A stretch of DNA of 64,000 bases, taken from contig CAWIIP010000002.1 in assembly GCA_963836235.1 (NCBI GenBank), forward strand, positions 1,088,001-1,152,000. The letters are read 5' to 3'. A model generated the notes under the pieces. That model did not search any database. It saw only the letters and a list, made by a program, of their open reading frames with translations, and was not told where the DNA came from. Shown one piece after another: positions 1 to 64,000 of the stretch; positions within the stretch are counted from its first letter, which is position 1, and every line of letters begins with the position of its first letter. Position numbers and translations under genes: made by a program. The stretch is from an uncultured Pseudomonadota bacterium. GTDB taxonomy: Bacteria > Oederibacteriota > Muellerivitia > Muellerivitales > Muellerivitaceae.

Positions 1-1090
1 GAGTGGGGGTCGGGCTGCAGACCGCCAAGATAGTCACTGGGTTGGAAGTAACCGGCCCCAGGGGTGCGCCTAAATTCAATTGAGCTGAGTTATTGAAAGT
101 ATTATTGCAACTATTGGCTGTCGCTGCGACTTGAACCGTCGCGGCTGAACCAGCCACTAAACTTCCCAAGTTCCAATTGACGATTTGCCCCGTGACTGAC
201 GGACTACCAGTGGCCGTAAAATAATTCAACCCAGCGGGCAAAGTATCCAACAGATTCACATTATCAAAATCCGGCGATTGGACAACTTGGACGTTGTCAA
301 AAACCACCTCCGAATTCCCCTGCACTTGGATTCCGGGAAAGCCTGGCGCCAATTGGACCGTTGTGCTTGCCGTGGCCACCTGGACTCCATTCACATAGGC
401 GGTCAATATGGCGGGGTTGACTCCCGACACGGCTAACTTGATCGTAGACCAAACCCCAGTGTTGATCGTCGCGCTCGCGGTCATAGGGGTTTGAAAAGCA
501 CCGCCATCCTCCTGAACCACTAGGTTGATGTTGTTACTGGTTCCCTGGGAAACCGTCATCTGGTATTGGCCGTCGGCAACATCATTGCGCCACATTAAGG
601 CAGCCGCGTTTCCACTGTTGGGAAAATAAAAATCGGCCTGGATTGAACCATCTGTTACCGGGCCCGCCCCGTTGTAAACCAATCGGCCGCAAAGGGGACC
701 GCATCCATTGTTATAAACCGCCGACACGGCTTGGCTTCCCGGGCTCGTGGTGCCGTTTAGTACGTTGATCACCGTCTGGGTAATGGCATAACCTGAACTT
801 CCGCCATAGGTCGTCCATCCCGTGGGCATCCCCCCTGCGGTGTCGGCTTCAAATGTGTCCATCGTGGTCACGGGCACGCCGGTGTTGCCATAGGCTAGGT
901 TGTAGATGACCACTTGCCCTCCCGTGACCACCGTGGAAGGGGAAGATAGGTTCAGGAAAGCGGAGGATGATATCGTTGATGTGGCCGTGGGTGAGGGCGT
1001 GGCGGTTTGGCCCAGGGCTTGACCCACCCTAAAACCTCCTCCCCAAAAGGCGATAAATAAAAAAGACAGAATTGTCCTCATCCAAAACAT
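1..1090 (-). CDS. Secreted protein, partial (3' end runs off the window): DUF11-like Ig domain interrupted by a ConA/LamG-like beta-sandwich, then the start of a Thr/Pro linker
   Basis: Not in the ORF track because it is truncated. ATG at 1090 with GAGG upstream; hand translation MFWMRTILSFLFIAFWGGG... (signal-like), GQVVIYNLAYGNTG ... NVNLLDTLPAGLNYFTATGSPSVTGQIVNWNLGSLVAG (DUF11-like); open to position 1. Confidence 0.8.
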   Translation of the reverse strand, partial: MFWMRTILSFLFIAFWGGGFRVGQALGQTATPSPTATSTISSSAFLNLSSPSTVVTGGQVVIYNLAYGNTGVPVTTMDTFEADTAGGMPTGWTTYGGSSGYAITQTVINVLNGTTSPGSQAVSAVYNNGCGPLCGRLVYNGAGPVTDGSIQADFYFPNSGNAAALMWRNDVADGQYQMTVSQGTSNNINLVVQEDGGAFQTPMTASATINTGVWSTIKLAVSGVNPAILTAYVNGVQVATASTTVQLAPGFPGIQVQGNSEVVFDNVQVVQSPDFDNVNLLDTLPAGLNYFTATGSPSVTGQIVNWNLGSLVAGSAATVQVAATANSCNNTFNNSAQLNLGAPLGPVTSNPVTILAVCSPTPT

Positions 1091-1112
1091 GAAAAACCTC
1101 TTTTTTTCGCCT

Positions 1113-2444
1113 TCACTTAGAATCCGTTGATCCTTTATATTTCACAAGCCAATCCCGCAAAGCCTTGTTGTCTGGTTTTAATTGGAGGACTTTTTCAAAG
1201 CACTGAATGGCATAAACTTTTTCATCCAAATGGTAATAATCATTAGCCAAGGCCTGCCAAAGAAGATCATCCGATGGTTTTTCCTTGATCGCATCCACGT
1301 AAATTCCCATGGCTTCTTTCAGTTTACCTTCTTTTTCTAACTCCTGTCCTTGCGCCAGTGGATCGGTGGAAATTTTAAAATGAACTTCCACATCTTTTGA
1401 GGGGGTTTCGGGCGCCTGCTGTACCACCGTCACCGGTACCTGAACGGGCACCCTCACCACTTCTTTAGGCAGGTCGAATTGGTAGCCCAAGCTGATGCGA
1501 TTGGATGACCCCAAACTACCGAATGGAAGATAAGCGTAATCCAAAGATAAGGAAGAAATTTTGATCCCTGCCCCGGCGGTAAGGCCTGTGAGACCCTCGA
1601 TCTGGTTGTCATAAAAAGTCTGTTGATAACCCAATCGTAGGGCCCATTGCCGGTCCAGTGAACCTTCCAATCCTGCTTGGGCGGAGCCCACTCCTCCCGG
1701 TGTCCAAGACCCGGCCAGGGCCGCCAAAAGGGTGAAATGGGGATTGAGATCAACAAGGACCGATCCCCCGCCATTCAATTCACCGGCAAGGGCATTACCG
1801 GCCACGGGAGTGCCAAAATTTAGGTAGGAGACACCCAGCCGCAGATTTTTTTGGGGTAACCAAAGAAGACCAGCGTCACCGGCCAAACTGGTGTAAAGGT
1901 CGTTCACGACCTTTTGTTGGAGTCCCCTCAGCGCGAGACCGACCGAAAATCCGGGGAACCATTCCATTCCCCATCCGGCGGTAAAACCCACATCACTATC
2001 ATTGAAACTACCTTCGGATACACCATAAGTATTCCGAAGATCGAGGCTCCCCCATCCCACATAATCCAACGAAAAAGCCAGCCCCCCCAAACTCCCAGCG
2101 GGAAAGCCCGCCGTAAGGGTTTCCTGAAAAGTCCCAGCCAAGTAGCTGTTATGGTGAAGGGCGACGTCGGGGCTTTTCAAATTCGCGAGTCCCGCCGGGT
2201 TGAAAAAAAGGGCGGAGGTGTCGTCGGCCACTCCCACGAAGGCTGATCCCAAGGCTAAGTCCCGGGCCGAGCCCTCAAAGTTTTCCAGGGGCGCCGCCAG
2301 GCCCGCTGTCCCCGTTACTGTTTGTGCAAACGAATTTTTAGAAAAAAGTGTCGTCATCAGAGAAATACATAGAAAGGCTAGGGCAAAAGGAATTTTAAGT
2401 TTTGAAAAGCCGGACGGCTTCATGGCTGCCTCCGGCAAAATCAT
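1113..2444 (-). CDS. PorV/PorQ (UPF0164)-family outer-membrane beta-barrel with C-terminal TPR
   Basis: SARDLALGSAFVGVADDTSALFFNPAGLA N-terminal motif, amphipathic strands ending ISLGYQF, then Pro/Val linker and TPR helices (AIQCFEKVLQLKPDN). Confidence 0.8.
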   Translation of the reverse strand: MILPEAAMKPSGFSKLKIPFALAFLCISLMTTLFSKNSFAQTVTGTAGLAAPLENFEGSARDLALGSAFVGVADDTSALFFNPAGLANLKSPDVALHHNSYLAGTFQETLTAGFPAGSLGGLAFSLDYVGWGSLDLRNTYGVSEGSFNDSDVGFTAGWGMEWFPGFSVGLALRGLQQKVVNDLYTSLAGDAGLLWLPQKNLRLGVSYLNFGTPVAGNALAGELNGGGSVLVDLNPHFTLLAALAGSWTPGGVGSAQAGLEGSLDRQWALRLGYQQTFYDNQIEGLTGLTAGAGIKISSLSLDYAYLPFGSLGSSNRISLGYQFDLPKEVVRVPVQVPVTVVQQAPETPSKDVEVHFKISTDPLAQGQELEKEGKLKEAMGIYVDAIKEKPSDDLLWQALANDYYHLDEKVYAIQCFEKVLQLKPDNKALRDWLVKYKGSTDSK

Positions 2445-2470
2445 AACATTCCCGGAAGGCTCTTCCTATT

Positions 2471-2498
2471 TATAGATACGTCGGATAAACAAAAGTTA
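2471..2498 (-). promoter_or_regulatory. Possible ECF-type promoter for the PorV-like gene
   Basis: Minus strand TAACTT-N16-TCTATA resembles the sigmaE consensus GAACTT-N16-TCTAA. Confidence 0.3.
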
Positions 2499-3140
2499 TT
2501 TGCCCGTTTCAATACTCACGTTTTTGGACATTTCGGTGGCGCCGGATTTGACCCGAATGCGGTAATCCCCCGTGGGGGCCTGGGACCCATCAGAAAGAAG
2601 GCCATCCCAACGGATCGACCATTTTCCCGGGGCAAGGCTGCCTTGGTAAAGGGTACGAACTGTTTGTTCTTTCGGATCGAGGATACAGACTTCCACCGGC
2701 GCCGGTTTATCCAATTCCACGACCACACTCAAGCGGTTTCCCTCGGCCGTGGAACCCGTCAAACGCTGGGGAACCTGGAGAGGCGGAGGTGGCAAGATAA
2801 CTTTGGGCCGGGAAAGGGTAGCGGGTATCACCACTTTCTCCAGAGGTGTTGCGGTCTGTGCTGTTTCCAGAACGGCTTTGGGCCAAAGAGACCAGGCGAG
2901 AATACCCGCCGAGAAAGTGGTCGCCAACAAGGCCAATTTGGTCAGGGAAAGGGCCGGATGAGGGAGCCCAAAGTTTTTCGGAATCATAGGTACTGGCAAT
3001 CCCATGGCCAGATATTCTTGTTTCATTTTTTCGCCGAACCGAAGGGCCTCTTCGGAGGAATTTCCCAAAAGGTCTTCAAGACTCTGGGCTTCGGCTTCGG
3101 TCAGATTCCGGCTGAAAAATTCATTTACTAGGTTTGTCAT
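2496..3140 (-). CDS. Putative anti-sigma factor with one TM helix and a C-terminal FlgD-Ig/sorting-domain-like module
   Basis: Overlaps the sigma stop codon (ATGA); short helical N-terminus (LTEAEAQSLEDLL), TM segment, Pro-rich linker, VRTLYQGSLAPGKWSIRWDGLLSDGSQAPTGDYRIRV. Confidence 0.7.
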   Translation of the reverse strand: MTNLVNEFFSRNLTEAEAQSLEDLLGNSSEEALRFGEKMKQEYLAMGLPVPMIPKNFGLPHPALSLTKLALLATTFSAGILAWSLWPKAVLETAQTATPLEKVVIPATLSRPKVILPPPPLQVPQRLTGSTAEGNRLSVVVELDKPAPVEVCILDPKEQTVRTLYQGSLAPGKWSIRWDGLLSDGSQAPTGDYRIRVKSGATEMSKNVSIETGK

Positions 3141-3742
3141 AGCTTCCCTTCTTGCAACATCTTCTCGACCTTTTCTTTCAGCCCTGCCGTACAGCGGGCC
3201 AAGCGGGACATGACCGTTCCCATCGGAACTTTCAAGGCCCTGGCTATCTCGATATAACTTGCGCTTTCTTTCATCCTCAATTGAAGCATCTTTTTACAGG
3301 GCTCCCCCATGCTTTCCAAGGCCCGGTCGACGGTTTCCATCTTCGCTTTCCGTTCCTTGTCCCGGTCCGCCTGATCGGCGGCTTCCAAAGCCCGGGGCTT
3401 AAGTCGTTCTTCCAGGTCTTCTTCGGCTTGCGACACCATCCGGCCGCGCTTTCGGAAATGCCGGTAACACTGGTGAATGCAAATTTGCGTCAGCCAGGTA
3501 TCCAGGCTGGAACGGAACTCAAACTGGTCTAACTTTTGGAAAGCAGCCAGAAAAGCTTCCTGAAGGATGTCCTCGATTTCCGGGTCATTGGACCCCATGA
3601 AATAAACACAAAAGCTATAGAGCTTTTGCTGGTGGGCCCGGTAAAACTCCGTTTTGGCCCTCTCGTCGCCCTTTAGGATCCGTCCAACCAGTTCCCGCTC
3701 GTCCAAAGGAGCTCCTATCGACTTAGTACCATTTCGGGCCAA
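3137..3742 (-). CDS. ECF RNA polymerase sigma-70 factor
   Basis: Region 2 (EDILQEAFLAAFQKLDQFEFRSSLDTWL) and region 4 (SYIEIARALKVPMGTVMSRLAR). Confidence 0.95.
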   Translation of the reverse strand: MARNGTKSIGAPLDERELVGRILKGDERAKTEFYRAHQQKLYSFCVYFMGSNDPEIEDILQEAFLAAFQKLDQFEFRSSLDTWLTQICIHQCYRHFRKRGRMVSQAEEDLEERLKPRALEAADQADRDKERKAKMETVDRALESMGEPCKKMLQLRMKESASYIEIARALKVPMGTVMSRLARCTAGLKEKVEKMLQEGKL

Positions 3743-3857
3743 AATATTCCCTGGCGGCCCTGAATTTATTTCGAAGAAAGTGAACTGACAAGATACGACT
3801 TATCACCGGAAGTAAAAAATCAGAGAGGTTTTCAATTGCTATGCCCGAATTAAAAGC

Positions 3858-3873
3858 ATGAAACCGGTTTCAT
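3858..3873. promoter_or_regulatory. Perfect 16-bp palindrome ATGAAACCGGTTTCAT, LacI/GalR-family (cre-like) operator candidate
   Basis: Matches TGWAANCGNTNWCA; lies ~115 bp upstream of the ECF sigma start. Confidence 0.6.
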
Positions 3874-4050
3874 TAGAAAGTTCAATGGATTATAAGACAG
3901 AAAGGATGGCTTCAAAAGGTTGGAGAAGAGTCTCTAGGATTAAAATTAAATTTATGCTGTTTTGAAATTACCGGTTCACCAATAGAACGGCTGTTCCATC
4001 AGTGAATCAAATTCTGCTTTAATTCCAACGGAAAATCCCATTTCGCAGTT

Positions 4051-7000
4051 TTAACGAAGGATCAGCAATTTCCCGATAAATCGGCCCTGGTTGGTTTGGA
4101 TCACAGTGTAATAAAGCCCGCTGGCCAGGGGTTTTCCCCAGTTGTCGTTAAGAATAACCGTGACCGGCCCATAGACCTGTGGTGGATAAGACTTCTCCTG
4201 GACCTTCCGGAAAGCGGTAGTGAAAATCTGAACCTTAATACCAGATTGCCCTAAGTAAGCTGGCGGTAAAACTTGAATGGGGTTCCCATCACTGGGATTA
4301 GGATAAAGAAGTGCCGCGGATCCGACTATTGGAGTAGGTGTCGGCGAACCGCCGGAAGCAAGGAAAACTGTCCCAGTCACGGTAGGCGTACTTGTAGCGG
4401 AGGCTGTGGGAGTGGCTGTAGCGCTTGTAGTAGGGGTTGTAGTGGGTGTTTCCGTGGGTTCGGCGATGGTAATGATGGCCGATCCAACCGGATTCCAATA
4501 AACAGCCGCGGGCTGGCCCGTAACGAGGTCCACACCTGAAGGGCCCGGAATACTGATCCCATAGGTACCGGTCGGAGCGGAAGAATTGAAATTGTAAACG
4601 ACCAAATAAACCTGTGACCCCAGGGTTCCCTGTAGATAGCCATTGACCCCGATATTGGCCGTCCCGTTATCCGAGGGATAGGTTCCCGTCCCCAAAAGGG
4701 TGTCCCCCGCATCCACCTGGCCATCACCATTATTGTCGGCGTAAATGGCGACGTTGGTGATCCCCGTCTGGTCGTTACCTGTTCCCGATGCAGTCAATTG
4801 GATGGCCGTAATGGAAACGGGATCGCTACCTTCATTAACAAGCTTAAATTGCATAACCGCCACAAGCGTGGATCCCGAAACTTGGGTGCTGTTGGAAGGC
4901 GGCGCCGGACCCGTCGAAACCGCGATAGTCACGCGGGTAGGGGAAGAAGTCGGTGAAAAAGTTGGGGACGGGGTAACCGTAAACGTCATCGAATCCGTTG
5001 GACTATTCGTGGGAGTGGCGCTATTTGGCAAAGTCGAGGTGGAGGTTGCCGTAGAAGTTGGGGTCCTTGTCACCGAGGGTGTAAGGCTATTGGCGGGTGT
5101 GGGAGTAGCGGTAATGCTGGCCGTCAAGGTCGTGGTGGATGTGGGTGTGAAGGTGGAACTAAAAGTGGCGGTGGTAGTTGCGGTATTGGTGGGAGTGATA
5201 GTGAACGTGGAGGAAGGCGTGAAGGTTAAGGATGGGCTTAAGGTTCCGGTGGGGCTATCGATTGGAGTAAAGGTGATCGTAGGCGTGTAAGTTACCGTGG
5301 AGGTGGTGGTTGAAGTGGCGCTATTTGTGGAAGTAAACGTGGCCGTGGAAGTGGGGGTCGCGGTTTCGGTCATGGTAGCGGTTCGCGAAGCCGTATTGGA
5401 GGCGGTCGAAGTGGCCGAGAAGGTTGCCGTAAAGGTGGCGCTTGAGGTGGGTGTTGAAGTTCGGGTCAGGGTGATTGTGTTGGTTAAGGTGTTCGTTGGG
5501 CTGGCCGTTGGACTATTGGTAAGGGTCCCGGTCACCGTTTTCGAGGGGGTTTGGGTCGGGCTTGCGGTAGAAGTGCGAGTCGGTGTTGCGGTAGGCGTAG
5601 GCCCGGTGGAAGTGACAAAAGCCGAGGCCATGATCATATAGGAAGCGGTGTAATAAAGTCCCGTTTCGTTCACCACCCAGGGCACGGTCTGATTGCCGCT
5701 GGAGTCCACGTAATCCCAATCACGGTATTCTTTCTCATAGGGCGGTTCCACATTGCCGGCTAACATCGGCGGTTGGGCTAGTCCCCCGGCGGCTTGGTAC
5801 CCATGGCTGGGCCCATCCGGAACGATTCCTGGGGGTGGGCCGAAGCTGGAAGGTCCGCTGTCGCTGATGCCGAAATTATCCGTTCCCGAATAATAGGGAT
5901 AGAGCGGGTCGATGACCGAAGCGGGTTTGCCGATGAAATTGTTATAGGAAAAAGTGACTCCGTAATTCCCGAACCAGGAGTGGTAAATACGCCAAATTCC
6001 ATGGGAGGCGCCAAGAGCGGCCGCGTTGGTCATGAGGGTCATGTTTACCGGGTTGCTTCCATTCATGTAATGAAGAAAGTCCTCGGCGTGTTGCAGGCAC
6101 TGGGCGCTGGTATAGGTCCCCGTCGCCCCCAGCTTGGAGGCCCATACTAGGTCCATGCCGTAGTTCATCTTTACTTCGTCAGCTCCCCAAAAATAGTCGT
6201 AACTGTGCATACCGGAGTTATAAAAATCGTTCTGGGCGAACAGGTCGCCAATCAGGTTGGACCAATCACCTTTCATGTAGTTGACCACTGACACAGTGGC
6301 GCCGGAGGCTTGCATGTAGGTCAACATACCCCAATTCTGCTGGAATAAATCCTCATTAAGCCAAAACCCATTCCAGGTTTGATAGTTATCCACGATGGAT
6401 TGGGCAGCGCTAATGATCGAGGCGGGCCCGCTAAGGGCTTCTTCCATACGGAAGATCTCAGCGGCGGCCCAAAACCGTTGATCACTGGCCGTGGCCGTGG
6501 ACACGAAGCTGTTCCAGGTGTTTTCCGCGGCGGTCCGTAGTGTCACCGCGTAACTGGCCAAGCCCGGTACTCCGAACATGACCCGGGCCGCGTGTGACAT
6601 CAGGGCCACGAACTGGGCCTCCCCCGCAGGATTAGGAGGATAGTAATAACGCGTGGTGGGATCGGTGCTGGGCGGGGAACCAGTCGTATAAACCGTTTGG
6701 TGCACCACCGAAAGCACATGGTGGTCGGTCATCTGCATCTTTAAGTACCAGTCCAATTCCCACTTGGCTTCGTTCAGGATATCGGGATTGCCGTTGCCCG
6801 ATTCGGGGATGTTGCTTTGCAGGCCTGTGAAAAGGGAGGGATTCCACTCGTAGGCCGTGAGGAGGTCCCAAAGAGCTTCCCCGCTGTCCCCGCCCCAATT
6901 GTTGCAGGCCCCGGTTGGAGTCTGGCCGATGTATTTGTTGTAATCCCCGGCATCGTGCCATCCCCCCATTAGGTTCAAGGTGCCGTAGCTGTTGGGAAAA

Positions 7001-7527
7001 GTACATCCGGGTGCAGGTCCACATGCCGCATCCGAAGTATGGCAGGCGGAGGCATCCGCCCAGTTAGCCCCGGCATAAGCCGCGGGTTTGGCGGTTCCAC
7101 ACCTTTGATAATAGAGGGCCTTGAGGGTGGCCGTCATGGGCGCCTGATAAACGGAATCCGAGATGGTGAAGTTATAGGATTGCTCGTTCAGGGTGGAAGA
7201 GAGCAAATAGTATTGTCCAGCAGTTGTAAAGGCGGAAAAATCCACCCACCATAAGGTATCCCCGGAAATTCGCGGGTTAGTCGGATCAGTCCCTTTACTG
7301 GTAATAGTGGTGGTGGTGTAAACCAATGTATTGGTGGTGGCGTTGTACAGTCCCACGCTGGAACCAGGGTTGGCGGTGAAATAAGCGATCTTCGTATCCG
7401 TGGTACGGTAACCGAAATGATCAAGTTTGATATTGCCCAATATGGACGCAGCAGTTGAAGCCTGGACAAACAGGCCTAAGGCTAGGCCCGCCAACCAGGG
7501 AAAGTATTTTTTCAGACTAAATTTCAT
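4051..7527 (-). CDS. GH9 endoglucanase with N-terminal Ig domain, Thr-rich stalk, beta-sandwich and T9SS-like CTD
   Basis: Signal peptide; IKLDHFGY Ig start; LYYQRCG, GGWHDAGDYNKY, EAKWELDW, VVNE catalytic motifs; C-terminal YPNP...ASGLYY...KLLILR. Confidence 0.92.
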   Translation of the reverse strand: MKFSLKKYFPWLAGLALGLFVQASTAASILGNIKLDHFGYRTTDTKIAYFTANPGSSVGLYNATTNTLVYTTTTITSKGTDPTNPRISGDTLWWVDFSAFTTAGQYYLLSSTLNEQSYNFTISDSVYQAPMTATLKALYYQRCGTAKPAAYAGANWADASACHTSDAACGPAPGCTFPNSYGTLNLMGGWHDAGDYNKYIGQTPTGACNNWGGDSGEALWDLLTAYEWNPSLFTGLQSNIPESGNGNPDILNEAKWELDWYLKMQMTDHHVLSVVHQTVYTTGSPPSTDPTTRYYYPPNPAGEAQFVALMSHAARVMFGVPGLASYAVTLRTAAENTWNSFVSTATASDQRFWAAAEIFRMEEALSGPASIISAAQSIVDNYQTWNGFWLNEDLFQQNWGMLTYMQASGATVSVVNYMKGDWSNLIGDLFAQNDFYNSGMHSYDYFWGADEVKMNYGMDLVWASKLGATGTYTSAQCLQHAEDFLHYMNGSNPVNMTLMTNAAALGASHGIWRIYHSWFGNYGVTFSYNNFIGKPASVIDPLYPYYSGTDNFGISDSGPSSFGPPPGIVPDGPSHGYQAAGGLAQPPMLAGNVEPPYEKEYRDWDYVDSSGNQTVPWVVNETGLYYTASYMIMASAFVTSTGPTPTATPTRTSTASPTQTPSKTVTGTLTNSPTASPTNTLTNTITLTRTSTPTSSATFTATFSATSTASNTASRTATMTETATPTSTATFTSTNSATSTTTSTVTYTPTITFTPIDSPTGTLSPSLTFTPSSTFTITPTNTATTTATFSSTFTPTSTTTLTASITATPTPANSLTPSVTRTPTSTATSTSTLPNSATPTNSPTDSMTFTVTPSPTFSPTSSPTRVTIAVSTGPAPPSNSTQVSGSTLVAVMQFKLVNEGSDPVSITAIQLTASGTGNDQTGITNVAIYADNNGDGQVDAGDTLLGTGTYPSDNGTANIGVNGYLQGTLGSQVYLVVYNFNSSAPTGTYGISIPGPSGVDLVTGQPAAVYWNPVGSAIITIAEPTETPTTTPTTSATATPTASATSTPTVTGTVFLASGGSPTPTPIVGSAALLYPNPSDGNPIQVLPPAYLGQSGIKVQIFTTAFRKVQEKSYPPQVYGPVTVILNDNWGKPLASGLYYTVIQTNQGRFIGKLLILR

Positions 7528-7776
7528 TTCGAAACACCCAAAGCTGAAATTGATTTAAGCCAAAAATAACCGAATGTGTTAAGGCGATCCAATTTTACCG
7601 CATTTGGGGAGGTCTATTGGGAGACATATCTCAACAATAGCGGGCCGCTCGATAAACCTAAAAGCAACAACTTAATTTTTCACAGGGAAACAGCAAAGAA
7701 GTGGAGGAGAACTGCTTTTGTGTAGAACCCTTAAAGCGAAACCAAAACCTGTAGGTTCGCTTAAGCCACTAAGGGA

Positions 7777-10700
7777 TTAACGCAGGAGGAGGAGTTTGAC
7801 TACGGAGTGGTAACCGTTATGGTTTGAGATCACCACATAGTAAAGGCCACTAGCCAGAGGTGCCCCTGACTTGTCGTTCAGGGCCAAAGGAATATGCCAG
7901 GTCTTCGCTGTTGTACTCCCGCTCACCGAAGCCGTCACGCCCGGTGACGAGGTCGACACCGTGTTGTCCTGCACATCCCGGAAGGCCACCGTGAATATCT
8001 GCACACTCAATGTATCCGACGCTTGACTCAATGTCGCCGACACCGTAACGGGTCCTCCCGTGGAGGGGTTCGGGTAAACCACTGGTATCGAACTCGGTTG
8101 AAGGGTGGAAGTCGGCGTCAACGAAGCCGTGGAATTGGGCGTCGAGGACGGTGTAGAGGTCGCCGAGCTAATCGTGACGACAGCCCCGGGGACCGGCAAT
8201 CCGCCGAAGCCAACAGCTTGGCCATTGTTCCCTGCTCCGCCTGTCACACTGAATGTGTAGGTACCCGTCGGCGCGCTAGTCGAGAAGGTCGCCACCACTT
8301 CATAAGTCACCGCCCCATTACTGGCCGGAATGACATTATTGGAAGTTAAACTACTCAAATTAAAGGTCGCCGTCGTTCCAGTGAAACTGGCCGTGGAAAT
8401 AACCGTTCCATTGTCCACCAGCGATACGGAAGTGATTCCCGTAGGGGATGCACCTGACTCGGTAAGGGTCAAACTGCTCAAAGTGACGGCATTTGCTCCG
8501 GGATTGGTCAATTGGACTTGTTGTACGGCCACGTTGGAAGCTCCCGCCGGTTGAGTTGAATCGACAGGCGGGCTGGACCCTTGCGAAGCCTGCACCGTTA
8601 CTTGGGTGGGAGTCGGGGTCGGGGTGATCGTAGGCGTATTGGTCAGCGTGACCGTTGCCGTAAAGGTTGGGCTGTTGGTTAAAGTTTCGGTGGCCGTATT
8701 GGCCAGAGTATTGGTAGGTGTGGAAGTCGTTGTTTTAGTTTCCGTATTCGAAGTCGTAAGCGTTGGGGTGTTGGTAGCGCTATTCGCCAAGGTATTAGTG
8801 GCTGTCGCCGTGGCCGTACTGGTGGCGCTATTCGCTAAAGTATTCGTGGGCGTGAAAGTCGTTGTTTTAGTTTCCGTATTCGAAGTCGTAAGCGTTGGGG
8901 TGTTGGTAGCGCTATTCGCCAAGGTATTAGTGGCTGTTGCCGTGGCGGTATTCGTGGCACTATTCGCCAAAGTATTCGTAGGCGTCGACGTGGCCGTATT
9001 TATGGCCGTATTTGTCGTCGTACTGGTAGTCGTCGAGGTCGGGGTTTTGGTCGCCGTCATTGTCGTCGTATTCGTAGGGGTATTGGTAGCGGTCACCGTT
9101 GTCGTATTCGTCACCGTATTAGTGCCGGTTTTCGTGGCCGTGAAGGTCGCCGTGCTTGTTCCCGTCATAGTAGGCGTCGATGAAGGTGTTGACGTCAAAA
9201 CGGTTCCCGTGGGACTGAGGGTCGGCGTATCACTAATAGTGGCCGTGGCGGTGTTAGTCGTCGTGGAGGTAGCGGTTTTAGTCGCCGTGTTTGTCGCCGT
9301 TTCCGTAATGGTGGAAGTAGTCGTACCGGTAGTTGTGGAAGTCACCGTTCGGGTGGCGGTGGAAGTGGCCGTATTGGTCGCCGTATTCGTCAGGCTATTC
9401 GTCGGGGTGGCCGTCGGGCTATTCGTGGGGGAAGGCGTCGCCGTACGGGTTGCCGTATTGGAAGTAGTGCCTGTCGCCGTACTCGTGGTCGTATTGGTCG
9501 CCGTGCTGGCCAAAGTGCTGGTGGAAGTCGAGGTCACCGTTGAAGTAACCGTCTTCGTAGGGCTATTTGTGGTTGTATTCGTCGGACTATTCGTAGTCGT
9601 ATAGGTCGCGGTTACCGTAGCGGTATTACCCACCGTATTCGTTGGGCTGGCGGTAACGGTAAAGGTCGGTGTTCGCGTTGGACTGTTGGTGGCGGTCGTA
9701 GTAGGTGTAAATGTAGCTGTGGAAGAAGGGCTACTTGTAGCTGTCTTTGTAAGGGTCCCGGTTGGGGTTAACGTGGGAGTATTAACCACGGTGTTGGTGG
9801 CGGTGGAGGAAGGTGTTCCTGTGGGCGTACGAGTGGCGCTGGAAGTAGGCGTACCGGTCGGGGTACCGGGTACCACCGAGGGTGTGGCGGTATTAATGAT
9901 GACGGGCGTGTAATAGCCGTTGGAAATTTTGGCAAAATGCATGCAAACCTGGTCCACCGAATACCCCAATGTCGCGGGATTACCCGCAGTATCCCATTGG
10001 ACGGAAGTCACATTGGTCAATGCCTGGTCACGCGTGAGGGAGACGCTTCCGTTCGAGGCCAACCCATAGCAGAATCCCGCGCTGTTCCAGTCCTGGCACA
10101 TGATCTCGTTGTAAGTGACGGTGACGGCCTGCCAGGTTGTGGTCACAGGGAAAGTATAGCCGAACTGGTTGGCGTTGCCGCCATTGGCGGGGTCAAGGGC
10201 GGGGTTGTAGAAATTTAAGCGGATGGTCATGGGCGCCGTCGATTTAATATAAAAGTTGATATCCACCAGTGAACAGGGGCCCGCCCCACCAACCGTCAGA
10301 TTCAAGAGATTGTTATATGGCGCATTCAGGGCGGTGGCGATGGCAAATCCTCCATATGTAGCGGGAGTGCTCAAGCCGTTGTCCATCCAGAAACCCGTCA
10401 CGGACGCATCCCAATTAGTTCCCGCGGCACCGGGAGATTGGAGAATATAGGAGGGACCGGAGACAATGGCACGGGTGGGCGTGGGATTGACCGGGGTGTT
10501 GTTCAAACTGGCATAGGAAAAAGTAAACCAGAAACCATTGGTTGAATTGATAAGGTTGTCGTCCTCTAAATCATCCAGCATGAAGCAAGGCATGGGCGTG
10601 GGGGTGGCGGGCGGGGTGTTGGCGGTACAACCGCCGCAGGCCATGTTGGGAAAGTTACCCGTTCCCACCATCAAACACATGAGGCCCAGTGTGTCCTGGA

Positions 10701-11901
10701 AGTATTCCAACGTCACGCAGCCGGTGTTGGCCATCAGACGGCGGGCAAGTTCGTCATAGGTGTCGTCCACGAAAGCCTGGTTAACAGGGTTATTAGGCAG
10801 CCCTGCCATACAGCCCACAAGCGCAGGACCGATCTGCAGGTGGGAGCAAGGGGAGGTAGCACCGTCCGTGCCAGCCTTGACGGCTGTATTGCCGTCCGTG
10901 GCGTTGAAATATTCCTGGATATAATTAAGGTAACCATTGGCGGTGACCCCGGCCTGCATGGTACGGGCGAACATGGAAATAGGGCCCTGGTTGCTGCCGT
11001 TCCAGAGGTAGTCCGTGCCCATGCGCCAGCCCCAGCGGGAAGCGTCGTAACCGTGGTTGTTGGCTCCTTCGGTGCCAAGAGCGATAGGGGAGTGGAAGGT
11101 GCCGTCGTTGTTGATTTCGTTGGGTACATAGCCATGGGTCCATTGGCTTTCCAAAGCCGGGCAGAGGGTGTTGTAAACCCATGTGACTACGTTGGTCCAT
11201 GCCGTATTGCCGGTCTTAGTCTCAAAGCAACGGTACCACCCGGGTGAGCAATAATCAGGATAAACGACCCCCGTATTGTTGTCGCCGCCCGTGACTACGT
11301 TGCCAGAGAAGTCTTTTGCTATAAGTGAAGCGGCCATACTGGCGGCTTCGGTGGTGTAAGTGGCATTGTTCCACTGGTTGGCCGCCATATAGAGCGACAT
11401 GCACATGTCTTGATCCGCATCCGTGGCGTTGTTCCCCGAACAGGTGGCGCCAGTCGGGCCAGCGCAGGTCCAGTTCATCAAGCCGTTGCCGTCCAGATGG
11501 GCCTTGCGATAACCATCCAAGCCATCGAAGAGGGTCTTATCCGCCATTTGGACGGCGATCAACATGCCGTAACCAATTCCTTCCGAAACCGTCTCATAAT
11601 TGGAACCGCCACCGCTTCCGGCATCGGGCCACCAAACCCTCGTGCTGGCTCCGGTCCCCGTGACGAAGGCGTTGTACCAAGAGACATAAAACTGGGAGAC
11701 GGCAGCGGCATATTGAGCTTGGCTGTAACGGCTGGGTTGCAAGCCATAGGTATAGCGGATGTTATGCGGGAAGGGGCAGGTGATAGTGCTAGCTGAAGGG
11801 TCATTGATGAGAGGCGCCGAATAAGCGACCGATATAGATACTAACATTAGGGAGGCTGTAGCAAAAAAACGGAAAAGGTTTTTAGTTAAAAAATTTTTCA
11901 A
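7777..11901 (-). CDS. GH8 glycoside hydrolase + CBM11-like domain + Thr-rich stalk + beta-sandwich + T9SS-like CTD
   Basis: TVSEGIGYGML, NGLMNW, NATDADQD and YDASR motifs of CelA-type GH8; LDDLEDD...GFWFTF CBM11-like start; YPNP...ASGLYY...KLLLLR. Confidence 0.9.
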   Translation of the reverse strand: MKNFLTKNLFRFFATASLMLVSISVAYSAPLINDPSASTITCPFPHNIRYTYGLQPSRYSQAQYAAAVSQFYVSWYNAFVTGTGASTRVWWPDAGSGGGSNYETVSEGIGYGMLIAVQMADKTLFDGLDGYRKAHLDGNGLMNWTCAGPTGATCSGNNATDADQDMCMSLYMAANQWNNATYTTEAASMAASLIAKDFSGNVVTGGDNNTGVVYPDYCSPGWYRCFETKTGNTAWTNVVTWVYNTLCPALESQWTHGYVPNEINNDGTFHSPIALGTEGANNHGYDASRWGWRMGTDYLWNGSNQGPISMFARTMQAGVTANGYLNYIQEYFNATDGNTAVKAGTDGATSPCSHLQIGPALVGCMAGLPNNPVNQAFVDDTYDELARRLMANTGCVTLEYFQDTLGLMCLMVGTGNFPNMACGGCTANTPPATPTPMPCFMLDDLEDDNLINSTNGFWFTFSYASLNNTPVNPTPTRAIVSGPSYILQSPGAAGTNWDASVTGFWMDNGLSTPATYGGFAIATALNAPYNNLLNLTVGGAGPCSLVDINFYIKSTAPMTIRLNFYNPALDPANGGNANQFGYTFPVTTTWQAVTVTYNEIMCQDWNSAGFCYGLASNGSVSLTRDQALTNVTSVQWDTAGNPATLGYSVDQVCMHFAKISNGYYTPVIINTATPSVVPGTPTGTPTSSATRTPTGTPSSTATNTVVNTPTLTPTGTLTKTATSSPSSTATFTPTTTATNSPTRTPTFTVTASPTNTVGNTATVTATYTTTNSPTNTTTNSPTKTVTSTVTSTSTSTLASTATNTTTSTATGTTSNTATRTATPSPTNSPTATPTNSLTNTATNTATSTATRTVTSTTTGTTTSTITETATNTATKTATSTTTNTATATISDTPTLSPTGTVLTSTPSSTPTMTGTSTATFTATKTGTNTVTNTTTVTATNTPTNTTTMTATKTPTSTTTSTTTNTAINTATSTPTNTLANSATNTATATATNTLANSATNTPTLTTSNTETKTTTFTPTNTLANSATSTATATATNTLANSATNTPTLTTSNTETKTTTSTPTNTLANTATETLTNSPTFTATVTLTNTPTITPTPTPTQVTVQASQGSSPPVDSTQPAGASNVAVQQVQLTNPGANAVTLSSLTLTESGASPTGITSVSLVDNGTVISTASFTGTTATFNLSSLTSNNVIPASNGAVTYEVVATFSTSAPTGTYTFSVTGGAGNNGQAVGFGGLPVPGAVVTISSATSTPSSTPNSTASLTPTSTLQPSSIPVVYPNPSTGGPVTVSATLSQASDTLSVQIFTVAFRDVQDNTVSTSSPGVTASVSGSTTAKTWHIPLALNDKSGAPLASGLYYVVISNHNGYHSVVKLLLLR
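8697..8985 (-). repeat. 132-bp (44-aa) near-exact tandem duplication inside the GH8 Thr-rich stalk
   Basis: AAGTCGTTGTTTTAGTTTCCGTATTCGAAGTCGTAAGCGTTGGGGTGTTGGTAGCGCTATTCGCCAAGG at 8724 and 8856. Confidence 0.9.
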
Positions 11902-12029
11902 CGGTTTTCCTTCAAGGATTCTTCAAAAGCCTCTGTGTTTTGCAATACCCACATTTGATTTAGCTTCGTAAGAGTACCGCAAGAAACCTTCCAAGTAAAT
12001 CCACAATCATCACTTAAGGCATCTTGCTA

Positions 12030-12058
12030 TTTATCGATAAAACTACCTGATTATCGAC
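12030..12058. promoter_or_regulatory. TTTATCGATAAA palindrome plus a second half-site 20 bp away, upstream of GH8
   Basis: Perfect palindrome at 12030-12041; TTATCGAC at 12051. Confidence 0.5.
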
Positions 12059-12193
12059 TTTAAAAAGAAGGTCTGGGGCCACCCCACCCCATCTGTTGCT
12101 GTTTTTTAGGATTATATGTCTTGTGAATCCCGATTTTGTATTGGAAGGCCGCAAGAAAAAAACGGATTTTTCTTGCCGATCAGTCCAAATTCA

Positions 12194-13861
12194 TCAATAG
12201 AAGCTGACGTCATCCACCCAAAGGTCATAGTTGGCAAGGGGGAAAGTGTTGTCAAACTCCCATTGGACGCCGAGGAGAGAAGTCGGATCCCAAGGAACCG
12301 TCATGTTTCCCCATCCTTGTGGCGCGACAATAGGTGTCGTCATCGGGATTTGGATCAGTTGCCATGAAGTCGTGATCTGTGTCGTCAATTCATAACAGTA
12401 ATGGTCGTCGCATTGAAGTGTTAGGCCCATGCTGTTCACGCTGGGGCCGACGCAACTGCCGCCTTCGGCCGCCGTGGCCGTTGCCACCTCCGGGAACTTG
12501 ACAAAGACACCCGCGACGTTGGAGGAAGGTCCCCACTTGGCGTAAAACTGAACGCCGTGGGAGAAATCGGTCGTGGCCCAAGCGCTAGCGTTATATGGCC
12601 CCTCGGGCTTCAAGAAATTAACCCCTAATCCGGCGAAGGGACAAGTGGTGTAGGGCGCGCCGCAAGCCGCACCTACGGTTCCAGAAATATGGGCCGCGAA
12701 ATCCTGGGTACCGTCGTACCCCGGCGAATCGGGGAAAAAGGCCGTGCCGCTGACCGCCCCGTTCGGGCATTCAACGGTTCCCACCGAAAAGTTATCCGCG
12801 AAAATATACCAGTACCCGGTTCGACCGCTGGGGGATCCGGCATAAAAAGGAGCGGTGTTGTAAAAGGCCACATGATTTTCCCCGTCCTGGAAGTCGCTCA
12901 GCAAAGTCGACCCGGGAGCCGTCGGTGCGGCTGGAGATGTGGTCGTGACGAGTTGGACGTCATCAACCAGGAAATCAATATTAAAATTGTTCGTACCCAG
13001 GTTTTGCGGAGCGAACTTGACGGATTGGATGGAAACCGGGTTGAGCGCTGTGGAACTTCCGTCCTCCAAAAGGTCCCAACCCGCCTGGTTGTAATAAACC
13101 GTGAACTGTTGCCACGCAGTGGTGAATGGGACGGCTACCTGGTGGTCGGTGACGGATCCATTATCGACAAAGTCCACCCAGAACGGCACGGCGGCGCCGC
13201 AGATGGTAGAGGGCATCGTTTTGACCTTTCCCCAAAAGCTGATTCCCGTGTAGTGATGGCCCACTGTGGCGTCATAAAAGGTTACTCCCGCATTCAAGGT
13301 TCCGGTGGGATTGGTAAAGGTAAATCCCAATTGGTCGAACCCGCTGGTACCGCTGGGATTAAAAGTCACGCTTTGTTCAATAGCGGTGGCATCGACGGTG
13401 CCGACCCCGGAGAGGATGGTGGTGACACCCACATCGTTAGTGGCAAACCAATAACCATCCCGCCAATGGCCATTCTCATCCTTGGTAACGTAAATTTGGC
13501 TCACACTATCCGAGCCGCTTCCGCCCGTCCCCTTGAAATCGTCGATCAAAGGGTAGTTCGGAGTGGGGGTACCGGTGGCGGTTGAGGTACTGGTTGGTAC
13601 CGGGGAAGTAGTGGGTGTTGAAGTAGCAGTGTTTGAAGGCGTGTTCGTGGCAGTAGGTGGCGTACCGGTGGAAGTCGGGGTATGTGAAACCGTGGCAGTG
13701 GGGCTGGAAGTCGCCGAAGAGGTGGGAGTCGAGTTGCTGCTCGAGATAGGGATACTCGGGCTTCCCGGAGCCGACAGTTCGCGGGAACAACCCACGAAAA
13801 ATCCTAAACCGACCAATCCGGTTAAAAAGGTTCCCCAAACGAAAAACCGCCATGATTTCAT
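12194..13861 (-). CDS. Lipoprotein with Thr/Ser/Pro tether and two CBM11-like carbohydrate-binding domains
   Basis: Lipobox FVGC; LIDDF...GYWFATND and LLSDFQDG...GYWYIFAD; TAWQQFTV / TSWQLIQIP; FLVDDVQL / LWVDDVSFY. Confidence 0.75.
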   Translation of the reverse strand: MKSWRFFVWGTFLTGLVGLGFFVGCSRELSAPGSPSIPISSSNSTPTSSATSSPTATVSHTPTSTGTPPTATNTPSNTATSTPTTSPVPTSTSTATGTPTPNYPLIDDFKGTGGSGSDSVSQIYVTKDENGHWRDGYWFATNDVGVTTILSGVGTVDATAIEQSVTFNPSGTSGFDQLGFTFTNPTGTLNAGVTFYDATVGHHYTGISFWGKVKTMPSTICGAAVPFWVDFVDNGSVTDHQVAVPFTTAWQQFTVYYNQAGWDLLEDGSSTALNPVSIQSVKFAPQNLGTNNFNIDFLVDDVQLVTTTSPAAPTAPGSTLLSDFQDGENHVAFYNTAPFYAGSPSGRTGYWYIFADNFSVGTVECPNGAVSGTAFFPDSPGYDGTQDFAAHISGTVGAACGAPYTTCPFAGLGVNFLKPEGPYNASAWATTDFSHGVQFYAKWGPSSNVAGVFVKFPEVATATAAEGGSCVGPSVNSMGLTLQCDDHYCYELTTQITTSWQLIQIPMTTPIVAPQGWGNMTVPWDPTSLLGVQWEFDNTFPLANYDLWVDDVSFY

Positions 13862-14086
13862 TTTTTCCTCTTAGTCATTTCCTTAAATTTTGCCGAACGA
13901 GGCGCTCGCCAACGAAGGGCACCTTTACTTGGGACAAGACCCCTTGATGTTGCCCGTTATACAAGTTAAGAATACCAAATCTTGGAGGAATTTTTGGCCA
14001 TTAAATCCATGGTCAATATCCATAAGTTGCATTCTTAGTCCAAAATATCCTCGACTAAAAAAACTAGGGAAATTCTTTGAGAAATC

Positions 14087-14124
14087 GGAGTTTATCAATA
14101 AATCTTGGAGTTTATCAATAAATC
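14087..14124. repeat. Direct repeat GGAGTTTATCAATAAATC x2 (20-bp period), candidate tandem operator
   Basis: Copies at 14087 and 14107, each containing TTTATCAATAAA. Confidence 0.75.
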
Positions 14125-14314
14125 AGGGATTGAGTTTTGTTTAAAAATCAGAACATATGGGCCGAAACCACAAGCGTTGTCTAAACCTTGCTGCGCCACA
14201 CTGTTTCTCTTTTTTTTATCGAGTTTTAAACCCGAATCAAACCCTGTGTAACCTGCATGACTCCAAATTAGGATTCACCCATTTACAGAAAAATGAGGGT
14301 AACACTTACAAGTT

Positions 14315-17300
14315 TTAATGCAAAAGAAGCAGCTTCACCACGCTTCGCTGAGTTCCGACTTCGATGACAACGTAATAGAGGCCGCTGGCCAAGAAATGTT
14401 TCCAGTCATCCGTTAACTCGAACTTCAACGGGCCGTAAGACACGGACTGGTAGGTGGTTTCCTTCACCTTCCGGAAAGCCGTTGTGAAAAGCTGTATCTT
14501 GACGTCTTGATTTCCCACATAGGGGGGAGGCAGAACGCTCACCGGCCCCCCACTAGACGGGTTAGGAAAAAGGACTGGAGTATATCCCGGCAGGGGCGTC
14601 AAGATCGCTGTGGGCGTATAGGTTGAGGCGGGGCCCAATGTTGGGGTGGAACTGATTGTTGACGAAGGCGTCGCTGTAACCATCACCACCGTGATCGTAG
14701 CTCCGTTAAGTGTCGTTGGGTTAAACAGGACCGGCTGTCCATTGTTCCCCGTCTCGTTTGTGATACTGAATGAATAGTTTCCCACCGCCGTATTCGAGAA
14801 ATTTGCCTGTACCTGATAGGTCACCGCTCCATTGCTTGCGGGAATCGTATCGCTAAAGTTAAAGACGGCGTTGGATCCAGTGAAGCTAGCCGTTGATACC
14901 GACACGCCGTTTTTCAAGAGCGTAACCGAAGTAATCCCTGACGTCGTTGCTCCCGTTTCCGTCAAAGTTAGACTCGTCAGATTCACCGGGCTGATACCCG
15001 GATTTGTCATGACGATCTGTTCCAACGATACTCCCGAAGCTCCCGGCAATTGCGAGCTGTTGCCTGGGGGAGATGATCCTTGTGAAACTTCCACCGTCAC
15101 CGGCGTAGGCGACGGGGTCGGCGTATTCGTGGGAGTTCCCGTATTTACCAGGGTGTTGGTAACCGTAGAAGTAACCGTTCGAGTCGCGCTATTAGTCGCG
15201 GTAGAGGTGGGGGTCTCCGTTGCTGTATTCGCCAAAGTGTTGGTAAAAGTCGGCGTCGCCGTATTACTCGGCGTATAAGTCAAGCTATTGGTAACGGTTT
15301 CTGTTGCCGTCCAAGTCGGGCTGGCCGTGGAAGTCGAAGCGGCGGTGCGTGTGGCGCTTGCTGTCGCCGTATCCGTCGAAGTATTCGTGGTGGTAGCGGT
15401 TGGCGATCCCGTAGCCGTGTTGGTGCCGGTGTCCGTGGTGGTGGACGTGGCCGTGTTCGTTTCTGTCTTGGTCGTGGTAAAAGAAGGCGTTGGAGTCAAT
15501 GAAGGGCTCAAAGTTCCCGTAGGACTTAAAGTTGGTGTATCTGTAATTGTGAAGGTAGCCGTATTCGTCGCAGTCGGGGTCGCTGTATTCGTAGGCGTAT
15601 TGGTTGCCGTATTCGTGGTGGTCGACGTGGTTGTGCCGGTTGCCGTGGAAGTGGTCGTGCGGGTAGCCGTAGGAGTTGCCGTGTTGGTCAGCGTATTGGT
15701 AAGAGTGTTGGTAGGTGTAGTCGTCGGGCTATTGGTAGCTGTCGCTGTTGCCGTACGTGTGGTCGTGTTGGTGGGACTATTGGTCTCTGTGCTAGTTACC
15801 GTATTAGTCAAAGTATTGGCCAAGGTGTAGGTAGGGGTGGCCGTTTGGCTGTTAGTAACCGTAGCCGTTGCTGTTCGCGTCCCCGTATTAGTGGCCGTGT
15901 TTGTAGCCGTAAAGGTGGCGGTGGAAGTCGGTGTTAATGTTAAGGTTCGGGTAGCTGTGTTCGTGGATGTAAATGTGGAGGTTGAAGTTGGCGTGTTGGA
16001 AGCCGTGTTGGCCAAAGTCGTAGTCGGCGTCGCAGTCGGGGTTTTGGTGGCCGTAGAAGTCGGACTCCAAGTGGCCGTCGGGGTTGTTGTGTTTGTCCCG
16101 GTGCCGGTAGCACTATAAGTCGGCGTCACAGTAACCGTTCTAGTCGATGTGTTAGTGACAGTTACCGTGGGACTGTTGGTGCGGGTATTCGTTGGCGTAT
16201 TCGTGGCTGTTAGAGTCATTGTATGGGTAGGGGTCCCCGTGAAAGTAAAAGTAGGACTATTGGTCGGAACGGGTGAACCGGCAGAAGGACAGGTAGGCAC
16301 AGGTGTTGCCAGGAAAGTAGAAACAGCGGCACCCCAGGCGGTTGGAGCGAAGCTACCCGTATATAAATTAGGACAGGAACTGTTGGTCATGGACCATGCC
16401 GTGCCGCCCGCGATGCCCGATGTGCCGGTCAGCCAAGGAAAGATGTTGGCGTCAAAAGTAGTATTATCCGTATTGCAACTCGTGGAAGGACCATACTCCC
16501 CCACAAAAACCGGGTAACTCGACAAAAGACTGCTTGGCACCTCGGCGTTCCAACTTGTGGAGGACGTTCCATCGTTATTGCCATAAAGGTGCGCGGCGAA
16601 AGCCACGCCGTTTCCCGTGTTCGTTACCGAAGCGGCGGGAAGCCCGTTTAAATTGGCACACCAATGCAGGCCTCCCATCAAACAAACATTATTGGCTCCG
16701 GCGCCGCGCACTGCGTTCAGGAGAGCCTGCATTCCCGGGGTGGAAAAAGAAGCTCCTGTCAAAGTGCCGCCATTCAGCCAAATGTCATAACCATTCGTAT
16801 CAACGGTCGGCGAGGTGTCTTTTCCAGAATCATAAGGTTCATTATAAAGGTCAAAAAGAACCGCCGAATTGCCAGCGTAAACCCCAGCCACCGAACTCCA
16901 AAAGGTGACGGCGTTGGCGTCCGCCATCGGCTGTTGTTTGGTCGTGGCGGCGGTTCCCCATCCGGTTCCGCAGGGGGACGTAGCCGCAGAGGATTCCCCC
17001 GACCAATGAAGGTCAAGGAGGACATAAACGTTGTTGTTGGCGCACCAGGTTACGATACCGTTCACGATGCTGCGGTAGTTAGAACCATTCGTGTCTGTGT
17101 CGCCACAACCGAACCAATAGTCTTGGTTCATTGGCAACCGGATGAAGTTTGAATCCCATCCTGTCACCGCCTCTTGCGCTACGCTCAGAAGGGTTCCTGG
17201 CCAGCTTCCGTTAGTCCCCGTGGAGGAAAACTCCAGCCCGTCCACATCGACACCCTTCAGCAAGATAGAGCAACCGCTGCTCGTTTGAAGCTTGTTACCC

Positions 17301-17395
17301 GAAACCTGAAGCACCGGAGGAGCCGCATAAATAACCGTGGCTAAAGAGAAAAGAATAAAACTTATAGCTAATAGGTATGGTTTTAGATTTTGAAT
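14315..17395 (-). CDS. GH5 cellulase-family hydrolase + Thr-rich stalk + beta-sandwich + T9SS-like CTD (start uncertain)
   Basis: FIRLP, VLLDLHW, FDLYNEP (acid/base), AHLY, PVFVGEYG (nucleophile). The frame stays open upstream of GTG 17314 through a signal peptide (IQNLKPYLLAISFILFSLATVIYA) to ATT at 17395. Confidence 0.88.
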   Translation of the reverse strand: MQNLKPYLLAISFILFSLATVIYAAPPVLQVSGNKLQTSSGCSILLKGVDVDGLEFSSTGTNGSWPGTLLSVAQEAVTGWDSNFIRLPMNQDYWFGCGDTDTNGSNYRSIVNGIVTWCANNNVYVLLDLHWSGESSAATSPCGTGWGTAATTKQQPMADANAVTFWSSVAGVYAGNSAVLFDLYNEPYDSGKDTSPTVDTNGYDIWLNGGTLTGASFSTPGMQALLNAVRGAGANNVCLMGGLHWCANLNGLPAASVTNTGNGVAFAAHLYGNNDGTSSTSWNAEVPSSLLSSYPVFVGEYGPSTSCNTDNTTFDANIFPWLTGTSGIAGGTAWSMTNSSCPNLYTGSFAPTAWGAAVSTFLATPVPTCPSAGSPVPTNSPTFTFTGTPTHTMTLTATNTPTNTRTNSPTVTVTNTSTRTVTVTPTYSATGTGTNTTTPTATWSPTSTATKTPTATPTTTLANTASNTPTSTSTFTSTNTATRTLTLTPTSTATFTATNTATNTGTRTATATVTNSQTATPTYTLANTLTNTVTSTETNSPTNTTTRTATATATNSPTTTPTNTLTNTLTNTATPTATRTTTSTATGTTTSTTTNTATNTPTNTATPTATNTATFTITDTPTLSPTGTLSPSLTPTPSFTTTKTETNTATSTTTDTGTNTATGSPTATTTNTSTDTATASATRTAASTSTASPTWTATETVTNSLTYTPSNTATPTFTNTLANTATETPTSTATNSATRTVTSTVTNTLVNTGTPTNTPTPSPTPVTVEVSQGSSPPGNSSQLPGASGVSLEQIVMTNPGISPVNLTSLTLTETGATTSGITSVTLLKNGVSVSTASFTGSNAVFNFSDTIPASNGAVTYQVQANFSNTAVGNYSFSITNETGNNGQPVLFNPTTLNGATITVVMVTATPSSTISSTPTLGPASTYTPTAILTPLPGYTPVLFPNPSSGGPVSVLPPPYVGNQDVKIQLFTTAFRKVKETTYQSVSYGPLKFELTDDWKHFLASGLYYVVIEVGTQRSVVKLLLLH

Positions 17396-17745
17396 TTTTC
17401 CATGTCCTTAAAAACGTTTTCAGACGCAATGAAATACAACTCTCAAAAATAAACCTTCGGCAGACCCTTGATTGAAACCTTTTTAAATTAAATCGCAGTT
17501 GTTTCAGGAAGTCAAAAAATAATCGTTAGGGCAAAAACACTACCGTAAGCCACTTGATCATTAAAGTAACCAAACTCTTTTTGTTTAGTGAAAACCTTGA
17601 ACTTCGCTTTTTTGTAAAAGCGCTCTTATCGGAGTAATTTTCGTTAAATCAGCTTTATCAACAACTCTTCGATTCGGCTTCCCTAGAATTTCGAAAGGAA
17701 AAAGCATAGACTTCGCCCGCAAAAATAATTCTGCGAGGAGAAATT

Positions 17746-18453
17746 ATGTCTGAAACTTTCCTTATTACAGGCGCCAACCGTGGTATCGGATTGGCTGTCA
17801 CTCGGGTCCTGTTGGACCAAGGGGATAAGGTGTTTGCCGCCTGCCGCCAACCTCAAAAGGCCCAGGAATTAATCACTCTTCAAAAAACTCATGGGAAAAA
17901 CCTGGAGTTGGTTGCTCTTGATGCGGCTTCAGACTCTTCCGTAGTTGCCGCCGCGAAAGAAGTGGCCAAAAAAACAGACTATCTGGATGTGCTTTTCAAT
18001 AACGCCGGCATCTCCTTGCAGCCCTACAACGCTTCCCTCGAACAGGTGGAAATCCCAAAAATGCGGGAATCTTTCGAAGTTAATACCTTAGGACCCCTGA
18101 GGGTTTCGCAAACTTTTCTCCCTTTATTAAAGAAAGCCAAAAACCCCCGCCTCATCAACATGACTTCCGGCTTGGGTTCCCTTTCGGGAAAAGCCGAGGG
18201 CGGCTTTTACGCCTATGGGGTTTCCAAGGCCGGCTTAAACATGCTCACCCGTACCATGGCCTTTGACCTTCAAAAAGATAATGTGGTTTGTGTTTGCCTG
18301 GATCCGGGGTGGGTCCAGACCGACATGGGTGGGCCCGGCGCTCCCTTGAAACCAGAGGAATCCGCCACAGCCATTGCCAAGACCTTGAAAGGCCTGACGA
18401 TGAAGCAAACTTCTCTCTTTATTTATAACAACGGCCAGGAATTAAAGTGGTAG
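17746..18453 (+). CDS. Short-chain dehydrogenase/reductase (CsgA-like)
   Basis: ITGANRGIG, NNAG, YGVSK, DPGWVQTDMGG. Confidence 0.93.
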   Translation: MSETFLITGANRGIGLAVTRVLLDQGDKVFAACRQPQKAQELITLQKTHGKNLELVALDAASDSSVVAAAKEVAKKTDYLDVLFNNAGISLQPYNASLEQVEIPKMRESFEVNTLGPLRVSQTFLPLLKKAKNPRLINMTSGLGSLSGKAEGGFYAYGVSKAGLNMLTRTMAFDLQKDNVVCVCLDPGWVQTDMGGPGAPLKPEESATAIAKTLKGLTMKQTSLFIYNNGQELKW

Positions 18454-18487
18454 ACGTTCAGAACCTTTAAAACCTCCTAAATCCATC

Positions 18488-18515
18488 GGAACTATTTACG
18501 GCCAAAATACGTCTA
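18488..18515 (+). promoter_or_regulatory. ECF-type promoter GGAAC-N17-CGTCTA
   Basis: Canonical ECF -35/-10 elements and spacing, ~60 nt upstream of a strong SD (GAGGAGG). Confidence 0.55.
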
Positions 18516-18577
18516 TAGTATGCGTCTGGTTTGACGCAAACCGGAGCTAGATGTAATCAATCTTGAGGAGGATTTTC

Positions 18578-18886
18578 ATGGAGATGAAAGGTTATTTGCG
18601 TAAGGTGGTTTTGGGAGCTGGCGTACTCGGCTTAATGGCGATGCCGATGGTGGCGAAAGCCGGTGTTGACTTAAGCGTTAATATCGGGGGCGACGATCAG
18701 GCCCACTTTGACTTCAATGGGGGAATGGGGCATCACCACCCAATGATTTGGAAAGCCGCCCAACAGTTGCGGAACGCCAAACACACCCTCTGGAACGCCG
18801 CTAACGATTTCCACGGCCATAAGGCGGATGCGATTGGGGCCATCAACGCGGCCTTGGATCAACTCAAGACTTGCGAACAACAATAA
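18578..18886 (+). CDS. Small secreted His-containing helical protein
   Basis: SD GAGGAGG; signal peptide ending AKA; GHHHP and DFHGHKADAIGAINAALDQL. Confidence 0.75.
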   Translation: MEMKGYLRKVVLGAGVLGLMAMPMVAKAGVDLSVNIGGDDQAHFDFNGGMGHHHPMIWKAAQQLRNAKHTLWNAANDFHGHKADAIGAINAALDQLKTCEQQ

Positions 18887-18901
18887 TTTTAAAAGAACTT
18901 T

Positions 18902-18932
18902 AAAGGCCACCGGTACCCCGGTGGCCTTTTTT
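18902..18932. terminator. Intrinsic terminator between convergent genes
   Basis: AAAGGCCACCGG-TACC-CCGGTGGCCTTTTTT. Confidence 0.85.
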
Positions 18933-21900
18933 ATTTCCTTTTCAACCGGTATTTATTCTTGTTCCTGTTTTTAACCTTGGACTTCTTCACAACCCTCTTC
19001 TTTTTCGAAACTTTCTTGCGAAGTGAACGTAAACCTTTCCCCGACGATAGCCAAGCGGCTACCACATTCTCGATACGGGACGCTTTCGCCCACTGAAGGG
19101 CTCCCTCCATCTCCTCGGCGGAAAATCGCGATTGAAGCTCCATCGAAAAGGCCACGATGCGGTCTTTGCTCTCTTGCCGACAGGTGGGATGGTTTAAAGC
19201 CGCCAAAAGAAAGCTGATCGCCTGCCGTTCATCCCCCTCGTCCTTTAAGAGCTGAGCGATTCCGATGAGGGCGTCCACCATGAGGGGAATCAGCTTGCAA
19301 TCCAGTGCGATGCGCATGGCTTTCTGGAAATGAAGGCATGCCGCATCCATGCTTTCTTGGCGCAAAGCCACATCGCCAAGTCGGATATGAGATACCACCT
19401 GGCCCACGGTCTCCCGGCGCAGATCGAAACCACGCAGGCTTTTCCGGAACAAGTCCTTGGCTTCCTTCCAATTTTCCCGGAAAACAGCTACTGTTCCCAG
19501 GTGGTGCTGGTGCCAAGCCATTCCTTGGACGTTGGGTCCTTCCATGGCCCAGAGGCTGTAAGCCCGTTGATAGGACTTTTCTGCACCCCGGTCATCCATT
19601 TGGGCCAACTGGACGTTCCCCGTCAGGTCCATGATGAGGGATTCGCCCCGGATATCACCAAGCTTCCGGTAATCGACTAGGGCTTCCTCATAAAGATGGA
19701 GAGCTTCCGGGTAATCCCCCGTAGCCCAAGAAACCTGGCCCAGCAACCCCTTAGACCAGGCCACGGCCCGCGAATCCCCCAGGTCGCTGGAGATGGCCAT
19801 TCCTTCTCGGAACATCTGCCGGGCGCCGGCGTAGTCCCCGAACATGACCGCCTCATGGCCCAGGCTGTGAAACGACCAGGCGATTCCCTTGCGGTCGCCA
19901 ATTTCCAGGTAAGCTGAAAGGCCTTTCTGGTAATGGGCCCGGGCTTCCTCAAAACGCCCCACGTCGTGAAGAATATCGCCCAGAAGATTGTGGGAATAAG
20001 CTTGGGACCTCAGGTCCTTGTCGGCCAGGGAGTAAGCCAGGCTTTTTTTCACCAGTTCGGTAGCCTGGGAATGGCGCCCCAGCCGGTTTTCAATATGCCC
20101 CAAATTATTGAGGGACCAAACAATGCCAAAATGGTCGCGCACCCGATGATAGGCTTGATAACCTTTAGTGTAACAAGTCTTGGCTTTCTCATAGTGTCCT
20201 TGGGTTTCATTGACGATACCCAACCCGCTGAAAGCGAACCCCGCTCCTTTCAGATCTGAAGCCGATTGGTAAAGACGAAGGCTCTCTTCAAAAAAATTTT
20301 GGGCTATCTTGGGCCGGCCTAAAAGGTTTTCAAAGAAACCCGAATAAGCTTTTAACCGGGCCAAAAGGATTTGGGCGCTCTTGGGACTCGAGGAGACACC
20401 GTCATATTTTTTCCGAACACCCTCCACGGCCGCTTGAAAGTTTTCCTTAGCCTCCTGAAACCAGCCCTTGGTCTCAAACAGGAAAAAAAGCGACCCCAGG
20501 TAGGCGTCCATCTCCGGCTCCATTAATTGCTCCAAGGCCCTTTTCCAACCCTCCCGAATATTCCCAATCTCCTCCGTCAAATCCTCGACGACTTTTTTTT
20601 GGCCGGACCCATATAAGTTTTCCTCTTTTTTTTTCATTAGTTGGGCGAAATAAAAGCAATGGGCGTTGAAGACTTTTTCCCTTTCGGTGGAGTCGTCGAA
20701 TAATTTCTCCTTCGCGTAATACTTCAACAATTCATGGATCTCAAAGCGCCCATTGCTGCGGACCCGCAGAAGGGATTTGTTCGCCAGGTAAAGCAAAAGA
20801 TTTTCCGTGGCTCCCGCGACCTTTCGGGCCGCCTGCTCGCTGAAGCTTCCCCTGAAAACGGATATCCCACGGAGAACTTTTTTTTGGACCTCGGAAAGTA
20901 GTATCCAGGAATACTCGAACACTGCCCGGAGAGACCGGTGACGGGCAGGCAAATGCGGCATGGAAGTCGCCAGGAAATCCCGGCTGCTTTCTATTTTTTC
21001 GGCGATCTGGGATAAAGATAGGCTCGGCACCCAGGTGGCGCAAAGTTCCAGCCCCAGGGGCATGCCTTCTAAAAGGCGGCAAATTTCAAGCAGCGGTCTC
21101 CGGTCTTCCGGCTTGAGGGAAAAGTGAGGTTGGATTCGGTGTGAGCTTTTTAAAAAAAGCTGGACAGCGGAAGAAGCTTCCATTCCCTCGGTCCGGCCAT
21201 CGGAGGGATAACGGAGCCCTTTGACCTCCATCACTTTTTCCCCTTCAATCCCCAGGCTTTCACGGGAAGTGACGAGAATCTTCAGCCGAGGGGCACCATT
21301 GAGCATTTGTTCCACCCATTCGGAACCTTCGATGATGTGCTCAAAGTTGTCCATCACGAGAAGCATTTGCTTTTCCTTGAGATGGTTCAAAAGCTGGATT
21401 TTTGCGTCTTCCGGGCCTGCAAAGAAAAATTTGATGGCGCTGGCGATGCTCCCTACCATCAATTGACCGGACAAAAGGGGCGCCAGCGCAATCACATAAG
21501 TCCCGTCTTCGAATTTTTCGATCAAGTCCGCTGCCGCTTGGAGGGCCAGTCGGGTTTTCCCAAACCCACCCGGCCCCAAGAGGGTAATGAGCCGGGTAGA
21601 AGAATGAAGCAGGAGCTTCTCGATTTCCTCCATTTCCTCTTCTCTCCCAAAAAAAGGAGAACTTTGTGGAAGAAAGTTCTGTGGATAATTTTGAAGGGAT
21701 TCTGGGGGCTGGGTCGTTTCGAGGTTGAAATCGGGATGGATCAGGGAATAAATGTTTTGGGGTTCGCTCAAATCCTTGAGAAAGTGGGTGCCCATATCCT
21801 GGAGTCTGGCTCCGGGCGGCAGGGGGACAAAATGGACGGCGGGAACCGTCAGAAGGATTTGGCTGCCCCGGGCGGCGTCCAAGAGTTTAAGCGCATGGCT

Positions 21901-22218
21901 GAAATCGGGGCCAAAATAATTTTGGCCCAGGGGTTCGGCATCACCCACATGGATGGACACTCGAAGACCTGCTTTCCCGAACCGATCCCACAAATGGCTT
22001 TGGAAGTCTTTTTGTAAGGCAATAGCGGCTTTGGCGGGTTCACCACCCTCGAAGATTCCCAATACACCGGTGGGTGTCCGTCGCATCCAATGGACGCCGT
22101 TGGCATAGAGGGTCTCTTCAATGAGGAAATGCTGACAGGCCAGGATATGATCCACCTCGGTAGTGCCCCGTTCCTTGAATACCGACGCGTGATCGATTTC
22201 CGTGAAAAGAAAAATCAT
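18931..22218 (-). CDS. STAND (NB-ARC-like) ATPase with degenerate class III cyclase N-terminus and TPR repeats
   Basis: IFLFTEI, LRVSIHVG, HFLKDLSEPQNIYSL; Walker A GPGGFGKT; Walker B LLVMDNFE; GMPLGLEL; many TPRs; Lys/Arg-rich tail. Confidence 0.88.
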   Translation of the reverse strand: MIFLFTEIDHASVFKERGTTEVDHILACQHFLIEETLYANGVHWMRRTPTGVLGIFEGGEPAKAAIALQKDFQSHLWDRFGKAGLRVSIHVGDAEPLGQNYFGPDFSHALKLLDAARGSQILLTVPAVHFVPLPPGARLQDMGTHFLKDLSEPQNIYSLIHPDFNLETTQPPESLQNYPQNFLPQSSPFFGREEEMEEIEKLLLHSSTRLITLLGPGGFGKTRLALQAAADLIEKFEDGTYVIALAPLLSGQLMVGSIASAIKFFFAGPEDAKIQLLNHLKEKQMLLVMDNFEHIIEGSEWVEQMLNGAPRLKILVTSRESLGIEGEKVMEVKGLRYPSDGRTEGMEASSAVQLFLKSSHRIQPHFSLKPEDRRPLLEICRLLEGMPLGLELCATWVPSLSLSQIAEKIESSRDFLATSMPHLPARHRSLRAVFEYSWILLSEVQKKVLRGISVFRGSFSEQAARKVAGATENLLLYLANKSLLRVRSNGRFEIHELLKYYAKEKLFDDSTEREKVFNAHCFYFAQLMKKKEENLYGSGQKKVVEDLTEEIGNIREGWKRALEQLMEPEMDAYLGSLFFLFETKGWFQEAKENFQAAVEGVRKKYDGVSSSPKSAQILLARLKAYSGFFENLLGRPKIAQNFFEESLRLYQSASDLKGAGFAFSGLGIVNETQGHYEKAKTCYTKGYQAYHRVRDHFGIVWSLNNLGHIENRLGRHSQATELVKKSLAYSLADKDLRSQAYSHNLLGDILHDVGRFEEARAHYQKGLSAYLEIGDRKGIAWSFHSLGHEAVMFGDYAGARQMFREGMAISSDLGDSRAVAWSKGLLGQVSWATGDYPEALHLYEEALVDYRKLGDIRGESLIMDLTGNVQLAQMDDRGAEKSYQRAYSLWAMEGPNVQGMAWHQHHLGTVAVFRENWKEAKDLFRKSLRGFDLRRETVGQVVSHIRLGDVALRQESMDAACLHFQKAMRIALDCKLIPLMVDALIGIAQLLKDEGDERQAISFLLAALNHPTCRQESKDRIVAFSMELQSRFSAEEMEGALQWAKASRIENVVAAWLSSGKGLRSLRKKVSKKKRVVKKSKVKNRNKNKYRLKRK

Positions 22219-22455
22219 TACTTTCCTTTCTCAAACGTCCATTCCTAACGGGGGGCAACTAACCAAAGGCCTTCCACGATGTCGACCTCTATTATATCTG
22301 ATGATCCCACCCGACGCTTGAAGAAGGCTTCTCCGGTGAAAGGGCTTCTGTTAATATCGCCTTTCCAACTCACCCCCCCCGAGGTCCGGACTATCAGTCT
22401 CAAAACATCAACTCGAACTTTTGGGGATTTGGCAGTATTTATAACGAGGATCGGC

Positions 22456-23802
22456 ATGTTCCATTGGAAGAAAAACGAAATAGGCGCTTCGAGATTCCTC
22501 ATCGTTTTTGCTCTTCTCTCCCTGGCTTTTGGCTTTCGTTTTTTCTTTGGGCTTCATTGTCCCGCGACGATTATCGATGAGGATGAGATCCAAACCTATC
22601 TTATCGGCCTAAAATCTTATACGACCCACACTTGGCCCTATTTCGGCACGGATATGCGAAGCGGCGGGGGGGAATACCAGGGCCAAATGGCCGGGGCCTT
22701 AGAGGGCCTTCTGGTTTCCATCCCCTTGTGGATTTGGCCCACCCCAGAGTCGCCTTACCTATTCGTGAATATCCTCTCCTTTCTCGCTTTGGCCTTATGG
22801 GGCTGGTACTGTTACAAGCGCACCCCCGGTCTCCCGCCCTGGCTTCTTTTCACTTGGCTTTTCATTGCCCCTTGGACTACTCATTTTTCAACCCAAATCA
22901 TGAACCAATCCTATTCCCTCGTCGGCGCCATCTTATTTTTTCTCGGTTTGATGGAATCCCTTCCGGTCCTAAGCCTGGGTTGGCTTTCCTCGCGTCCGGC
23001 CAATTTCCTGATGGGATTCGGTTTCTTTTGGTTGATGCAGCTCCATATGTCCTGGGTAATGTTTGTGCCATTCCTGGCCTATTCCCTTTATATCCAATGG
23101 AAATCCGGAACCGGTAAGACCGCCCTCGGATACGGTATCCTCGGTGCGATTCCGATGTTAACCTTACTCGCCCCGACTTATCTGAAATATGGGTTCACGA
23201 CTTCAGAAAATATTCGGGGTTATTCTTCGCTTTTCAACTACTCAAACATGAAAAGCTTTTTCGACATTTTGTCCCGGTATCTTTCCTTTGCCAGTTTTGA
23301 ATTGCCTAGGTTTATTGGAGCCAATAATCACGATCGGTGTGAATACCTCATGAAAACTCCCTGGTTGGCGGGGCCAGGGTTCGTCCTTTGGGGCACGGGA
23401 ATATTGCAAGCTTCATCCCTGCTTGTCCTGGGTTTTTTCCCAAAGCCGGGCCGGAAAGATTGGAATGAGATAAGAACCATTTCCCTTTTTTTTTTCCTGG
23501 TGATTTATATTTTTTTCTGGTTTTCGGCCCAACCTCCCGCTTCCTATCGTTATTATGAAGTTCTTCCCCTCGTGATGCTTTATTCCTTTTACTGTTGGGA
23601 AAGTCTGGCCAATAAAACTTTCTGGCGTATAGTTGGCGTGGTATTCATCACGACGGCAGTTCTTTTCCAGCTAGGGTATGCCATTAGAAATAACAAAGAA
23701 GGCACTTCGGTTTACGACCGATATCGGGGCCGAATGGAAAAGGCTCTTACCCACAATGATTATCGCTTAATGGCCGAGAGAAGGCCTTACGCCCTCTATT
23801 AG
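22456..23802 (+). CDS. Polytopic membrane protein, GT-C-like glycosyltransferase (paralogue 1)
   Basis: DEIQTYLIGLKSY..WPYFG after TM1; about 10 hydrophobic segments; start chosen at the ATG with GAGG. Confidence 0.6.
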   Translation: MFHWKKNEIGASRFLIVFALLSLAFGFRFFFGLHCPATIIDEDEIQTYLIGLKSYTTHTWPYFGTDMRSGGGEYQGQMAGALEGLLVSIPLWIWPTPESPYLFVNILSFLALALWGWYCYKRTPGLPPWLLFTWLFIAPWTTHFSTQIMNQSYSLVGAILFFLGLMESLPVLSLGWLSSRPANFLMGFGFFWLMQLHMSWVMFVPFLAYSLYIQWKSGTGKTALGYGILGAIPMLTLLAPTYLKYGFTTSENIRGYSSLFNYSNMKSFFDILSRYLSFASFELPRFIGANNHDRCEYLMKTPWLAGPGFVLWGTGILQASSLLVLGFFPKPGRKDWNEIRTISLFFFLVIYIFFWFSAQPPASYRYYEVLPLVMLYSFYCWESLANKTFWRIVGVVFITTAVLFQLGYAIRNNKEGTSVYDRYRGRMEKALTHNDYRLMAERRPYALY

Positions 23803-23900
23803 CCCTACTTTGGATAATCGATGATGGTTGTGGGTCTATAAGGTTAAAAAGAAAACGAACGGCGGGTAGCGGGGCTTTACATTTTTTTGAAGAGGTGGTC

Positions 23901-25370
23901 ATGCCGAATCGAAAAACTCTCTTAATCCTTTTTCTCGGGATTTTCTTTTTTCGGCTCCTTTTTGGACTATGCCAGGCCAAGTGGATGGAAATTGACGAGC
24001 TTCAAACTTATTTGATCGGTTTGAAGTTTTACACGACCAACAGCTGGCCCTACTTTGGCCCCGATGTGAACGGTATCGAAAGCACCTTCCAAAGCCAGAT
24101 CCCCGGCGCGTTGGAAGCTCTTTTAGTAGGACTTCCCTTTTACATCCTTCCCCTCCCCGAAGCTCCTTTCATCTTTTTAAACCTGATGACGGCGGCGGGT
24201 GTCATGCTTTTGGGCTGGTACCTTTATCGGCGGATTCCCGGCCTATCGTTCGTTTGGCTTAGCCTCTGGATCGCCGTGGTCCCTTGGAGCCTTCATGAAG
24301 CTACTTTCATCCTTAATCCGGCCTATATTTTCCTTCCCTCCGTCCTTTTCTTCATCGGGTTTATGGAAGCTACACCCTCTTTCCGTTCTGGCTTGGCGCC
24401 TTTGTCTTGGTCCAACGCCCTCATGGGACTTTCCCTTTTCTGGATCATGCAATTCCATTTTTCCTACATTTACCTGATTCCCCTGACGGCCTTTTCCCTT
24501 CTATTTCAGTTGAAACAAACGCGAAAGTCCCAATGCGTTTTCTTTTTTATTCTGGGATCCCTGGCGCCTCTTGCCTTCGCCATTCCAACCTATCTCAAAT
24601 TCGGCTTATCCAGTAACAATGTAGCTTCTGGTTTTGCGGTTCCCTTCGACTGGGGAAACGTCAAAGAATTTTGGACAATTCTCGCTAGGTTCTTGTCGTT
24701 GGTATCTTTTGAAATACCGCGTTTCATCGGTGAGAATAACCATCAACGCTTCGCTTTTCTTGAAAACCACCCCTTGCTCTTAGGGCCCGGGGCCATGCTT
24801 TGGATCCTCGGTTTACTTCAACCCTTCGTTTTAGCCGCCATATGGTTTCGTGAATTACGGCTTCGTTTCCGCTGGATGTTTTGGATCTTGTTTCTGGGAC
24901 TTTGTGTTCTTTTATCCATCAGCGATATGGGTGAGGTGGTTAAGACCCTTTCCTTAACACTCGGCATCATGGCCCTCATTTTGACTTTGGGGCTTTGGCT
25001 CGGCCGTTTCCAACCGGAAAAGATCGGGCCTCAATGGCAAGGATTGAATCTTCTTCTTTTCGCCTTATTCGCGATGGTTTATACAAGTTTTTGGTTCACG
25101 ATTAAAATGCCCCTTTCCCATATTTACTTCATATTGTTTCCGTTCATCATGGCTTATTCCTGTTATTGCTGGGTCCTCTTCGTGAACGAAAAATATGGGC
25201 GGGTGTTGGCGAAAGTTATTGTGGTATTCGGAATCATTTTCCAGCTGGATTATGCCCTGACCTTGAAGGATCAATACTCCATCTATCCCCAACGGCCCCT
25301 CGTGGTTAAGGCAATCCAAGAAAAAAATTATCACTTGATGGGGGAACGCCGGCCGGGAAGCCGCTACTAA
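23901..25370 (+). CDS. Polytopic membrane protein, GT-C-like glycosyltransferase (paralogue 2)
   Basis: DELQTYLIGLKFY..WPYFGPD; FLSLVSFEIPRFIG; C-terminal YHLMGERRP. Confidence 0.6.
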   Translation: MPNRKTLLILFLGIFFFRLLFGLCQAKWMEIDELQTYLIGLKFYTTNSWPYFGPDVNGIESTFQSQIPGALEALLVGLPFYILPLPEAPFIFLNLMTAAGVMLLGWYLYRRIPGLSFVWLSLWIAVVPWSLHEATFILNPAYIFLPSVLFFIGFMEATPSFRSGLAPLSWSNALMGLSLFWIMQFHFSYIYLIPLTAFSLLFQLKQTRKSQCVFFFILGSLAPLAFAIPTYLKFGLSSNNVASGFAVPFDWGNVKEFWTILARFLSLVSFEIPRFIGENNHQRFAFLENHPLLLGPGAMLWILGLLQPFVLAAIWFRELRLRFRWMFWILFLGLCVLLSISDMGEVVKTLSLTLGIMALILTLGLWLGRFQPEKIGPQWQGLNLLLFALFAMVYTSFWFTIKMPLSHIYFILFPFIMAYSCYCWVLFVNEKYGRVLAKVIVVFGIIFQLDYALTLKDQYSIYPQRPLVVKAIQEKNYHLMGERRPGSRY

Positions 25371-25427
25371 TGAGAGTCGTTATAAGTTTCTAATCCTGAG
25401 TGACTTTCGTTTCCAAAAAAGGAACCC

Positions 25428-26738
25428 ATGTCTGACCACCTGAAATTCGCGTTTTTATTCTTATTCTTTTTTGTTTTTCGCACCCTCTTTGGGCTGTCCC
25501 AGCCCTTTTTCTCACCTGACGAACTCCAGACCTATCTGATCGGCTTGAAATGGTATGGCCAGGGCGGTTGGCCTTATTTCGGACCTGACCTGATCGTGAC
25601 CGAGACCGGTTTTTATAGTCAAATTCCAGGGCCGCTGGAAGCCTGGATGGTAGGCGGTCCACTCCTCCTTTTTCCTTTTCCGGAAGCGCCATTTATTTTT
25701 TTGAATTTTCTTTCCACTGTGGCCTTGGCGATTTTTTCTTGGTATTTCTCTAAACGCCTAACCGGCCTTCCCCTCTTTTTCATTTTCGCTTGGATCTCGA
25801 TCCTGCCTTGGAATTTGCATGAATCTACTAATCCGCTCAATCCTTCCTATCTTTTATTAGGAAGTATCTTATTCTTCCTCGGCTTTTTTGAAGCCGTTCC
25901 TTCCCTGACCCAGAATGTCCTGAAACCGGCTGTGGCTTTTGCCTTCATGGGTTTCGGACTCTTTTGGGACATGCAGTTTCACAACTCCTGGGTGCTTTTG
26001 CCTCCTTTCGTGCTTTTGGCCATCGGACTGCGAATCCGGGATAAGAAATTCCAAATCGCTCAAAACCTTCTCCCCTTCTTGGCGGGCGCGGCGCCTCTGG
26101 TAGGGTTATTGGTTCCGACTTACCTTAAATATGGCCTGAACCGTGGCGCCGGCGGATTCCATCTTTTCGAGCTTTTCAACACCCAAAATTTTCTGGCTTT
26201 TTTCACCATCCTAGGAAGATTTTTTTCCCTACCTTGTTTTGAAACACTTCGCTACATCGGTTTTAATACATCCCAACGCTGGGCTTTTCTTGTCCAATCC
26301 CTTTGGTTCTTTGTACCCGGTCTATGGATGGTCCTCATGGGTTGGATTCAGCCATTAATTCTTTTCATTCTGGGTTGGTCCAAGGATGAAAAACATAAAG
26401 ATTTCCAAATCCTCTCAAAAGTGGTTCTTTTCGCCTTTTTAGTGGTTTGGATTAGTTTTTGGTTTACCTCCAAGGAGCCCCTGGCACATATTTACTATAT
26501 TCTTATGCCCCTTTTAACAGCTTACTCTATATATATCTGGAGTCGGTTTGCCCATCGGCCAGGGTGGCGCTTGTTAGGGCTGGTTTGTATCATGGCCAAC
26601 CTATGGTTCCAGTCGGGCTTCATGATTCGAATGTGGAAAACCCAGTCCCTTTACACGAACCGAACCTTAGTGGTCCAAGCCATCCAAGCGAAGAATTACC
26701 GGATATTAGGAGAACGGCGCCCAGGGAGTGACAACTGA
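25428..26738 (+). CDS. Polytopic membrane protein, GT-C-like glycosyltransferase (paralogue 3)
   Basis: DELQTYLIGLKWY..WPYFGPD; C-terminal YRILGERRP. Confidence 0.6.
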   Translation: MSDHLKFAFLFLFFFVFRTLFGLSQPFFSPDELQTYLIGLKWYGQGGWPYFGPDLIVTETGFYSQIPGPLEAWMVGGPLLLFPFPEAPFIFLNFLSTVALAIFSWYFSKRLTGLPLFFIFAWISILPWNLHESTNPLNPSYLLLGSILFFLGFFEAVPSLTQNVLKPAVAFAFMGFGLFWDMQFHNSWVLLPPFVLLAIGLRIRDKKFQIAQNLLPFLAGAAPLVGLLVPTYLKYGLNRGAGGFHLFELFNTQNFLAFFTILGRFFSLPCFETLRYIGFNTSQRWAFLVQSLWFFVPGLWMVLMGWIQPLILFILGWSKDEKHKDFQILSKVVLFAFLVVWISFWFTSKEPLAHIYYILMPLLTAYSIYIWSRFAHRPGWRLLGLVCIMANLWFQSGFMIRMWKTQSLYTNRTLVVQAIQAKNYRILGERRPGSDN

Positions 26739-26764
26739 ATAAAGTTTTAAATTTTGGAGAAAAT

Positions 26765-28336
26765 ATGATCCGCAAATTGGTGTTTTTCTTGGTGTTGACT
26801 GGCACGGTTTCCGCCGCCGATATTAATTTTTTAGTGATGCCCGACGAGGTCGTTGGCCCCATCAGCCCCTATATTTACGGGGTGAATGATGTGGACCCGG
26901 GAGACGTCAATACCACCGTCCGCCGCCTGGGCGGCAATCGCATGACGGGTTATAACTGGACCAACAACGCCTCCAACGCGGGCAACGACTGGCACCACAT
27001 GAGTGACAACTGGCTTTGTGATAGTCATCAATACAAGGACTGCGACCAACCCGGAGCCTTCGCCAAACATTTTGTGGAAGCGAACCAGAAATACGGGGTC
27101 GACACTCTCATGACGGTTCCCTTGGCGGGCTTCGTGGCCGCCGATAAGAACGGTGAAGTTTCAGACAAGGAAGCTGCTCCCAACCGACGTTGGAAAAAAA
27201 TTGAGTTCCATAAGAAACGACCCTATACCCTGACCCCTGATCCCAATAACCCCATCGTCTATGAGGATGAGTTCATCAACTTCATGGTCTCCAACTTCAA
27301 GAAAGCGGACGAAGGGGGCGTAAAATTTTACGATTTGGATAATGAACCGGGAATATGGCCCTCCACCCATCCCCGCATTCACCCCGAAAAGACCAGCTAC
27401 TGGGAAATGTCCAACAAAACAGAAGCCGCCGCCGAGAATATTCTCAGGGTAGACCCGACCGCCATAATCTTTGGTGGCGTCTGTTATGGTTGGCAGGAAT
27501 TTATGACTCTCCAAAACGCGCCCGAAAGTAAGGACGCTTCCATCATCCAAAAATTTCCTACTTATCTGGACTTTTACCTGGATTTCATCCACCACTTGGA
27601 AATCACTTATCACCAACGGCTCGTCCGAGTGTTGGACCTGCATTGGTATCCCGAGGCCCAAGGCGGGGGGAAGCGCATCACCGAAAATGATATTTCTTCC
27701 GACTCCATTGAAGCTCGTTTACAAGCTCCCCGAAGCCTTTGGGACCCGGGTTACGTGGAGAAAAGCTGGATCACCCAATGGTCGACCAAAGGTCAACCGA
27801 TCCAATTGATTCCGTGGGTGCAGCAAAAAATCGACAAGTGGTGTCCGGGAACCAAGCTGGCCTTCAGTGAATATGACTATGGGGCGGGAAACCACATTTC
27901 CGGGGGAATCGCCCAGGCGGATGTCTTGGGAATATTTGGCAAATACGGCATTTTCATGTCCAACTATTGGGGGGATTTGAAACCGTACAACCGGGCCGCC
28001 TTCAAGCTCTACCGAAATTATGACGGTAAGAATAGCACCATCGGCGATACCTCGGTTTCAGCCGCCACGGAAGACGTCACCAAAACTTCCTGTTACGCCG
28101 CCACGGACAGCAAAACCCCCGGAGTTCTTTGGGTGGTTGTCTTGAACAAGAACCAAAAAGATTCCATCCACGGCAAATTCAAGTTTCAGGGCAAGGAAAT
28201 CTATGCTTCTTACGAAGCCTACTCCTTTAACGCGGAATCACCTGACATCAAATTGGTCAGAAAAGATAAGGTGGACAAAGACCATTTTGATTATTCCCTG
28301 CCGCCTCTCTCCGCCACTTTGTTTGTTTGCCGTTAA
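26765..28336 (+). CDS. GH44 endoglucanase/xyloglucanase with signal peptide and no sorting CTD
   Basis: PISPYIYGVN, RLGGNRMTGYNW, LDNEP, THPRIHP, LDLHWYPEA, FSEYDYG. Confidence 0.93.
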   Translation: MIRKLVFFLVLTGTVSAADINFLVMPDEVVGPISPYIYGVNDVDPGDVNTTVRRLGGNRMTGYNWTNNASNAGNDWHHMSDNWLCDSHQYKDCDQPGAFAKHFVEANQKYGVDTLMTVPLAGFVAADKNGEVSDKEAAPNRRWKKIEFHKKRPYTLTPDPNNPIVYEDEFINFMVSNFKKADEGGVKFYDLDNEPGIWPSTHPRIHPEKTSYWEMSNKTEAAAENILRVDPTAIIFGGVCYGWQEFMTLQNAPESKDASIIQKFPTYLDFYLDFIHHLEITYHQRLVRVLDLHWYPEAQGGGKRITENDISSDSIEARLQAPRSLWDPGYVEKSWITQWSTKGQPIQLIPWVQQKIDKWCPGTKLAFSEYDYGAGNHISGGIAQADVLGIFGKYGIFMSNYWGDLKPYNRAAFKLYRNYDGKNSTIGDTSVSAATEDVTKTSCYAATDSKTPGVLWVVVLNKNQKDSIHGKFKFQGKEIYASYEAYSFNAESPDIKLVRKDKVDKDHFDYSLPPLSATLFVCR

Positions 28337-28586
28337 ACCCCGTTATCGGGAAATCGTTTCGTTATCGAAGCGCTTTTCTCTTAAAGCTTGGAAAAAGATA
28401 TCAAACAAAAAGACATATTTTATTTCCTAAAATTGTTTATCCTTTCGGCTTTTTTCCTAGATCACAAATTAAGCTTTACCGGAATCAAATTGTCAGGTAG
28501 CGTATTCCGCTCACGGTGGGAAAATCGTTTATTCTTTTTACAACGCTTTAAAATTCTTGAACAAGAAAATGAATAAGGAGTTAATC

Positions 28587-30068
28587 ATGAAGAAGTTTAT
28601 GGCGCTGTTTATCTTATTAGGTTGTGTCATTTTGGGATCTTTGGGATGTCCTTCTAAAAACCCTGTAAGCCCCTTATCCGTGGCCAATTCCCCTACCCCA
28701 GTTAATACGGCCACCAATACTCCCACTCGAACGACATCGGGAACACCCACTAAAACTTCAACAACAACTCCGACGGCGACACCTTCCAATACCGCGACAA
28801 ATAGCCCTACTTCCACGGTTTCCAATACCGCCACCAATTCTGGTACGCCTACCGCATCCGGCACACCCACTAACACGGCTTCTAATACCGCAACGGCAAC
28901 TCCCTCAAGCACAGCGACTAACACGGCAACCAGCACAGCCTCCGCTACTCCTTGCCAGGCGGCTTCTTTCCAAGCAACCTATTCTTTCAACAATGGTATT
29001 CAATGTTGGGCACCGACTACCGGTTCAGCGTACGTTACGGATTGGACAATCTCGAGTACTCATACCGCCCCTTCCGGTAACGATTCTCTCGTCGCAACCA
29101 TCAACAATACTTCAGGATCAAATCAAAGCGTTCAGCTTCAACTCATTTTTTCAACCCCTCAGAACATGACCGGTTATGACATTGTTGCTTACGTTTATAT
29201 TGACCCAACCTTGGCGGCGCCTGCCTCTAGTTACACCACTGGGTTGCAAGGCCCCTTTGATGAAAGTACGGGTAGTAACATATTTGAATCGCCTTGGAAT
29301 AATGTCGGCTCTGGAACTGGTGCCACGAATGTAGGCGCTTGGTTCCCGGTTACCCTCGTCGTTGGGTCATCGGGTGGTACCGCATCCTCGGTTAATTCGA
29401 TTGGGATCCAATTAACCAACATGCCGGCGGGCGCAACCGGTAATTTATACCTTGCCGATGTTAGTATCTTTATTCCCGCGGGGCCAACCGCTACACCCAC
29501 GACCGTCCCCAATTATTCCTGGACCTTCGAGGACGGTTCGACGGATGGATTTTATGTTGACTACAATACAGGAGATACCATTACGCCTAACTCCTACGCC
29601 AATTTGGGGATCAGTAACGCTTCAGGTGGCGTGAGCGCCCTGGATATGACCATGATAAGCGGGGCTGGTGGCGGAAATGATATGCAAATAGAATCCAATT
29701 ACGTTTCTGTCAGCGGATCGAACGGTTTCCCTATTAACTTCAGTGCCATTGGTGCGGTGGGTGTCCGCATACAGGTTTACGTGATGCCCGATGCCGCGGG
29801 TTCTTCCGGCTTCGGAGCCGCCAATTATGTAAAAACCACTAGTGGGGATGTTTACGGTACGGGTGGTGTCGGTACCGAAATACCCGGGGGATACAGCTAT
29901 ACCAGCCTTACATCTGGCGCATGGACTCAGGTATCCCTTCAGCCATCCGGAACCAATTGGGCAACCGATGAAACAAGCGTAACAGGGATTGGCATCGAGC
30001 TTAATGTCTACGGCGGGACGCAGGCCACCGCTGGAGATTACATTATCGATAATATGCAACTTTATTAA
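28587..30068 (+). CDS. Lipoprotein with Thr-rich tether and two CBM-like jelly-roll domains
   Basis: Lipobox SLGC; YSFNNGIQCW / WTFEDGSTDGF starts; SIGIQL...LYLADV / GIGIEL...YIIDNM ends. Confidence 0.7.
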   Translation: MKKFMALFILLGCVILGSLGCPSKNPVSPLSVANSPTPVNTATNTPTRTTSGTPTKTSTTTPTATPSNTATNSPTSTVSNTATNSGTPTASGTPTNTASNTATATPSSTATNTATSTASATPCQAASFQATYSFNNGIQCWAPTTGSAYVTDWTISSTHTAPSGNDSLVATINNTSGSNQSVQLQLIFSTPQNMTGYDIVAYVYIDPTLAAPASSYTTGLQGPFDESTGSNIFESPWNNVGSGTGATNVGAWFPVTLVVGSSGGTASSVNSIGIQLTNMPAGATGNLYLADVSIFIPAGPTATPTTVPNYSWTFEDGSTDGFYVDYNTGDTITPNSYANLGISNASGGVSALDMTMISGAGGGNDMQIESNYVSVSGSNGFPINFSAIGAVGVRIQVYVMPDAAGSSGFGAANYVKTTSGDVYGTGGVGTEIPGGYSYTSLTSGAWTQVSLQPSGTNWATDETSVTGIGIELNVYGGTQATAGDYIIDNMQLY

Positions 30069-30088
30069 ATCTTAAATCCACTTGTTCT

Positions 30089-30123
30089 AAGGGCGTTTCG
30101 TGAAATGCGAAACGCCCTTTTTT
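30089..30123 (+). terminator. Intrinsic terminator
   Basis: AAGGGCGTTTCG...CGAAACGCCCTTTTTT. Confidence 0.85.
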
Positions 30124-30155
30124 ATTTAATCAATCGTTTAATGGCTTTCACAGTA

Positions 30156-31004
30156 TCAAACCTTTGGAAAACGGCTCCAGAGAAACATTCTTCCCATACC
30201 CCACTCCCAAAGCCAGTCGGGCAACAACCATCGTAGGTAATAGAGAACGCGGTCATCCCCTTTTACCAAGTAACGCCGTTTCATGGGCTTGTCCTCCAAC
30301 GCTTTAAAAACCGTTTGCACGAAAATTTCCACCGGCGCGGCCTTAGTAAAACGTCCCTTTTGCCAGTTCTCCATTTGAAAGGTAAAAGGGGTGTAAGGCG
30401 AGTGAGAAGATTTCACCTTTTGTCCCATCCGGGCATTTTGGACCACGTTGGTTTGCACTTCACCCGGATTGATCTCCGTGACATCGATGCCCCAAGGCCG
30501 GCCTTCCATCCGCAGGGCTTCGGTGATCGAGTTCACCGCAAACTTCGTGGCGGAATAGGCCCCTAGGAAAGGTGTCCCCATGAAGCCCGCGATGCTCCCG
30601 ACATTAATGATTTTTCCCGAACCTTGCTTTCGCATAGAGGGCAGGACCGCCCGCGTGACCCTCAAGAGCCCGAAAACATTGGTTTGGAATTGGGCCTCTA
30701 TGTCGGAATCGGACAAGTCTTCCCAGCATCCAGCCATTACGAACCCGGCGTTATTGAGAAGCGCGTCGATTCGGCCTTCGCGCTTGAGGATTTGCCGAAC
30801 CGCGCGATCCACGGAGGATTTCCGGTCCACATCCATTAACAAGGGGTAAAGAGTCAGGCTTTTGGATAACTGCCATAAATGGCCCGCCTTTCGGGGGTTG
30901 CGATAGGTGGCATAAACCCGATAGCCCTTTTCGGCCAGGGCCTGGGCCGTGGCCAAACCGAACCCTGAATTGGCTCCCGTTATGAGGACAACCAAGGGGG
31001 TCAT
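30156..31004 (-). CDS. SDR oxidoreductase
   Basis: ITGANSGFG, NNAG, YSATK; ATG overlaps the upstream SDR stop. Confidence 0.92.
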   Translation of the reverse strand: MTPLVVLITGANSGFGLATAQALAEKGYRVYATYRNPRKAGHLWQLSKSLTLYPLLMDVDRKSSVDRAVRQILKREGRIDALLNNAGFVMAGCWEDLSDSDIEAQFQTNVFGLLRVTRAVLPSMRKQGSGKIINVGSIAGFMGTPFLGAYSATKFAVNSITEALRMEGRPWGIDVTEINPGEVQTNVVQNARMGQKVKSSHSPYTPFTFQMENWQKGRFTKAAPVEIFVQTVFKALEDKPMKRRYLVKGDDRVLYYLRWLLPDWLWEWGMGRMFLWSRFPKV

Positions 31005-31855
31005 GGCCGAGCCTCTTTTTGGAACTGGGAATATCGGGTTTGCAAAACCCGGTCGTAAAGGAAATCCGGAAGGAACCAACGGATCAAAGGAAAAAAGACC
31101 GCGTCCCTCCCCACAGGATACCGCACAGCCATTCGGGACGACCGCAAAGCTTTTAGGATTGCTTTCGCCACCCTGTTCGGTCCTGGAGCTGACGAAGGGG
31201 GATGGTCTCCGAAATAAAGGACTCTTTCCAACACACTCTGGTATACGGACTTCTTTTCAAGAAAGATTTTGGCCTTGCGCCGGTTGACCTTAAAGGGAGT
31301 CTTGATGTTCCCGGGCTCCACCACCGCCACCTGAATATTGAAAGGACGGACTTCCAAGCGGAGGCTTTCTGTAATGGCTTCCACCGCGTATTTGCTGGAA
31401 CAATAAAGGCCGATCCCGGCGAATGTCATTTTACCGGCAAGGGACCCGATATGAAGAATACGGCCGGATTTTTGCGCCCGCATCACCGGTAACACAGCCC
31501 GCGTGACCCTCAAAAGGCCGAAGACATTGGTCTCGTACTGGGCCCGGATCTCCTCATCGGAAAACTCCTCTAAAGCGCCAAAGGCTCCCCACCCCGCGTT
31601 ATTGACGAGCACGTCGATTCGGCCCGCTTTTTTAACAATAGCGGCAATCGCCCTTTTTACGGACGGAAATTTGTCCACGTCCAATTGCAGAATTTCAACC
31701 GGCAAACCGGCTGAAGCTTCCTTCAAGGGACGCGTTTTTTTCAGGTCTCGCATCGTCGCGAAAACCCGATAACCATGGTGGGCTAAAAGAAGCGCGGTTT
31801 CAAAACCAATACCAGTGGAGCACCCCGAAATTAAAACAACTTTTTGGTCTTCCAC
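31001..31855 (-). CDS. SDR oxidoreductase (tandem paralogue)
   Basis: ISGCSTGIG, NNAG, YCSSK. Confidence 0.92.
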   Translation of the reverse strand: MEDQKVVLISGCSTGIGFETALLLAHHGYRVFATMRDLKKTRPLKEASAGLPVEILQLDVDKFPSVKRAIAAIVKKAGRIDVLVNNAGWGAFGALEEFSDEEIRAQYETNVFGLLRVTRAVLPVMRAQKSGRILHIGSLAGKMTFAGIGLYCSSKYAVEAITESLRLEVRPFNIQVAVVEPGNIKTPFKVNRRKAKIFLEKKSVYQSVLERVLYFGDHPPSSAPGPNRVAKAILKALRSSRMAVRYPVGRDAVFFPLIRWFLPDFLYDRVLQTRYSQFQKEARP

Positions 31856-32128
31856 GAAATTTCCTTCTGACTTTCAGAAATAAAGAAAAACAATATTGTT
31901 TCATACTATGAGGGGCGCTAATGTGGCCGGGGAAAAACTATGGCATAGGCCGGATCAAAAGGCAAATAGGCCAAGGATAAAATTTTCTTTTACGGTGATT
32001 GACTTGCCCGAATTCCATTGAAATTCGGGCGCTTCGAAACACCTTGAACGGCGAAAACAAGATGGAGTCTTTTTCTCCGCCCTGCTAGGATAAGTCCAGT
32101 TTTCCTCTGACTATCGCAAGGAGCCTTT

Positions 32129-32806
32129 ATGCGCCTTCAAACCTTTTTAGTCCTGGCCATCTCAACCCTCTTCCTGACGACAGGCCTATCCGCGACGACC
32201 TTTAACGAGCTGACCATTGATCTGATTGAAGGAACGGTCATGGTCCAGCCCGTGGACGGCTCCAAACCCTATGCCATTGAAACCGGAAGCACGTTGCAAA
32301 AAGGAGACACCATTTCCTGTTATGACAAAAGCTTGGTGATTTTAAAAACCCACCGGGGAGACCGAATCGGGCTGGACAGCAATACCAGCGTAAATATTGA
32401 CGAATACTATTTGGAAGGCCCGGACCGCCAGATCCGTTTAGTCCTGCAGAAGGGAAATTTGTTGTTAAGAACCAACGGTTGCGGTTCCCGCCAAAGTTTT
32501 TTTGAGATCAACTCGGGCTCGGTGGTGACCTCAATCGATGCGACCCACTCCATCCTCTCTTATGACCCTGCCAAGGAATCCCTCGTGGTGAAATACTTCA
32601 CCGGGAAACTGTCCGTCATCGACAAGGATAATGAGCAAAAATTCAAAGTAGAGCATTCCGAAAACTCCTGGCAGGCCGGAAAAATGGCCAAGGAAGAGCC
32701 GGATCCCGTGGATGAGGTGGATGTGGTCAATTTCAATAAATTCTTCAACGGTGAACCCCGCATTGCCCCGCCCAACAACGACTTTCTCCTCATGGGCAAC
32801 GACTAA
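32129..32806 (+). CDS. Secreted FecR-domain protein
   Basis: Signal peptide; GSTLQKGDTI, GDRIGLDSNTSVNI, LVLQKGNL. Confidence 0.7.
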   Translation: MRLQTFLVLAISTLFLTTGLSATTFNELTIDLIEGTVMVQPVDGSKPYAIETGSTLQKGDTISCYDKSLVILKTHRGDRIGLDSNTSVNIDEYYLEGPDRQIRLVLQKGNLLLRTNGCGSRQSFFEINSGSVVTSIDATHSILSYDPAKESLVVKYFTGKLSVIDKDNEQKFKVEHSENSWQAGKMAKEEPDPVDEVDVVNFNKFFNGEPRIAPPNNDFLLMGND

Positions 32807-32813
32807 GCGGCCC

Positions 32814-33002
32814 ATGAGCGGCCCCACGGTCGAGTTTGAATGCCCCTACTGCGGTTACCCCAATTTTTCCCCGCTTGATCCCATTTCCGGGCTTCAACAA
32901 TGGACCACCGACTGCGAAAATTGCTGCCGTCCAATCGCCCTCAGGGTGAGGGTCCAGGGCGGCGAGGTGGAGGAAATGGACGTGGAGAGGGAGCAGGACT
33001 AA
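32814..33002 (+). CDS. CPXCG-motif cysteine-rich protein
   Basis: MSGPTVEFECPYCG...DCENCCRPI. Confidence 0.85.
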   Translation: MSGPTVEFECPYCGYPNFSPLDPISGLQQWTTDCENCCRPIALRVRVQGGEVEEMDVEREQD

Positions 33003-33050
33003 CCGGGACTTTTGAATTTTAAGTTAGAACTCGCAATGAAATTCATCGCG

Positions 33051-33758
33051 TTAACGGGGTATGAACGGATCCCCGCCGGTATGGATGAGGTTCATAACCA
33101 CCTTCACCGCCATGAAGACGTAATAGAAGAGAAGCAAAAACCCGAAGAACCAGGTAATCCACTTTAAAGCCTTCCGGTTGAAAAGATTACGGCTGTAATG
33201 GACTCCCATCCCCAGGCAGGAAAACCAGATCAGTTCGCTCACCAGGATGGCCGAGAAAAAGGACGTGGCCGCCCCCCCGGCGATATCCAGGTTGGCGGGA
33301 ATCGGCATGGAGAGCTGGACCGTGCCCACCATCCCGATCCAATACATCAAGGTGAAGGGGTTGGTGGCCGCCAGCAGAAAACCCATGACAAAGGAATGGT
33401 CGATCCATTGGATCTGCCGGCGGACTTTGGGATGGACGATGGCATCCGGGTCATCCCGTATCTCCGTCAAGGTGGAATAGGCCAGGTAAAGCAGGAAGAT
33501 CGCGCAAAGTCCCCAGAGAATAATCTTCCAAACGCCGATAAACCCCACCTTCAACAAGCCCGCGTAAACCACCCAGGCGCAGAGCGCGTCCACCAGGGCC
33601 GCCCCCGCTCCAACCATGAAGGTTTGTTGGAACCCTCCCATGATGCCGCGGCGGATCGCTAGAAAATTGACGGGTCCAATAAGGGCCGCGGTGCAAAACC
33701 CGATGATGAGGCCCTGGGTAATGGCTTGGTAAATGAGCTTGAACATTTCAGGAGTCAT
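33051..33758 (-). CDS. LysE-family transporter
   Basis: IGPVNFLAIRRG, GFLLAATNPFTLMYW. Confidence 0.85.
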   Translation of the reverse strand: MTPEMFKLIYQAITQGLIIGFCTAALIGPVNFLAIRRGIMGGFQQTFMVGAGAALVDALCAWVVYAGLLKVGFIGVWKIILWGLCAIFLLYLAYSTLTEIRDDPDAIVHPKVRRQIQWIDHSFVMGFLLAATNPFTLMYWIGMVGTVQLSMPIPANLDIAGGAATSFFSAILVSELIWFSCLGMGVHYSRNLFNRKALKWITWFFGFLLLFYYVFMAVKVVMNLIHTGGDPFIPR

Positions 33759-33892
33759 GGAGCGTATTTTACAGGAACCGCCCGGCGAATGGAGGTAAAA
33801 CTTCCTCCGGTCCTTTTTTGACAAACCTTCTTCCTATTGGCTTCCCTCTTTTGGTATTCTTTCCCACACCAGTCCAACCAAAGGGGTGCGAC

Positions 33893-34378
33893 ATGCCTGA
33901 AAAATCTCTCGTCAACATTTTAATGGGCAGCAAATCCGACTGGGAAGTGATGAAAAACGCTTCCGACACCTTGAATCAATTCGGCGTGGCCCATGAATCC
34001 AGGGTTCTTTCGGCCCATCGGACCCCTAAAGAAACTTCCGAGTATGTTTCCGGAGCCGAGGCCCGTGGCGTGGAAGTCGTCATTGCCGCCGCCGGTGGTG
34101 CCGCCCACTTGGCTGGTGTCTGCGCCGCCCATACCCTTCTACCCGTTTTGGGAGTTCCCATGGAAAGCAAGTTGAATGGGTTGGATTCCCTGCTCTCGAC
34201 CGCCCAGATGCCCGGTGGCATTCCCGTGGGGACCCTGGCGATCGGCAAAGCGGGCGCGGTGAACGCGGCCCTATTGGCCATTGCCATCATCGCCAACAAG
34301 GACCCCGAACTTCGCAAAAAGCTAAAGCAATTCCGCGCCGACCAGGCGGAAAAAATTCTTAAAGAAAAACTTTCGTAA
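33893..34378 (+). CDS. purE: N5-CAIR mutase PurE
   Basis: ILMGSKSDW, VLSAHRTP, AGGAAHLAG, QMPGGIPVGT. Confidence 0.97.
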   Translation: MPEKSLVNILMGSKSDWEVMKNASDTLNQFGVAHESRVLSAHRTPKETSEYVSGAEARGVEVVIAAAGGAAHLAGVCAAHTLLPVLGVPMESKLNGLDSLLSTAQMPGGIPVGTLAIGKAGAVNAALLAIAIIANKDPELRKKLKQFRADQAEKILKEKLS

Positions 34379-34382
34379 ATTT

Positions 34383-34487
34383 TACCGCCAAGGCGCTAAG
34401 ACCGCCAAGAAAGGCTTAAAAGACTCAGGGTTTCAGCCATTGTCTAATGTTTGAGATGTTCTTGGCGTACTTGGCGTCTTGGCGGTT
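34383..34487 (+). repeat. Triple-unit inverted repeat (CGCCAAG x3 ... CTTGGCG x3), REP-like hairpin element
   Basis: ACCGCCAAG-GCGCTAAG-ACCGCCAAG-AA ... TT-CTTGGCGTA-CTTGGCGT-CTTGGCGGT. Confidence 0.8.
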
Positions 34488-34505
34488 AATGATTTAGGTA
34501 TTTCA

Positions 34506-37334
34506 ATGTTCAAGGAAGAAACTAAACCTACCGATTCCACTCCGGCCGACACCAAGGCCGATAGTTATTCCCTGCCCTCCCTGGTTAACACTCTGGCGAC
34601 TACCCTTGGCAGTGTCATTTCCTACCAGGAAGGCGGCCAGGCTCTCGTGCAGGTGGAAAGAATCCGACACCTGGCCAAAACCCTTCGGGCCACTTCCGAC
34701 CCCAAGGTGGGCGAGGAACTGGCCCAAACCGTCTCCAAAATGCCCCTCGAAAAATTAAATCTCCTCACCAAAGCTTTTACCCACTATTTCGGCCTGATTA
34801 ACCTGGCCGAAAAGGTGGACCTGGTGCGATCTCTGAAACAACCTTACGAGGAAGCCGGAATCCCCCTGCCCCGCCCCGGTTCCGTTTCCTCGGCGGTGGC
34901 CATCCTGGAGGAACAGGGGGTTCTTCCCAAACGGCTTCAGGCACTGTTTGACCAGGGTCAAATCCAGCTGGTATTTACGGCCCATCCCACCGAGTCCAAA
35001 CGGCGGACCACTCTCACCAAACTCCACCGCATCTCCAAGGCCGCCACCCGGATGGTGGTGGAGAACCTGTCCCCGGACGAGAAATACGACATCTTGAAGT
35101 TCATCCTGGAGGAAGTGGTCGCGGTCTGGCAATCGGACGAGGTTCGACAGGTGAAATTAACGGTCCCCGATGAAGTCAAGGGCAACCTCTATTACTTTGA
35201 GGACACCCTGTCTCTTGTCATTCCCCAGGTCTACCACGAACTGGAGCGTTCCCTCAAAAAGGCGTTTCCGAAAACCTCCTGGAACGTGCCCCCCTTTCTT
35301 CGGTTCGGTTCCTGGATCGGCGGGGACCGCGACGGCAATCCCTTCGTGACCCCCGAGATTACCGTGGAAACCGTGCGGTTGCTTCGCGCGGCAGCCTTGA
35401 AGATACACCTCACCGCCCTTGGTGAACTCCGGCGCCGATTGAGCTCTTCCGAGCGGCAAACCCCCATCAGCCCCGAACTGACCGCCTCCATCGTCCGGGA
35501 CGCCCTGCTCTTCCCCGAATTGGCGGAAGATCTCTCCCACCACATTCCTTTCGAGCGTTATCGGGAAAAGTGCAATTACATTTATGAAAAACTGTCCCGC
35601 ACCCTCGCCCATACCCAGGCCTTTCCCCCCGATTGGAAAACGCCACCTCCTCCCCCGGCGCCGGGAACCTGGTACCCTTCGGCGGTTGAATTGGAGGCTG
35701 ACTTGCGCTTGATCGACGCGAGCCTCAGAGCCAACAAGGGAACCATCCTGGCGGACGGTTACTTGAGCCAGGTCATCCGCAACGTCCAAGTCTTTGGTTT
35801 CCGCTTGGCGAGCTTGGAAATCCGCCAGCATTCGGGCCGCCACACCTCCGCCCTCGCGGAAATTCTTAAAAAAGCGGGGGTCTGTGAGGATTATGTCGCG
35901 TTAAATGAGAATGAACGAACCCAGGTTCTGGAGAAAGAACTGGCCGGAGAAAGGCCCCTGGTTCCCGCTTCCTACGATTACAGCCCGGAAACCGTGGAAG
36001 TCCTCAAAACCTTCCAAGCCACGGCGGCCATCCAGGACCACTTGAATCCCAACGCCATCGACACTTACATCATTTCCATGACCCATGGCGTGTCGGATGT
36101 CTTGGCGGTACTTCTCTTCTTGAGGGAGACAGGCTTATACCACAAAGGCCAGTACAGCCATTTGAATATCGTTCCCCTCTTTGAAACCCGTGACGACCTG
36201 AAACGTTCCAGCGGCATCCTGGAAAGACTCTTGAAGAATGAATCTTACCGCGCCCACCTGAAACTGCGGGGGGACGTTCAGGAAATCATGCTGGGTTATA
36301 GCGACTCCAACAAGGAAAGCGGGTACCTCTCGGCCAATTGGGCCCTTTACCGGGCCCAAGGGGACCTCAACCGCCTGGCCGATTCCCACCAAATCGCCTT
36401 GAGGCTTTTCCACGGGCGCGGGGGAAGCATCGGCCGCGGCGGCGGTCCCACCGGGCAGGCCATCCTGGCCCAGCCGCCCGGAACGTTGAAGGGAAGGATC
36501 AAGATCACGGAGCAGGGCGAGGTCATCAGCGACCACTATGCCGATCCCCCCACCGCCCGTTGGCATTTGGAGCAGATCGTCAACGCGGTACTGAGGGGCT
36601 CCTTCCCCTCCCGGGAAGTAATGCCCAAGGCCGAATGGCGGCAGATCATGGACCGGCTGGCCAAGCGTTCCTTGGAAATTTACCGATCCCTGGTCTACGG
36701 TCATCCCCGTTTCAAGGAGTATTTCTATTCGGCCACGCCTATTCGGGAGATCAGCAACCATAGCCTAGGCAGCCGCCCGGCCCGGCGTACCCAGGATGAT
36801 TCCATCGAGAGCCTTCGGGCCATCCCTTGGGTTTTCGCCTGGATGCAGAGTCGGCATACCCTTCCAGGATGGTACGGCCTGGGCGGGGCCGTGGAGGAAT
36901 ACCTGAAGACCGACCCGAAGATATTGGCGACCCTCCAGGAGATGTATAACCAATGGCCCTTCTTCAAGACCGTGCTGGATAACGCCCAGATGATCCTGGC
37001 CAAGGCCGATATGGACATCGCGCGCCGTTACGCCGGATTAGTGCCGGACAAGGCGCTCGGTAGGGAAATTTTTGACATCATTAAGTCCGAACACGACCGA
37101 ACGGTTTCCATCATCTGCCAGATTGTCCAAGTCAAGGAGCTCTTAGAGAAGGACCCCGAACTTTATGAGTCCATCAAGCGCCGTAATCCCTATATCGATC
37201 CCTTGAGCTTCGTCCAGGTCGAACTCCTCAAGCGCGCCCGAAATAATCTTAATCCCCCGGATCAACAAAGCCTGGAAGACGCCATCTTGATGACCATCAA
37301 CGGCATCGCCGCGGGGCTGAAAAACACCGGTTAA
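34506..37334 (+). CDS. ppc: Phosphoenolpyruvate carboxylase
   Basis: [54 protein letters not shown]-terminus. Confidence 0.98.
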
Positions 37335-37382
37335 TCCCGCCTTTCTTCCTTTCCAAAATCATCATCAATATTCATCTTTATT

Positions 37383-37406
37383 TGATGCTACCTCTCATCA
37401 TATAAT
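37383..37406 (+). promoter_or_regulatory. vapBC promoter/operator candidate
   Basis: TGATG-N8-CATCA inverted repeat abutting TATAAT. Confidence 0.5.
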
Positions 37407-37434
37407 TTAACCTAAATTGATGCTAGGAGCGCCT

Positions 37435-37671
37435 ATGCGGACGACCATCACGATCCAAGATGAAATTCTTCAAGAACTCATGAAACACACGAACGCCAAA
37501 ACCCGCACCGAGGCGGTCAACAAGTCGCTGGCAGATTGGGTAAAGCGTTTGAAAACCGAAAAGTTAAGGTCCCTGCGGGGTAAATTCCCTATCGAGGATA
37601 ACTGGGAAAAGCTCAGGGCTCTCGAAATCCAAGAAACCCGGAGCGCCTACCATGCCAAGCGTTCTCGTTGA
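37435..37671 (+). CDS. vapB: VapB-type antitoxin
   Basis: MRTTITIQDEILQELM...TRTEAVNKSL; overlaps the PIN gene. Confidence 0.88.
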   Translation: MRTTITIQDEILQELMKHTNAKTRTEAVNKSLADWVKRLKTEKLRSLRGKFPIEDNWEKLRALEIQETRSAYHAKRSR

Positions 37672-38035
37672 CACTTCCGTCTGGGTGGATTTTTTCCGCC
37701 AAGGGGAAAGCCCGGCCAGCCAGGAATTGGACCACCTTCTGGAGGAACAAAAAGCCGTTCTTTGTGGTGTCGTGGAGTTGGAATTACTGCAGGGTGTCCG
37801 TCCCCACGACAAGGCCGGTTTGACCGAACTGCTTTCAGGGCTCCCCTTCATTGAAATCGAGCGGGACGACTTTCAGGAAGCGGGGGAACTGCTGGGGTCT
37901 TTAAGATCGAAGGGCCTTCAGGTTCCCGCCACCGACGGCCTTATCGCCGCGGTTTGCCTGCGGCAAAATCTTTCTCTTCTCACCTTGGATAAACATTTCA
38001 ATCACATCACTCATCTTAAAAAAATAAAGGTTTAG
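37652..38035 (+). CDS. vapC: VapC PIN-domain toxin
   Basis: VLVDTSVWVDF, ELLQG, DGLIAA, LLTLDKHF. Confidence 0.93.
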   Translation: MPSVLVDTSVWVDFFRQGESPASQELDHLLEEQKAVLCGVVELELLQGVRPHDKAGLTELLSGLPFIEIERDDFQEAGELLGSLRSKGLQVPATDGLIAAVCLRQNLSLLTLDKHFNHITHLKKIKV

Positions 38036-38043
38036 CGGGCCTT

Positions 38044-38985
38044 ATGAACGAAATCCAAAAAGCCGCTGAAATCATCCAGGAGGGCGGGCTGGTGGCTTTC
38101 CCCACCGAGACTGTCTATGGCCTCGGGGCCGACGCCCTCAACCCCTACGCGGTGGCTGAAATTTTTGAGGTGAAGAACCGCCCCCAATTCGATCCCTTGA
38201 TCGTGCATGTGGCGGATATGCGGCAGGCGGAAATCCTAGTCACCAAGTTTCCGGAAAAAGCTTTGAAGCTCATTGAGAAGTTCTGGCCCGGGCCCCTGAC
38301 CATCGTCTTGCCCAAGTCTTCTTTGGTGCCCGATATCGTAACTTCGTCCCTTCCCACGGTGGCCATCCGGGTGCCCAACCACCCCATAGCCCTGGAACTG
38401 ATCCGTGAATCGGGTCGGCCCATCGCCGCGCCCAGCGCCAACCCCTTCGGACAGGTCAGCCCGACCACGGCGGAACATGTGCGGCTTTCGTTGGGAAACA
38501 AGATTGGAATGATTTTAGACGGCGGGCCCTGCCGGATCGGCGTGGAGTCCACGGTCATTTCCTTTATAAACAAGGAACCCGTGCTCCTTCGACCAGGCGG
38601 TGCGCCTTTGGAGGAGATCCAGGCCCTGATCGGCCCGGTCCTGGTCCAGCCGAAGGCGCTGGGCGATCCCCAGGCTCCGGGACAATTGGAAAGCCACTAC
38701 GCTCCCCGCACGCCCCTGCTTTTGGGCGTCCCACTGGAATCCTTTCCAACTGGAAAGAAGATCGGGCTCCTGTCCCTGGGAAAACCCCTGGACCCCGCCC
38801 CTTTCGCCGCGATCGAGGTTTTGTCCGATCATGGCGATTTGAGGGAAGCGGCGGCGAATCTCTTCGCCGCCATGAGAAGGCTGGATGAGAAGAATTTGGA
38901 TGTCATATTCGCTTTCCCCGTTCCGGACCAAGGCCTAGGCCGCGCGATCAACGACCGCCTGGCCAAAGCCAGTATTAAAAGATAA
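38044..38985 (+). CDS. sua5: L-threonylcarbamoyladenylate synthase (Sua5 type)
   Basis: VAFPTETVYGLGA, KNRP, IAAPSAN, PGQLESHYAP, AINDRL. Confidence 0.96.
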   Translation: MNEIQKAAEIIQEGGLVAFPTETVYGLGADALNPYAVAEIFEVKNRPQFDPLIVHVADMRQAEILVTKFPEKALKLIEKFWPGPLTIVLPKSSLVPDIVTSSLPTVAIRVPNHPIALELIRESGRPIAAPSANPFGQVSPTTAEHVRLSLGNKIGMILDGGPCRIGVESTVISFINKEPVLLRPGGAPLEEIQALIGPVLVQPKALGDPQAPGQLESHYAPRTPLLLGVPLESFPTGKKIGLLSLGKPLDPAPFAAIEVLSDHGDLREAAANLFAAMRRLDEKNLDVIFAFPVPDQGLGRAINDRLAKASIKR

Positions 38986-38995
38986 AGACAATTTG

Positions 38996-39104
38996 AACCA
39001 CCAAGACACCAAGGGCACCAAGAACAACCAAGGCAAAGATGTTTAAAAAATGTTGTAACCCTTTTTTTTCTGCTTTTCTTAGTGCCCTTAGTGTCTTCGT
39101 GGTT
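38996..39104 (-). repeat. Second triple-unit inverted repeat (CACCAAG x3 ... CTTAGTG)
   Basis: AACCACCAAG-ACACCAAG-GGCACCAAG-AA ... TT-CTTAGTGCC-CTTAGTGT-CTTCGTGGTT. Confidence 0.8.
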
Positions 39105-39115
39105 AACAGGGTTTG

Positions 39116-39526
39116 TCAGGAAGCCGCCTGGTCCCTGGTTTCTTCCTCCACCGGCAATCCCAGCACCCGGCGAACCGCGCTTTTCAGGTCGGTGAGGCTC
39201 AAGGGCTTGTTGAGGAACAGACTCACGTTTAAACCCTTCTTGTCGAATTCTTCGACCAAGTTCACGTAGTAACCCGACACCACAATGATGGGCAAACGGG
39301 AATGTTTCTTGCGGATTTCGGGAAGGGCCTCCAGGGCGCTCATGCCCTCCAATTTCAAGTCGGTAATCAGCAGGTCATATTTGTTCTCCTCCAATTCGGC
39401 CATCATTTGGCCGCCGGCTTCCACCAGCACCACCTCATAACCTTCCTGTTGGAAGGACTTCTCATATAAGCGGCGTACCCCCGGATCATCTTCCGCGATG
39501 AGGATTTTAAAATCGTTGCGTTTCAT
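39116..39526 (-). CDS. Single-domain response regulator
   Basis: ILIAEDD, LLITD, IVVSG, LNKP; SD AAGGAG before the ATG at 39526. Confidence 0.93.
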   Translation of the reverse strand: MKRNDFKILIAEDDPGVRRLYEKSFQQEGYEVVLVEAGGQMMAELEENKYDLLITDLKLEGMSALEALPEIRKKHSRLPIIVVSGYYVNLVEEFDKKGLNVSLFLNKPLSLTDLKSAVRRVLGLPVEEETRDQAAS

Positions 39527-39567
39527 ATAGATCTCCTTGGATTTAATCATCAACGTCCTCACATAAG

Positions 39568-39582
39568 GCAATGGTCGTGCCA
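39568..39582 (-). promoter_or_regulatory. Sigma-54 promoter (-24/-12)
   Basis: Minus strand TGGCACGACCATTGC matches TGGCACG-N4-TTGC, ~40 nt upstream of the response regulator. Confidence 0.8.
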
Positions 39583-39756
39583 AAGAATCCCAGTGAAATA
39601 AGGCCCATCGCCCGGACCAAGGCCCTTGGATACACGACAAACTTACCCAGCCATGGAAACTTTTACCCAATTCCCTGGGCTAAAATCCCGGCTAATCCGC
39701 TAGGAAAAGGGGGTTCCTTTGTGTAGTCTTGGGAAATTCCAAACCAGGGAGCGCCC

Positions 39757-40728
39757 ATGAAATACCGTAAAATTGGCCAGTCCAGCATCGAAATTTCCGA
39801 GATCAGCCTGGGTTGTTGGACCCTCGGGGGATTGAACTGGGTGAATGGAAGCCCCAATGGCTGGGCCGACGTGGACGCGGTAGAAGTGAAAAAGGCCATC
39901 GACTACGCCCTGGACCAGGGCGTGAACCACTTCGATAACGCGGACGTTTACGGCAACGGCCGGGCGGAGCGCATGCTTTCCGAGATCCTGGGCGACCGAA
40001 CCAAGAAGCTGATCATCGCAACCAAAGTCGGTTGGTTCCCCGGTACCGCCGCCAGCGCCTATGAACCCGCCCATATCCGCCACCAATGCGAGCAGTCCCT
40101 CATCAATCTCAAACGGGATGTCATCGATATCTATTACTTCCACCACGGGGATTTTGGCCCCAACGCCCGCTATCTGGACGACGCCGTGGCGGTCATGCAC
40201 CAATTAAAAAAAGAGGGCAAAATCCGCCTCATCGGCCAGTCCGCCTATTCCAACGCGGACTTCGTGAAGCTAGTCCCTAAGGTCAAGCCCGACGTTCTGC
40301 AAAGCTGGGCCCATATCATGGACGACCAATTCATCCGCGAGGGTGCGCCGGTCCACAAGCTCCTCGTTGAGAAGAAAATGAGCTTCGTAGCCTTCTCGCC
40401 CCTGAACCAAGGCGTCCTTTTGGGCAAGTTCGATCCCAAGAACCCCCCCAAGTTCGACGAGGGCGACCACCGCAAAGGTGACCAGCGTTTCACCACCGAA
40501 TCCCTTTTGGCGGTCCAGCCCAAAATCGAAAAACTGAAATCCCGCTTCGGAAAAGACGTCAAGGATCTCTCCCGGGTGGCCCTGCAATATCTCTTGGCTA
40601 ATCCGGTTGTTTGCTGCGTGATCCCCGGCTTTAGGAATCTCAACCAGGTCCAGGTCAACCTCTCCGGCGAGGGAAAACCTCTGAGCCCGGAGGATGTCCA
40701 ATTTATAGGTGAAGTCTTCAAGTCTTAA
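39757..40728 (+). CDS. Aldo/keto reductase
   Basis: SEISLGCW, FDNADVYGNGRAE, IATKVG, FSPLNQGVL. Confidence 0.93.
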   Translation: MKYRKIGQSSIEISEISLGCWTLGGLNWVNGSPNGWADVDAVEVKKAIDYALDQGVNHFDNADVYGNGRAERMLSEILGDRTKKLIIATKVGWFPGTAASAYEPAHIRHQCEQSLINLKRDVIDIYYFHHGDFGPNARYLDDAVAVMHQLKKEGKIRLIGQSAYSNADFVKLVPKVKPDVLQSWAHIMDDQFIREGAPVHKLLVEKKMSFVAFSPLNQGVLLGKFDPKNPPKFDEGDHRKGDQRFTTESLLAVQPKIEKLKSRFGKDVKDLSRVALQYLLANPVVCCVIPGFRNLNQVQVNLSGEGKPLSPEDVQFIGEVFKS

Positions 40729-40745
40729 ATCATGAAAGGATAGCC

Positions 40746-42263
40746 ATGACACCCGAACAATCTTATGAGGACCTGTTGAAACGCATGAAGGAGATCGCCG
40801 TTCTGGGCAATACCGCCGGGGTTCTTGGCTGGGACCAGGAAGTCTATATGCCCGCCGCCAACGCCCCCTACCGGGCCGAACAGCTTTCGCTTTTGGCCGG
40901 CATGCTCCACCACAAATTCACCGACCCCGCCGTGGGAGATCTGATTTCCAGCGCCGAATCCTCCAAGGCCCTCACGTCCGACGCAGTCTCCGACAGCGCG
41001 GTGAATTTAAGGGAATGGCGCCATTCCTACGACCGTTCCACCAAACTGCCCCAGAAACTGGTGGAGGAAATGGCCCGGGTCACCTCCAACGCCCAGGTGG
41101 AATGGGTGGAAGCCCGCAAGGAAAACAAGTTTTCCAGGTTCCAGCCCTGGCTGGAAAAGATCATCGCCTTGGTGCAGGAACAGGCCAAGTGCTACGGCTA
41201 CAAAGACCACCCCTACGACGCCCTGCTGGAAGATTACGAACCCGGCCTGACCACCGCCAAGCTCAACCAGCTCTTCCCGCCCCTGAAAAAAAGCCTCTCC
41301 GAAATGGTGGCCAAGATCACCTCCTCCAAGAAACAACCTGATCTTTCGATCTTGAAACGCGCCTGCCCCGTCCCCCAGCAGGTGGCCTTTTGCCGCCAAT
41401 TGGCCGAGGCCATCGGCTTTGATTTCGCCAAGGGCCGCATCGACGTTTCCGCCCATCCCTTCACCACCGGCCTGGGGCCTTGGGACACCCGCATCACCAC
41501 CCGCTTCGAGGAAACCAACTTCGAGAACGCCTTCTTCAGCACCCTGCACGAGTCCGGCCACGGCATCTACGACCAGAACCTGCCCGCGGAAGACCATTAC
41601 GGCACCCCTCGCGCCTCGGCGGTGTCCTTAGGCATCCACGAATCCCAATCCCGCCTCTGGGAAAACCTGGTGGGCCGAAGCCTGGCCTTTTGGAAATACT
41701 TCTTCCCCGAGCTGAAAAAGTCCTTCCCCGGCACCTTCGACGACCTTTCGCTGGAGGCCTTTTATTTCGCCATCAACCACTCGGCCCCCTCCTTCATCCG
41801 CACCGAATCGGACGAGGTGACCTACAACCTGCATGTGGCCCTCCGCTATGACATCGAAACCGCGCTCATTTCGGGGAGCCTCAAGGCCGCGGACGTTCCC
41901 AAGGTCTGGAACGAGGCCGTGAAGCAGTACCTCGGCGTCACCCCACCCAACGACTCCCAAGGCTGTCTGCAGGACGTGCATTGGAGCCACGGAAGCTTCG
42001 GCTATTTCCCCACCTATACCCTGGGCAACCTCTATTCGGCCCAGTTCTTCGCCACCGCCGAAAAGGAAGCCGGACCCCTGGAAGGCAAATTCGAAAAGGG
42101 TGACTTTAAGCCCCTGAAGAAGTGGCTGAATGAGAAGATTCACGCCGAGGGCCAGCGCTACCGCGCCGGGGACCTGTGCAAGAAGGTGACGGAGCAGGAA
42201 TTAACCAGCGAGTTTTTCTTAAATTATCTCAACAAGAAATTCGGTGCCTTATATGGGTTTTAA
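40746..42263 (+). CDS. Carboxypeptidase, M32 family
   Basis: HPF, DTRITTR, HESGH, HESQS, GCLQDVHW, GYFPTYTLG. Confidence 0.96.
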   Translation: MTPEQSYEDLLKRMKEIAVLGNTAGVLGWDQEVYMPAANAPYRAEQLSLLAGMLHHKFTDPAVGDLISSAESSKALTSDAVSDSAVNLREWRHSYDRSTKLPQKLVEEMARVTSNAQVEWVEARKENKFSRFQPWLEKIIALVQEQAKCYGYKDHPYDALLEDYEPGLTTAKLNQLFPPLKKSLSEMVAKITSSKKQPDLSILKRACPVPQQVAFCRQLAEAIGFDFAKGRIDVSAHPFTTGLGPWDTRITTRFEETNFENAFFSTLHESGHGIYDQNLPAEDHYGTPRASAVSLGIHESQSRLWENLVGRSLAFWKYFFPELKKSFPGTFDDLSLEAFYFAINHSAPSFIRTESDEVTYNLHVALRYDIETALISGSLKAADVPKVWNEAVKQYLGVTPPNDSQGCLQDVHWSHGSFGYFPTYTLGNLYSAQFFATAEKEAGPLEGKFEKGDFKPLKKWLNEKIHAEGQRYRAGDLCKKVTEQELTSEFFLNYLNKKFGALYGF

Positions 42264-42294
42264 AAAGTTATAATGGTTTTCAAGTGAGGAAGCC

Positions 42295-42615
42295 ATGACA
42301 GATAAATTAAATACCCTACTCCAAGAAACCCATAAGCTCCTAGGGGCTCTTTATGGAGGACGGTTATCCAAAATGCTCTTGTACGGATCACAGGCACGGG
42401 GTGACACAAACCCTTCCTCGGATATTGATTTAATGATTGTTTTGGAAGGTCCGGTCAACGCGGGAGAAGAGATTTCAAGGGTTGGGGAAATAACCTCAAA
42501 CCTTTCTTTAAAGCACAACGTTGCTATTTCCTGCGTTTTTATTTCCTCCGACCGTTACCTCAAGGAACAAAGCCCGTTGCTTTTGAACGTCCGTCGGGAA
42601 GGCGTGGCGGTTTGA
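42295..42615 (+). CDS. Minimal nucleotidyltransferase (MNT antitoxin-like)
   Basis: LYGSQARGD...SDIDL; C-terminal SPLLLNVRREG. Confidence 0.88.
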   Translation: MTDKLNTLLQETHKLLGALYGGRLSKMLLYGSQARGDTNPSSDIDLMIVLEGPVNAGEEISRVGEITSNLSLKHNVAISCVFISSDRYLKEQSPLLLNVRREGVAV

Positions 42616-42665
42616 CCTCGGAACAGAAGGCCTTGCTGCAGTTCGTATCCTTTTTTCTTATATAA
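42612..42665 (+). pseudogene. Probable 5' stump of a HEPN toxin gene
   Basis: TTG overlapping the MNT stop gives MTSEQKALLQ, then AT-rich sequence and a stop after 17 codons. Confidence 0.55.
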
Positions 42666-42724
42666 CATTAGAACTTGGTTATCATGATGCATATTAGTAT
42701 TTAACCTTGTTAAAGGAAAAATTT

Positions 42725-43609
42725 ATGCCGGGTGAAGGTCATCCGCTTTCTGAAGTTTTTGGCCACCTAACAACAGACAATACCAAAAGAGCTGTCCGTT
42801 ATAGATCCCTTCGACTCTGCCCCTTCAATAATAAGGTTCCTAATTGCACGAAAGACAAAGCCAAAAACCCTCTTGGCGTTTGTTCAATTTATTATGAGAA
42901 AAAACCGGTTATCACATGCCCCATACGTTTCAGAGAGGAATGGATAATAGCTGATGATGCCGCTAGTTTCTTTTTTGATGAAAATGCAAAGTGGAGTTCT
43001 TTAACCGAAGTTCGCTTAAATGACGCAAATAATAAAGCCGCAGGAAATATTGACGTCATCTTAGTGGCCTATGATAAGAATGGAAAAGTTGTCGATTTTG
43101 GAGCCTTGGAAGTCCAAGCGGTTTATATATCTGGTAACGTTCGTGATCCATTTGAATACTATATGAAAAACCCTAAGGGCCGCGGTTCGATGGATTGGTC
43201 TAACGAGCCAAATTATCCAAGACCAGACTACCTTTCTTCCTCAAGAAAAAGGTTAGCGCCTCAACTACTTTTCAAAGGCGGAATCCTACATAGCTGGAAC
43301 AAAAAAATGGCCGTTGCTTTGAATAAAGGTTTTTTTGAAACACTACCAAATATGAAACGAGTTTCTAAATCCAAGGCTGACATTGCTTGGCTTATCTATG
43401 ACTTGGTACCGGTCGAAGAAAATGGACAAGATAGATTTGTCCTTAAAAAAGTTGATGAAGTTTTCACGGAATTCGAACTGGCTTTAATTTCAATAACTAC
43501 AGCAACTCCTGGAAAGGTTGAAGATTTTATAAACCTTCTTCAAGAAAAACTTGATGAGCAGTTGGAAACACCGCCCACAAACAGAACAATAGAAAGACCG
43601 TTTAAATGA
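42725..43609 (+). CDS. NotI-family restriction endonuclease
   Basis: Four Cys (CPF...CTK...GVCSI...ITCPIRF) as in the NotI metal site; GNIDVIL...ALEVQAVY nuclease core; RPDYLSSSRKRLAPQL. Confidence 0.85.
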   Translation: MPGEGHPLSEVFGHLTTDNTKRAVRYRSLRLCPFNNKVPNCTKDKAKNPLGVCSIYYEKKPVITCPIRFREEWIIADDAASFFFDENAKWSSLTEVRLNDANNKAAGNIDVILVAYDKNGKVVDFGALEVQAVYISGNVRDPFEYYMKNPKGRGSMDWSNEPNYPRPDYLSSSRKRLAPQLLFKGGILHSWNKKMAVALNKGFFETLPNMKRVSKSKADIAWLIYDLVPVEENGQDRFVLKKVDEVFTEFELALISITTATPGKVEDFINLLQEKLDEQLETPPTNRTIERPFK

Positions 43610-44592
43610 CTTTACATAGCCAAACCTTGTTGTTTCCTGATTTGGAAACCAAAAACGAATACTTAAGGCCTGTCAATGTTTCATCGGTTCCTCAACGTAG
43701 CCCTTTTCGTTATCCAGGTGGAAAAACATGGTTTGTGCCCACATTTAGACAATGGATAGATTATTTAAATCCTAAACCAAAGTTGCTTATCGAACCATTT
43801 GCCGGGGGTGGAATAATAAGTTTAACTGCGGCGTTTGAAAATCTCGCTCCCAAGATATTAATGGTTGAATTGGACGATGAAATAGCAGCAGTTTGGGAAA
43901 CAGTTGTAAATGGAGGGTGCGATTGGCTCGCAAACAAAATTCTCAAATTTGATCTTACAGAAGAAACCGTCAAAAAAGAGTTAAAGAGAAAACTTCACTC
44001 ACAAAGGGAAAAAGCATTCCAAACGATTCTTAAAAATCGCACTTACCACGGAGGTATTTTAGCAAATGGTTCCGGCTTATTAAAATATGGTGAGAATGGA
44101 AAAGGAATTAAGTCTCGTTGGTATCCTATGACTCTTGCCAAAAGATTCTTTAATATGGACCAAGTTGTAATAAAAATAAAATTTCAACGAGAAGACGGTT
44201 TAAAAGTTATTCAAGAACATATAAACGATTCAAAGGCTATTTTCTTCATAGACCCCCCTTATACCGCCGGCGGGAAAAAAGCCGGTAAAAGGTTATATAA
44301 TTTTTGCGAGTTAGATCATGAACGTCTATTCGAACTGTGTTCTTCAATGAAAGGTGAATTTTTAATGACTTACGATAATGCTGACGAAGTTAAAGCAATG
44401 GCACGACAGTATGGTTTTCAAATGAGGTTGGTGCCTATGAAAAACACCCATCACGCTACAATGGAGGAATTAGTTGTCGGAAAAGATCTAACTTGGATGG
44501 ACAGATTTACTGGTGCCCACGAACCACAGGCCCCATACCTCATCAAAAACAGATCAAAAATTAGACATTCAAAAACAAAAAAAATCAGCTAA
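43606..44592 (+). CDS. Dam-like (D12 class) amino DNA methyltransferase
   Basis: SPFRYPGGK, IEPFAGGG, FIDPPY; ATGA overlap with the nuclease. Confidence 0.92.
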   Translation: MTLHSQTLLFPDLETKNEYLRPVNVSSVPQRSPFRYPGGKTWFVPTFRQWIDYLNPKPKLLIEPFAGGGIISLTAAFENLAPKILMVELDDEIAAVWETVVNGGCDWLANKILKFDLTEETVKKELKRKLHSQREKAFQTILKNRTYHGGILANGSGLLKYGENGKGIKSRWYPMTLAKRFFNMDQVVIKIKFQREDGLKVIQEHINDSKAIFFIDPPYTAGGKKAGKRLYNFCELDHERLFELCSSMKGEFLMTYDNADEVKAMARQYGFQMRLVPMKNTHHATMEELVVGKDLTWMDRFTGAHEPQAPYLIKNRSKIRHSKTKKIS

Positions 44593-44632
44593 CATTCCTT
44601 TTCTTGATAATCCATATAAAACAATAAACTGT

Positions 44633-44836
44633 TTAGACGCGATTTTTCCGCATTGAGTCAAAATCACCCTCCCACCTCAACTTTCCTTTTGATTTCAACA
44701 AAGCTTTTACCACATTGCCCTGATGGACCAACCGTTTTAACGCAATTTGAACAACCTGGCGCTTGGATTTCGCCCCAGTTATGAGGATGGCCTTTCGAAG
44801 TAAATCATCATCCAAGACAATGTTCGTGCGCGACAT
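44633..44836 (-). CDS. Orphan VapB-type antitoxin
   Basis: MSRTNIVLDDDLL...KSKRQVV...GKLRWEGD; no PIN ORF follows; TGATA-N7-TATCA at 44849-44865. Confidence 0.82.
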   Translation of the reverse strand: MSRTNIVLDDDLLRKAILITGAKSKRQVVQIALKRLVHQGNVVKALLKSKGKLRWEGDFDSMRKNRV

Positions 44837-44948
44837 GGGCACTCCTTTTGATACACCATTTATCACGAAAAGGCATATTGAACCAGGGCCCCTATTTCCA
44901 TTCAGGCCGGCTTATCCCAGACCCTCGGGGTTGGGTTACCGATGGTAC

Positions 44949-45020
44949 CACTACGACACATCCACCGGGGCCACTACGACATAATCACTACGACACATCC
45001 TGTCGAGTGACTACGACACT
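44949..45020. repeat. Four ACTACGACA direct repeats (spacing 23/14/23)
   Basis: Copies at 44950, 44973, 44987 and 45010. Confidence 0.85.
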
Positions 45021-45084
45021 CCTGGAGGCTGAAGACCCTAAGGGGCTATTCTTCCAATTTTGTTCGCAGTGTGAACAGGCGAGG

Positions 45085-46818
45085 TCAGGATTGGGTCAAA
45101 GATGTGGCGGGTTTGGCCTTGGGAAGGGCCAACTGGGCCGCCCGGGCCTTCAGCCCCACGGTGGTCACCAGGATAATCTCGACCACCACGAAGGTAATCA
45201 CGAAGGGCAGGCCCCCCTTGGAAAAGCCGTAGCTGTGGAGCCCTACCCCCAGGATGAAGTTGACCCCGTACCAGGCCATCAGGACGCCCAGGAAGGCGCA
45301 AACCACCCCGATAGTGAAGCCCACTTCCCTTAGCCACCCGGCCAGGCGCCCGTGAAGGATGGCCACATAGCCCAAAAGGGCGATCAGGGCCCAGGTTTCC
45401 TTGGGGTCCCAGCCCCAAAAGCGGCCCCAGGAATAGTTGGCCCAAACCCCACCCAAAATGGTTCCGGCGGCCAAAAGCACCACCCCCACCTGGACGACCC
45501 TATAGAGAAGGCGGGTCTGCCCCTGCAGGCGGGCCTTATCCCCTGGGTGTTTCCAAAGGCTCCAAAGGCACACGTGGCCGATGCCCAGCGACAGTAGGAA
45601 GGCCGCGTAGCTGAGGGTAATGGTGAGCACATGGATGGTCAGCCAGAAGTTGCTTCGAAGTACCGGCTCGATGGGCTGGATGGAAGGATCCAAGACAGTC
45701 GGCACATTGTCCGCCAAAATAAAACCCACCACCGCCAAAACGGCCCCCGCCAGGGCGAAGAAGCGGGTCTTGAAGATCCACTCGAAAACAAGGGCGAAAA
45801 CCGTCATGCCGAAGGTCACCCAGATGAGGGATTCGTACATGTTGGAAACCGGCGGGCGGCCCGCGATCAGGCAGCGCAGGACAAAGCCGTAAAGGCTCAT
45901 ACCGATGCCCATTTCAAAGGCAATAAACCCGGGGACGAAAAGCATCTGGGCCGCCTTGCCGTTCTTGGAAAGCAGGGAGGCCCCCATAAGGATGGCCGCC
46001 AAGAGATGGATGATCCAGGCCCAACGGAAGGGCTTGAGGGCGTTGAAGAGAACCTCAAGGGACATTTTACCGCGGTCCACGTAATCCCTGCCCCCGATTT
46101 GCGTCAGGATTTGGGAAAGACTTAGGGATTCACTAAGGAACTTGTCCGTTTCCTTCTTGTCGTAACTGCTCAGGACCCCGGCGAAACCCTCCAGCACCGC
46201 CATGGCGGCGGCCGGGATGTGCGATTGATTGGTGGCGTAAGCCCGGTTCAAGTCGCCGAAGGTTCCCCATTTTTGGGTCTTGTCGTCCATCACGGGAATC
46301 ATGGCCAGTGCGTCGCCCGACTTGATGTCCTCGAAGCGCTGAAGCCGCCCGAAGACCGCCAAGGCTTCCTTTTCCTTCGGGTCCAGCGTCATTTTTTTCT
46401 GCTGTTTGGCATAGCTGGTCTTGGCGTAGGAGATGAAGCCCTCGTGGTTCACCAGGAACTGGGGTGAAAGCATCCGCTGGTCGGCCGGCACGCCGATAAG
46501 CGAACGGAATTCCAGGTTATCGGCCAGGATGAACTGCTTGTCTTCCCAGGCCTGGGGATGGGTGGCCCAATCCAGCACTGTCTGGATGGAATTTTGCCCC
46601 TCGTAATGCTCATGCCCCGTCACCAGCCTCACGCTTTCCCGGGCGAAAGTGTCGAAAGGCTTGATGCGGCCCCCGTCCTGGATGGGAATGAGGGACAAAA
46701 CCTTGAAATCAAACCCGTCGGCGAAAACCGGAGAGATCATTCCCGCCGCAAAGGCGCAGAGGCATAGAAAAAACCATTTAAAATTCAACCTGAGGAACTC
46801 AAAATTTATTTTAAGCAT
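45085..46818 (-). CDS. ccsA: Cytochrome c biogenesis protein CcsA/ResC
   Basis: WLTIHV, GGVWANYSWGRFWGWDPKETW (WWD domain), GLHSY. Confidence 0.95.
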   Translation of the reverse strand: MLKINFEFLRLNFKWFFLCLCAFAAGMISPVFADGFDFKVLSLIPIQDGGRIKPFDTFARESVRLVTGHEHYEGQNSIQTVLDWATHPQAWEDKQFILADNLEFRSLIGVPADQRMLSPQFLVNHEGFISYAKTSYAKQQKKMTLDPKEKEALAVFGRLQRFEDIKSGDALAMIPVMDDKTQKWGTFGDLNRAYATNQSHIPAAAMAVLEGFAGVLSSYDKKETDKFLSESLSLSQILTQIGGRDYVDRGKMSLEVLFNALKPFRWAWIIHLLAAILMGASLLSKNGKAAQMLFVPGFIAFEMGIGMSLYGFVLRCLIAGRPPVSNMYESLIWVTFGMTVFALVFEWIFKTRFFALAGAVLAVVGFILADNVPTVLDPSIQPIEPVLRSNFWLTIHVLTITLSYAAFLLSLGIGHVCLWSLWKHPGDKARLQGQTRLLYRVVQVGVVLLAAGTILGGVWANYSWGRFWGWDPKETWALIALLGYVAILHGRLAGWLREVGFTIGVVCAFLGVLMAWYGVNFILGVGLHSYGFSKGGLPFVITFVVVEIILVTTVGLKARAAQLALPKAKPATSLTQS

Positions 46819-48232
46819 TCGCTTCCTTCTTCCAAGCCGGATTTTTAAACCAAAACATGAAAATTAACCCCAGGACCAGCACGATGGCCCCGCCGTATTT
46901 CAAGTAAATGCCCGGGTCCTTCCCCACGGAAAAGACCGAGGTATAGGTGCCGTCCGGTTCCGCCTCGTAACTGGCCTGGTACACGGTGTAGCCCAGGTAA
47001 TGGAGGGGTTCGTTCATGCTGATGGTGACGGGGACCTGGGTTCCCTTGTCCTGGTCGATGTAATAGACGTTGCTGGCGTAGGAAGCGGGCTTATCGGTGC
47101 CGGGGTCGAACCCTACCTTGAACTTAACCAGTTGGAGCTTAAAAGGCAACTCCAGCCGCTTGGGCCCATAGGAGATGGAAAAGGTTTGGCCGTCGGCCAA
47201 AGTGAAGGAAACCGGTGCGCTTTGGTACCCCAGCCAGCCGTCTTTCTTGTCCGGCTGGCGCAAGACCTCGTAATGCAGGGCCGGTTCGGGGTCTTTTTGG
47301 TAGGGCAGGGGCTGGGGCTCGTAAACTTCCTCCGGAACCGCGTCGGGGAGGCGCTCCTCCACCTTGAACTGCATATCCATCCAGCCCGTCGAGTAGTCCT
47401 GGCCTACTTGCAGGTCCTGGACCGGCTGAAATTCCCCATGGTACCGGGTTTGATATTTCAGGCCGCCCTGGGGGGTAACCAGGATCGCCAGGGCGTTGGT
47501 GCTCATGTCCTTGGACCCATGGGCCAGGAGCTTTTTCCAATTCTCCTCTTTTTCGTAAAAAACTGAGGCAGGACCCAAGTCCAAATGATCGAAATCCGGG
47601 TTTCCCATGAAAAGCCATTGGTTCTCGTTCACAAAGGAGCTGTTCAGGATTAAATGGATGGAAGGATAGCCCTTTTCGCCCTGTTCCACCTCCCGGCCCC
47701 GGACAATCTTTTCGGCGTTGAGATAGAACTGGTCCACCATCAAAAGCCCCCCCTCGGGCATATTGACGAGCAGGGGATGGTCGGCGTTGGGAACCCGGAA
47801 GTTAAAGGAAGCCGGTATCTTTTCGATGACCCCGTCGCCGAACTGGTAATAAAGGTTGGGCTTGTCTTCCTGGAAAACGTGGCCTTCTTCCCCTTCTTTC
47901 AGGGCGATTTGGCCGTCCACCCCCATTTGCTGGGTGACCAGCGAACCCGCCAGGACGCAGATGATCCCTAAGTGGGTGACCACGAAGCCGATTTGGTATT
48001 TCTTCCAGGGAAAGCGGGAAAAGGCTGAACAAAAGAGGTTGACGGCCAAGAGCACCAGGAACCCCCCGAACCACCAGGTGCCATAGACGAACCTTTTGGC
48101 GATGGGCGTGGAAAAGCGTGACTCCACGATGGTGCCGGTGGCCAGGAGCGCCGCCAGGATGAGGATCATGGGCAGGGCCAGCTGGACGGAGCCCAGGAAT
48201 TTGAGCGTTCGGTTTTCCCTAAAAGGATTCAA
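46811..48232 (-). CDS. resB: Cytochrome c biogenesis protein ResB/CcsB
   Basis: ATGTIVES, FVVTHLG, ISMNEPL...YQASY, KDPG; overlaps ccsA. Confidence 0.88.
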   Translation of the reverse strand: MNPFRENRTLKFLGSVQLALPMILILAALLATGTIVESRFSTPIAKRFVYGTWWFGGFLVLLAVNLFCSAFSRFPWKKYQIGFVVTHLGIICVLAGSLVTQQMGVDGQIALKEGEEGHVFQEDKPNLYYQFGDGVIEKIPASFNFRVPNADHPLLVNMPEGGLLMVDQFYLNAEKIVRGREVEQGEKGYPSIHLILNSSFVNENQWLFMGNPDFDHLDLGPASVFYEKEENWKKLLAHGSKDMSTNALAILVTPQGGLKYQTRYHGEFQPVQDLQVGQDYSTGWMDMQFKVEERLPDAVPEEVYEPQPLPYQKDPEPALHYEVLRQPDKKDGWLGYQSAPVSFTLADGQTFSISYGPKRLELPFKLQLVKFKVGFDPGTDKPASYASNVYYIDQDKGTQVPVTISMNEPLHYLGYTVYQASYEAEPDGTYTSVFSVGKDPGIYLKYGGAIVLVLGLIFMFWFKNPAWKKEANA

Positions 48233-48310
48233 TGCCGTCTCCCTTGGTTTAAAGCGGGGAGTATCTTAAGCGGGGTAGGGGGTCAACACAAGTGACGCCG
48301 GTCATAAAAC

Positions 48311-48347
48311 AAAAAACCCCGCCCCGGAGGACCGGAGAGGGGGTTTT
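48311..48347 (-). terminator. Intrinsic terminator
   Basis: GC-rich hairpin followed by a U-run on the minus strand. Confidence 0.6.
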
Positions 48348-48363
48348 GATGAACTAAAGTGGA

Positions 48364-49347
48364 TTAAATATTAATGTTCAACCCGACTTCGATGGGAATG
48401 TACCCGGCGGTTCCGCCCTGGCCAATGATCAAAGTATATTTAGCTTCCCCGAAAATATTCATGTCGGGGCCCATGGGAAGCTCGACACCTCCGCCCACTT
48501 GAATCGTCGGATAAATGCTGGAACCGCCGGGGGTGGAATAAGAGGTGTTAGGAAGCAAAGCTTCGTAATAAGGCGTATTGTAAGGTGGATCGAGAGTGTA
48601 GGTAGTCGAACCTGAACTGGACACCCCAAACATCGAAAGGCCCGCCCCGCCTAAAAGATAGGGTTTCATCCCGTTTCCCTCAAAGCGATATTTGCCGGAG
48701 GCCAAAATTTCAATGTTGGTCCAATTACCGTTGGAGACTTGAGTGCTTGAATAATAACTAGGAATTCCACCCTGTGTGGTGATGGTATTACTAAAGGTGT
48801 AAAAACCCACCGAACCTCCGATGAATAAACCATTTCCCGCAGGGAAATACCCCGCCACTCCTCCGCCAAACCCGAGGCCATACCCGCCCGAGGAAGATAA
48901 GGCGATCCCCGCCATAGGGTCCAACTCAAAACTCTTCGCTGAAGCGGCGCCTGTGGGCTTCATCGCCGCGGAAGGGGAAGTGGCTGTGTTAGAAGCCGTC
49001 GCCGCCGCGGGAGCGGGGGTTCCGGCCTGGGCCTGAAGGCTTTGCACGAAACTCGCCAGTTGGGGATTGTTAGGATTGATGGACAAGGCTTTTTGGTAGT
49101 TCACCAGGGCATTGGCGCTGTCGCCCTTGCCGTAATAACAATTCCCCATTCCCTGGTAAGACTGCCAGGAATTGGGATTGGTTTGAACCGCCCCTTGGTA
49201 ATAGCGGATGGCCAAATCGTAATTCTTTTGGGCGTAATAAGTATTGCCCGCGGCGTAATATTGCGCGGACATATCCTGCGCCCAGGAAGCCGAGGCCAAC
49301 CCGGTTAAAGTCATGAACATCACCACCACGAATCTCAATTGTTTCAT
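48364..49347 (-). CDS. TPR + outer-membrane beta-barrel fusion
   Basis: Signal peptide; TPRs; Ala-rich linker; KPYLLGGAG, IFGEAKY, terminal strand GLNINI. Confidence 0.8.
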   Translation of the reverse strand: MKQLRFVVVMFMTLTGLASASWAQDMSAQYYAAGNTYYAQKNYDLAIRYYQGAVQTNPNSWQSYQGMGNCYYGKGDSANALVNYQKALSINPNNPQLASFVQSLQAQAGTPAPAAATASNTATSPSAAMKPTGAASAKSFELDPMAGIALSSSGGYGLGFGGGVAGYFPAGNGLFIGGSVGFYTFSNTITTQGGIPSYYSSTQVSNGNWTNIEILASGKYRFEGNGMKPYLLGGAGLSMFGVSSSGSTTYTLDPPYNTPYYEALLPNTSYSTPGGSSIYPTIQVGGGVELPMGPDMNIFGEAKYTLIIGQGGTAGYIPIEVGLNINI

Positions 49348-49584
49348 GTTGTTCACCTTTTCAAGTTTTAAATATGGAACGGCTCAACTTTTACTTTGGA
49401 AAAACCGGAGGCAACCGAAGATTCAAAATAAATTCAGAAGATCCAAATAGAACGGCGGACTCATGTCGGCAAACGATGGCCCGTGAGACAAGCGGGGGTA
49501 ATTATATCAACAAATTAGGGCAATCAATGTTAATTCAGGGGCTTTTGGGGAATGGGATGGCCGGAAAAGAGCCGTTTAAAAATA

Positions 49585-49618
49585 AAAAACCCCGCCCTCC
49601 CAAAGGAAAGCGGGGTTG
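49585..49618 (-). terminator. Intrinsic terminator
   Basis: AAAAAACCCCGC...GCGGGGTT. Confidence 0.65.
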
Positions 49619-49637
49619 GTGATTAAAACAAACCGGC

Positions 49638-50696
49638 TTACAGGGACAAATTCACGCCCAATTGGACGGGAATCGAAAGGATCGGGCTATCCGAGGTGGC
49701 GCTATTGGGGCCATGGATCAGTTCGCCGGTCAGCCCCGAGGTAGGAGCGAAATCCAGGGCCACTTTTCCCTGGACGAAGAGGTTGAAGTCCTTGGCGACG
49801 TTGAAGGCCACGCCGAGTCCCGGGTCCAGCTCGAAATTAATCCAGCTCTCGTCGTTGGAAAAGGGGTTGTCAAGAGAATAGTCGAAAGCCACGCCCGCGC
49901 CCAAAAGCACGAAGGGGGTTACCACGCTGCCGGTGTTGATATTGTATTGGCCGACCAATTCCACGGGAACGTGGTTGAGGCCGCCGACACCGCCCCAAAC
50001 CTTGTTCGAAGCGGGAGTGGACCATTCATCAACGCCACATTCTAAGCCCAAGGTGAAGTCCTTGGAAAAGGCGTAACCGATCAAGCCTTCAATGGCGGGT
50101 CCGGCGCTGGTATTGTCCGCCAAACCGCTGCTGGCGGGAATCGTCAGCCCGCCCTGAATCTGAATCACTATTTTGCCATTATCCGAACCGGAGGGCATAG
50201 GGCTGGAAGGTTTGCTGCTGGCGGCCGCGACGGGAGTAGAAGCCACAGTGGCCGCGGTGGGAACCGGAGTGGCCACCATGGTGACAGTGGATGTGGAAGC
50301 GGTGGCAACGGTTGGAGTTGAGGCCGTAGTGGCCGGGACCGACGAAACGACGGCGGCGGCGGTAGAAGTAGCCGCCTTCGCCTGCATGCTTTGGGCCAAA
50401 CTCGCCAAGTGAGGGTTATTAGGATTGAGGGCCAGGGATTTTTGATAATTCATCAAGGCGGTGGCGCTGTCGCCCTTCACGTAATAACAATTCCCCAAGC
50501 CTTGGTAAGCCTGCCAGGAATTGGGGTTGGCTTGCAAAACAGCCTGGTAATCGATGATGGCTTGGTCATAATTTTTCGCGCCATAGGCCATATTAGCCGC
50601 CGATAAAGTTTGTCCTGAGGCGTCTTGGGCCCGTGCGGACCCGGCCAGACCGGCCAAAAGGATCAATGCCGCGATCACGAATCTCAATAGTTTCAT
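49638..50696 (-). CDS. TPR + outer-membrane beta-barrel fusion (paralogue)
   Basis: Near-identical TPR block (NPNSWQAYQGLGNCYY); Ser/Thr/Ala linker; TPFVLLGAG; terminal GVNLSL. Confidence 0.8.
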   Translation of the reverse strand: MKLLRFVIAALILLAGLAGSARAQDASGQTLSAANMAYGAKNYDQAIIDYQAVLQANPNSWQAYQGLGNCYYVKGDSATALMNYQKSLALNPNNPHLASLAQSMQAKAATSTAAAVVSSVPATTASTPTVATASTSTVTMVATPVPTAATVASTPVAAASSKPSSPMPSGSDNGKIVIQIQGGLTIPASSGLADNTSAGPAIEGLIGYAFSKDFTLGLECGVDEWSTPASNKVWGGVGGLNHVPVELVGQYNINTGSVVTPFVLLGAGVAFDYSLDNPFSNDESWINFELDPGLGVAFNVAKDFNLFVQGKVALDFAPTSGLTGELIHGPNSATSDSPILSIPVQLGVNLSL

Positions 50697-50841
50697 TTTG
50701 CTCACCTTTTTCAGTTTAATGTGTGGAACAACCAATCTTATTCTTTGGAAAAGCGGCGACAACCGGAAATTCCAAAGGGTTCGACGAAGAGCGGTAATTA
50801 TATCAACAATTATTGGCCGAAGAAGAAGAATGAGGGGCCTT

Positions 50842-51276
50842 TTAGGGCCTTGAAATGGGCGTTATGGGGCCTGGGGGAGGAAGTGGGGCCAAAGCCGGAA
50901 GGGGCAGGGGCGCCCATCGGGGGACCGGAGTCGGGGTCGGAACCGGATTGAGTTTACTCCGCAGGTACATAACGAACCGCGTCAATTCGCTGTTATCCGG
51001 ATTTATTTTGTAAGCCTTTTCATAATATTTTAGGGCGTCCTTATATTTCTTTTGGTAGAAGGCGCAATTGCCAAGCCCCACGTAAGCCTGCCAGCAGTCG
51101 TCCTTGTCATCAATGGCGGATTGGTAATAGTCGACGGCCAGGTCGTATTTCTGGCTGTTATAGGCCTGGTTTCCCATTTCCATGAACTGGGGATAATGGT
51201 CATTTTGGGCATAGGCCATTTCACTGAGGCCCACCCACAAAAAGAAAAAAGAGCCAATCCATAATTTAAATTTCAT
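50842..51276 (-). CDS. Secreted TPR protein with Pro-rich tail
   Basis: Same TPR family (WQAYVGLGNCAFY...INPDN). Confidence 0.8.
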   Translation of the reverse strand: MKFKLWIGSFFFLWVGLSEMAYAQNDHYPQFMEMGNQAYNSQKYDLAVDYYQSAIDDKDDCWQAYVGLGNCAFYQKKYKDALKYYEKAYKINPDNSELTRFVMYLRSKLNPVPTPTPVPRWAPLPLPALAPLPPPGPITPISRP

Positions 51277-51371
51277 ACCCGTCCCTTTGATGGGTGAATT
51301 ATATCAACAAATCAGAAGAAGTGGATTGAACGGCTCCACCTGAGACAAAACCCATTACCTAAAAAGGAAGG

Positions 51372-52097
51372 CTAGGAAATAGCTTCCCCTAAATAAGCCT
51401 GTTTGACTCTTGGGTTTTGGAGAATTTGACTCGCCTCTCCCTCCAAAAGGATCTCCCCCGTTTCAAGCACATAAGCGGCGCGGGAAGCTTCCAACGCCAG
51501 TTGGGCGTTCTGTTCCACCAATAATATGGTCGTCCCTTCCCGGTTGATTTTCGCGATGGTCTCAAAAATAAGTTCAATGACTTGGGGGGCCAAACCCAAG
51601 GAAGGTTCGTCCAGGAGCAATAATTGGGGCCGGGCCATGAGCGCACGCCCAATGGCCAGCATTTGCTGTTCCCCACCGGACAAAGTTCCCGCCATTTGCT
51701 TGGAACGTTCCTTTAACCGGGGGAAAAGATCATAGGCCTTTTCCAAGTCCTTTAGGATTTCCGCCCGGTCATGGCGCGAATAGGCGCCCAAATCCAAATT
51801 TTCCTCCACCGTCAAGTTGGGAAATACCCCCCGTCCCTCGGGGCATTGGACAATCCCCATCCGCACCAGTTCGTGGGGAGCCAAAGCGGTGATGTTTTGG
51901 CCATTGAAAAGAATTTCGCCGCTGGAAGGGCGCTTCATTCCGGAAATGGCCCGAAGAACCGTGGACTTCCCGGCCCCGTTAGCCCCGATGAGGCAGACGA
52001 TCGAACCAGCAAGAACATTCAAGCTGACTCCCCTTAGAGCCTGAATGGAGTCGTAAAAAACCGAAAGATTTTTGATTTCCAAAAGGGGTTGGGTCAT
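51372..52097 (-). CDS. livF: Branched-chain amino acid ABC ATPase LivF
   Basis: GANGAGKS, PEGRGVF, LSGGEQQMLA, LDEPSLGL. Confidence 0.93.
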   Translation of the reverse strand: MTQPLLEIKNLSVFYDSIQALRGVSLNVLAGSIVCLIGANGAGKSTVLRAISGMKRPSSGEILFNGQNITALAPHELVRMGIVQCPEGRGVFPNLTVEENLDLGAYSRHDRAEILKDLEKAYDLFPRLKERSKQMAGTLSGGEQQMLAIGRALMARPQLLLLDEPSLGLAPQVIELIFETIAKINREGTTILLVEQNAQLALEASRAAYVLETGEILLEGEASQILQNPRVKQAYLGEAIS

Positions 52098-52885
52098 TTT
52101 TTCTTTTTAATACCCAGGTAGGCCTCAACAACTTTGGGGTCTTCTTGAATTTCTTTCGCGGTTCCTTCGGCGATCTTAATGCCGTGGTCCATCACGTAAA
52201 TCTTCTCGCAAATGCCCATCACCACTTTCATGTCATGCTCGATCAAAAGGATGGAAAGGTTGAATTCCCTGCGCAACCGCTGGATGGTCTGCATCAACCA
52301 CTGGGATTCCTGGGGGTTCATGCCCGCGGCGGGCTCGTCCAGCAGGAGAATCCGGGCTCCTGTCGCCAAGGCCCGGGCAATCTCCAGTTTTTTCTGGTCG
52401 CCATAAGGCAAGGCGCCCGCCAAAGCTCCCTTTCGGGAGGTCAATTCCAATACCCGCATCAAGCGGTCCGTTTCCTCGCCGAAGGCCTTTTCCACCTCCT
52501 GGAACCTTTGGGTCTGCCCCAGCGCCGCCCCGACGCCATAGGGATGGGAATGATGGAAAGCCACCTTGATATTGGTCTCGACCGTCAGGTCCTTGAAGAG
52601 TCGGATGTTTTGAAAGGTGCGGACCAGGCCCAAATGGGTGATCTGGCTGGGCTTCAATCCGAGGATGGATTTGCCCAAAACCCTGACGTCCCCCCTTTGG
52701 GGCCGGTAAATGCCCGAGAGGATGTTGAAAACGGTGGTTTTGCCCGCCCCATTGGGCCCGATGAGCCCCGCCAATTCGCCTGCGCGAAGCACCATAGAAA
52801 AATCATCGACGGCCACCAACCCGCCGAAAGAAAGGGTGACATTTTCCACGTCCAAGACCAGGTGGCGTTCTTTCGGTTTTTCCAA
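52094..52885 (-). CDS. livG: Branched-chain amino acid ABC ATPase LivG
   Basis: FGGLVAV, GPNGAGKT, RTFQNIRLF, LPYGDQK, DEPAAGMN. Confidence 0.93.
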   Translation of the reverse strand: MEKPKERHLVLDVENVTLSFGGLVAVDDFSMVLRAGELAGLIGPNGAGKTTVFNILSGIYRPQRGDVRVLGKSILGLKPSQITHLGLVRTFQNIRLFKDLTVETNIKVAFHHSHPYGVGAALGQTQRFQEVEKAFGEETDRLMRVLELTSRKGALAGALPYGDQKKLEIARALATGARILLLDEPAAGMNPQESQWLMQTIQRLRREFNLSILLIEHDMKVVMGICEKIYVMDHGIKIAEGTAKEIQEDPKVVEAYLGIKKKK

Positions 52886-53036
52886 TTCGGCCTCGAACCC
52901 TTTTATTCTCAGAAACAGTGTAAACCAAACCCAAAGAAAAGTTTTGAGTTTTGATGGACGGGTGTTAAGTTATGGGCCGTTTTCCATCGTTTCTTTTAAA
53001 CGCGGGAAAATTTCTAAACTTAAACCTGGAATTCGA

Positions 53037-53708
53037 ATGGACCTGCTCATTTTTGATTTTGACGGACTCATCTTGGACACCGAAACGGTGATCTTTGAGG
53101 CTTGGAACGAAATATTCCAATCTTACGGCCTTCAATTGCCCCTTTCCGAATGGGCCTCCTGCATCGGCACTTCCCACCACGCCTTTGACGTTTTCGGTTA
53201 TTTGGAAACCCGGTTGGGCCGCCCCGTTGACCGCAAGGAACTGGCCGAACGCCACCACCGCCGGATTATGGACCGGCTCCAGACCATGGAACCCCGCGCG
53301 GGAGTCATCGAATACCTGAAGGAGGCTCAACGCGAAAGAATCGCCATCGCCCTGGCTTCCAGCTCCCACCAGAAGTGGGTCATGGGGCATCTTTCGCGCT
53401 TGAACCTGGCCGAATGCTTTCATTCCATCCGCACCGCGGATGACGTCCAAAACGTCAAACCCCATCCCGAGTTATATGAACTCACCCTGACTTTTATGGG
53501 CGTTTCCCCCGGCCGCGCCATCGCCTTTGAGGATTCACCCAATGGGGTCACGGCCGCCCAAGCCGCCGGCATTTATTGCGTGGCGGTGCCCAATCCGGTC
53601 ACGAAAAACCTTTCTTTGGATCATGCCGACGAACGCATCGAATCCATGGGGGACATCGGCTTGCAGGAACTGCTCCATCGCATCGAAACCAGCCGCGCGC
53701 AAGGTTAA
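53037..53708 (+). CDS. HAD-superfamily hydrolase
   Basis: IFDFDGLILDTE, ASSS, KPHPELY, FEDSPNG. Confidence 0.93.
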   Translation: MDLLIFDFDGLILDTETVIFEAWNEIFQSYGLQLPLSEWASCIGTSHHAFDVFGYLETRLGRPVDRKELAERHHRRIMDRLQTMEPRAGVIEYLKEAQRERIAIALASSSHQKWVMGHLSRLNLAECFHSIRTADDVQNVKPHPELYELTLTFMGVSPGRAIAFEDSPNGVTAAQAAGIYCVAVPNPVTKNLSLDHADERIESMGDIGLQELLHRIETSRAQG

Positions 53709-53729
53709 AGCCCGGGATACTTCAGCTTT

Positions 53730-54416
53730 TTATTTTTCCGCGATGAGGATATTCGTCATTCCAAAAGGCTGTTGGAAATCCAAAAGCTTGGCCAAAGGCA
53801 GGAGAAAAGTTGGCGTCTTGTTCGGCACCGTCATTCCATGGGAACCGGAAGCCACAACCTTTAGCCCGTTTTGGGCCATTTTTTCTTTCAAGTAACCCAT
53901 CGAAAACTTCAAGGCTTTGCGTTCCTCCGGCACCAGGGAGGAAAAAAGGTACATCAAAGGATTGTTTCGGTTCGGCTCCAGGACTACCACATACTTCCTC
54001 GAAACTCTTCGCATTTCCGTGAGTACGGCGTCGATATCCTCCACATGGTGTAAAAGGGCGTGGCAGAAAACCACGTCGAAAGCGAAATCCTGAAAACTTA
54101 AATGTGCCGCGTCCATTAACAACTTGTCGGGGACCGGGTTCTTTGCCAGCATTTTTCCTGAAAAATCGACCCCCACGACTTTGCAGATTTGGCCGAAATA
54201 GTGGGAAAAAAAACCGTTGCCGCAGCCCACATCCAAAAGTCGGATTTGGGGGTCCAGTGGAATCGTCCGCCGGATAAAATCAATCTTCGGAACTACATAT
54301 TGCCTTACCACCGGATGATCCGGCGGCCTGCGGTCGTCCAAGGATTTTCTTTCCCAATAATCTTTTTGAAACAAAAGTTCCTCTTCGTTTCTAGTTTTCA
54401 CCGGATTCCGCTCCAA
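53730..54416 (-). CDS. Class I SAM-dependent methyltransferase
   Basis: LLDVGCGNG, GVDFS, FDVV. Confidence 0.88.
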   Translation of the reverse strand: MERNPVKTRNEEELLFQKDYWERKSLDDRRPPDHPVVRQYVVPKIDFIRRTIPLDPQIRLLDVGCGNGFFSHYFGQICKVVGVDFSGKMLAKNPVPDKLLMDAAHLSFQDFAFDVVFCHALLHHVEDIDAVLTEMRRVSRKYVVVLEPNRNNPLMYLFSSLVPEERKALKFSMGYLKEKMAQNGLKVVASGSHGMTVPNKTPTFLLPLAKLLDFQQPFGMTNILIAEK

Positions 54417-54534
54417 AGCCTAAAATTCATTTCTATTCTGCGATTTTATGCAATTTTTTTCCACTTGAAAGGACCCGGTTTATAAACCACAAAACTGGGC
54501 TATACTCGGGGAACTTTAATTCAGCGGGGACAAA

Positions 54535-55389
54535 ATGTACCAGACCTTTTGGATGCGCCTGATATCGAATGAGCCGTATATCCGGTTCTATTGCTTTTTC
54601 GCCGTCTTTATCCTGATGGCCTTTTGGGAACAAAAGGCCTCCCGCCGTAAAGAAAAAGTCCCCCGCGTTCTCCGCTGGCCCAATAACCTGGGCCTGGGCT
54701 TTTTGAACCACTACTTTATCCGCGCCCTTTTGCCCGGAGCCGCCCTTTGGGCCGCAAATCTGGCCATTCGAAGCCGCTTCGGGCTATTTCAATGGGTGGA
54801 TGTCCCCGAAACTTTTTCCGTCTGGTTTACGGTCGTCATATTGGATTGGGTGTCTTATTACCAACACCGGGCCTTTCACGACATTCCCCTGCTTTGGAAA
54901 ATACACCGCATGCATCACACGGACCTGGAGGTGGATCTCACCACGGGAACGCGTTTTCACACCTTGGAAATATTAGTCTCGCTTTTGGTGAAATCATTGG
55001 CCGTTTTTCTTTTAGGCGCTCCCCTCGCCGGAGTTTTCCTGTTTGAACTTGTTTTGAACGCCTCAACCCTTTTCAACCATTCCAACGTCCGAATTCCGGC
55101 CTTTCTGGAAAAATCACTCCGCCTGGTTTTCGTTACCCCCGATATGCACCGTATCCACCATTCGACCATCCCCTCAGAGACCAATAGCAACTTTGGTTTC
55201 ATTTTTTGCGTTTGGGATAAGCTTTTCAAAACTTATCGTCCCCAACCAAGGGACGGACAGGAAAATATGAAATTAGGCCTGGAATTTCTTCGTGACTCAA
55301 AATACCTGGCGCTGACGCAACTCCTGAAGATCCCTTTTCTGGATAGCGACGGCCGATTCAAGTGGGACAATCTTACCAAGATAAAATGA
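54535..55389 (+). CDS. Sterol desaturase / fatty acid hydroxylase family protein
   Basis: His boxes HRAFH, HRMHH, FNHSN, HRIHH. Confidence 0.92.
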   Translation: MYQTFWMRLISNEPYIRFYCFFAVFILMAFWEQKASRRKEKVPRVLRWPNNLGLGFLNHYFIRALLPGAALWAANLAIRSRFGLFQWVDVPETFSVWFTVVILDWVSYYQHRAFHDIPLLWKIHRMHHTDLEVDLTTGTRFHTLEILVSLLVKSLAVFLLGAPLAGVFLFELVLNASTLFNHSNVRIPAFLEKSLRLVFVTPDMHRIHHSTIPSETNSNFGFIFCVWDKLFKTYRPQPRDGQENMKLGLEFLRDSKYLALTQLLKIPFLDSDGRFKWDNLTKIK

Positions 55390-55393
55390 AAAG

Positions 55394-57078
55394 TTAACGG
55401 ATCGATCCGGCGTTCGTGACGGGGGTATAGGGGCTATAACCCCGGTACTGCAGGAAAGGAACCGAAGCCAGCATGTGGTCGTCCGTTCTTTCCACTGGCT
55501 TTCCCGGAATCTCGAAATAATACCAGCTATCCCCCACTTTCCCTGTCGGTGTCCTATCCGCGATCCAACTTGTCGCGATGGGGCGCGTGGGAGGATAAGC
55601 CACGGGAGCCAATTGCAGAAAACCGGCGTTAATGACGTAAACCGTTCCGGGTTGCGGCCCTTCCAAGTCGCTCTCCATCCAGGGCTGCCAATGTAACCCG
55701 TAAAACCCGGGGTCAATCCCGCCGAAATAAGCCAAATGAACTTTCGACCAGCCCCGTTGTTTGGCGGCTTCGGCCAGCCTTTTTTGATCCTGCCCCCAAT
55801 CCAAATTGGAGTCCCCCAGGTAATGGATTTTTTTATCGGCGGGAACCAGTTCATTGAAATAACCGACCATTTGGGGGTCGCTCCAAACCACGCTCCCAGT
55901 TTGCCACAGCGCCAAGAGAACCACCGCCGCTCGCCCGGCTTTCCTGGGGGCGGCTTTCCAAGCCCAAATCACCGCCTCACCCGCGATAAGGAATAAAAAG
56001 GGGAAGGCCGGCAGGAGATAACGAATCCCCAGATTTAGGGATGGCAGCAGGGCCAAGAAAAACACCAAGGGCGTAACCCATTGCCAGCGTGGGATTTGGA
56101 TCTTTCCCGCCAATGCCAATCCCAAACCGGCGATCAAGAACAAAAGAAAAGGCAATGGTTCTTTTAGGAAAAAAGCGATCGGCAGGTAATACCAATGGCT
56201 TTCCAACCCACTATCCCCGAGAAAAAAAACGGGAAAAGGGTTTTGCGCGAAAGCCAAGTCCTCCTTGAATTTATCGATGACATAGCGAAAAGGCTGGTGA
56301 TGGTCGGGCCAAAGAATGGTGGCGGGAAGAAAAACCAGGAATGTGGTCAGGAAAAAACTGCCGGTCCCATGAATCCACCGATCACGGATTTCAAGCCTCC
56401 GTTCTTTTAAAAACAAGAGGTTCTCTTTTCCGTAATAAAACAAAAATTCCAGGATTATAAAAACCGGAAGTAAAACCAAGCAGTAAAACTTGGCATTAAA
56501 CGCGAGGCCCGTGAAGACTCCTGCGGCGGTGGAACGAAAAAAGGAGGGCTCCCTTTGGCAACGGTCAAAGGCCGCCACGGCCAGGAAGAAAAAAAAGCGG
56601 GGGCAATATCCGTCTTGGCCAGCCCCGACAAGGCGGAAAAAGCCGGGTCGAAGGCCCAAAAAAAGAGAACTGTCGCGGAGAAAATCAATTTTTCTCGGGT
56701 TATCCGCCATAGTAGGAATCCCACCCCCAAACCCAAGAGCCAGCTTACCGCCCGGGAAACCAAAGTGATGTTTTCTAATCGGTCCAAGTTCCATTGGAAG
56801 GTGAAAAAATGTCCCCGGTCGATGACATCTCCCGCGTAAGGCAGGGTCTTCAAATCCATCAAAAGAAGCGGAAGGGCCTGCAGGGCGCTTCCCAGCGGGG
56901 GATGGTTATGGGGCGTCACCACGTCCCCCTGGGTCCAATAGTAATAGCCATTGGCGATATCCGTGGGCTCGTCGTTGGTCAGGGAATTGGAGATAACCTG
57001 TGGAAGGACTTGGAGCGAAAAGAGGATCGCGAAAAAAAGAAAAAGGAAAAACGACTTGGGATTTTCTTTGAGTGGCAC
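55394..57078 (-). pseudogene. ArnT/PMT-like (GT-C) glycosyltransferase split by a frameshift at an 8-nt homopolymer
   Basis: 5' ORF has TNDEP...NHPPL and ends ...KTDIAPAFF; the 3' ORF continues FFLAVAAF...GDSNLDWGQD; the junction is at A8 (56589-56596). Confidence 0.8.
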
Positions 57079-57174
57079 AAGGCTATTTTAAAAGGGCCTG
57101 CCTAAAAAAGAAAGGCGCGGAACCCGGGGTTGGCCGCCGGATATCGCGCCCTTATGGCCTATCGAAAGGATTTG

Positions 57175-57636
57175 TTAAGCCAAGGCATTGATGCCTGAAT
57201 TGCTGTCCGTTCCGAAGGAAGCAAGGTCGTTGTTTAAAAGTTGCTGGGATTCCAAACCCAAAGCCGCGTTCGTGTTGGAGAGCGATGGCGAACCCGAAGC
57301 CTGGCCTTGGCCGGCAGAGGAAGAACCCATGCCCAATAGGTTTTCCAACTGGTTCAATTGGGATGACAGTGAACCCATATCCAAACCTAACATAGCGGTG
57401 GAAGAGCCGAAGAGGGAATTCGTGGAATCACCCGAGACGGCGCTATAAAGGGTATTCATGTCGTTATATTGGACTTCCAAGAAGGCGGTTTGGGCTTTCT
57501 GGGCCGGAGTCTGGGCCTGATTCATGGCCTGGGTGAAAATGGAATCAAAACTATTGGTGCCGCCTAAAGCGCTAGTGAGGGAGTCCGAAGATCCGGATGA
57601 AAAAAGCGAATCGATTGGATTGATACCGTTGAGCAT
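57175..57636 (-). CDS. Hypothetical Ser/Gly/Gln-rich protein
   Basis: SD GAGGAG; no signal peptide; low complexity. Confidence 0.7.
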   Translation of the reverse strand: MLNGINPIDSLFSSGSSDSLTSALGGTNSFDSIFTQAMNQAQTPAQKAQTAFLEVQYNDMNTLYSAVSGDSTNSLFGSSTAMLGLDMGSLSSQLNQLENLLGMGSSSAGQGQASGSPSLSNTNAALGLESQQLLNNDLASFGTDSNSGINALA

Positions 57637-57806
57637 GAATTTCTCCTCAAATCACCTAACGGTTGGCTTGGCGTTTCCTGAAGGGGTGAAAAATCCATTT
57701 TTAAAGGGCCTTTAGCCCTTCACCGGCCACCAAAAAAAGAACCGGCCGACCAGCCCCAAAAAATCCATTAAGAAAACTTGGCTTGATGGAAATGCCGGTT
57801 CCGCTT

Positions 57807-58553
57807 TTATTGGGCTATCGGGGTTTCTTCTGGAGTGGGGGTGGGAGTTGGAATAGTACTAATGTAATATTTATCGAATACTTTTAGGGATTTCGGGTCT
57901 TTGCAATTCACGCAGTTGGAAACCACTTGGCCTTTTTCGGTATCGAAAAGAACGGAAGCTTTCTCGTAAAAAAGCTTGTCATTGAGCTGGTCTTTTTCCG
58001 CCCCGCAAATACTGGTGAGTTTGATGAAGGCCAAGTAGGGCTTGGTCCATTGGATCAATTCCACTTTGGGTTGCTGGCAGTCCTCATCCTTGATTTCATC
58101 CACCAGGGCTTTTTCCAGGTCCGCCGTGATTTCGGTGGTTTTCCCGCTATTGATGTCCACGAAATAGGTCTTCCAAATTCCCTCAATGGCCTCCAAACGG
58201 ATGAAAAATTTCAGGCTGTCCGTGGCCCAGTCGAAATGAATCGAGGTGGGCTGGGCGGGGTCCATGTCGTCCCACTTCACTTTAAAAGTTCCCCTGTCGG
58301 TTTCTTGGATCAAGGGGGTTCCAGCGTCCATGATCTGAAAATGATGGTCGGGGCGCCTGACGTTCACAAGCATCATGGGATAACGAAAAAAAATACGGTC
58401 CCCGACGCGGCGGTCGATGACCTGCTCGACATAAACGCGGTACCGGTCATTGGGGGAGGTGGAGAGGTAAACCTGTTGACCTGCCCGAGCCACGGACGTC
58501 CAAAGAGTGAACAACAGAAGAAAGGCCGAAAAACATTTCAAGGAAGTCTTCAT
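57807..58553 (-). CDS. Secreted hypothetical protein
   Basis: Signal peptide ending ARA; STSPNDRY; PTPTP tail. Confidence 0.7.
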   Translation of the reverse strand: MKTSLKCFSAFLLLFTLWTSVARAGQQVYLSTSPNDRYRVYVEQVIDRRVGDRIFFRYPMMLVNVRRPDHHFQIMDAGTPLIQETDRGTFKVKWDDMDPAQPTSIHFDWATDSLKFFIRLEAIEGIWKTYFVDINSGKTTEITADLEKALVDEIKDEDCQQPKVELIQWTKPYLAFIKLTSICGAEKDQLNDKLFYEKASVLFDTEKGQVVSNCVNCKDPKSLKVFDKYYISTIPTPTPTPEETPIAQ

Positions 58554-58926
58554 GTAAATCCCTTTCGTTTGATTCCGCGGGAAGAAGTGCTTCATCCCTT
58601 ACATATCCTCGCCAAACTCGAAATAGTACGAAATTTTGATCGTCACCGATACAACTCCCACCGTCAGTAACGATGGCTGAAGTGCCCCTATCCGCAACGG
58701 CCAATTCGTCCAACCGTACCCCAAGCCCCAGACTAAGTCCACCTTTTTTACCGCAACGGTGGCGTTAAAGTCCACTTGTAAAACAAGGCATTTTCGATAT
58801 TGGCGTCTTTGATGGCCTCCGGCCCAAGCTTAATTAGCTCGAATTATTGAAAACCTCGACCAATTGCGGAAATTTTATGGCAGGAGCTTGCAACACAAGA
58901 CTTTTAAATTCGACGAACCCGGATTT

Positions 58927-59433
58927 TCAATTATACCGGCTGTTGATTTGGGAAATCATCCGGCGAGCAGGAGTGTAATCCGGAAGAATCTCGAGGGCTT
59001 TGTTGAATTCTTCCAGTGCCTCATCCGTTTTTCTCAAATGGAGGTAAACCCGGCCCAGGTTGAAATGGGGATAATGGCGGGGTTCGTAGCGTCTGGATTC
59101 TACGGCTTTTTCCAGCCAAGGGATGGCTTCTTCCCATTTTCCCTGTTCGATGAAATAAGCCCCAATGTCGTTATAGGGGTTGCCGAAAGAAGGGTCGGTA
59201 TCGATGGCCCTCAGGCATTGTTCGATGGCTTCGTTGTAGTCACCCTGATGGGAATAGGCCCAGCCCAGAAAAGTGTGGGCTTCGGCGGTCGGGAAAAATC
59301 CTAAAGACTCCTTATAAAGTTGGATTGCTTTCGTGACATAACCATCCACTTGGGCCTGGTAGCCCTTCATCCAAAGTGACAAGGCCTTGGCGTGTTTTTC
59401 TCGTTCATCCAATGGAATTTCATTTTCTATCAT
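58927..59433 (-). CDS. TPR protein
   Basis: SD GAGGAGG; PTAEAHTFLGWAYS, FGNPYNDIGAY, PHFNLGRVY. Confidence 0.88.
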   Translation of the reverse strand: MIENEIPLDEREKHAKALSLWMKGYQAQVDGYVTKAIQLYKESLGFFPTAEAHTFLGWAYSHQGDYNEAIEQCLRAIDTDPSFGNPYNDIGAYFIEQGKWEEAIPWLEKAVESRRYEPRHYPHFNLGRVYLHLRKTDEALEEFNKALEILPDYTPARRMISQINSRYN

Positions 59434-59666
59434 GGCTTCCTCCTCGAGGTCAAAGCTTTTGGCTCTTCCCATCCAGGCCTTGGATAGTGGTGACATTTTT
59501 TCGGAAAAGGTGATATCGGAAAAACTGTTTAAACCCCGAGTGACTACAAAAGTTGTTAATCCTAACCCCAGGCTTGGGGTTCAAAGTACATGGGTGAAGT
59601 ATAAGCTAGTAGCAATATCGATTAAGTTTGCTTCGCCCACCTACCGGGATTTAAACCCCGGCCCGA

Positions 59667-60932
59667 TCAATGAAAGACGTCGATAAAGTCGTTGGTCGAA
59701 TCCCCTACAAATATATAATTGGTTCCTCCGATATTCGCGAAGGCAATGCAGGAGGGGGCAAAAGGAGCGCCTTCGTGGCCCGATGGACTGGAATTGGTCA
59801 TTTCTGTCATAAGAACCCCTGTAGTTGAGTACACCTCGACGATATTAGCCCCGGCATCCGCCACGTAAACGCAGGGCCCTCCGCTGCAATTCGTGGAGTT
59901 GTCCACCGTCAAACCGTGTATCGCACTGTTAGGCAAAGCTGGCCAAGATTCAAGAATAGTCGTAGCACCCGAGGTGAATTCTTCTACCATTGAGGGATTG
60001 TATCCCGTATCGCTCACCCAAACATTCCCCCCCGAATCACAAGTGATCGCATAGGGCGACTTAAAGGGGAGGGAGGGTTGTTTGAAAGCGACACCGGTAC
60101 CGCCAATAGTAACTCCGGAAAATCCATTCCAAAAGTGCTCCGGAACAACGCCAGATGCGTTAGGGTTAAAGGCGGGACCGTCGAACTCTTCCACATAACT
60201 GTTCCCGGTGTCCGCGACATAAACATTATTGTTTCCATCGGCGGCTAAGCCTTTAGGGTTTTTAAAGACAATTCCACTGTAACCACTTACGCTGGCAGGC
60301 TCCCAAATAAATCCTAACCCATAGTCGGTCCAACCGTTATAAGGAGTAATCGGCGCTGTTGAAAATCCAGTGTACAAGATAGCGCCTCCATTTGATTGGA
60401 CATCCAAAATGGCAGCGTATCCGGTGGCACCCCCAGGATTTACGAACCCCTGGGGACCGTTGAGGGCAATAGAAGACGGTGACCAGGGAGGCGTTGAGTT
60501 CGGGGTAGGAAAACCCTGCAATACCACGTTCGTATAACTCGGTGGAGTATTCAGTGTTCCACCGGCCCCAGTGGCAAATCCTTCCACCCCTAAGGCGGTC
60601 CCTTTTGAGGTATTTTGTAATTCGGCGGCGGTTAATACGTAACCTGCTCCGGCGGAATTGATTACCAATTCACTGGGAGAACCGGTAGTTGGATAATTAT
60701 TCTGGAAAACTGGCGTGGGAAGAGTGAAAGTCGGAATAGGAGTCGGCGTGCCGGGTGTACCTACGACGGAAGCTGGAGTCGGAGTAGATGTACCGGGTGT
60801 CCCGCCGGGCGTTGATCCACCGCTACCACTGGGCAAAGTTGGACCCGTCCCTTTATTGGAATTATTGTCACTACAAGCCAAAGGAATAATGAGCCCCGAC
60901 AGGAGGATCAAAAGAACCAGAAGTTTTTTCAT
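59667..60932 (-). CDS. NHL-repeat lipoprotein
   Basis: Lipobox PLAC; FKNPKGLAAD...VYVADTGN repeats. Confidence 0.85.
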   Translation of the reverse strand: MKKLLVLLILLSGLIIPLACSDNNSNKGTGPTLPSGSGGSTPGGTPGTSTPTPASVVGTPGTPTPIPTFTLPTPVFQNNYPTTGSPSELVINSAGAGYVLTAAELQNTSKGTALGVEGFATGAGGTLNTPPSYTNVVLQGFPTPNSTPPWSPSSIALNGPQGFVNPGGATGYAAILDVQSNGGAILYTGFSTAPITPYNGWTDYGLGFIWEPASVSGYSGIVFKNPKGLAADGNNNVYVADTGNSYVEEFDGPAFNPNASGVVPEHFWNGFSGVTIGGTGVAFKQPSLPFKSPYAITCDSGGNVWVSDTGYNPSMVEEFTSGATTILESWPALPNSAIHGLTVDNSTNCSGGPCVYVADAGANIVEVYSTTGVLMTEMTNSSPSGHEGAPFAPSCIAFANIGGTNYIFVGDSTNDFIDVFH

Positions 60933-61200
60933 TTTCCGCCTCGATGAGTATTGACTGCCAGCCGCCATCAATTTTACCCGACTTACGCCTTTTTTACATG
61001 ACCAACCCTAAATCCCGCTTAAGGAATGTGAAAAAGAACAGTTTTTGAGGGCACTTTGGAGGTGTGAATTTCTCCCCCAAGTGAGGGTTTAAGCGCGGGC
61101 AGGAGCTTTTTGGGGAATTGACCTATCGAGTCAATCAAACCTTATATTCTGTCAAAAAATTACTTCTGAATGTTTTTAGAACCATTCAATTTTATTGGTC

Positions 61201-62001
61201 TTAATCAACTCCAAAAGTCGCGCCAACATAAAGATTGAGCCCATCACCTTCCAAAGCCCCAACATCGGAAGTATTGCCATCAAAGGTCAATGAATCGAAA
61301 GGTATTTTGGAGGCCCCATTGATTTGGTCGAAAGAGCCCCATCGTTGATAAGCCCCTCCTATCAATGAAAAATTGTTATCCATGTAAATTTCTAACCCAG
61401 CGCCCAAGTTAAAACCTATACCCGAAATGGTTTCGTCATTAGTACTTACGACAGTGCCCGGAACCGTACTCGTATCAACTAAATATGAAAATTGGCGGAC
61501 CCAAAGCCAGGGAAAACTGACCCCAATGCTGACAAACGGCTGGGTGGGCAATTGGGTGAAAAAATAGCGTTTAAAATCCACATTGATGGCCGACAAGCTG
61601 GCGGGGTTAGTAGTAGTGACCCCACCGCTAAAATAAGACCCGGTCGTGTCGTTTCGCCAAAAACTCACTTCCACTGCCCAAGGGCCTTCTCTTTGTCCCA
61701 CGAGAACACCCCATCCAAACTTACGTGTAATGGAAGGAATAAAATCCACTTCTTGTATTGGGCTTACGCTACTGGTCGAAGATACAAAGCCGTTTGTTCC
61801 GTTGAAATCGCCCCATTGATCAATGTCGGAAGACGTTCCCAAAACCCCGATATAGCTGCGCGATTTAACGAAATCGTTGGTTTTGGCGCCAAAAAACTCA
61901 CCCACGCTGTCGTCACTTTCAGCGAAAGCTTTAAAGCAAAACCCGCTTAAAAATACTGACGTAAAGAGCATCGCGAATAAGGCGGTTTTATGGAATTTCA
62001 T
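61201..62001 (-). CDS. Outer-membrane beta-barrel protein
   Basis: Signal peptide; QPFVSIGV, GFNLGAGLE, LYVGATF terminal strand. Confidence 0.7.
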   Translation of the reverse strand: MKFHKTALFAMLFTSVFLSGFCFKAFAESDDSVGEFFGAKTNDFVKSRSYIGVLGTSSDIDQWGDFNGTNGFVSSTSSVSPIQEVDFIPSITRKFGWGVLVGQREGPWAVEVSFWRNDTTGSYFSGGVTTTNPASLSAINVDFKRYFFTQLPTQPFVSIGVSFPWLWVRQFSYLVDTSTVPGTVVSTNDETISGIGFNLGAGLEIYMDNNFSLIGGAYQRWGSFDQINGASKIPFDSLTFDGNTSDVGALEGDGLNLYVGATFGVD

Positions 62002-62254
62002 TCGTTGCGCCATCCCCCGATCTGAAGTTTCACGGAAGCAGGCCAAAACATTGAAGTGGCCTCGTATTGGGGCTTATTTTACCTAAGGTTTTAAGAATTA
62101 GAAAGAAAACTTTAGGGACTTACGATTCCGGCAGGGGGTCAGTCAAAAGATGATAGTTTATTGCCCCAATTTAGGTCATTAGATAAACAAAACCTATTTC
62201 GAACAAATCATGCAAATGAAGGAAAAAATAAAATTTAATGAACTTTTTCTTCGG

Positions 62255-63430
62255 CTAGGGCTGAAAGTTATATATCCCGTTATTGTTAAAATCGGACACA
62301 AGAATATCGCTCCCGAAAATAATCACACCATCTGGACTGGGGTTATTTGGCGCATTATTCCCGGGCCCAGCCGCCAAGAGACTTCCCACCAAGTTATATA
62401 TTTCCACCTGGCTATTGGCCACATCCGCCGCATAAAGATTAGTGCCGTTAATGGCGATTCCATAAATATCGGAACCGGGAACGGTTGAAAATTCACTGGA
62501 ATAGGTAAAGGTCGTGGGATTGAATATTTGGATTAACTGATTGCTGGCATCGGCTACATAAAGATTCCCAGAACCATCCAAAGCGACCGCACTGGGGTTA
62601 TTAAAGGTTCCCGCCCCGGAACCAGTCCCACCCCACTCCGTGACGGATGATGAAAAACTGCCGAGGGCAAATATTTCAATTTCATCATTTCCCGTGTCCG
62701 CGACGTACAAGTTGGCGCTATCCACCGCGATCCCTTCAGGGCTCGAAAAGGAAGTTGGCCCGGTGGCCGTTGTTGTCCAGGAAGTTAAAGTAGTCTGGTA
62801 ACCTCCTGAGGAGTTAAAAACATAGACACCATTGTTACCTCGGTCGACAACATAAATGTTCCCGCTTCCGTCAACAGCGGTTCCGTAAGGAACCGCGAAG
62901 GTGACTCCGGCAAGTGTTCCCACAGAAACGCCACTAGAATTGAATTCCTCGACCTGCCCGAAAGCGGGAGCTTCTCCCTCTTCGGCCACATACACAGTCG
63001 TTCCCGAGCTATTGGCCGCTAATCCACTGGGGGAATAACTACCGGTTGTCCAAGGGGTCCCCGTAAGCGTAGGGGGAGAGGTGGAGAATGTGCTTGTGGG
63101 TATAAAGGTGTTGGTCGAAGTCGGGCTAGCCGTGTAGGTAGCCGTATTCGTTGGAGTGCCTGTTTGAGTCGAAGTAGGCGTAATGGTTAAAGTCGATGTA
63201 ATCGTAGGGGTAGGGGTAACAGTCGAAGTATATCCGTTAATATTGGTGGCCGTCGCGGTGGCCGTCGCGGTCGAAGTGGGTGTGCTCGTATTGGTATAGC
63301 CAGCCCAATTAGTTGGAATGGGTGTGAGGGTGGCTGTGGGTGCCGGGCTGATCGGATTGTTGTTTTTGGAACAAGCCCATGGAATGGTTGTGCCAATCAA
63401 AACAATTAAAGTTAAAAAAATCTTCTTCAT
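62255..63430 (-). CDS. NHL-repeat lipoprotein with Thr-rich tether
   Basis: Lipobox PWAC; [19 protein letters not shown] repeats. Confidence 0.88.
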
Positions 63431-63487
63431 CCTAGGCTACCTCCGCCTAAAAGGAACTTATCCTTTTTAAGCATTTACGCGACCCTA

Positions 63488-64000
63488 TTAAGGCGTGAAT
63501 TTAAAGACTTCATTTGCTACTGAATCCGTCACATAAATATTTTCACCGCTGTCCACCGCGATGCCATTCGGGCTATTCAATAAACCGCCATCATTGAAAA
63601 AAACCGGCGGCACTTGGTTGAACATACCGGCGGTAAATTCCTCGACTTGCTTATTCCCCGTATCCGCGACAAAAAGATTATTGCTGGAATCAAAGGCAAC
63701 ACCCGTTGGATTAATGAATCCAGGAATAACGGAAGTAACATTTCCAGTACCGGTATCAAACGCCAATAGGGTGCTATAACTGCTGCTGTTAACTCCCGCG
63801 CCTTGAGTGGCCAAATAAACCGATCCACCATTTACCGCTAAGCCAGCAAGGGCGACTGGGGCGGTAATTGTTACTGATGCGGAAACAAAGGTGACGGGCG
63901 CGGTTAAGGTAATGGCCCCAAAGCCAGTTGTTACCCCACTGGCGGTCATTTCGACAATCCGGTTATTCGTAGCATCGCTTACATAAATATTTCCACCGCC
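63488..64000 (-). CDS. NHL-repeat protein, partial (5' end outside the window)
   Basis: FINPTGVAFDSSNNLFVADTGN; the frame is open to the window edge. Confidence 0.85.
   Translation of the reverse strand, partial: GGGNIYVSDATNNRIVEMTASGVTTGFGAITLTAPVTFVSASVTITAPVALAGLAVNGGSVYLATQGAGVNSSSYSTLLAFDTGTGNVTSVIPGFINPTGVAFDSSNNLFVADTGNKQVEEFTAGMFNQVPPVFFNDGGLLNSPNGIAVDSGENIYVTDSVANEVFKFTP

Follow-up and report, generated by a model that had tools for sequence, protein, structure and literature searches.

The locus described here raises the question of why the genes for an ECF sigma factor and its anti-sigma partner should lie beside the gene for a PorV-like outer-membrane barrel, and what such a set of genes could sense. 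The window, which is the whole stretch of 64,000 nucleotides that was analysed, belongs to the genome of an uncultured soil bacterium degrading plant polymers, and this genome was found to carry several copies of one conserved four-gene set. A preliminary description of the window had reported the sigma gene, a single-TM partner and a PorV-like barrel in a row, and all three genes were confirmed on the minus strand; the unit as then drawn was incomplete, as it missed a fourth gene, encoding a protein with a T9SS-type CTD, that is split by the window edge. The intergenic gaps in this cassette (cassette A) are 51 nt before the barrel gene and 22 nt before the CTD gene. The features are the following.

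3137-3742, minus strand: sigma open reading frame in its longest form, from the ORF list.
3137..3706, minus strand: ECF sigma factor, 189 aa from the TTG at 3706 (TIGR02937, Sigma70_r2, r4_2).
2496..3140, minus strand: anti-sigma-like gene, 214 aa, single-pass (ATGA overlap with the sigma gene, predicted model).
2511..2750, minus strand: FlgD-type Ig domain, anti-sigma residues 131-210, predicted periplasmic (PF13860, PDB profile, Foldseek).
1113..2444, minus strand: PorV/PorQ-family outer-membrane barrel, 443 aa (NF033709, predicted model, PorV structures).
2..1090, running past the window start, minus strand: lectin-like secreted protein with a T9SS-type CTD (Laminin_G_3, DUF11, TIGR04183).
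3721..3750, minus strand: putative ECF-type promoter motif (invariant columns in 8 orthologous upstream regions).

The host genome contains four copies of the cassette, in which the gene order is permuted. The complete four-gene set was also present in 12 of 13 related loci (13 cassette copies), the exception being L017, where the contig ends, and in 14 of 20 further, divergent loci; the locus scan used a 9-row alignment as query. Among the fetched loci, 28 of 37 anti-sigma genes have a sigma gene, a TPR-tailed barrel and a CTD protein all within 7 kb. In the available sequence of four of the 37 (L022, L024, L025 and L037) a barrel was not recognisable near the sigma/anti-sigma pair: L024 and L025 encode the pair and a CTD protein with the barrel absent nearby, and L037 includes a TPR protein without a barrel match. 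All 30 genomes of the host's family and many genera conserve the cassette; the sigma/anti-sigma/PorV synteny that had been proposed for comparison holds across genera. The four recurrences in one genome and the 28 of 37 anti-sigma loci place the arrangement far beyond chance, and sigma, anti-sigma, barrel and CTD protein form a conserved cassette of candidate division FCPU426.

The sigma gene product matched TIGR02937 with 92.8 bits (cut-off 42.9) and contains sigma-2 and sigma-4 domains only (Sigma70_r2, E 2.3e-15; r4_2, E 1.2e-4), and is by these models an ECF (group 4) sigma-70 factor. The nearest sequences of solved structure are 8z6g_B (RNA polymerase sigma factor), 6in7_B (sigma-H factor), E. 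coli sigma-E (1or7), SigW and AlgU. Translation probably starts at the TTG at 3706 to give 189 aa, as in the orthologues, which are 187-194 aa long and begin at an aligned TTG or GTG. The TGA stop of the sigma gene and the ATG of the anti-sigma gene share the sequence ATGA at 3137-3140, in agreement with the translational coupling already recorded for this pair.

The motif GGAATAT-N17-CTAAGT, with RpoE-like -35 and -10 elements, ends 15 nt 5' of the sigma TTG, and its columns are invariant across 8 orthologous upstream regions. The general form GGAATA-N18-CT[AT]A[GT] had 18 matches in about 530 kb of loci, 16 of which are just 5' of a sigma gene, 4-36 nt from the start codon (this number includes the L016 match, for which the nearest ORF listed is another ORF); the remaining two are near the chance number, estimated at about 1. 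B-type sigmas are preceded by the variant GGAATAA-N17-CTAAT. The adjacent anti-sigma gene and this predicted autoregulated promoter are both hallmarks of ECF sigma factors. Genome-wide, the exact A-type motif has a single occurrence, the one beside its own sigma; allowing up to 3 mismatches, it had 9 matches in the window against 12.75 expected, and inspection by eye found no sigma-type promoter 5' of the neighbouring GH9 and GH8 genes. For positions 1-4100 of the window no RNA runs were listed, and part of this segment is present in three soil DNA runs of one study.

The barrel scored 114.7 bits against PorV_fam NF033709 (cut-off 90) and is under the equivalog cut-offs for PorV (40.6 vs 250) and PorQ (86.5 vs 220). 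Its probable start is the second in-frame ATG (Met8), at about nt 2423. The predicted model (mean pLDDT 83.5) has 14 strands, at residues 93-322 (nt 1479-2168), then a tail composed of a Pro/Val linker and a periplasmic C-terminal TPR with 5 helices (residues 362-442, nt 1119-1361), within which TPR_2 matched residues 395-426. The best match of solved structure was F. johnsoniae PorV 8gl6_F (E 4e-14), followed by 6h3i_F (E 1.1e-11), FadL and TodX. By the family model and the predicted 14-stranded FadL-like fold the protein is a member of the PorV/PorQ family, as originally assigned. Within the 21 PorV-family ORFs of the host genome the TPR tail is found in 4/4 cassette barrels vs 1/17 other paralogues, the tail profile being unspecific, with matches to many TPR proteins, and used only together with barrel matches. 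A cassette-barrel profile gave 419-522 bits vs at most 155 for the remaining PorV paralogues.

In the genome the fourth gene encodes a protein of 458 aa, of which the final 95 residues, with the CTD, lie past the window start (G000:C2:1087714-1088000). The N-terminus of the translation resembles a signal peptide, and the domains detected were Laminin_G_3 and DUF11. TIGR04183 matched at C2:1087777-1087974 with 24.9 bits, above its cut-off, and Por_Secre_tail (PF18962) with 21.3 bits (E 3.3e-4), under its cut-off of 27; judged by its sequence, the extreme C-terminus is a T9SS type A CTD. A profile of the cassette CTD scored 105-154 bits vs at most 68 for other CTDs in the genome. The CTD is constant and the passengers vary, comprising ConA-like lectin with DUF11, PA14 with CBM9, pectate lyase with malectin, and an NHL/SGL propeller, and 10 of 34 CTD proteins consist of a signal peptide and the CTD alone. 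Since these CTD-only proteins lack any evident part for ligand binding, the sensing of polysaccharide cannot be how the cassettes work in general.

The anti-sigma comprises an N-terminal three-helix domain (residues 1-50, nt 2991-3140), a TM segment (residues 64-86, nt 2883-2951), a Pro-rich linker (residues 87-130) and the Ig domain. In the predicted model, correspondingly, three helices make up the N-terminus, residues 67-84 are helical, the Pro-rich linker is disordered and residues 138-210 fold as a beta-sandwich with pLDDT about 90. FlgD_ig (PF13860) matched residues 131-199 with 49.2 bits (cut-off 27) and no second Pfam domain above its cut-off was found, which bears out the earlier view of a C-terminal FlgD-Ig-like module as the partner's sole periplasmic fold. 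By this model the domain is a member of the FlgD_ig family; it is distinct from FlgD proper, for which every NCBIfam equivalog stays far under its cut-off. Its own profile gave 90-145 bits for the cassette anti-sigmas vs at most 41 bits for any other protein in the host genome. A profile of the N-terminal domain found four strong proteins in the genome, each beside an ECF sigma, and one weak one (E 2.7e-4), and 347 proteins in 1.84 billion representatives. Among the best 150 of these 347, 132 are at least 180 aa long and 127 of the 132 end in a FlgD-type domain, with a median of 1 residue from the domain end to the C-terminus (127 family members). The FlgD-type domain is thus, on the predicted domain content of the full-length members of these best 150 (127/132), the obligate and sole sensor of the anti-sigma family.

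Each component forms a subfamily of its own with exactly 4 strong members in the genome, and the barrel and CTD subfamilies occur there only with these sigmas, one orphan CTD protein excepted. With sigma controlled, distances between anti-sigma periplasmic domains correlated with those of the barrel, CTD and TPR (partial r 0.59, 0.55 and 0.41) and those of the cytoplasmic N-domain hardly did (0.04, 0.10 and 0.11), while the barrel-CTD value was 0.72; mirror-tree correlations among kin lack independence, the partial Mantel test is an unreliable method, and the shortness of the N-domain by itself lowers its values. The suggested functional tie between the sigma/anti-sigma pair and the PorV-like barrel is supported by cross-genus synteny, by the near confinement of the TPR tail to sigma-linked barrels and by periplasmic-domain co-divergence. 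No consistent pattern of charge complementarity was apparent among the CTD, the anti-sigma C-domain and the TPR tail. Complex prediction for the mature barrel with TPR (41-443) and the anti-sigma periplasmic part (88-214), run with 40-row alignments and without controls, gave scores of 0.12 and 0.05 vs a mark of 0.32, which weigh neither for nor against contact.

Taken together, the genes present, their domain folds and conservation, the specificity of the subfamilies, the conserved promoter motif and the co-divergence make it on balance probable that the anti-sigma reads the barrel and its cognate CTD protein as its input in the periplasm, the whole being a four-component trans-envelope signalling cassette, for which we infer the following protein contacts, signalling direction, proteolysis step and regulon. 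The RpoE-like, autoregulated ECF sigma would be held by the cytoplasmic three-helix domain of the anti-sigma, whose Pro-rich tether would carry the FlgD-type Ig domain into the periplasm. The cassette-specific T9SS-type CTD of the secreted protein would dock on the dedicated 14-stranded barrel, and the Ig domain would read barrel occupancy by the cognate CTD protein from the periplasmic side, either by way of the TPR tail or the turns of the barrel, or by contact with CTD protein that has stayed unexported. A change in this state would switch the anti-sigma off, with regulated proteolysis of the RpoE/RseA kind as the most likely route, and the freed sigma would transcribe its own operon and probably also nearby polysaccharide-degrading genes. 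With passengers such as PA14+CBM9, lectin or pectate lyase+malectin, extracellular polysaccharide binding may set the state of the barrel.

The barrel and CTD protein could instead simply belong to the regulon, as a surface-display pair that the sigma turns on, with the Ig domain sensing something else, for instance envelope stress, oligosaccharides or peptidoglycan. In cassettes of the A and B types their genes are indeed downstream of sigma/anti-sigma and would be co-transcribed from the putative autoregulated promoter, an order that suits an output role just as well; 12 of the 21 PorV-family genes come after a CTD gene, cassette C included and mostly without a sigma, so that cargo-barrel pairs exist independently, and L024 and L025 keep the CTD protein with the barrel missing. 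This account nevertheless appears unlikely: the TPR tail is nearly restricted to sigma-linked barrels, the barrel and CTD subfamilies go with these sigmas, adjacency is kept through permuted gene orders, and the divergence of barrel and CTD is paralleled by the anti-sigma's periplasmic domain but not by its cytoplasmic one. The D-type order also speaks against it, since a sigma-type promoter was found before the CTD gene in 0/12 loci in which the CTD gene and barrel are upstream of the sigma; the GGAATA hexamer is absent within 300 nt of the CTD gene in 8 of these 12 and, by our own reading, present without a fitting -10 in the other 4, which fits an input role for the CTD gene and barrel.

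According to the preliminary description, the C-terminal domain of the anti-sigma would be a tethered mimic of a secretion signal, bound, pulled, cleaved or out-competed by the barrel or secretion machinery, so that export capacity would set sigma activity. The position of the Ig domain at the extreme C-terminus, the beta-sandwich fold class that it shares with T9SS CTDs and, in cassette A, the barrel gene directly after the anti-sigma gene are in keeping with such a decoy, as is the proposal, in passages of PMC12152298, that build-up of unexported CTD proteins raises SigP signalling in P. gingivalis. Sequence comparison leads away from it. The anti-sigma matched neither TIGR04183 nor Por_Secre_tail (PF18962) at E <= 0.1, and the family profile of the Ig domain found Salmonella FlgD in the PDB (E 6.4e-12) and no T9SS CTD at E <= 10. 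Foldseek placed the FlgD hook cap first (E 3.6e-5, 31-34% identity), with T9SS CTDs ranking lower at 14-22% (8glk_D, PorZ, PorU and RgpB, E 2e-3 to 1e-2), and hhalign of the Ig domain against the true CTD of the cassette gave a probability of 9.5%; the Ig domain is distinct from all cargo CTDs of the genome. By these comparisons it is not a T9SS type A CTD, and its greater closeness to flagellar FlgD than to secretion CTDs leaves the tethered decoy unsupported. Moreover, the anti-sigma has no signal peptide and is tethered N-in at the inner membrane as a single-pass protein, with the Ig after the cytoplasmic domain, and is not a Sec-exported passenger. PorV holds CTDs on its extracellular loops, for which a 45-residue inner-membrane tether is too short. 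Each cassette already includes a genuine CTD protein, which by sequence appears a more natural ligand of the barrel than the anti-sigma domain, and the decoy is accordingly judged quite improbable. That an ordinary stress sigma/anti-sigma pair merely adjoins one of many PorV paralogues, conceivable as a chance neighbourhood in a genome with 21 PorV-family ORFs and 47 FlgD_ig matches at E <= 0.001, is contradicted by the synteny counts (four paralogous cassettes, 30/30 family genomes, many genera) and can be given hardly any weight.

The proposed reading of barrel and CTD protein as input has several relatives among known systems. The RpoE consensus has a GGAAC-like -35 and a TCTAA-like -10, which the putative promoter resembles, and sigma-E is among the closest solved sigmas. 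As in RpoE-RseA-DegS/RseP, what is sensed in the periplasm would be a C-terminal feature of a protein bound for the outer membrane; here, however, the reader would be the anti-sigma's own Ig domain and not a PDZ protease, and Pfam gave no RseA-family match for the anti-sigma. In FecA-FecR-FecI cell-surface signalling, and likewise in the Bacteroides PUL units made up of a SusC-like protein, an anti-sigma and an ECF sigma, an outer-membrane barrel relays an extracellular signal by its periplasmic domain to a single-pass anti-sigma, as proposed here, and the sigma is autoregulated and tied to nutrient-acquisition genes. The transducer there is TonB-dependent and 22-stranded, whereas the present barrel is of the 14-stranded PorV/FadL type and has a C-terminal TPR tail on the periplasmic side, and the cassette has a fourth partner in its separate CTD protein; the cassette proteins had no Pfam match to TonB-receptor, STN or FecR and are not of the FecR/FecA type.

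In the monoderm RsgI-SigI systems the CBM is part of the anti-sigma itself, while this diderm places the carbohydrate-binding part on another protein, secreted and CTD-bearing, for which the cassette provides a barrel. Several paralogous sigma/anti-sigma pairs per genome, a link to plant-cell-wall degradation and sensing modules of the CBM/PA14 type are common to both. RsgI-SigI are polysaccharide sensors of Clostridium thermocellum (cf. PMC10328401). Neither an RsgI N-terminal domain nor a SigI-type sigma was matched in Pfam or NCBIfam, and the proteins are not RsgI/SigI members. PorU-PorV and PorZ-PorQ are T9SS cargo-barrel pairs, to which the cassette is similar in that a CTD protein would be held at the surface by an adjacently encoded FadL-like barrel. 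We know of no such pair wired to an anti-sigma, nor of a TPR tail on their barrels. For type B CTD proteins the cognate barrels are PorP/SprF, as stated in part of PMC9143113.

The closest precedent is PorA of Porphyromonas gingivalis, a small CTD-bearing protein with a lectin-like passenger, whose CTD has PorV as one binding partner and PorY, in the periplasm, as another, and thereby drives SigP; the CTD alone acts on the inner-membrane sensor, and the authors read the signal as robustness or secretion state (passages of PMC7712824 and PMC12152298). That a CTD can feed an ECF sigma cascade is thus already in print, and the literature search did not find the four-gene wiring; in its main text and one supplement, the ECF classification paper PMC7826278 is without 'FlgD', 'PF13860' or 'PorV'. 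The PorA sensor is the histidine kinase PorY with the response regulator PorX, and the genes are dispersed, whereas in the present case an anti-sigma with a FlgD-type Ig domain would act as receptor, a TPR-tailed paralogue supplies a dedicated barrel, and the genes form one four-gene cassette present several times per genome and in CAZyme clusters. The cassette would be a direct-wired analogue of PorA–PorV–PorXY–SigP, or a TonB-free FecIRA.

Of the T9SS machinery, a SprA-like 2029-aa frame gave a three-piece match under the cut-off. GldL, GldM, GldK and PorP-family profiles had no match in the host, the controls being silent for GldL, GldM and PorP and, for GldK, matched in only 3 control genomes, all under cut-off. 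The PorU profile matched only a CTD part, and PorK, PorL, PorM and PorU were not detected in the host, with controls silent or only sub-cut-off. It may tentatively be suggested, as a less probable extension of the proposed mechanism, that FCPU426 possesses a TonB-independent trans-envelope device assembled from secretion components, in which the CTD protein (with a carbohydrate-binding module or bare), its private PorV-like barrel and the FlgD-Ig anti-sigma form a three-way sensor spanning from periplasm to surface and reporting extracellular polysaccharide or surface-display loading directly to an ECF sigma. PorA signalling would then be a single case of a wider 'CTD as signal' principle, older than the canonical T9SS motor and independent of it. 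If the proposed reading of the cassette holds, the very recent finding of a secretion CTD as signal (PorA) would extend to another receptor class and another phylum, the multiplied PorV-like barrels of genomes in which the T9SS motor went undetected would gain a function, and the FlgD-type Ig domain a role outside flagella. Polymer sensing beyond the outer membrane is poorly known in diderms outside Proteobacteria and Bacteroidota, and four small genes with a defined putative promoter make a compact, testable candidate for the sensing of insoluble polymers. The paralogous, apparently orthogonal cassettes, with swappable sensor domains and distinct promoter variants, could also be parts for engineered polysaccharide-responsive switches.

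Two of the cassettes lie within CAZyme clusters. Cassette A is surrounded by genes for GH28, GH43+CBM6, GH53, a PL4-like lyase, GH9, GH8 and GH5, and cassette B adjoins GH30, GH62 and CBM3 genes. A relaxed form of the promoter motif had 6 matches genome-wide, about the chance number by our own estimate, two of them at sigmas A and B. One other match is 218 nt upstream of a GH62+CBM3 gene, 10 kb from cassette B, and another adjoins a GH28 gene; both are recorded as leads only.

The minus strand of the window encodes three genes in tandem, followed by a fourth that is truncated by the window start; the four are designated cassette A.

3137-3742 (longest open reading frame), minus strand: ECF sigma factor with sigma-2 and sigma-4 regions; TIGR02937, 92.8 bits (cut-off 42.9).
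2496-3140, minus strand: putative anti-sigma factor, 214 aa; FlgD_ig at residues 131-199 (49.2 bits), the sole Pfam domain above cut-off.
1113-2444, minus strand: barrel, 443 aa; PorV/PorQ family model, 114.7 bits (cut-off 90), with TPR repeats at the C-terminal end.
Beginning 22 nt past the barrel gene and running off the window start: secreted protein, 458 aa in the genome, that combines ConA-like lectin and DUF11 domains with a T9SS-type C-terminal domain (CTD).

The sigma factor probably starts at a TTG at 3706, giving 189 aa, a position that aligns with the starts of its orthologues; AGGAG and the invariant motif GGAATAT-N17-CTAAGT lie ahead of this TTG. The stop of the sigma gene overlaps the anti-sigma start as ATGA. 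E. coli sigma-E and SigW were among the closest solved sequences. In the AlphaFold model of the anti-sigma factor, three confident N-terminal helices (residues 4-45) are followed by a helix spanning the hydrophobic stretch (67-84), a Pro-rich disordered linker and a confident beta-sandwich (138-210). The barrel was modelled with 14 strands, a Pro/Val disordered linker and five TPR helices (mean pLDDT 83.5), and its best solved matches were PorV chains from the F. johnsoniae T9SS translocon (8gl6_F, E 4e-14; 6h3i_F, E 1.1e-11), with FadL and TodX ranking next. Profile matches and models thus confirmed the sigma/anti-sigma/PorV-like barrel arrangement noticed in the preliminary description. The CTD encoded by the fourth gene scored above the TIGR04183 cut-off.

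The source genome (G000; 3.97 Mb in 5 contigs, 99.4% complete) carries four such cassettes, located by combining ECF sigma, FlgD_ig, CTD and PorV matches and then inspecting the loci.

Cassette A, in the window: sigma, anti-sigma, barrel, CTD protein; passenger (the CTD protein outside its CTD) ConA-like lectin and DUF11.
Cassette B, C1:189036-193203: sigma, anti-sigma, CTD protein, barrel; passenger PA14 and CBM9.
Cassette C, C2:487057-490923: sigma, anti-sigma, CTD protein (277 aa), barrel; passenger without a Pfam match.
Cassette D, C2:130821-135299: CTD protein, barrel, sigma, anti-sigma; passenger NHL.

Each component has a subfamily to itself, and in this genome its strong members number exactly four. 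The anti-sigma N-domain profile found four strong proteins and one weak one (E 2.7e-4), while the C-domain profile gave 90-145 bits for cassette members and no more than 41 for any other protein. Module barrels scored 419-522 bits and other PorV paralogues no more than 155, module CTDs scored 105-154 bits and other CTDs no more than 68, and a TPR tail was present in 4/4 module barrels as opposed to 1/17 of the remaining PorV-family ORFs. A fifth module-type CTD (67.6 bits) was seen in a 495 aa protein at G000:C2:1883065-1884552, with no cassette around it in the match lists. Directly upstream of cassette C, a 634-aa gene (G000:C2:491040-492944, minus strand) has a translated N-terminus that by eye resembles a flagellar hook/rod protein, a curious neighbour given the FlgD-type domain on the anti-sigma factor.

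In other genomes, all four genes were present in 12 of the 13 loci recovered with the anti-sigma alignment, the exception (L017) being a locus at which the contig ends; this includes L007, with two cassettes in one locus, and L012, whose barrel was missed in the first pass and counted in the later co-divergence analysis. A phylum scan added 20 further loci of greater divergence. All four genes were found in 14 of them, with the CTD-barrel pair 5 kb off in one; of the remaining six, three had a CTD protein and no barrel in the available sequence, one had neither, one had a TPR protein minus the barrel match and one was ended by a contig edge. Overall, the sigma factor, the TPR-tailed barrel and the module CTD occurred within 7 kb of 28 of 37 anti-sigma genes, so that the synteny pointed out in cassette A proved to be conserved. 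Some anti-sigma match was obtained in 94/99 genomes of the scan; among the 150 matches listed, full-length ones were nearly all in one family (30/30 of its genomes), the exceptions being one in genome G039 and an N-terminal piece in G034, and elsewhere outside that family the Ig part alone matched. The N-domain profile retrieved 347 representatives among 1.84 billion proteins. Of the best 150 of these 347, 132 were at least 180 aa long and 127 of the 132 end in the same Ig domain, followed by a median of one residue; the FlgD-type domain is therefore the obligate and only sensor of the family. In some MAGs the orthologous anti-sigma gene is broken up or interrupted by one stop codon (L006:7947-8657, in two pieces; G044:C61, G070:C54, G054:C11), which could reflect assembly errors or decaying copies.

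Pairwise distances among 28 complete cassettes were correlated for all components (r 0.57-0.88). When sigma divergence was controlled for, the partial r was 0.72 for barrel and CTD, 0.59, 0.55 and 0.41 for the anti-sigma C-domain with barrel, CTD and TPR tail, respectively, 0.04, 0.10 and 0.11 for the anti-sigma N-domain with the same three, and 0.09 for TPR tail and CTD. A pattern of this sort is expected of coupled extracytoplasmic partners, with the reservations that kin are non-independent in these comparisons, that partial Mantel tests lack robustness and that the N-domain is short. The reading modestly favoured here is that the four components constitute a signalling cassette, the input for the anti-sigma Ig domain being provided by the barrel together with its cognate CTD protein. 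Sensing could take place at the surface and be relayed through the barrel and its TPR tail to the anti-sigma factor, after the model of FecA-FecR, or the CTD protein could be sensed in the periplasm in the manner of PorA. The chief rival reading, in which the sigma factor would switch on the barrel and the CTD protein as its outputs, appears rather unlikely. For P. gingivalis, it is reported that the PorA CTD binds PorV (PMC7712824), and that this CTD alone, in the periplasm, acts on PorY to activate the SigP cascade, the authors suggesting that blocked export raises the signal (PMC12152298). The four-gene wiring was not found in the literature searched on PorV, FlgD Ig-like, T9SS and RsgI-type anti-sigma signalling, nor do the words 'FlgD' or 'PorV' occur in the text or the one supplement examined of the ECF reclassification paper (PMC7826278). 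Trans-envelope control of ECF sigma factors and the CTD as signal are known already; what appears new is the set of parts and how they are wired.

The motif GGAATA-N18-CT[AT]A[GT] had 18 matches in about 530 kb of loci, 16 of them 4-36 nt before a sigma start; the two others are about chance level (own estimate about 1), and one of these lies upstream of a GH62+CBM3 gene near cassette B. Other cassette types have GGAATA with a CACTAT-like -10, judged by eye from the sequences. We take the cassette motif to resemble the RpoE consensus. Where the CTD and barrel genes precede the sigma gene, a sigma-type promoter was found before the CTD gene in 0/12 loci: eight had no GGAATA hexamer within 300 nt, and four had the hexamer with no fitting -10 by eye.

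The preliminary description had taken the anti-sigma C-domain as a secretion-signal-like module that could act as a tethered decoy substrate. The fold class is indeed common to both, yet the sequence and model evidence says that this domain is not a secretion CTD. It matched FlgD_ig and gave no match to TIGR04183; its family profile retrieved Salmonella FlgD (E 6.4e-12) and no T9SS CTD at E <= 10 among PDB sequences. Foldseek ranked FlgD hook caps first (31-34% identity) and the T9SS CTDs of NucA, PorZ, PorU and RgpB next (E 2e-3 to 1e-2, 14-22% identity), and profile-profile comparison with the module CTD gave a probability of 9.5%. With its main premise thereby lost, and with a real CTD protein already in each cassette, the decoy model is improbable.

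Across the cassette CTD proteins the CTD is constant and the passengers vary: lectin and DUF11, PA14 and CBM9, NHL/SGL propellers, pectate lyase and malectin (two loci with A-type sigma, anti-sigma and barrel), and two large CTD proteins. As 10 of 34 CTD proteins (118-146 aa) consist of a signal peptide and CTD alone, a common mechanism must work on the CTD alone, to which a passenger would add specificity.

Cassette A is surrounded by genes for GH28, a beta-helix protein, GH43+CBM6, GH53, a PL4-like lyase, GH9, GH8 and GH5, and cassette B adjoins GH30+CBM3, GH30, GH62+CBM3 and GH30+malectin+CBM3. Each of these CAZyme clusters also encodes a protein of about 600 aa whose long N-terminal part has no assignment and whose C-terminal HTH is of AraC type (HTH_18); this protein may provide the clusters with a second regulator.

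L038:3432-5240, minus strand: AraC-type HTH protein.
L039:13158-14960, plus strand: AraC-type HTH protein.
Window 18931-22218, minus strand: 1095-aa STAND-type NTPase (NB-ARC/AAA_16) with many TPR repeats, adjoining the CAZyme cluster.
Window 4745-5641 and 8606-9604, plus strand: long antisense ORFs with a high content of V, E and G.

These antisense ORFs mirror the Pro/Thr-rich linkers encoded by the GH9 and GH8 genes and are almost certainly not genes.

CTD matches number at least 47 in the source genome, which also has 21 PorV paralogues and an SprA-like 2029-aa frame (C1:512305-515895). GldL, GldM and the PorP family gave no match in it or in any control genome; GldK and the PorU catalytic part gave none in it, and among the controls GldK and PorU matched a few genomes, always below their cut-offs. 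This set may constitute a motor-less T9SS-like display system. For twelve of the 21 PorV-family genes, the gene immediately upstream, no more than 361 nt away on the same strand, ends in a FlgD_ig or Por_Secre_tail CTD (example PorV-family ORFs: G000:C2:1635231-1637168, C4:670057-671880, C4:574242-575933, C4:565831-566886, C4:366708-367604). The organism thus habitually pairs cargo with barrel, which suggests private pairing as a general rule in it, likened to PorP/SprF with type B CTD proteins. Two PorV-family barrels are apparently fused in frame to FlgD_ig-type domains (G000:C4:87761-89962, 733 aa; G000:C1:161508-163865, 785 aa), and homologous proteins elsewhere (P0150, P0163, P0169) have an OmpA domain in place of the TPR.
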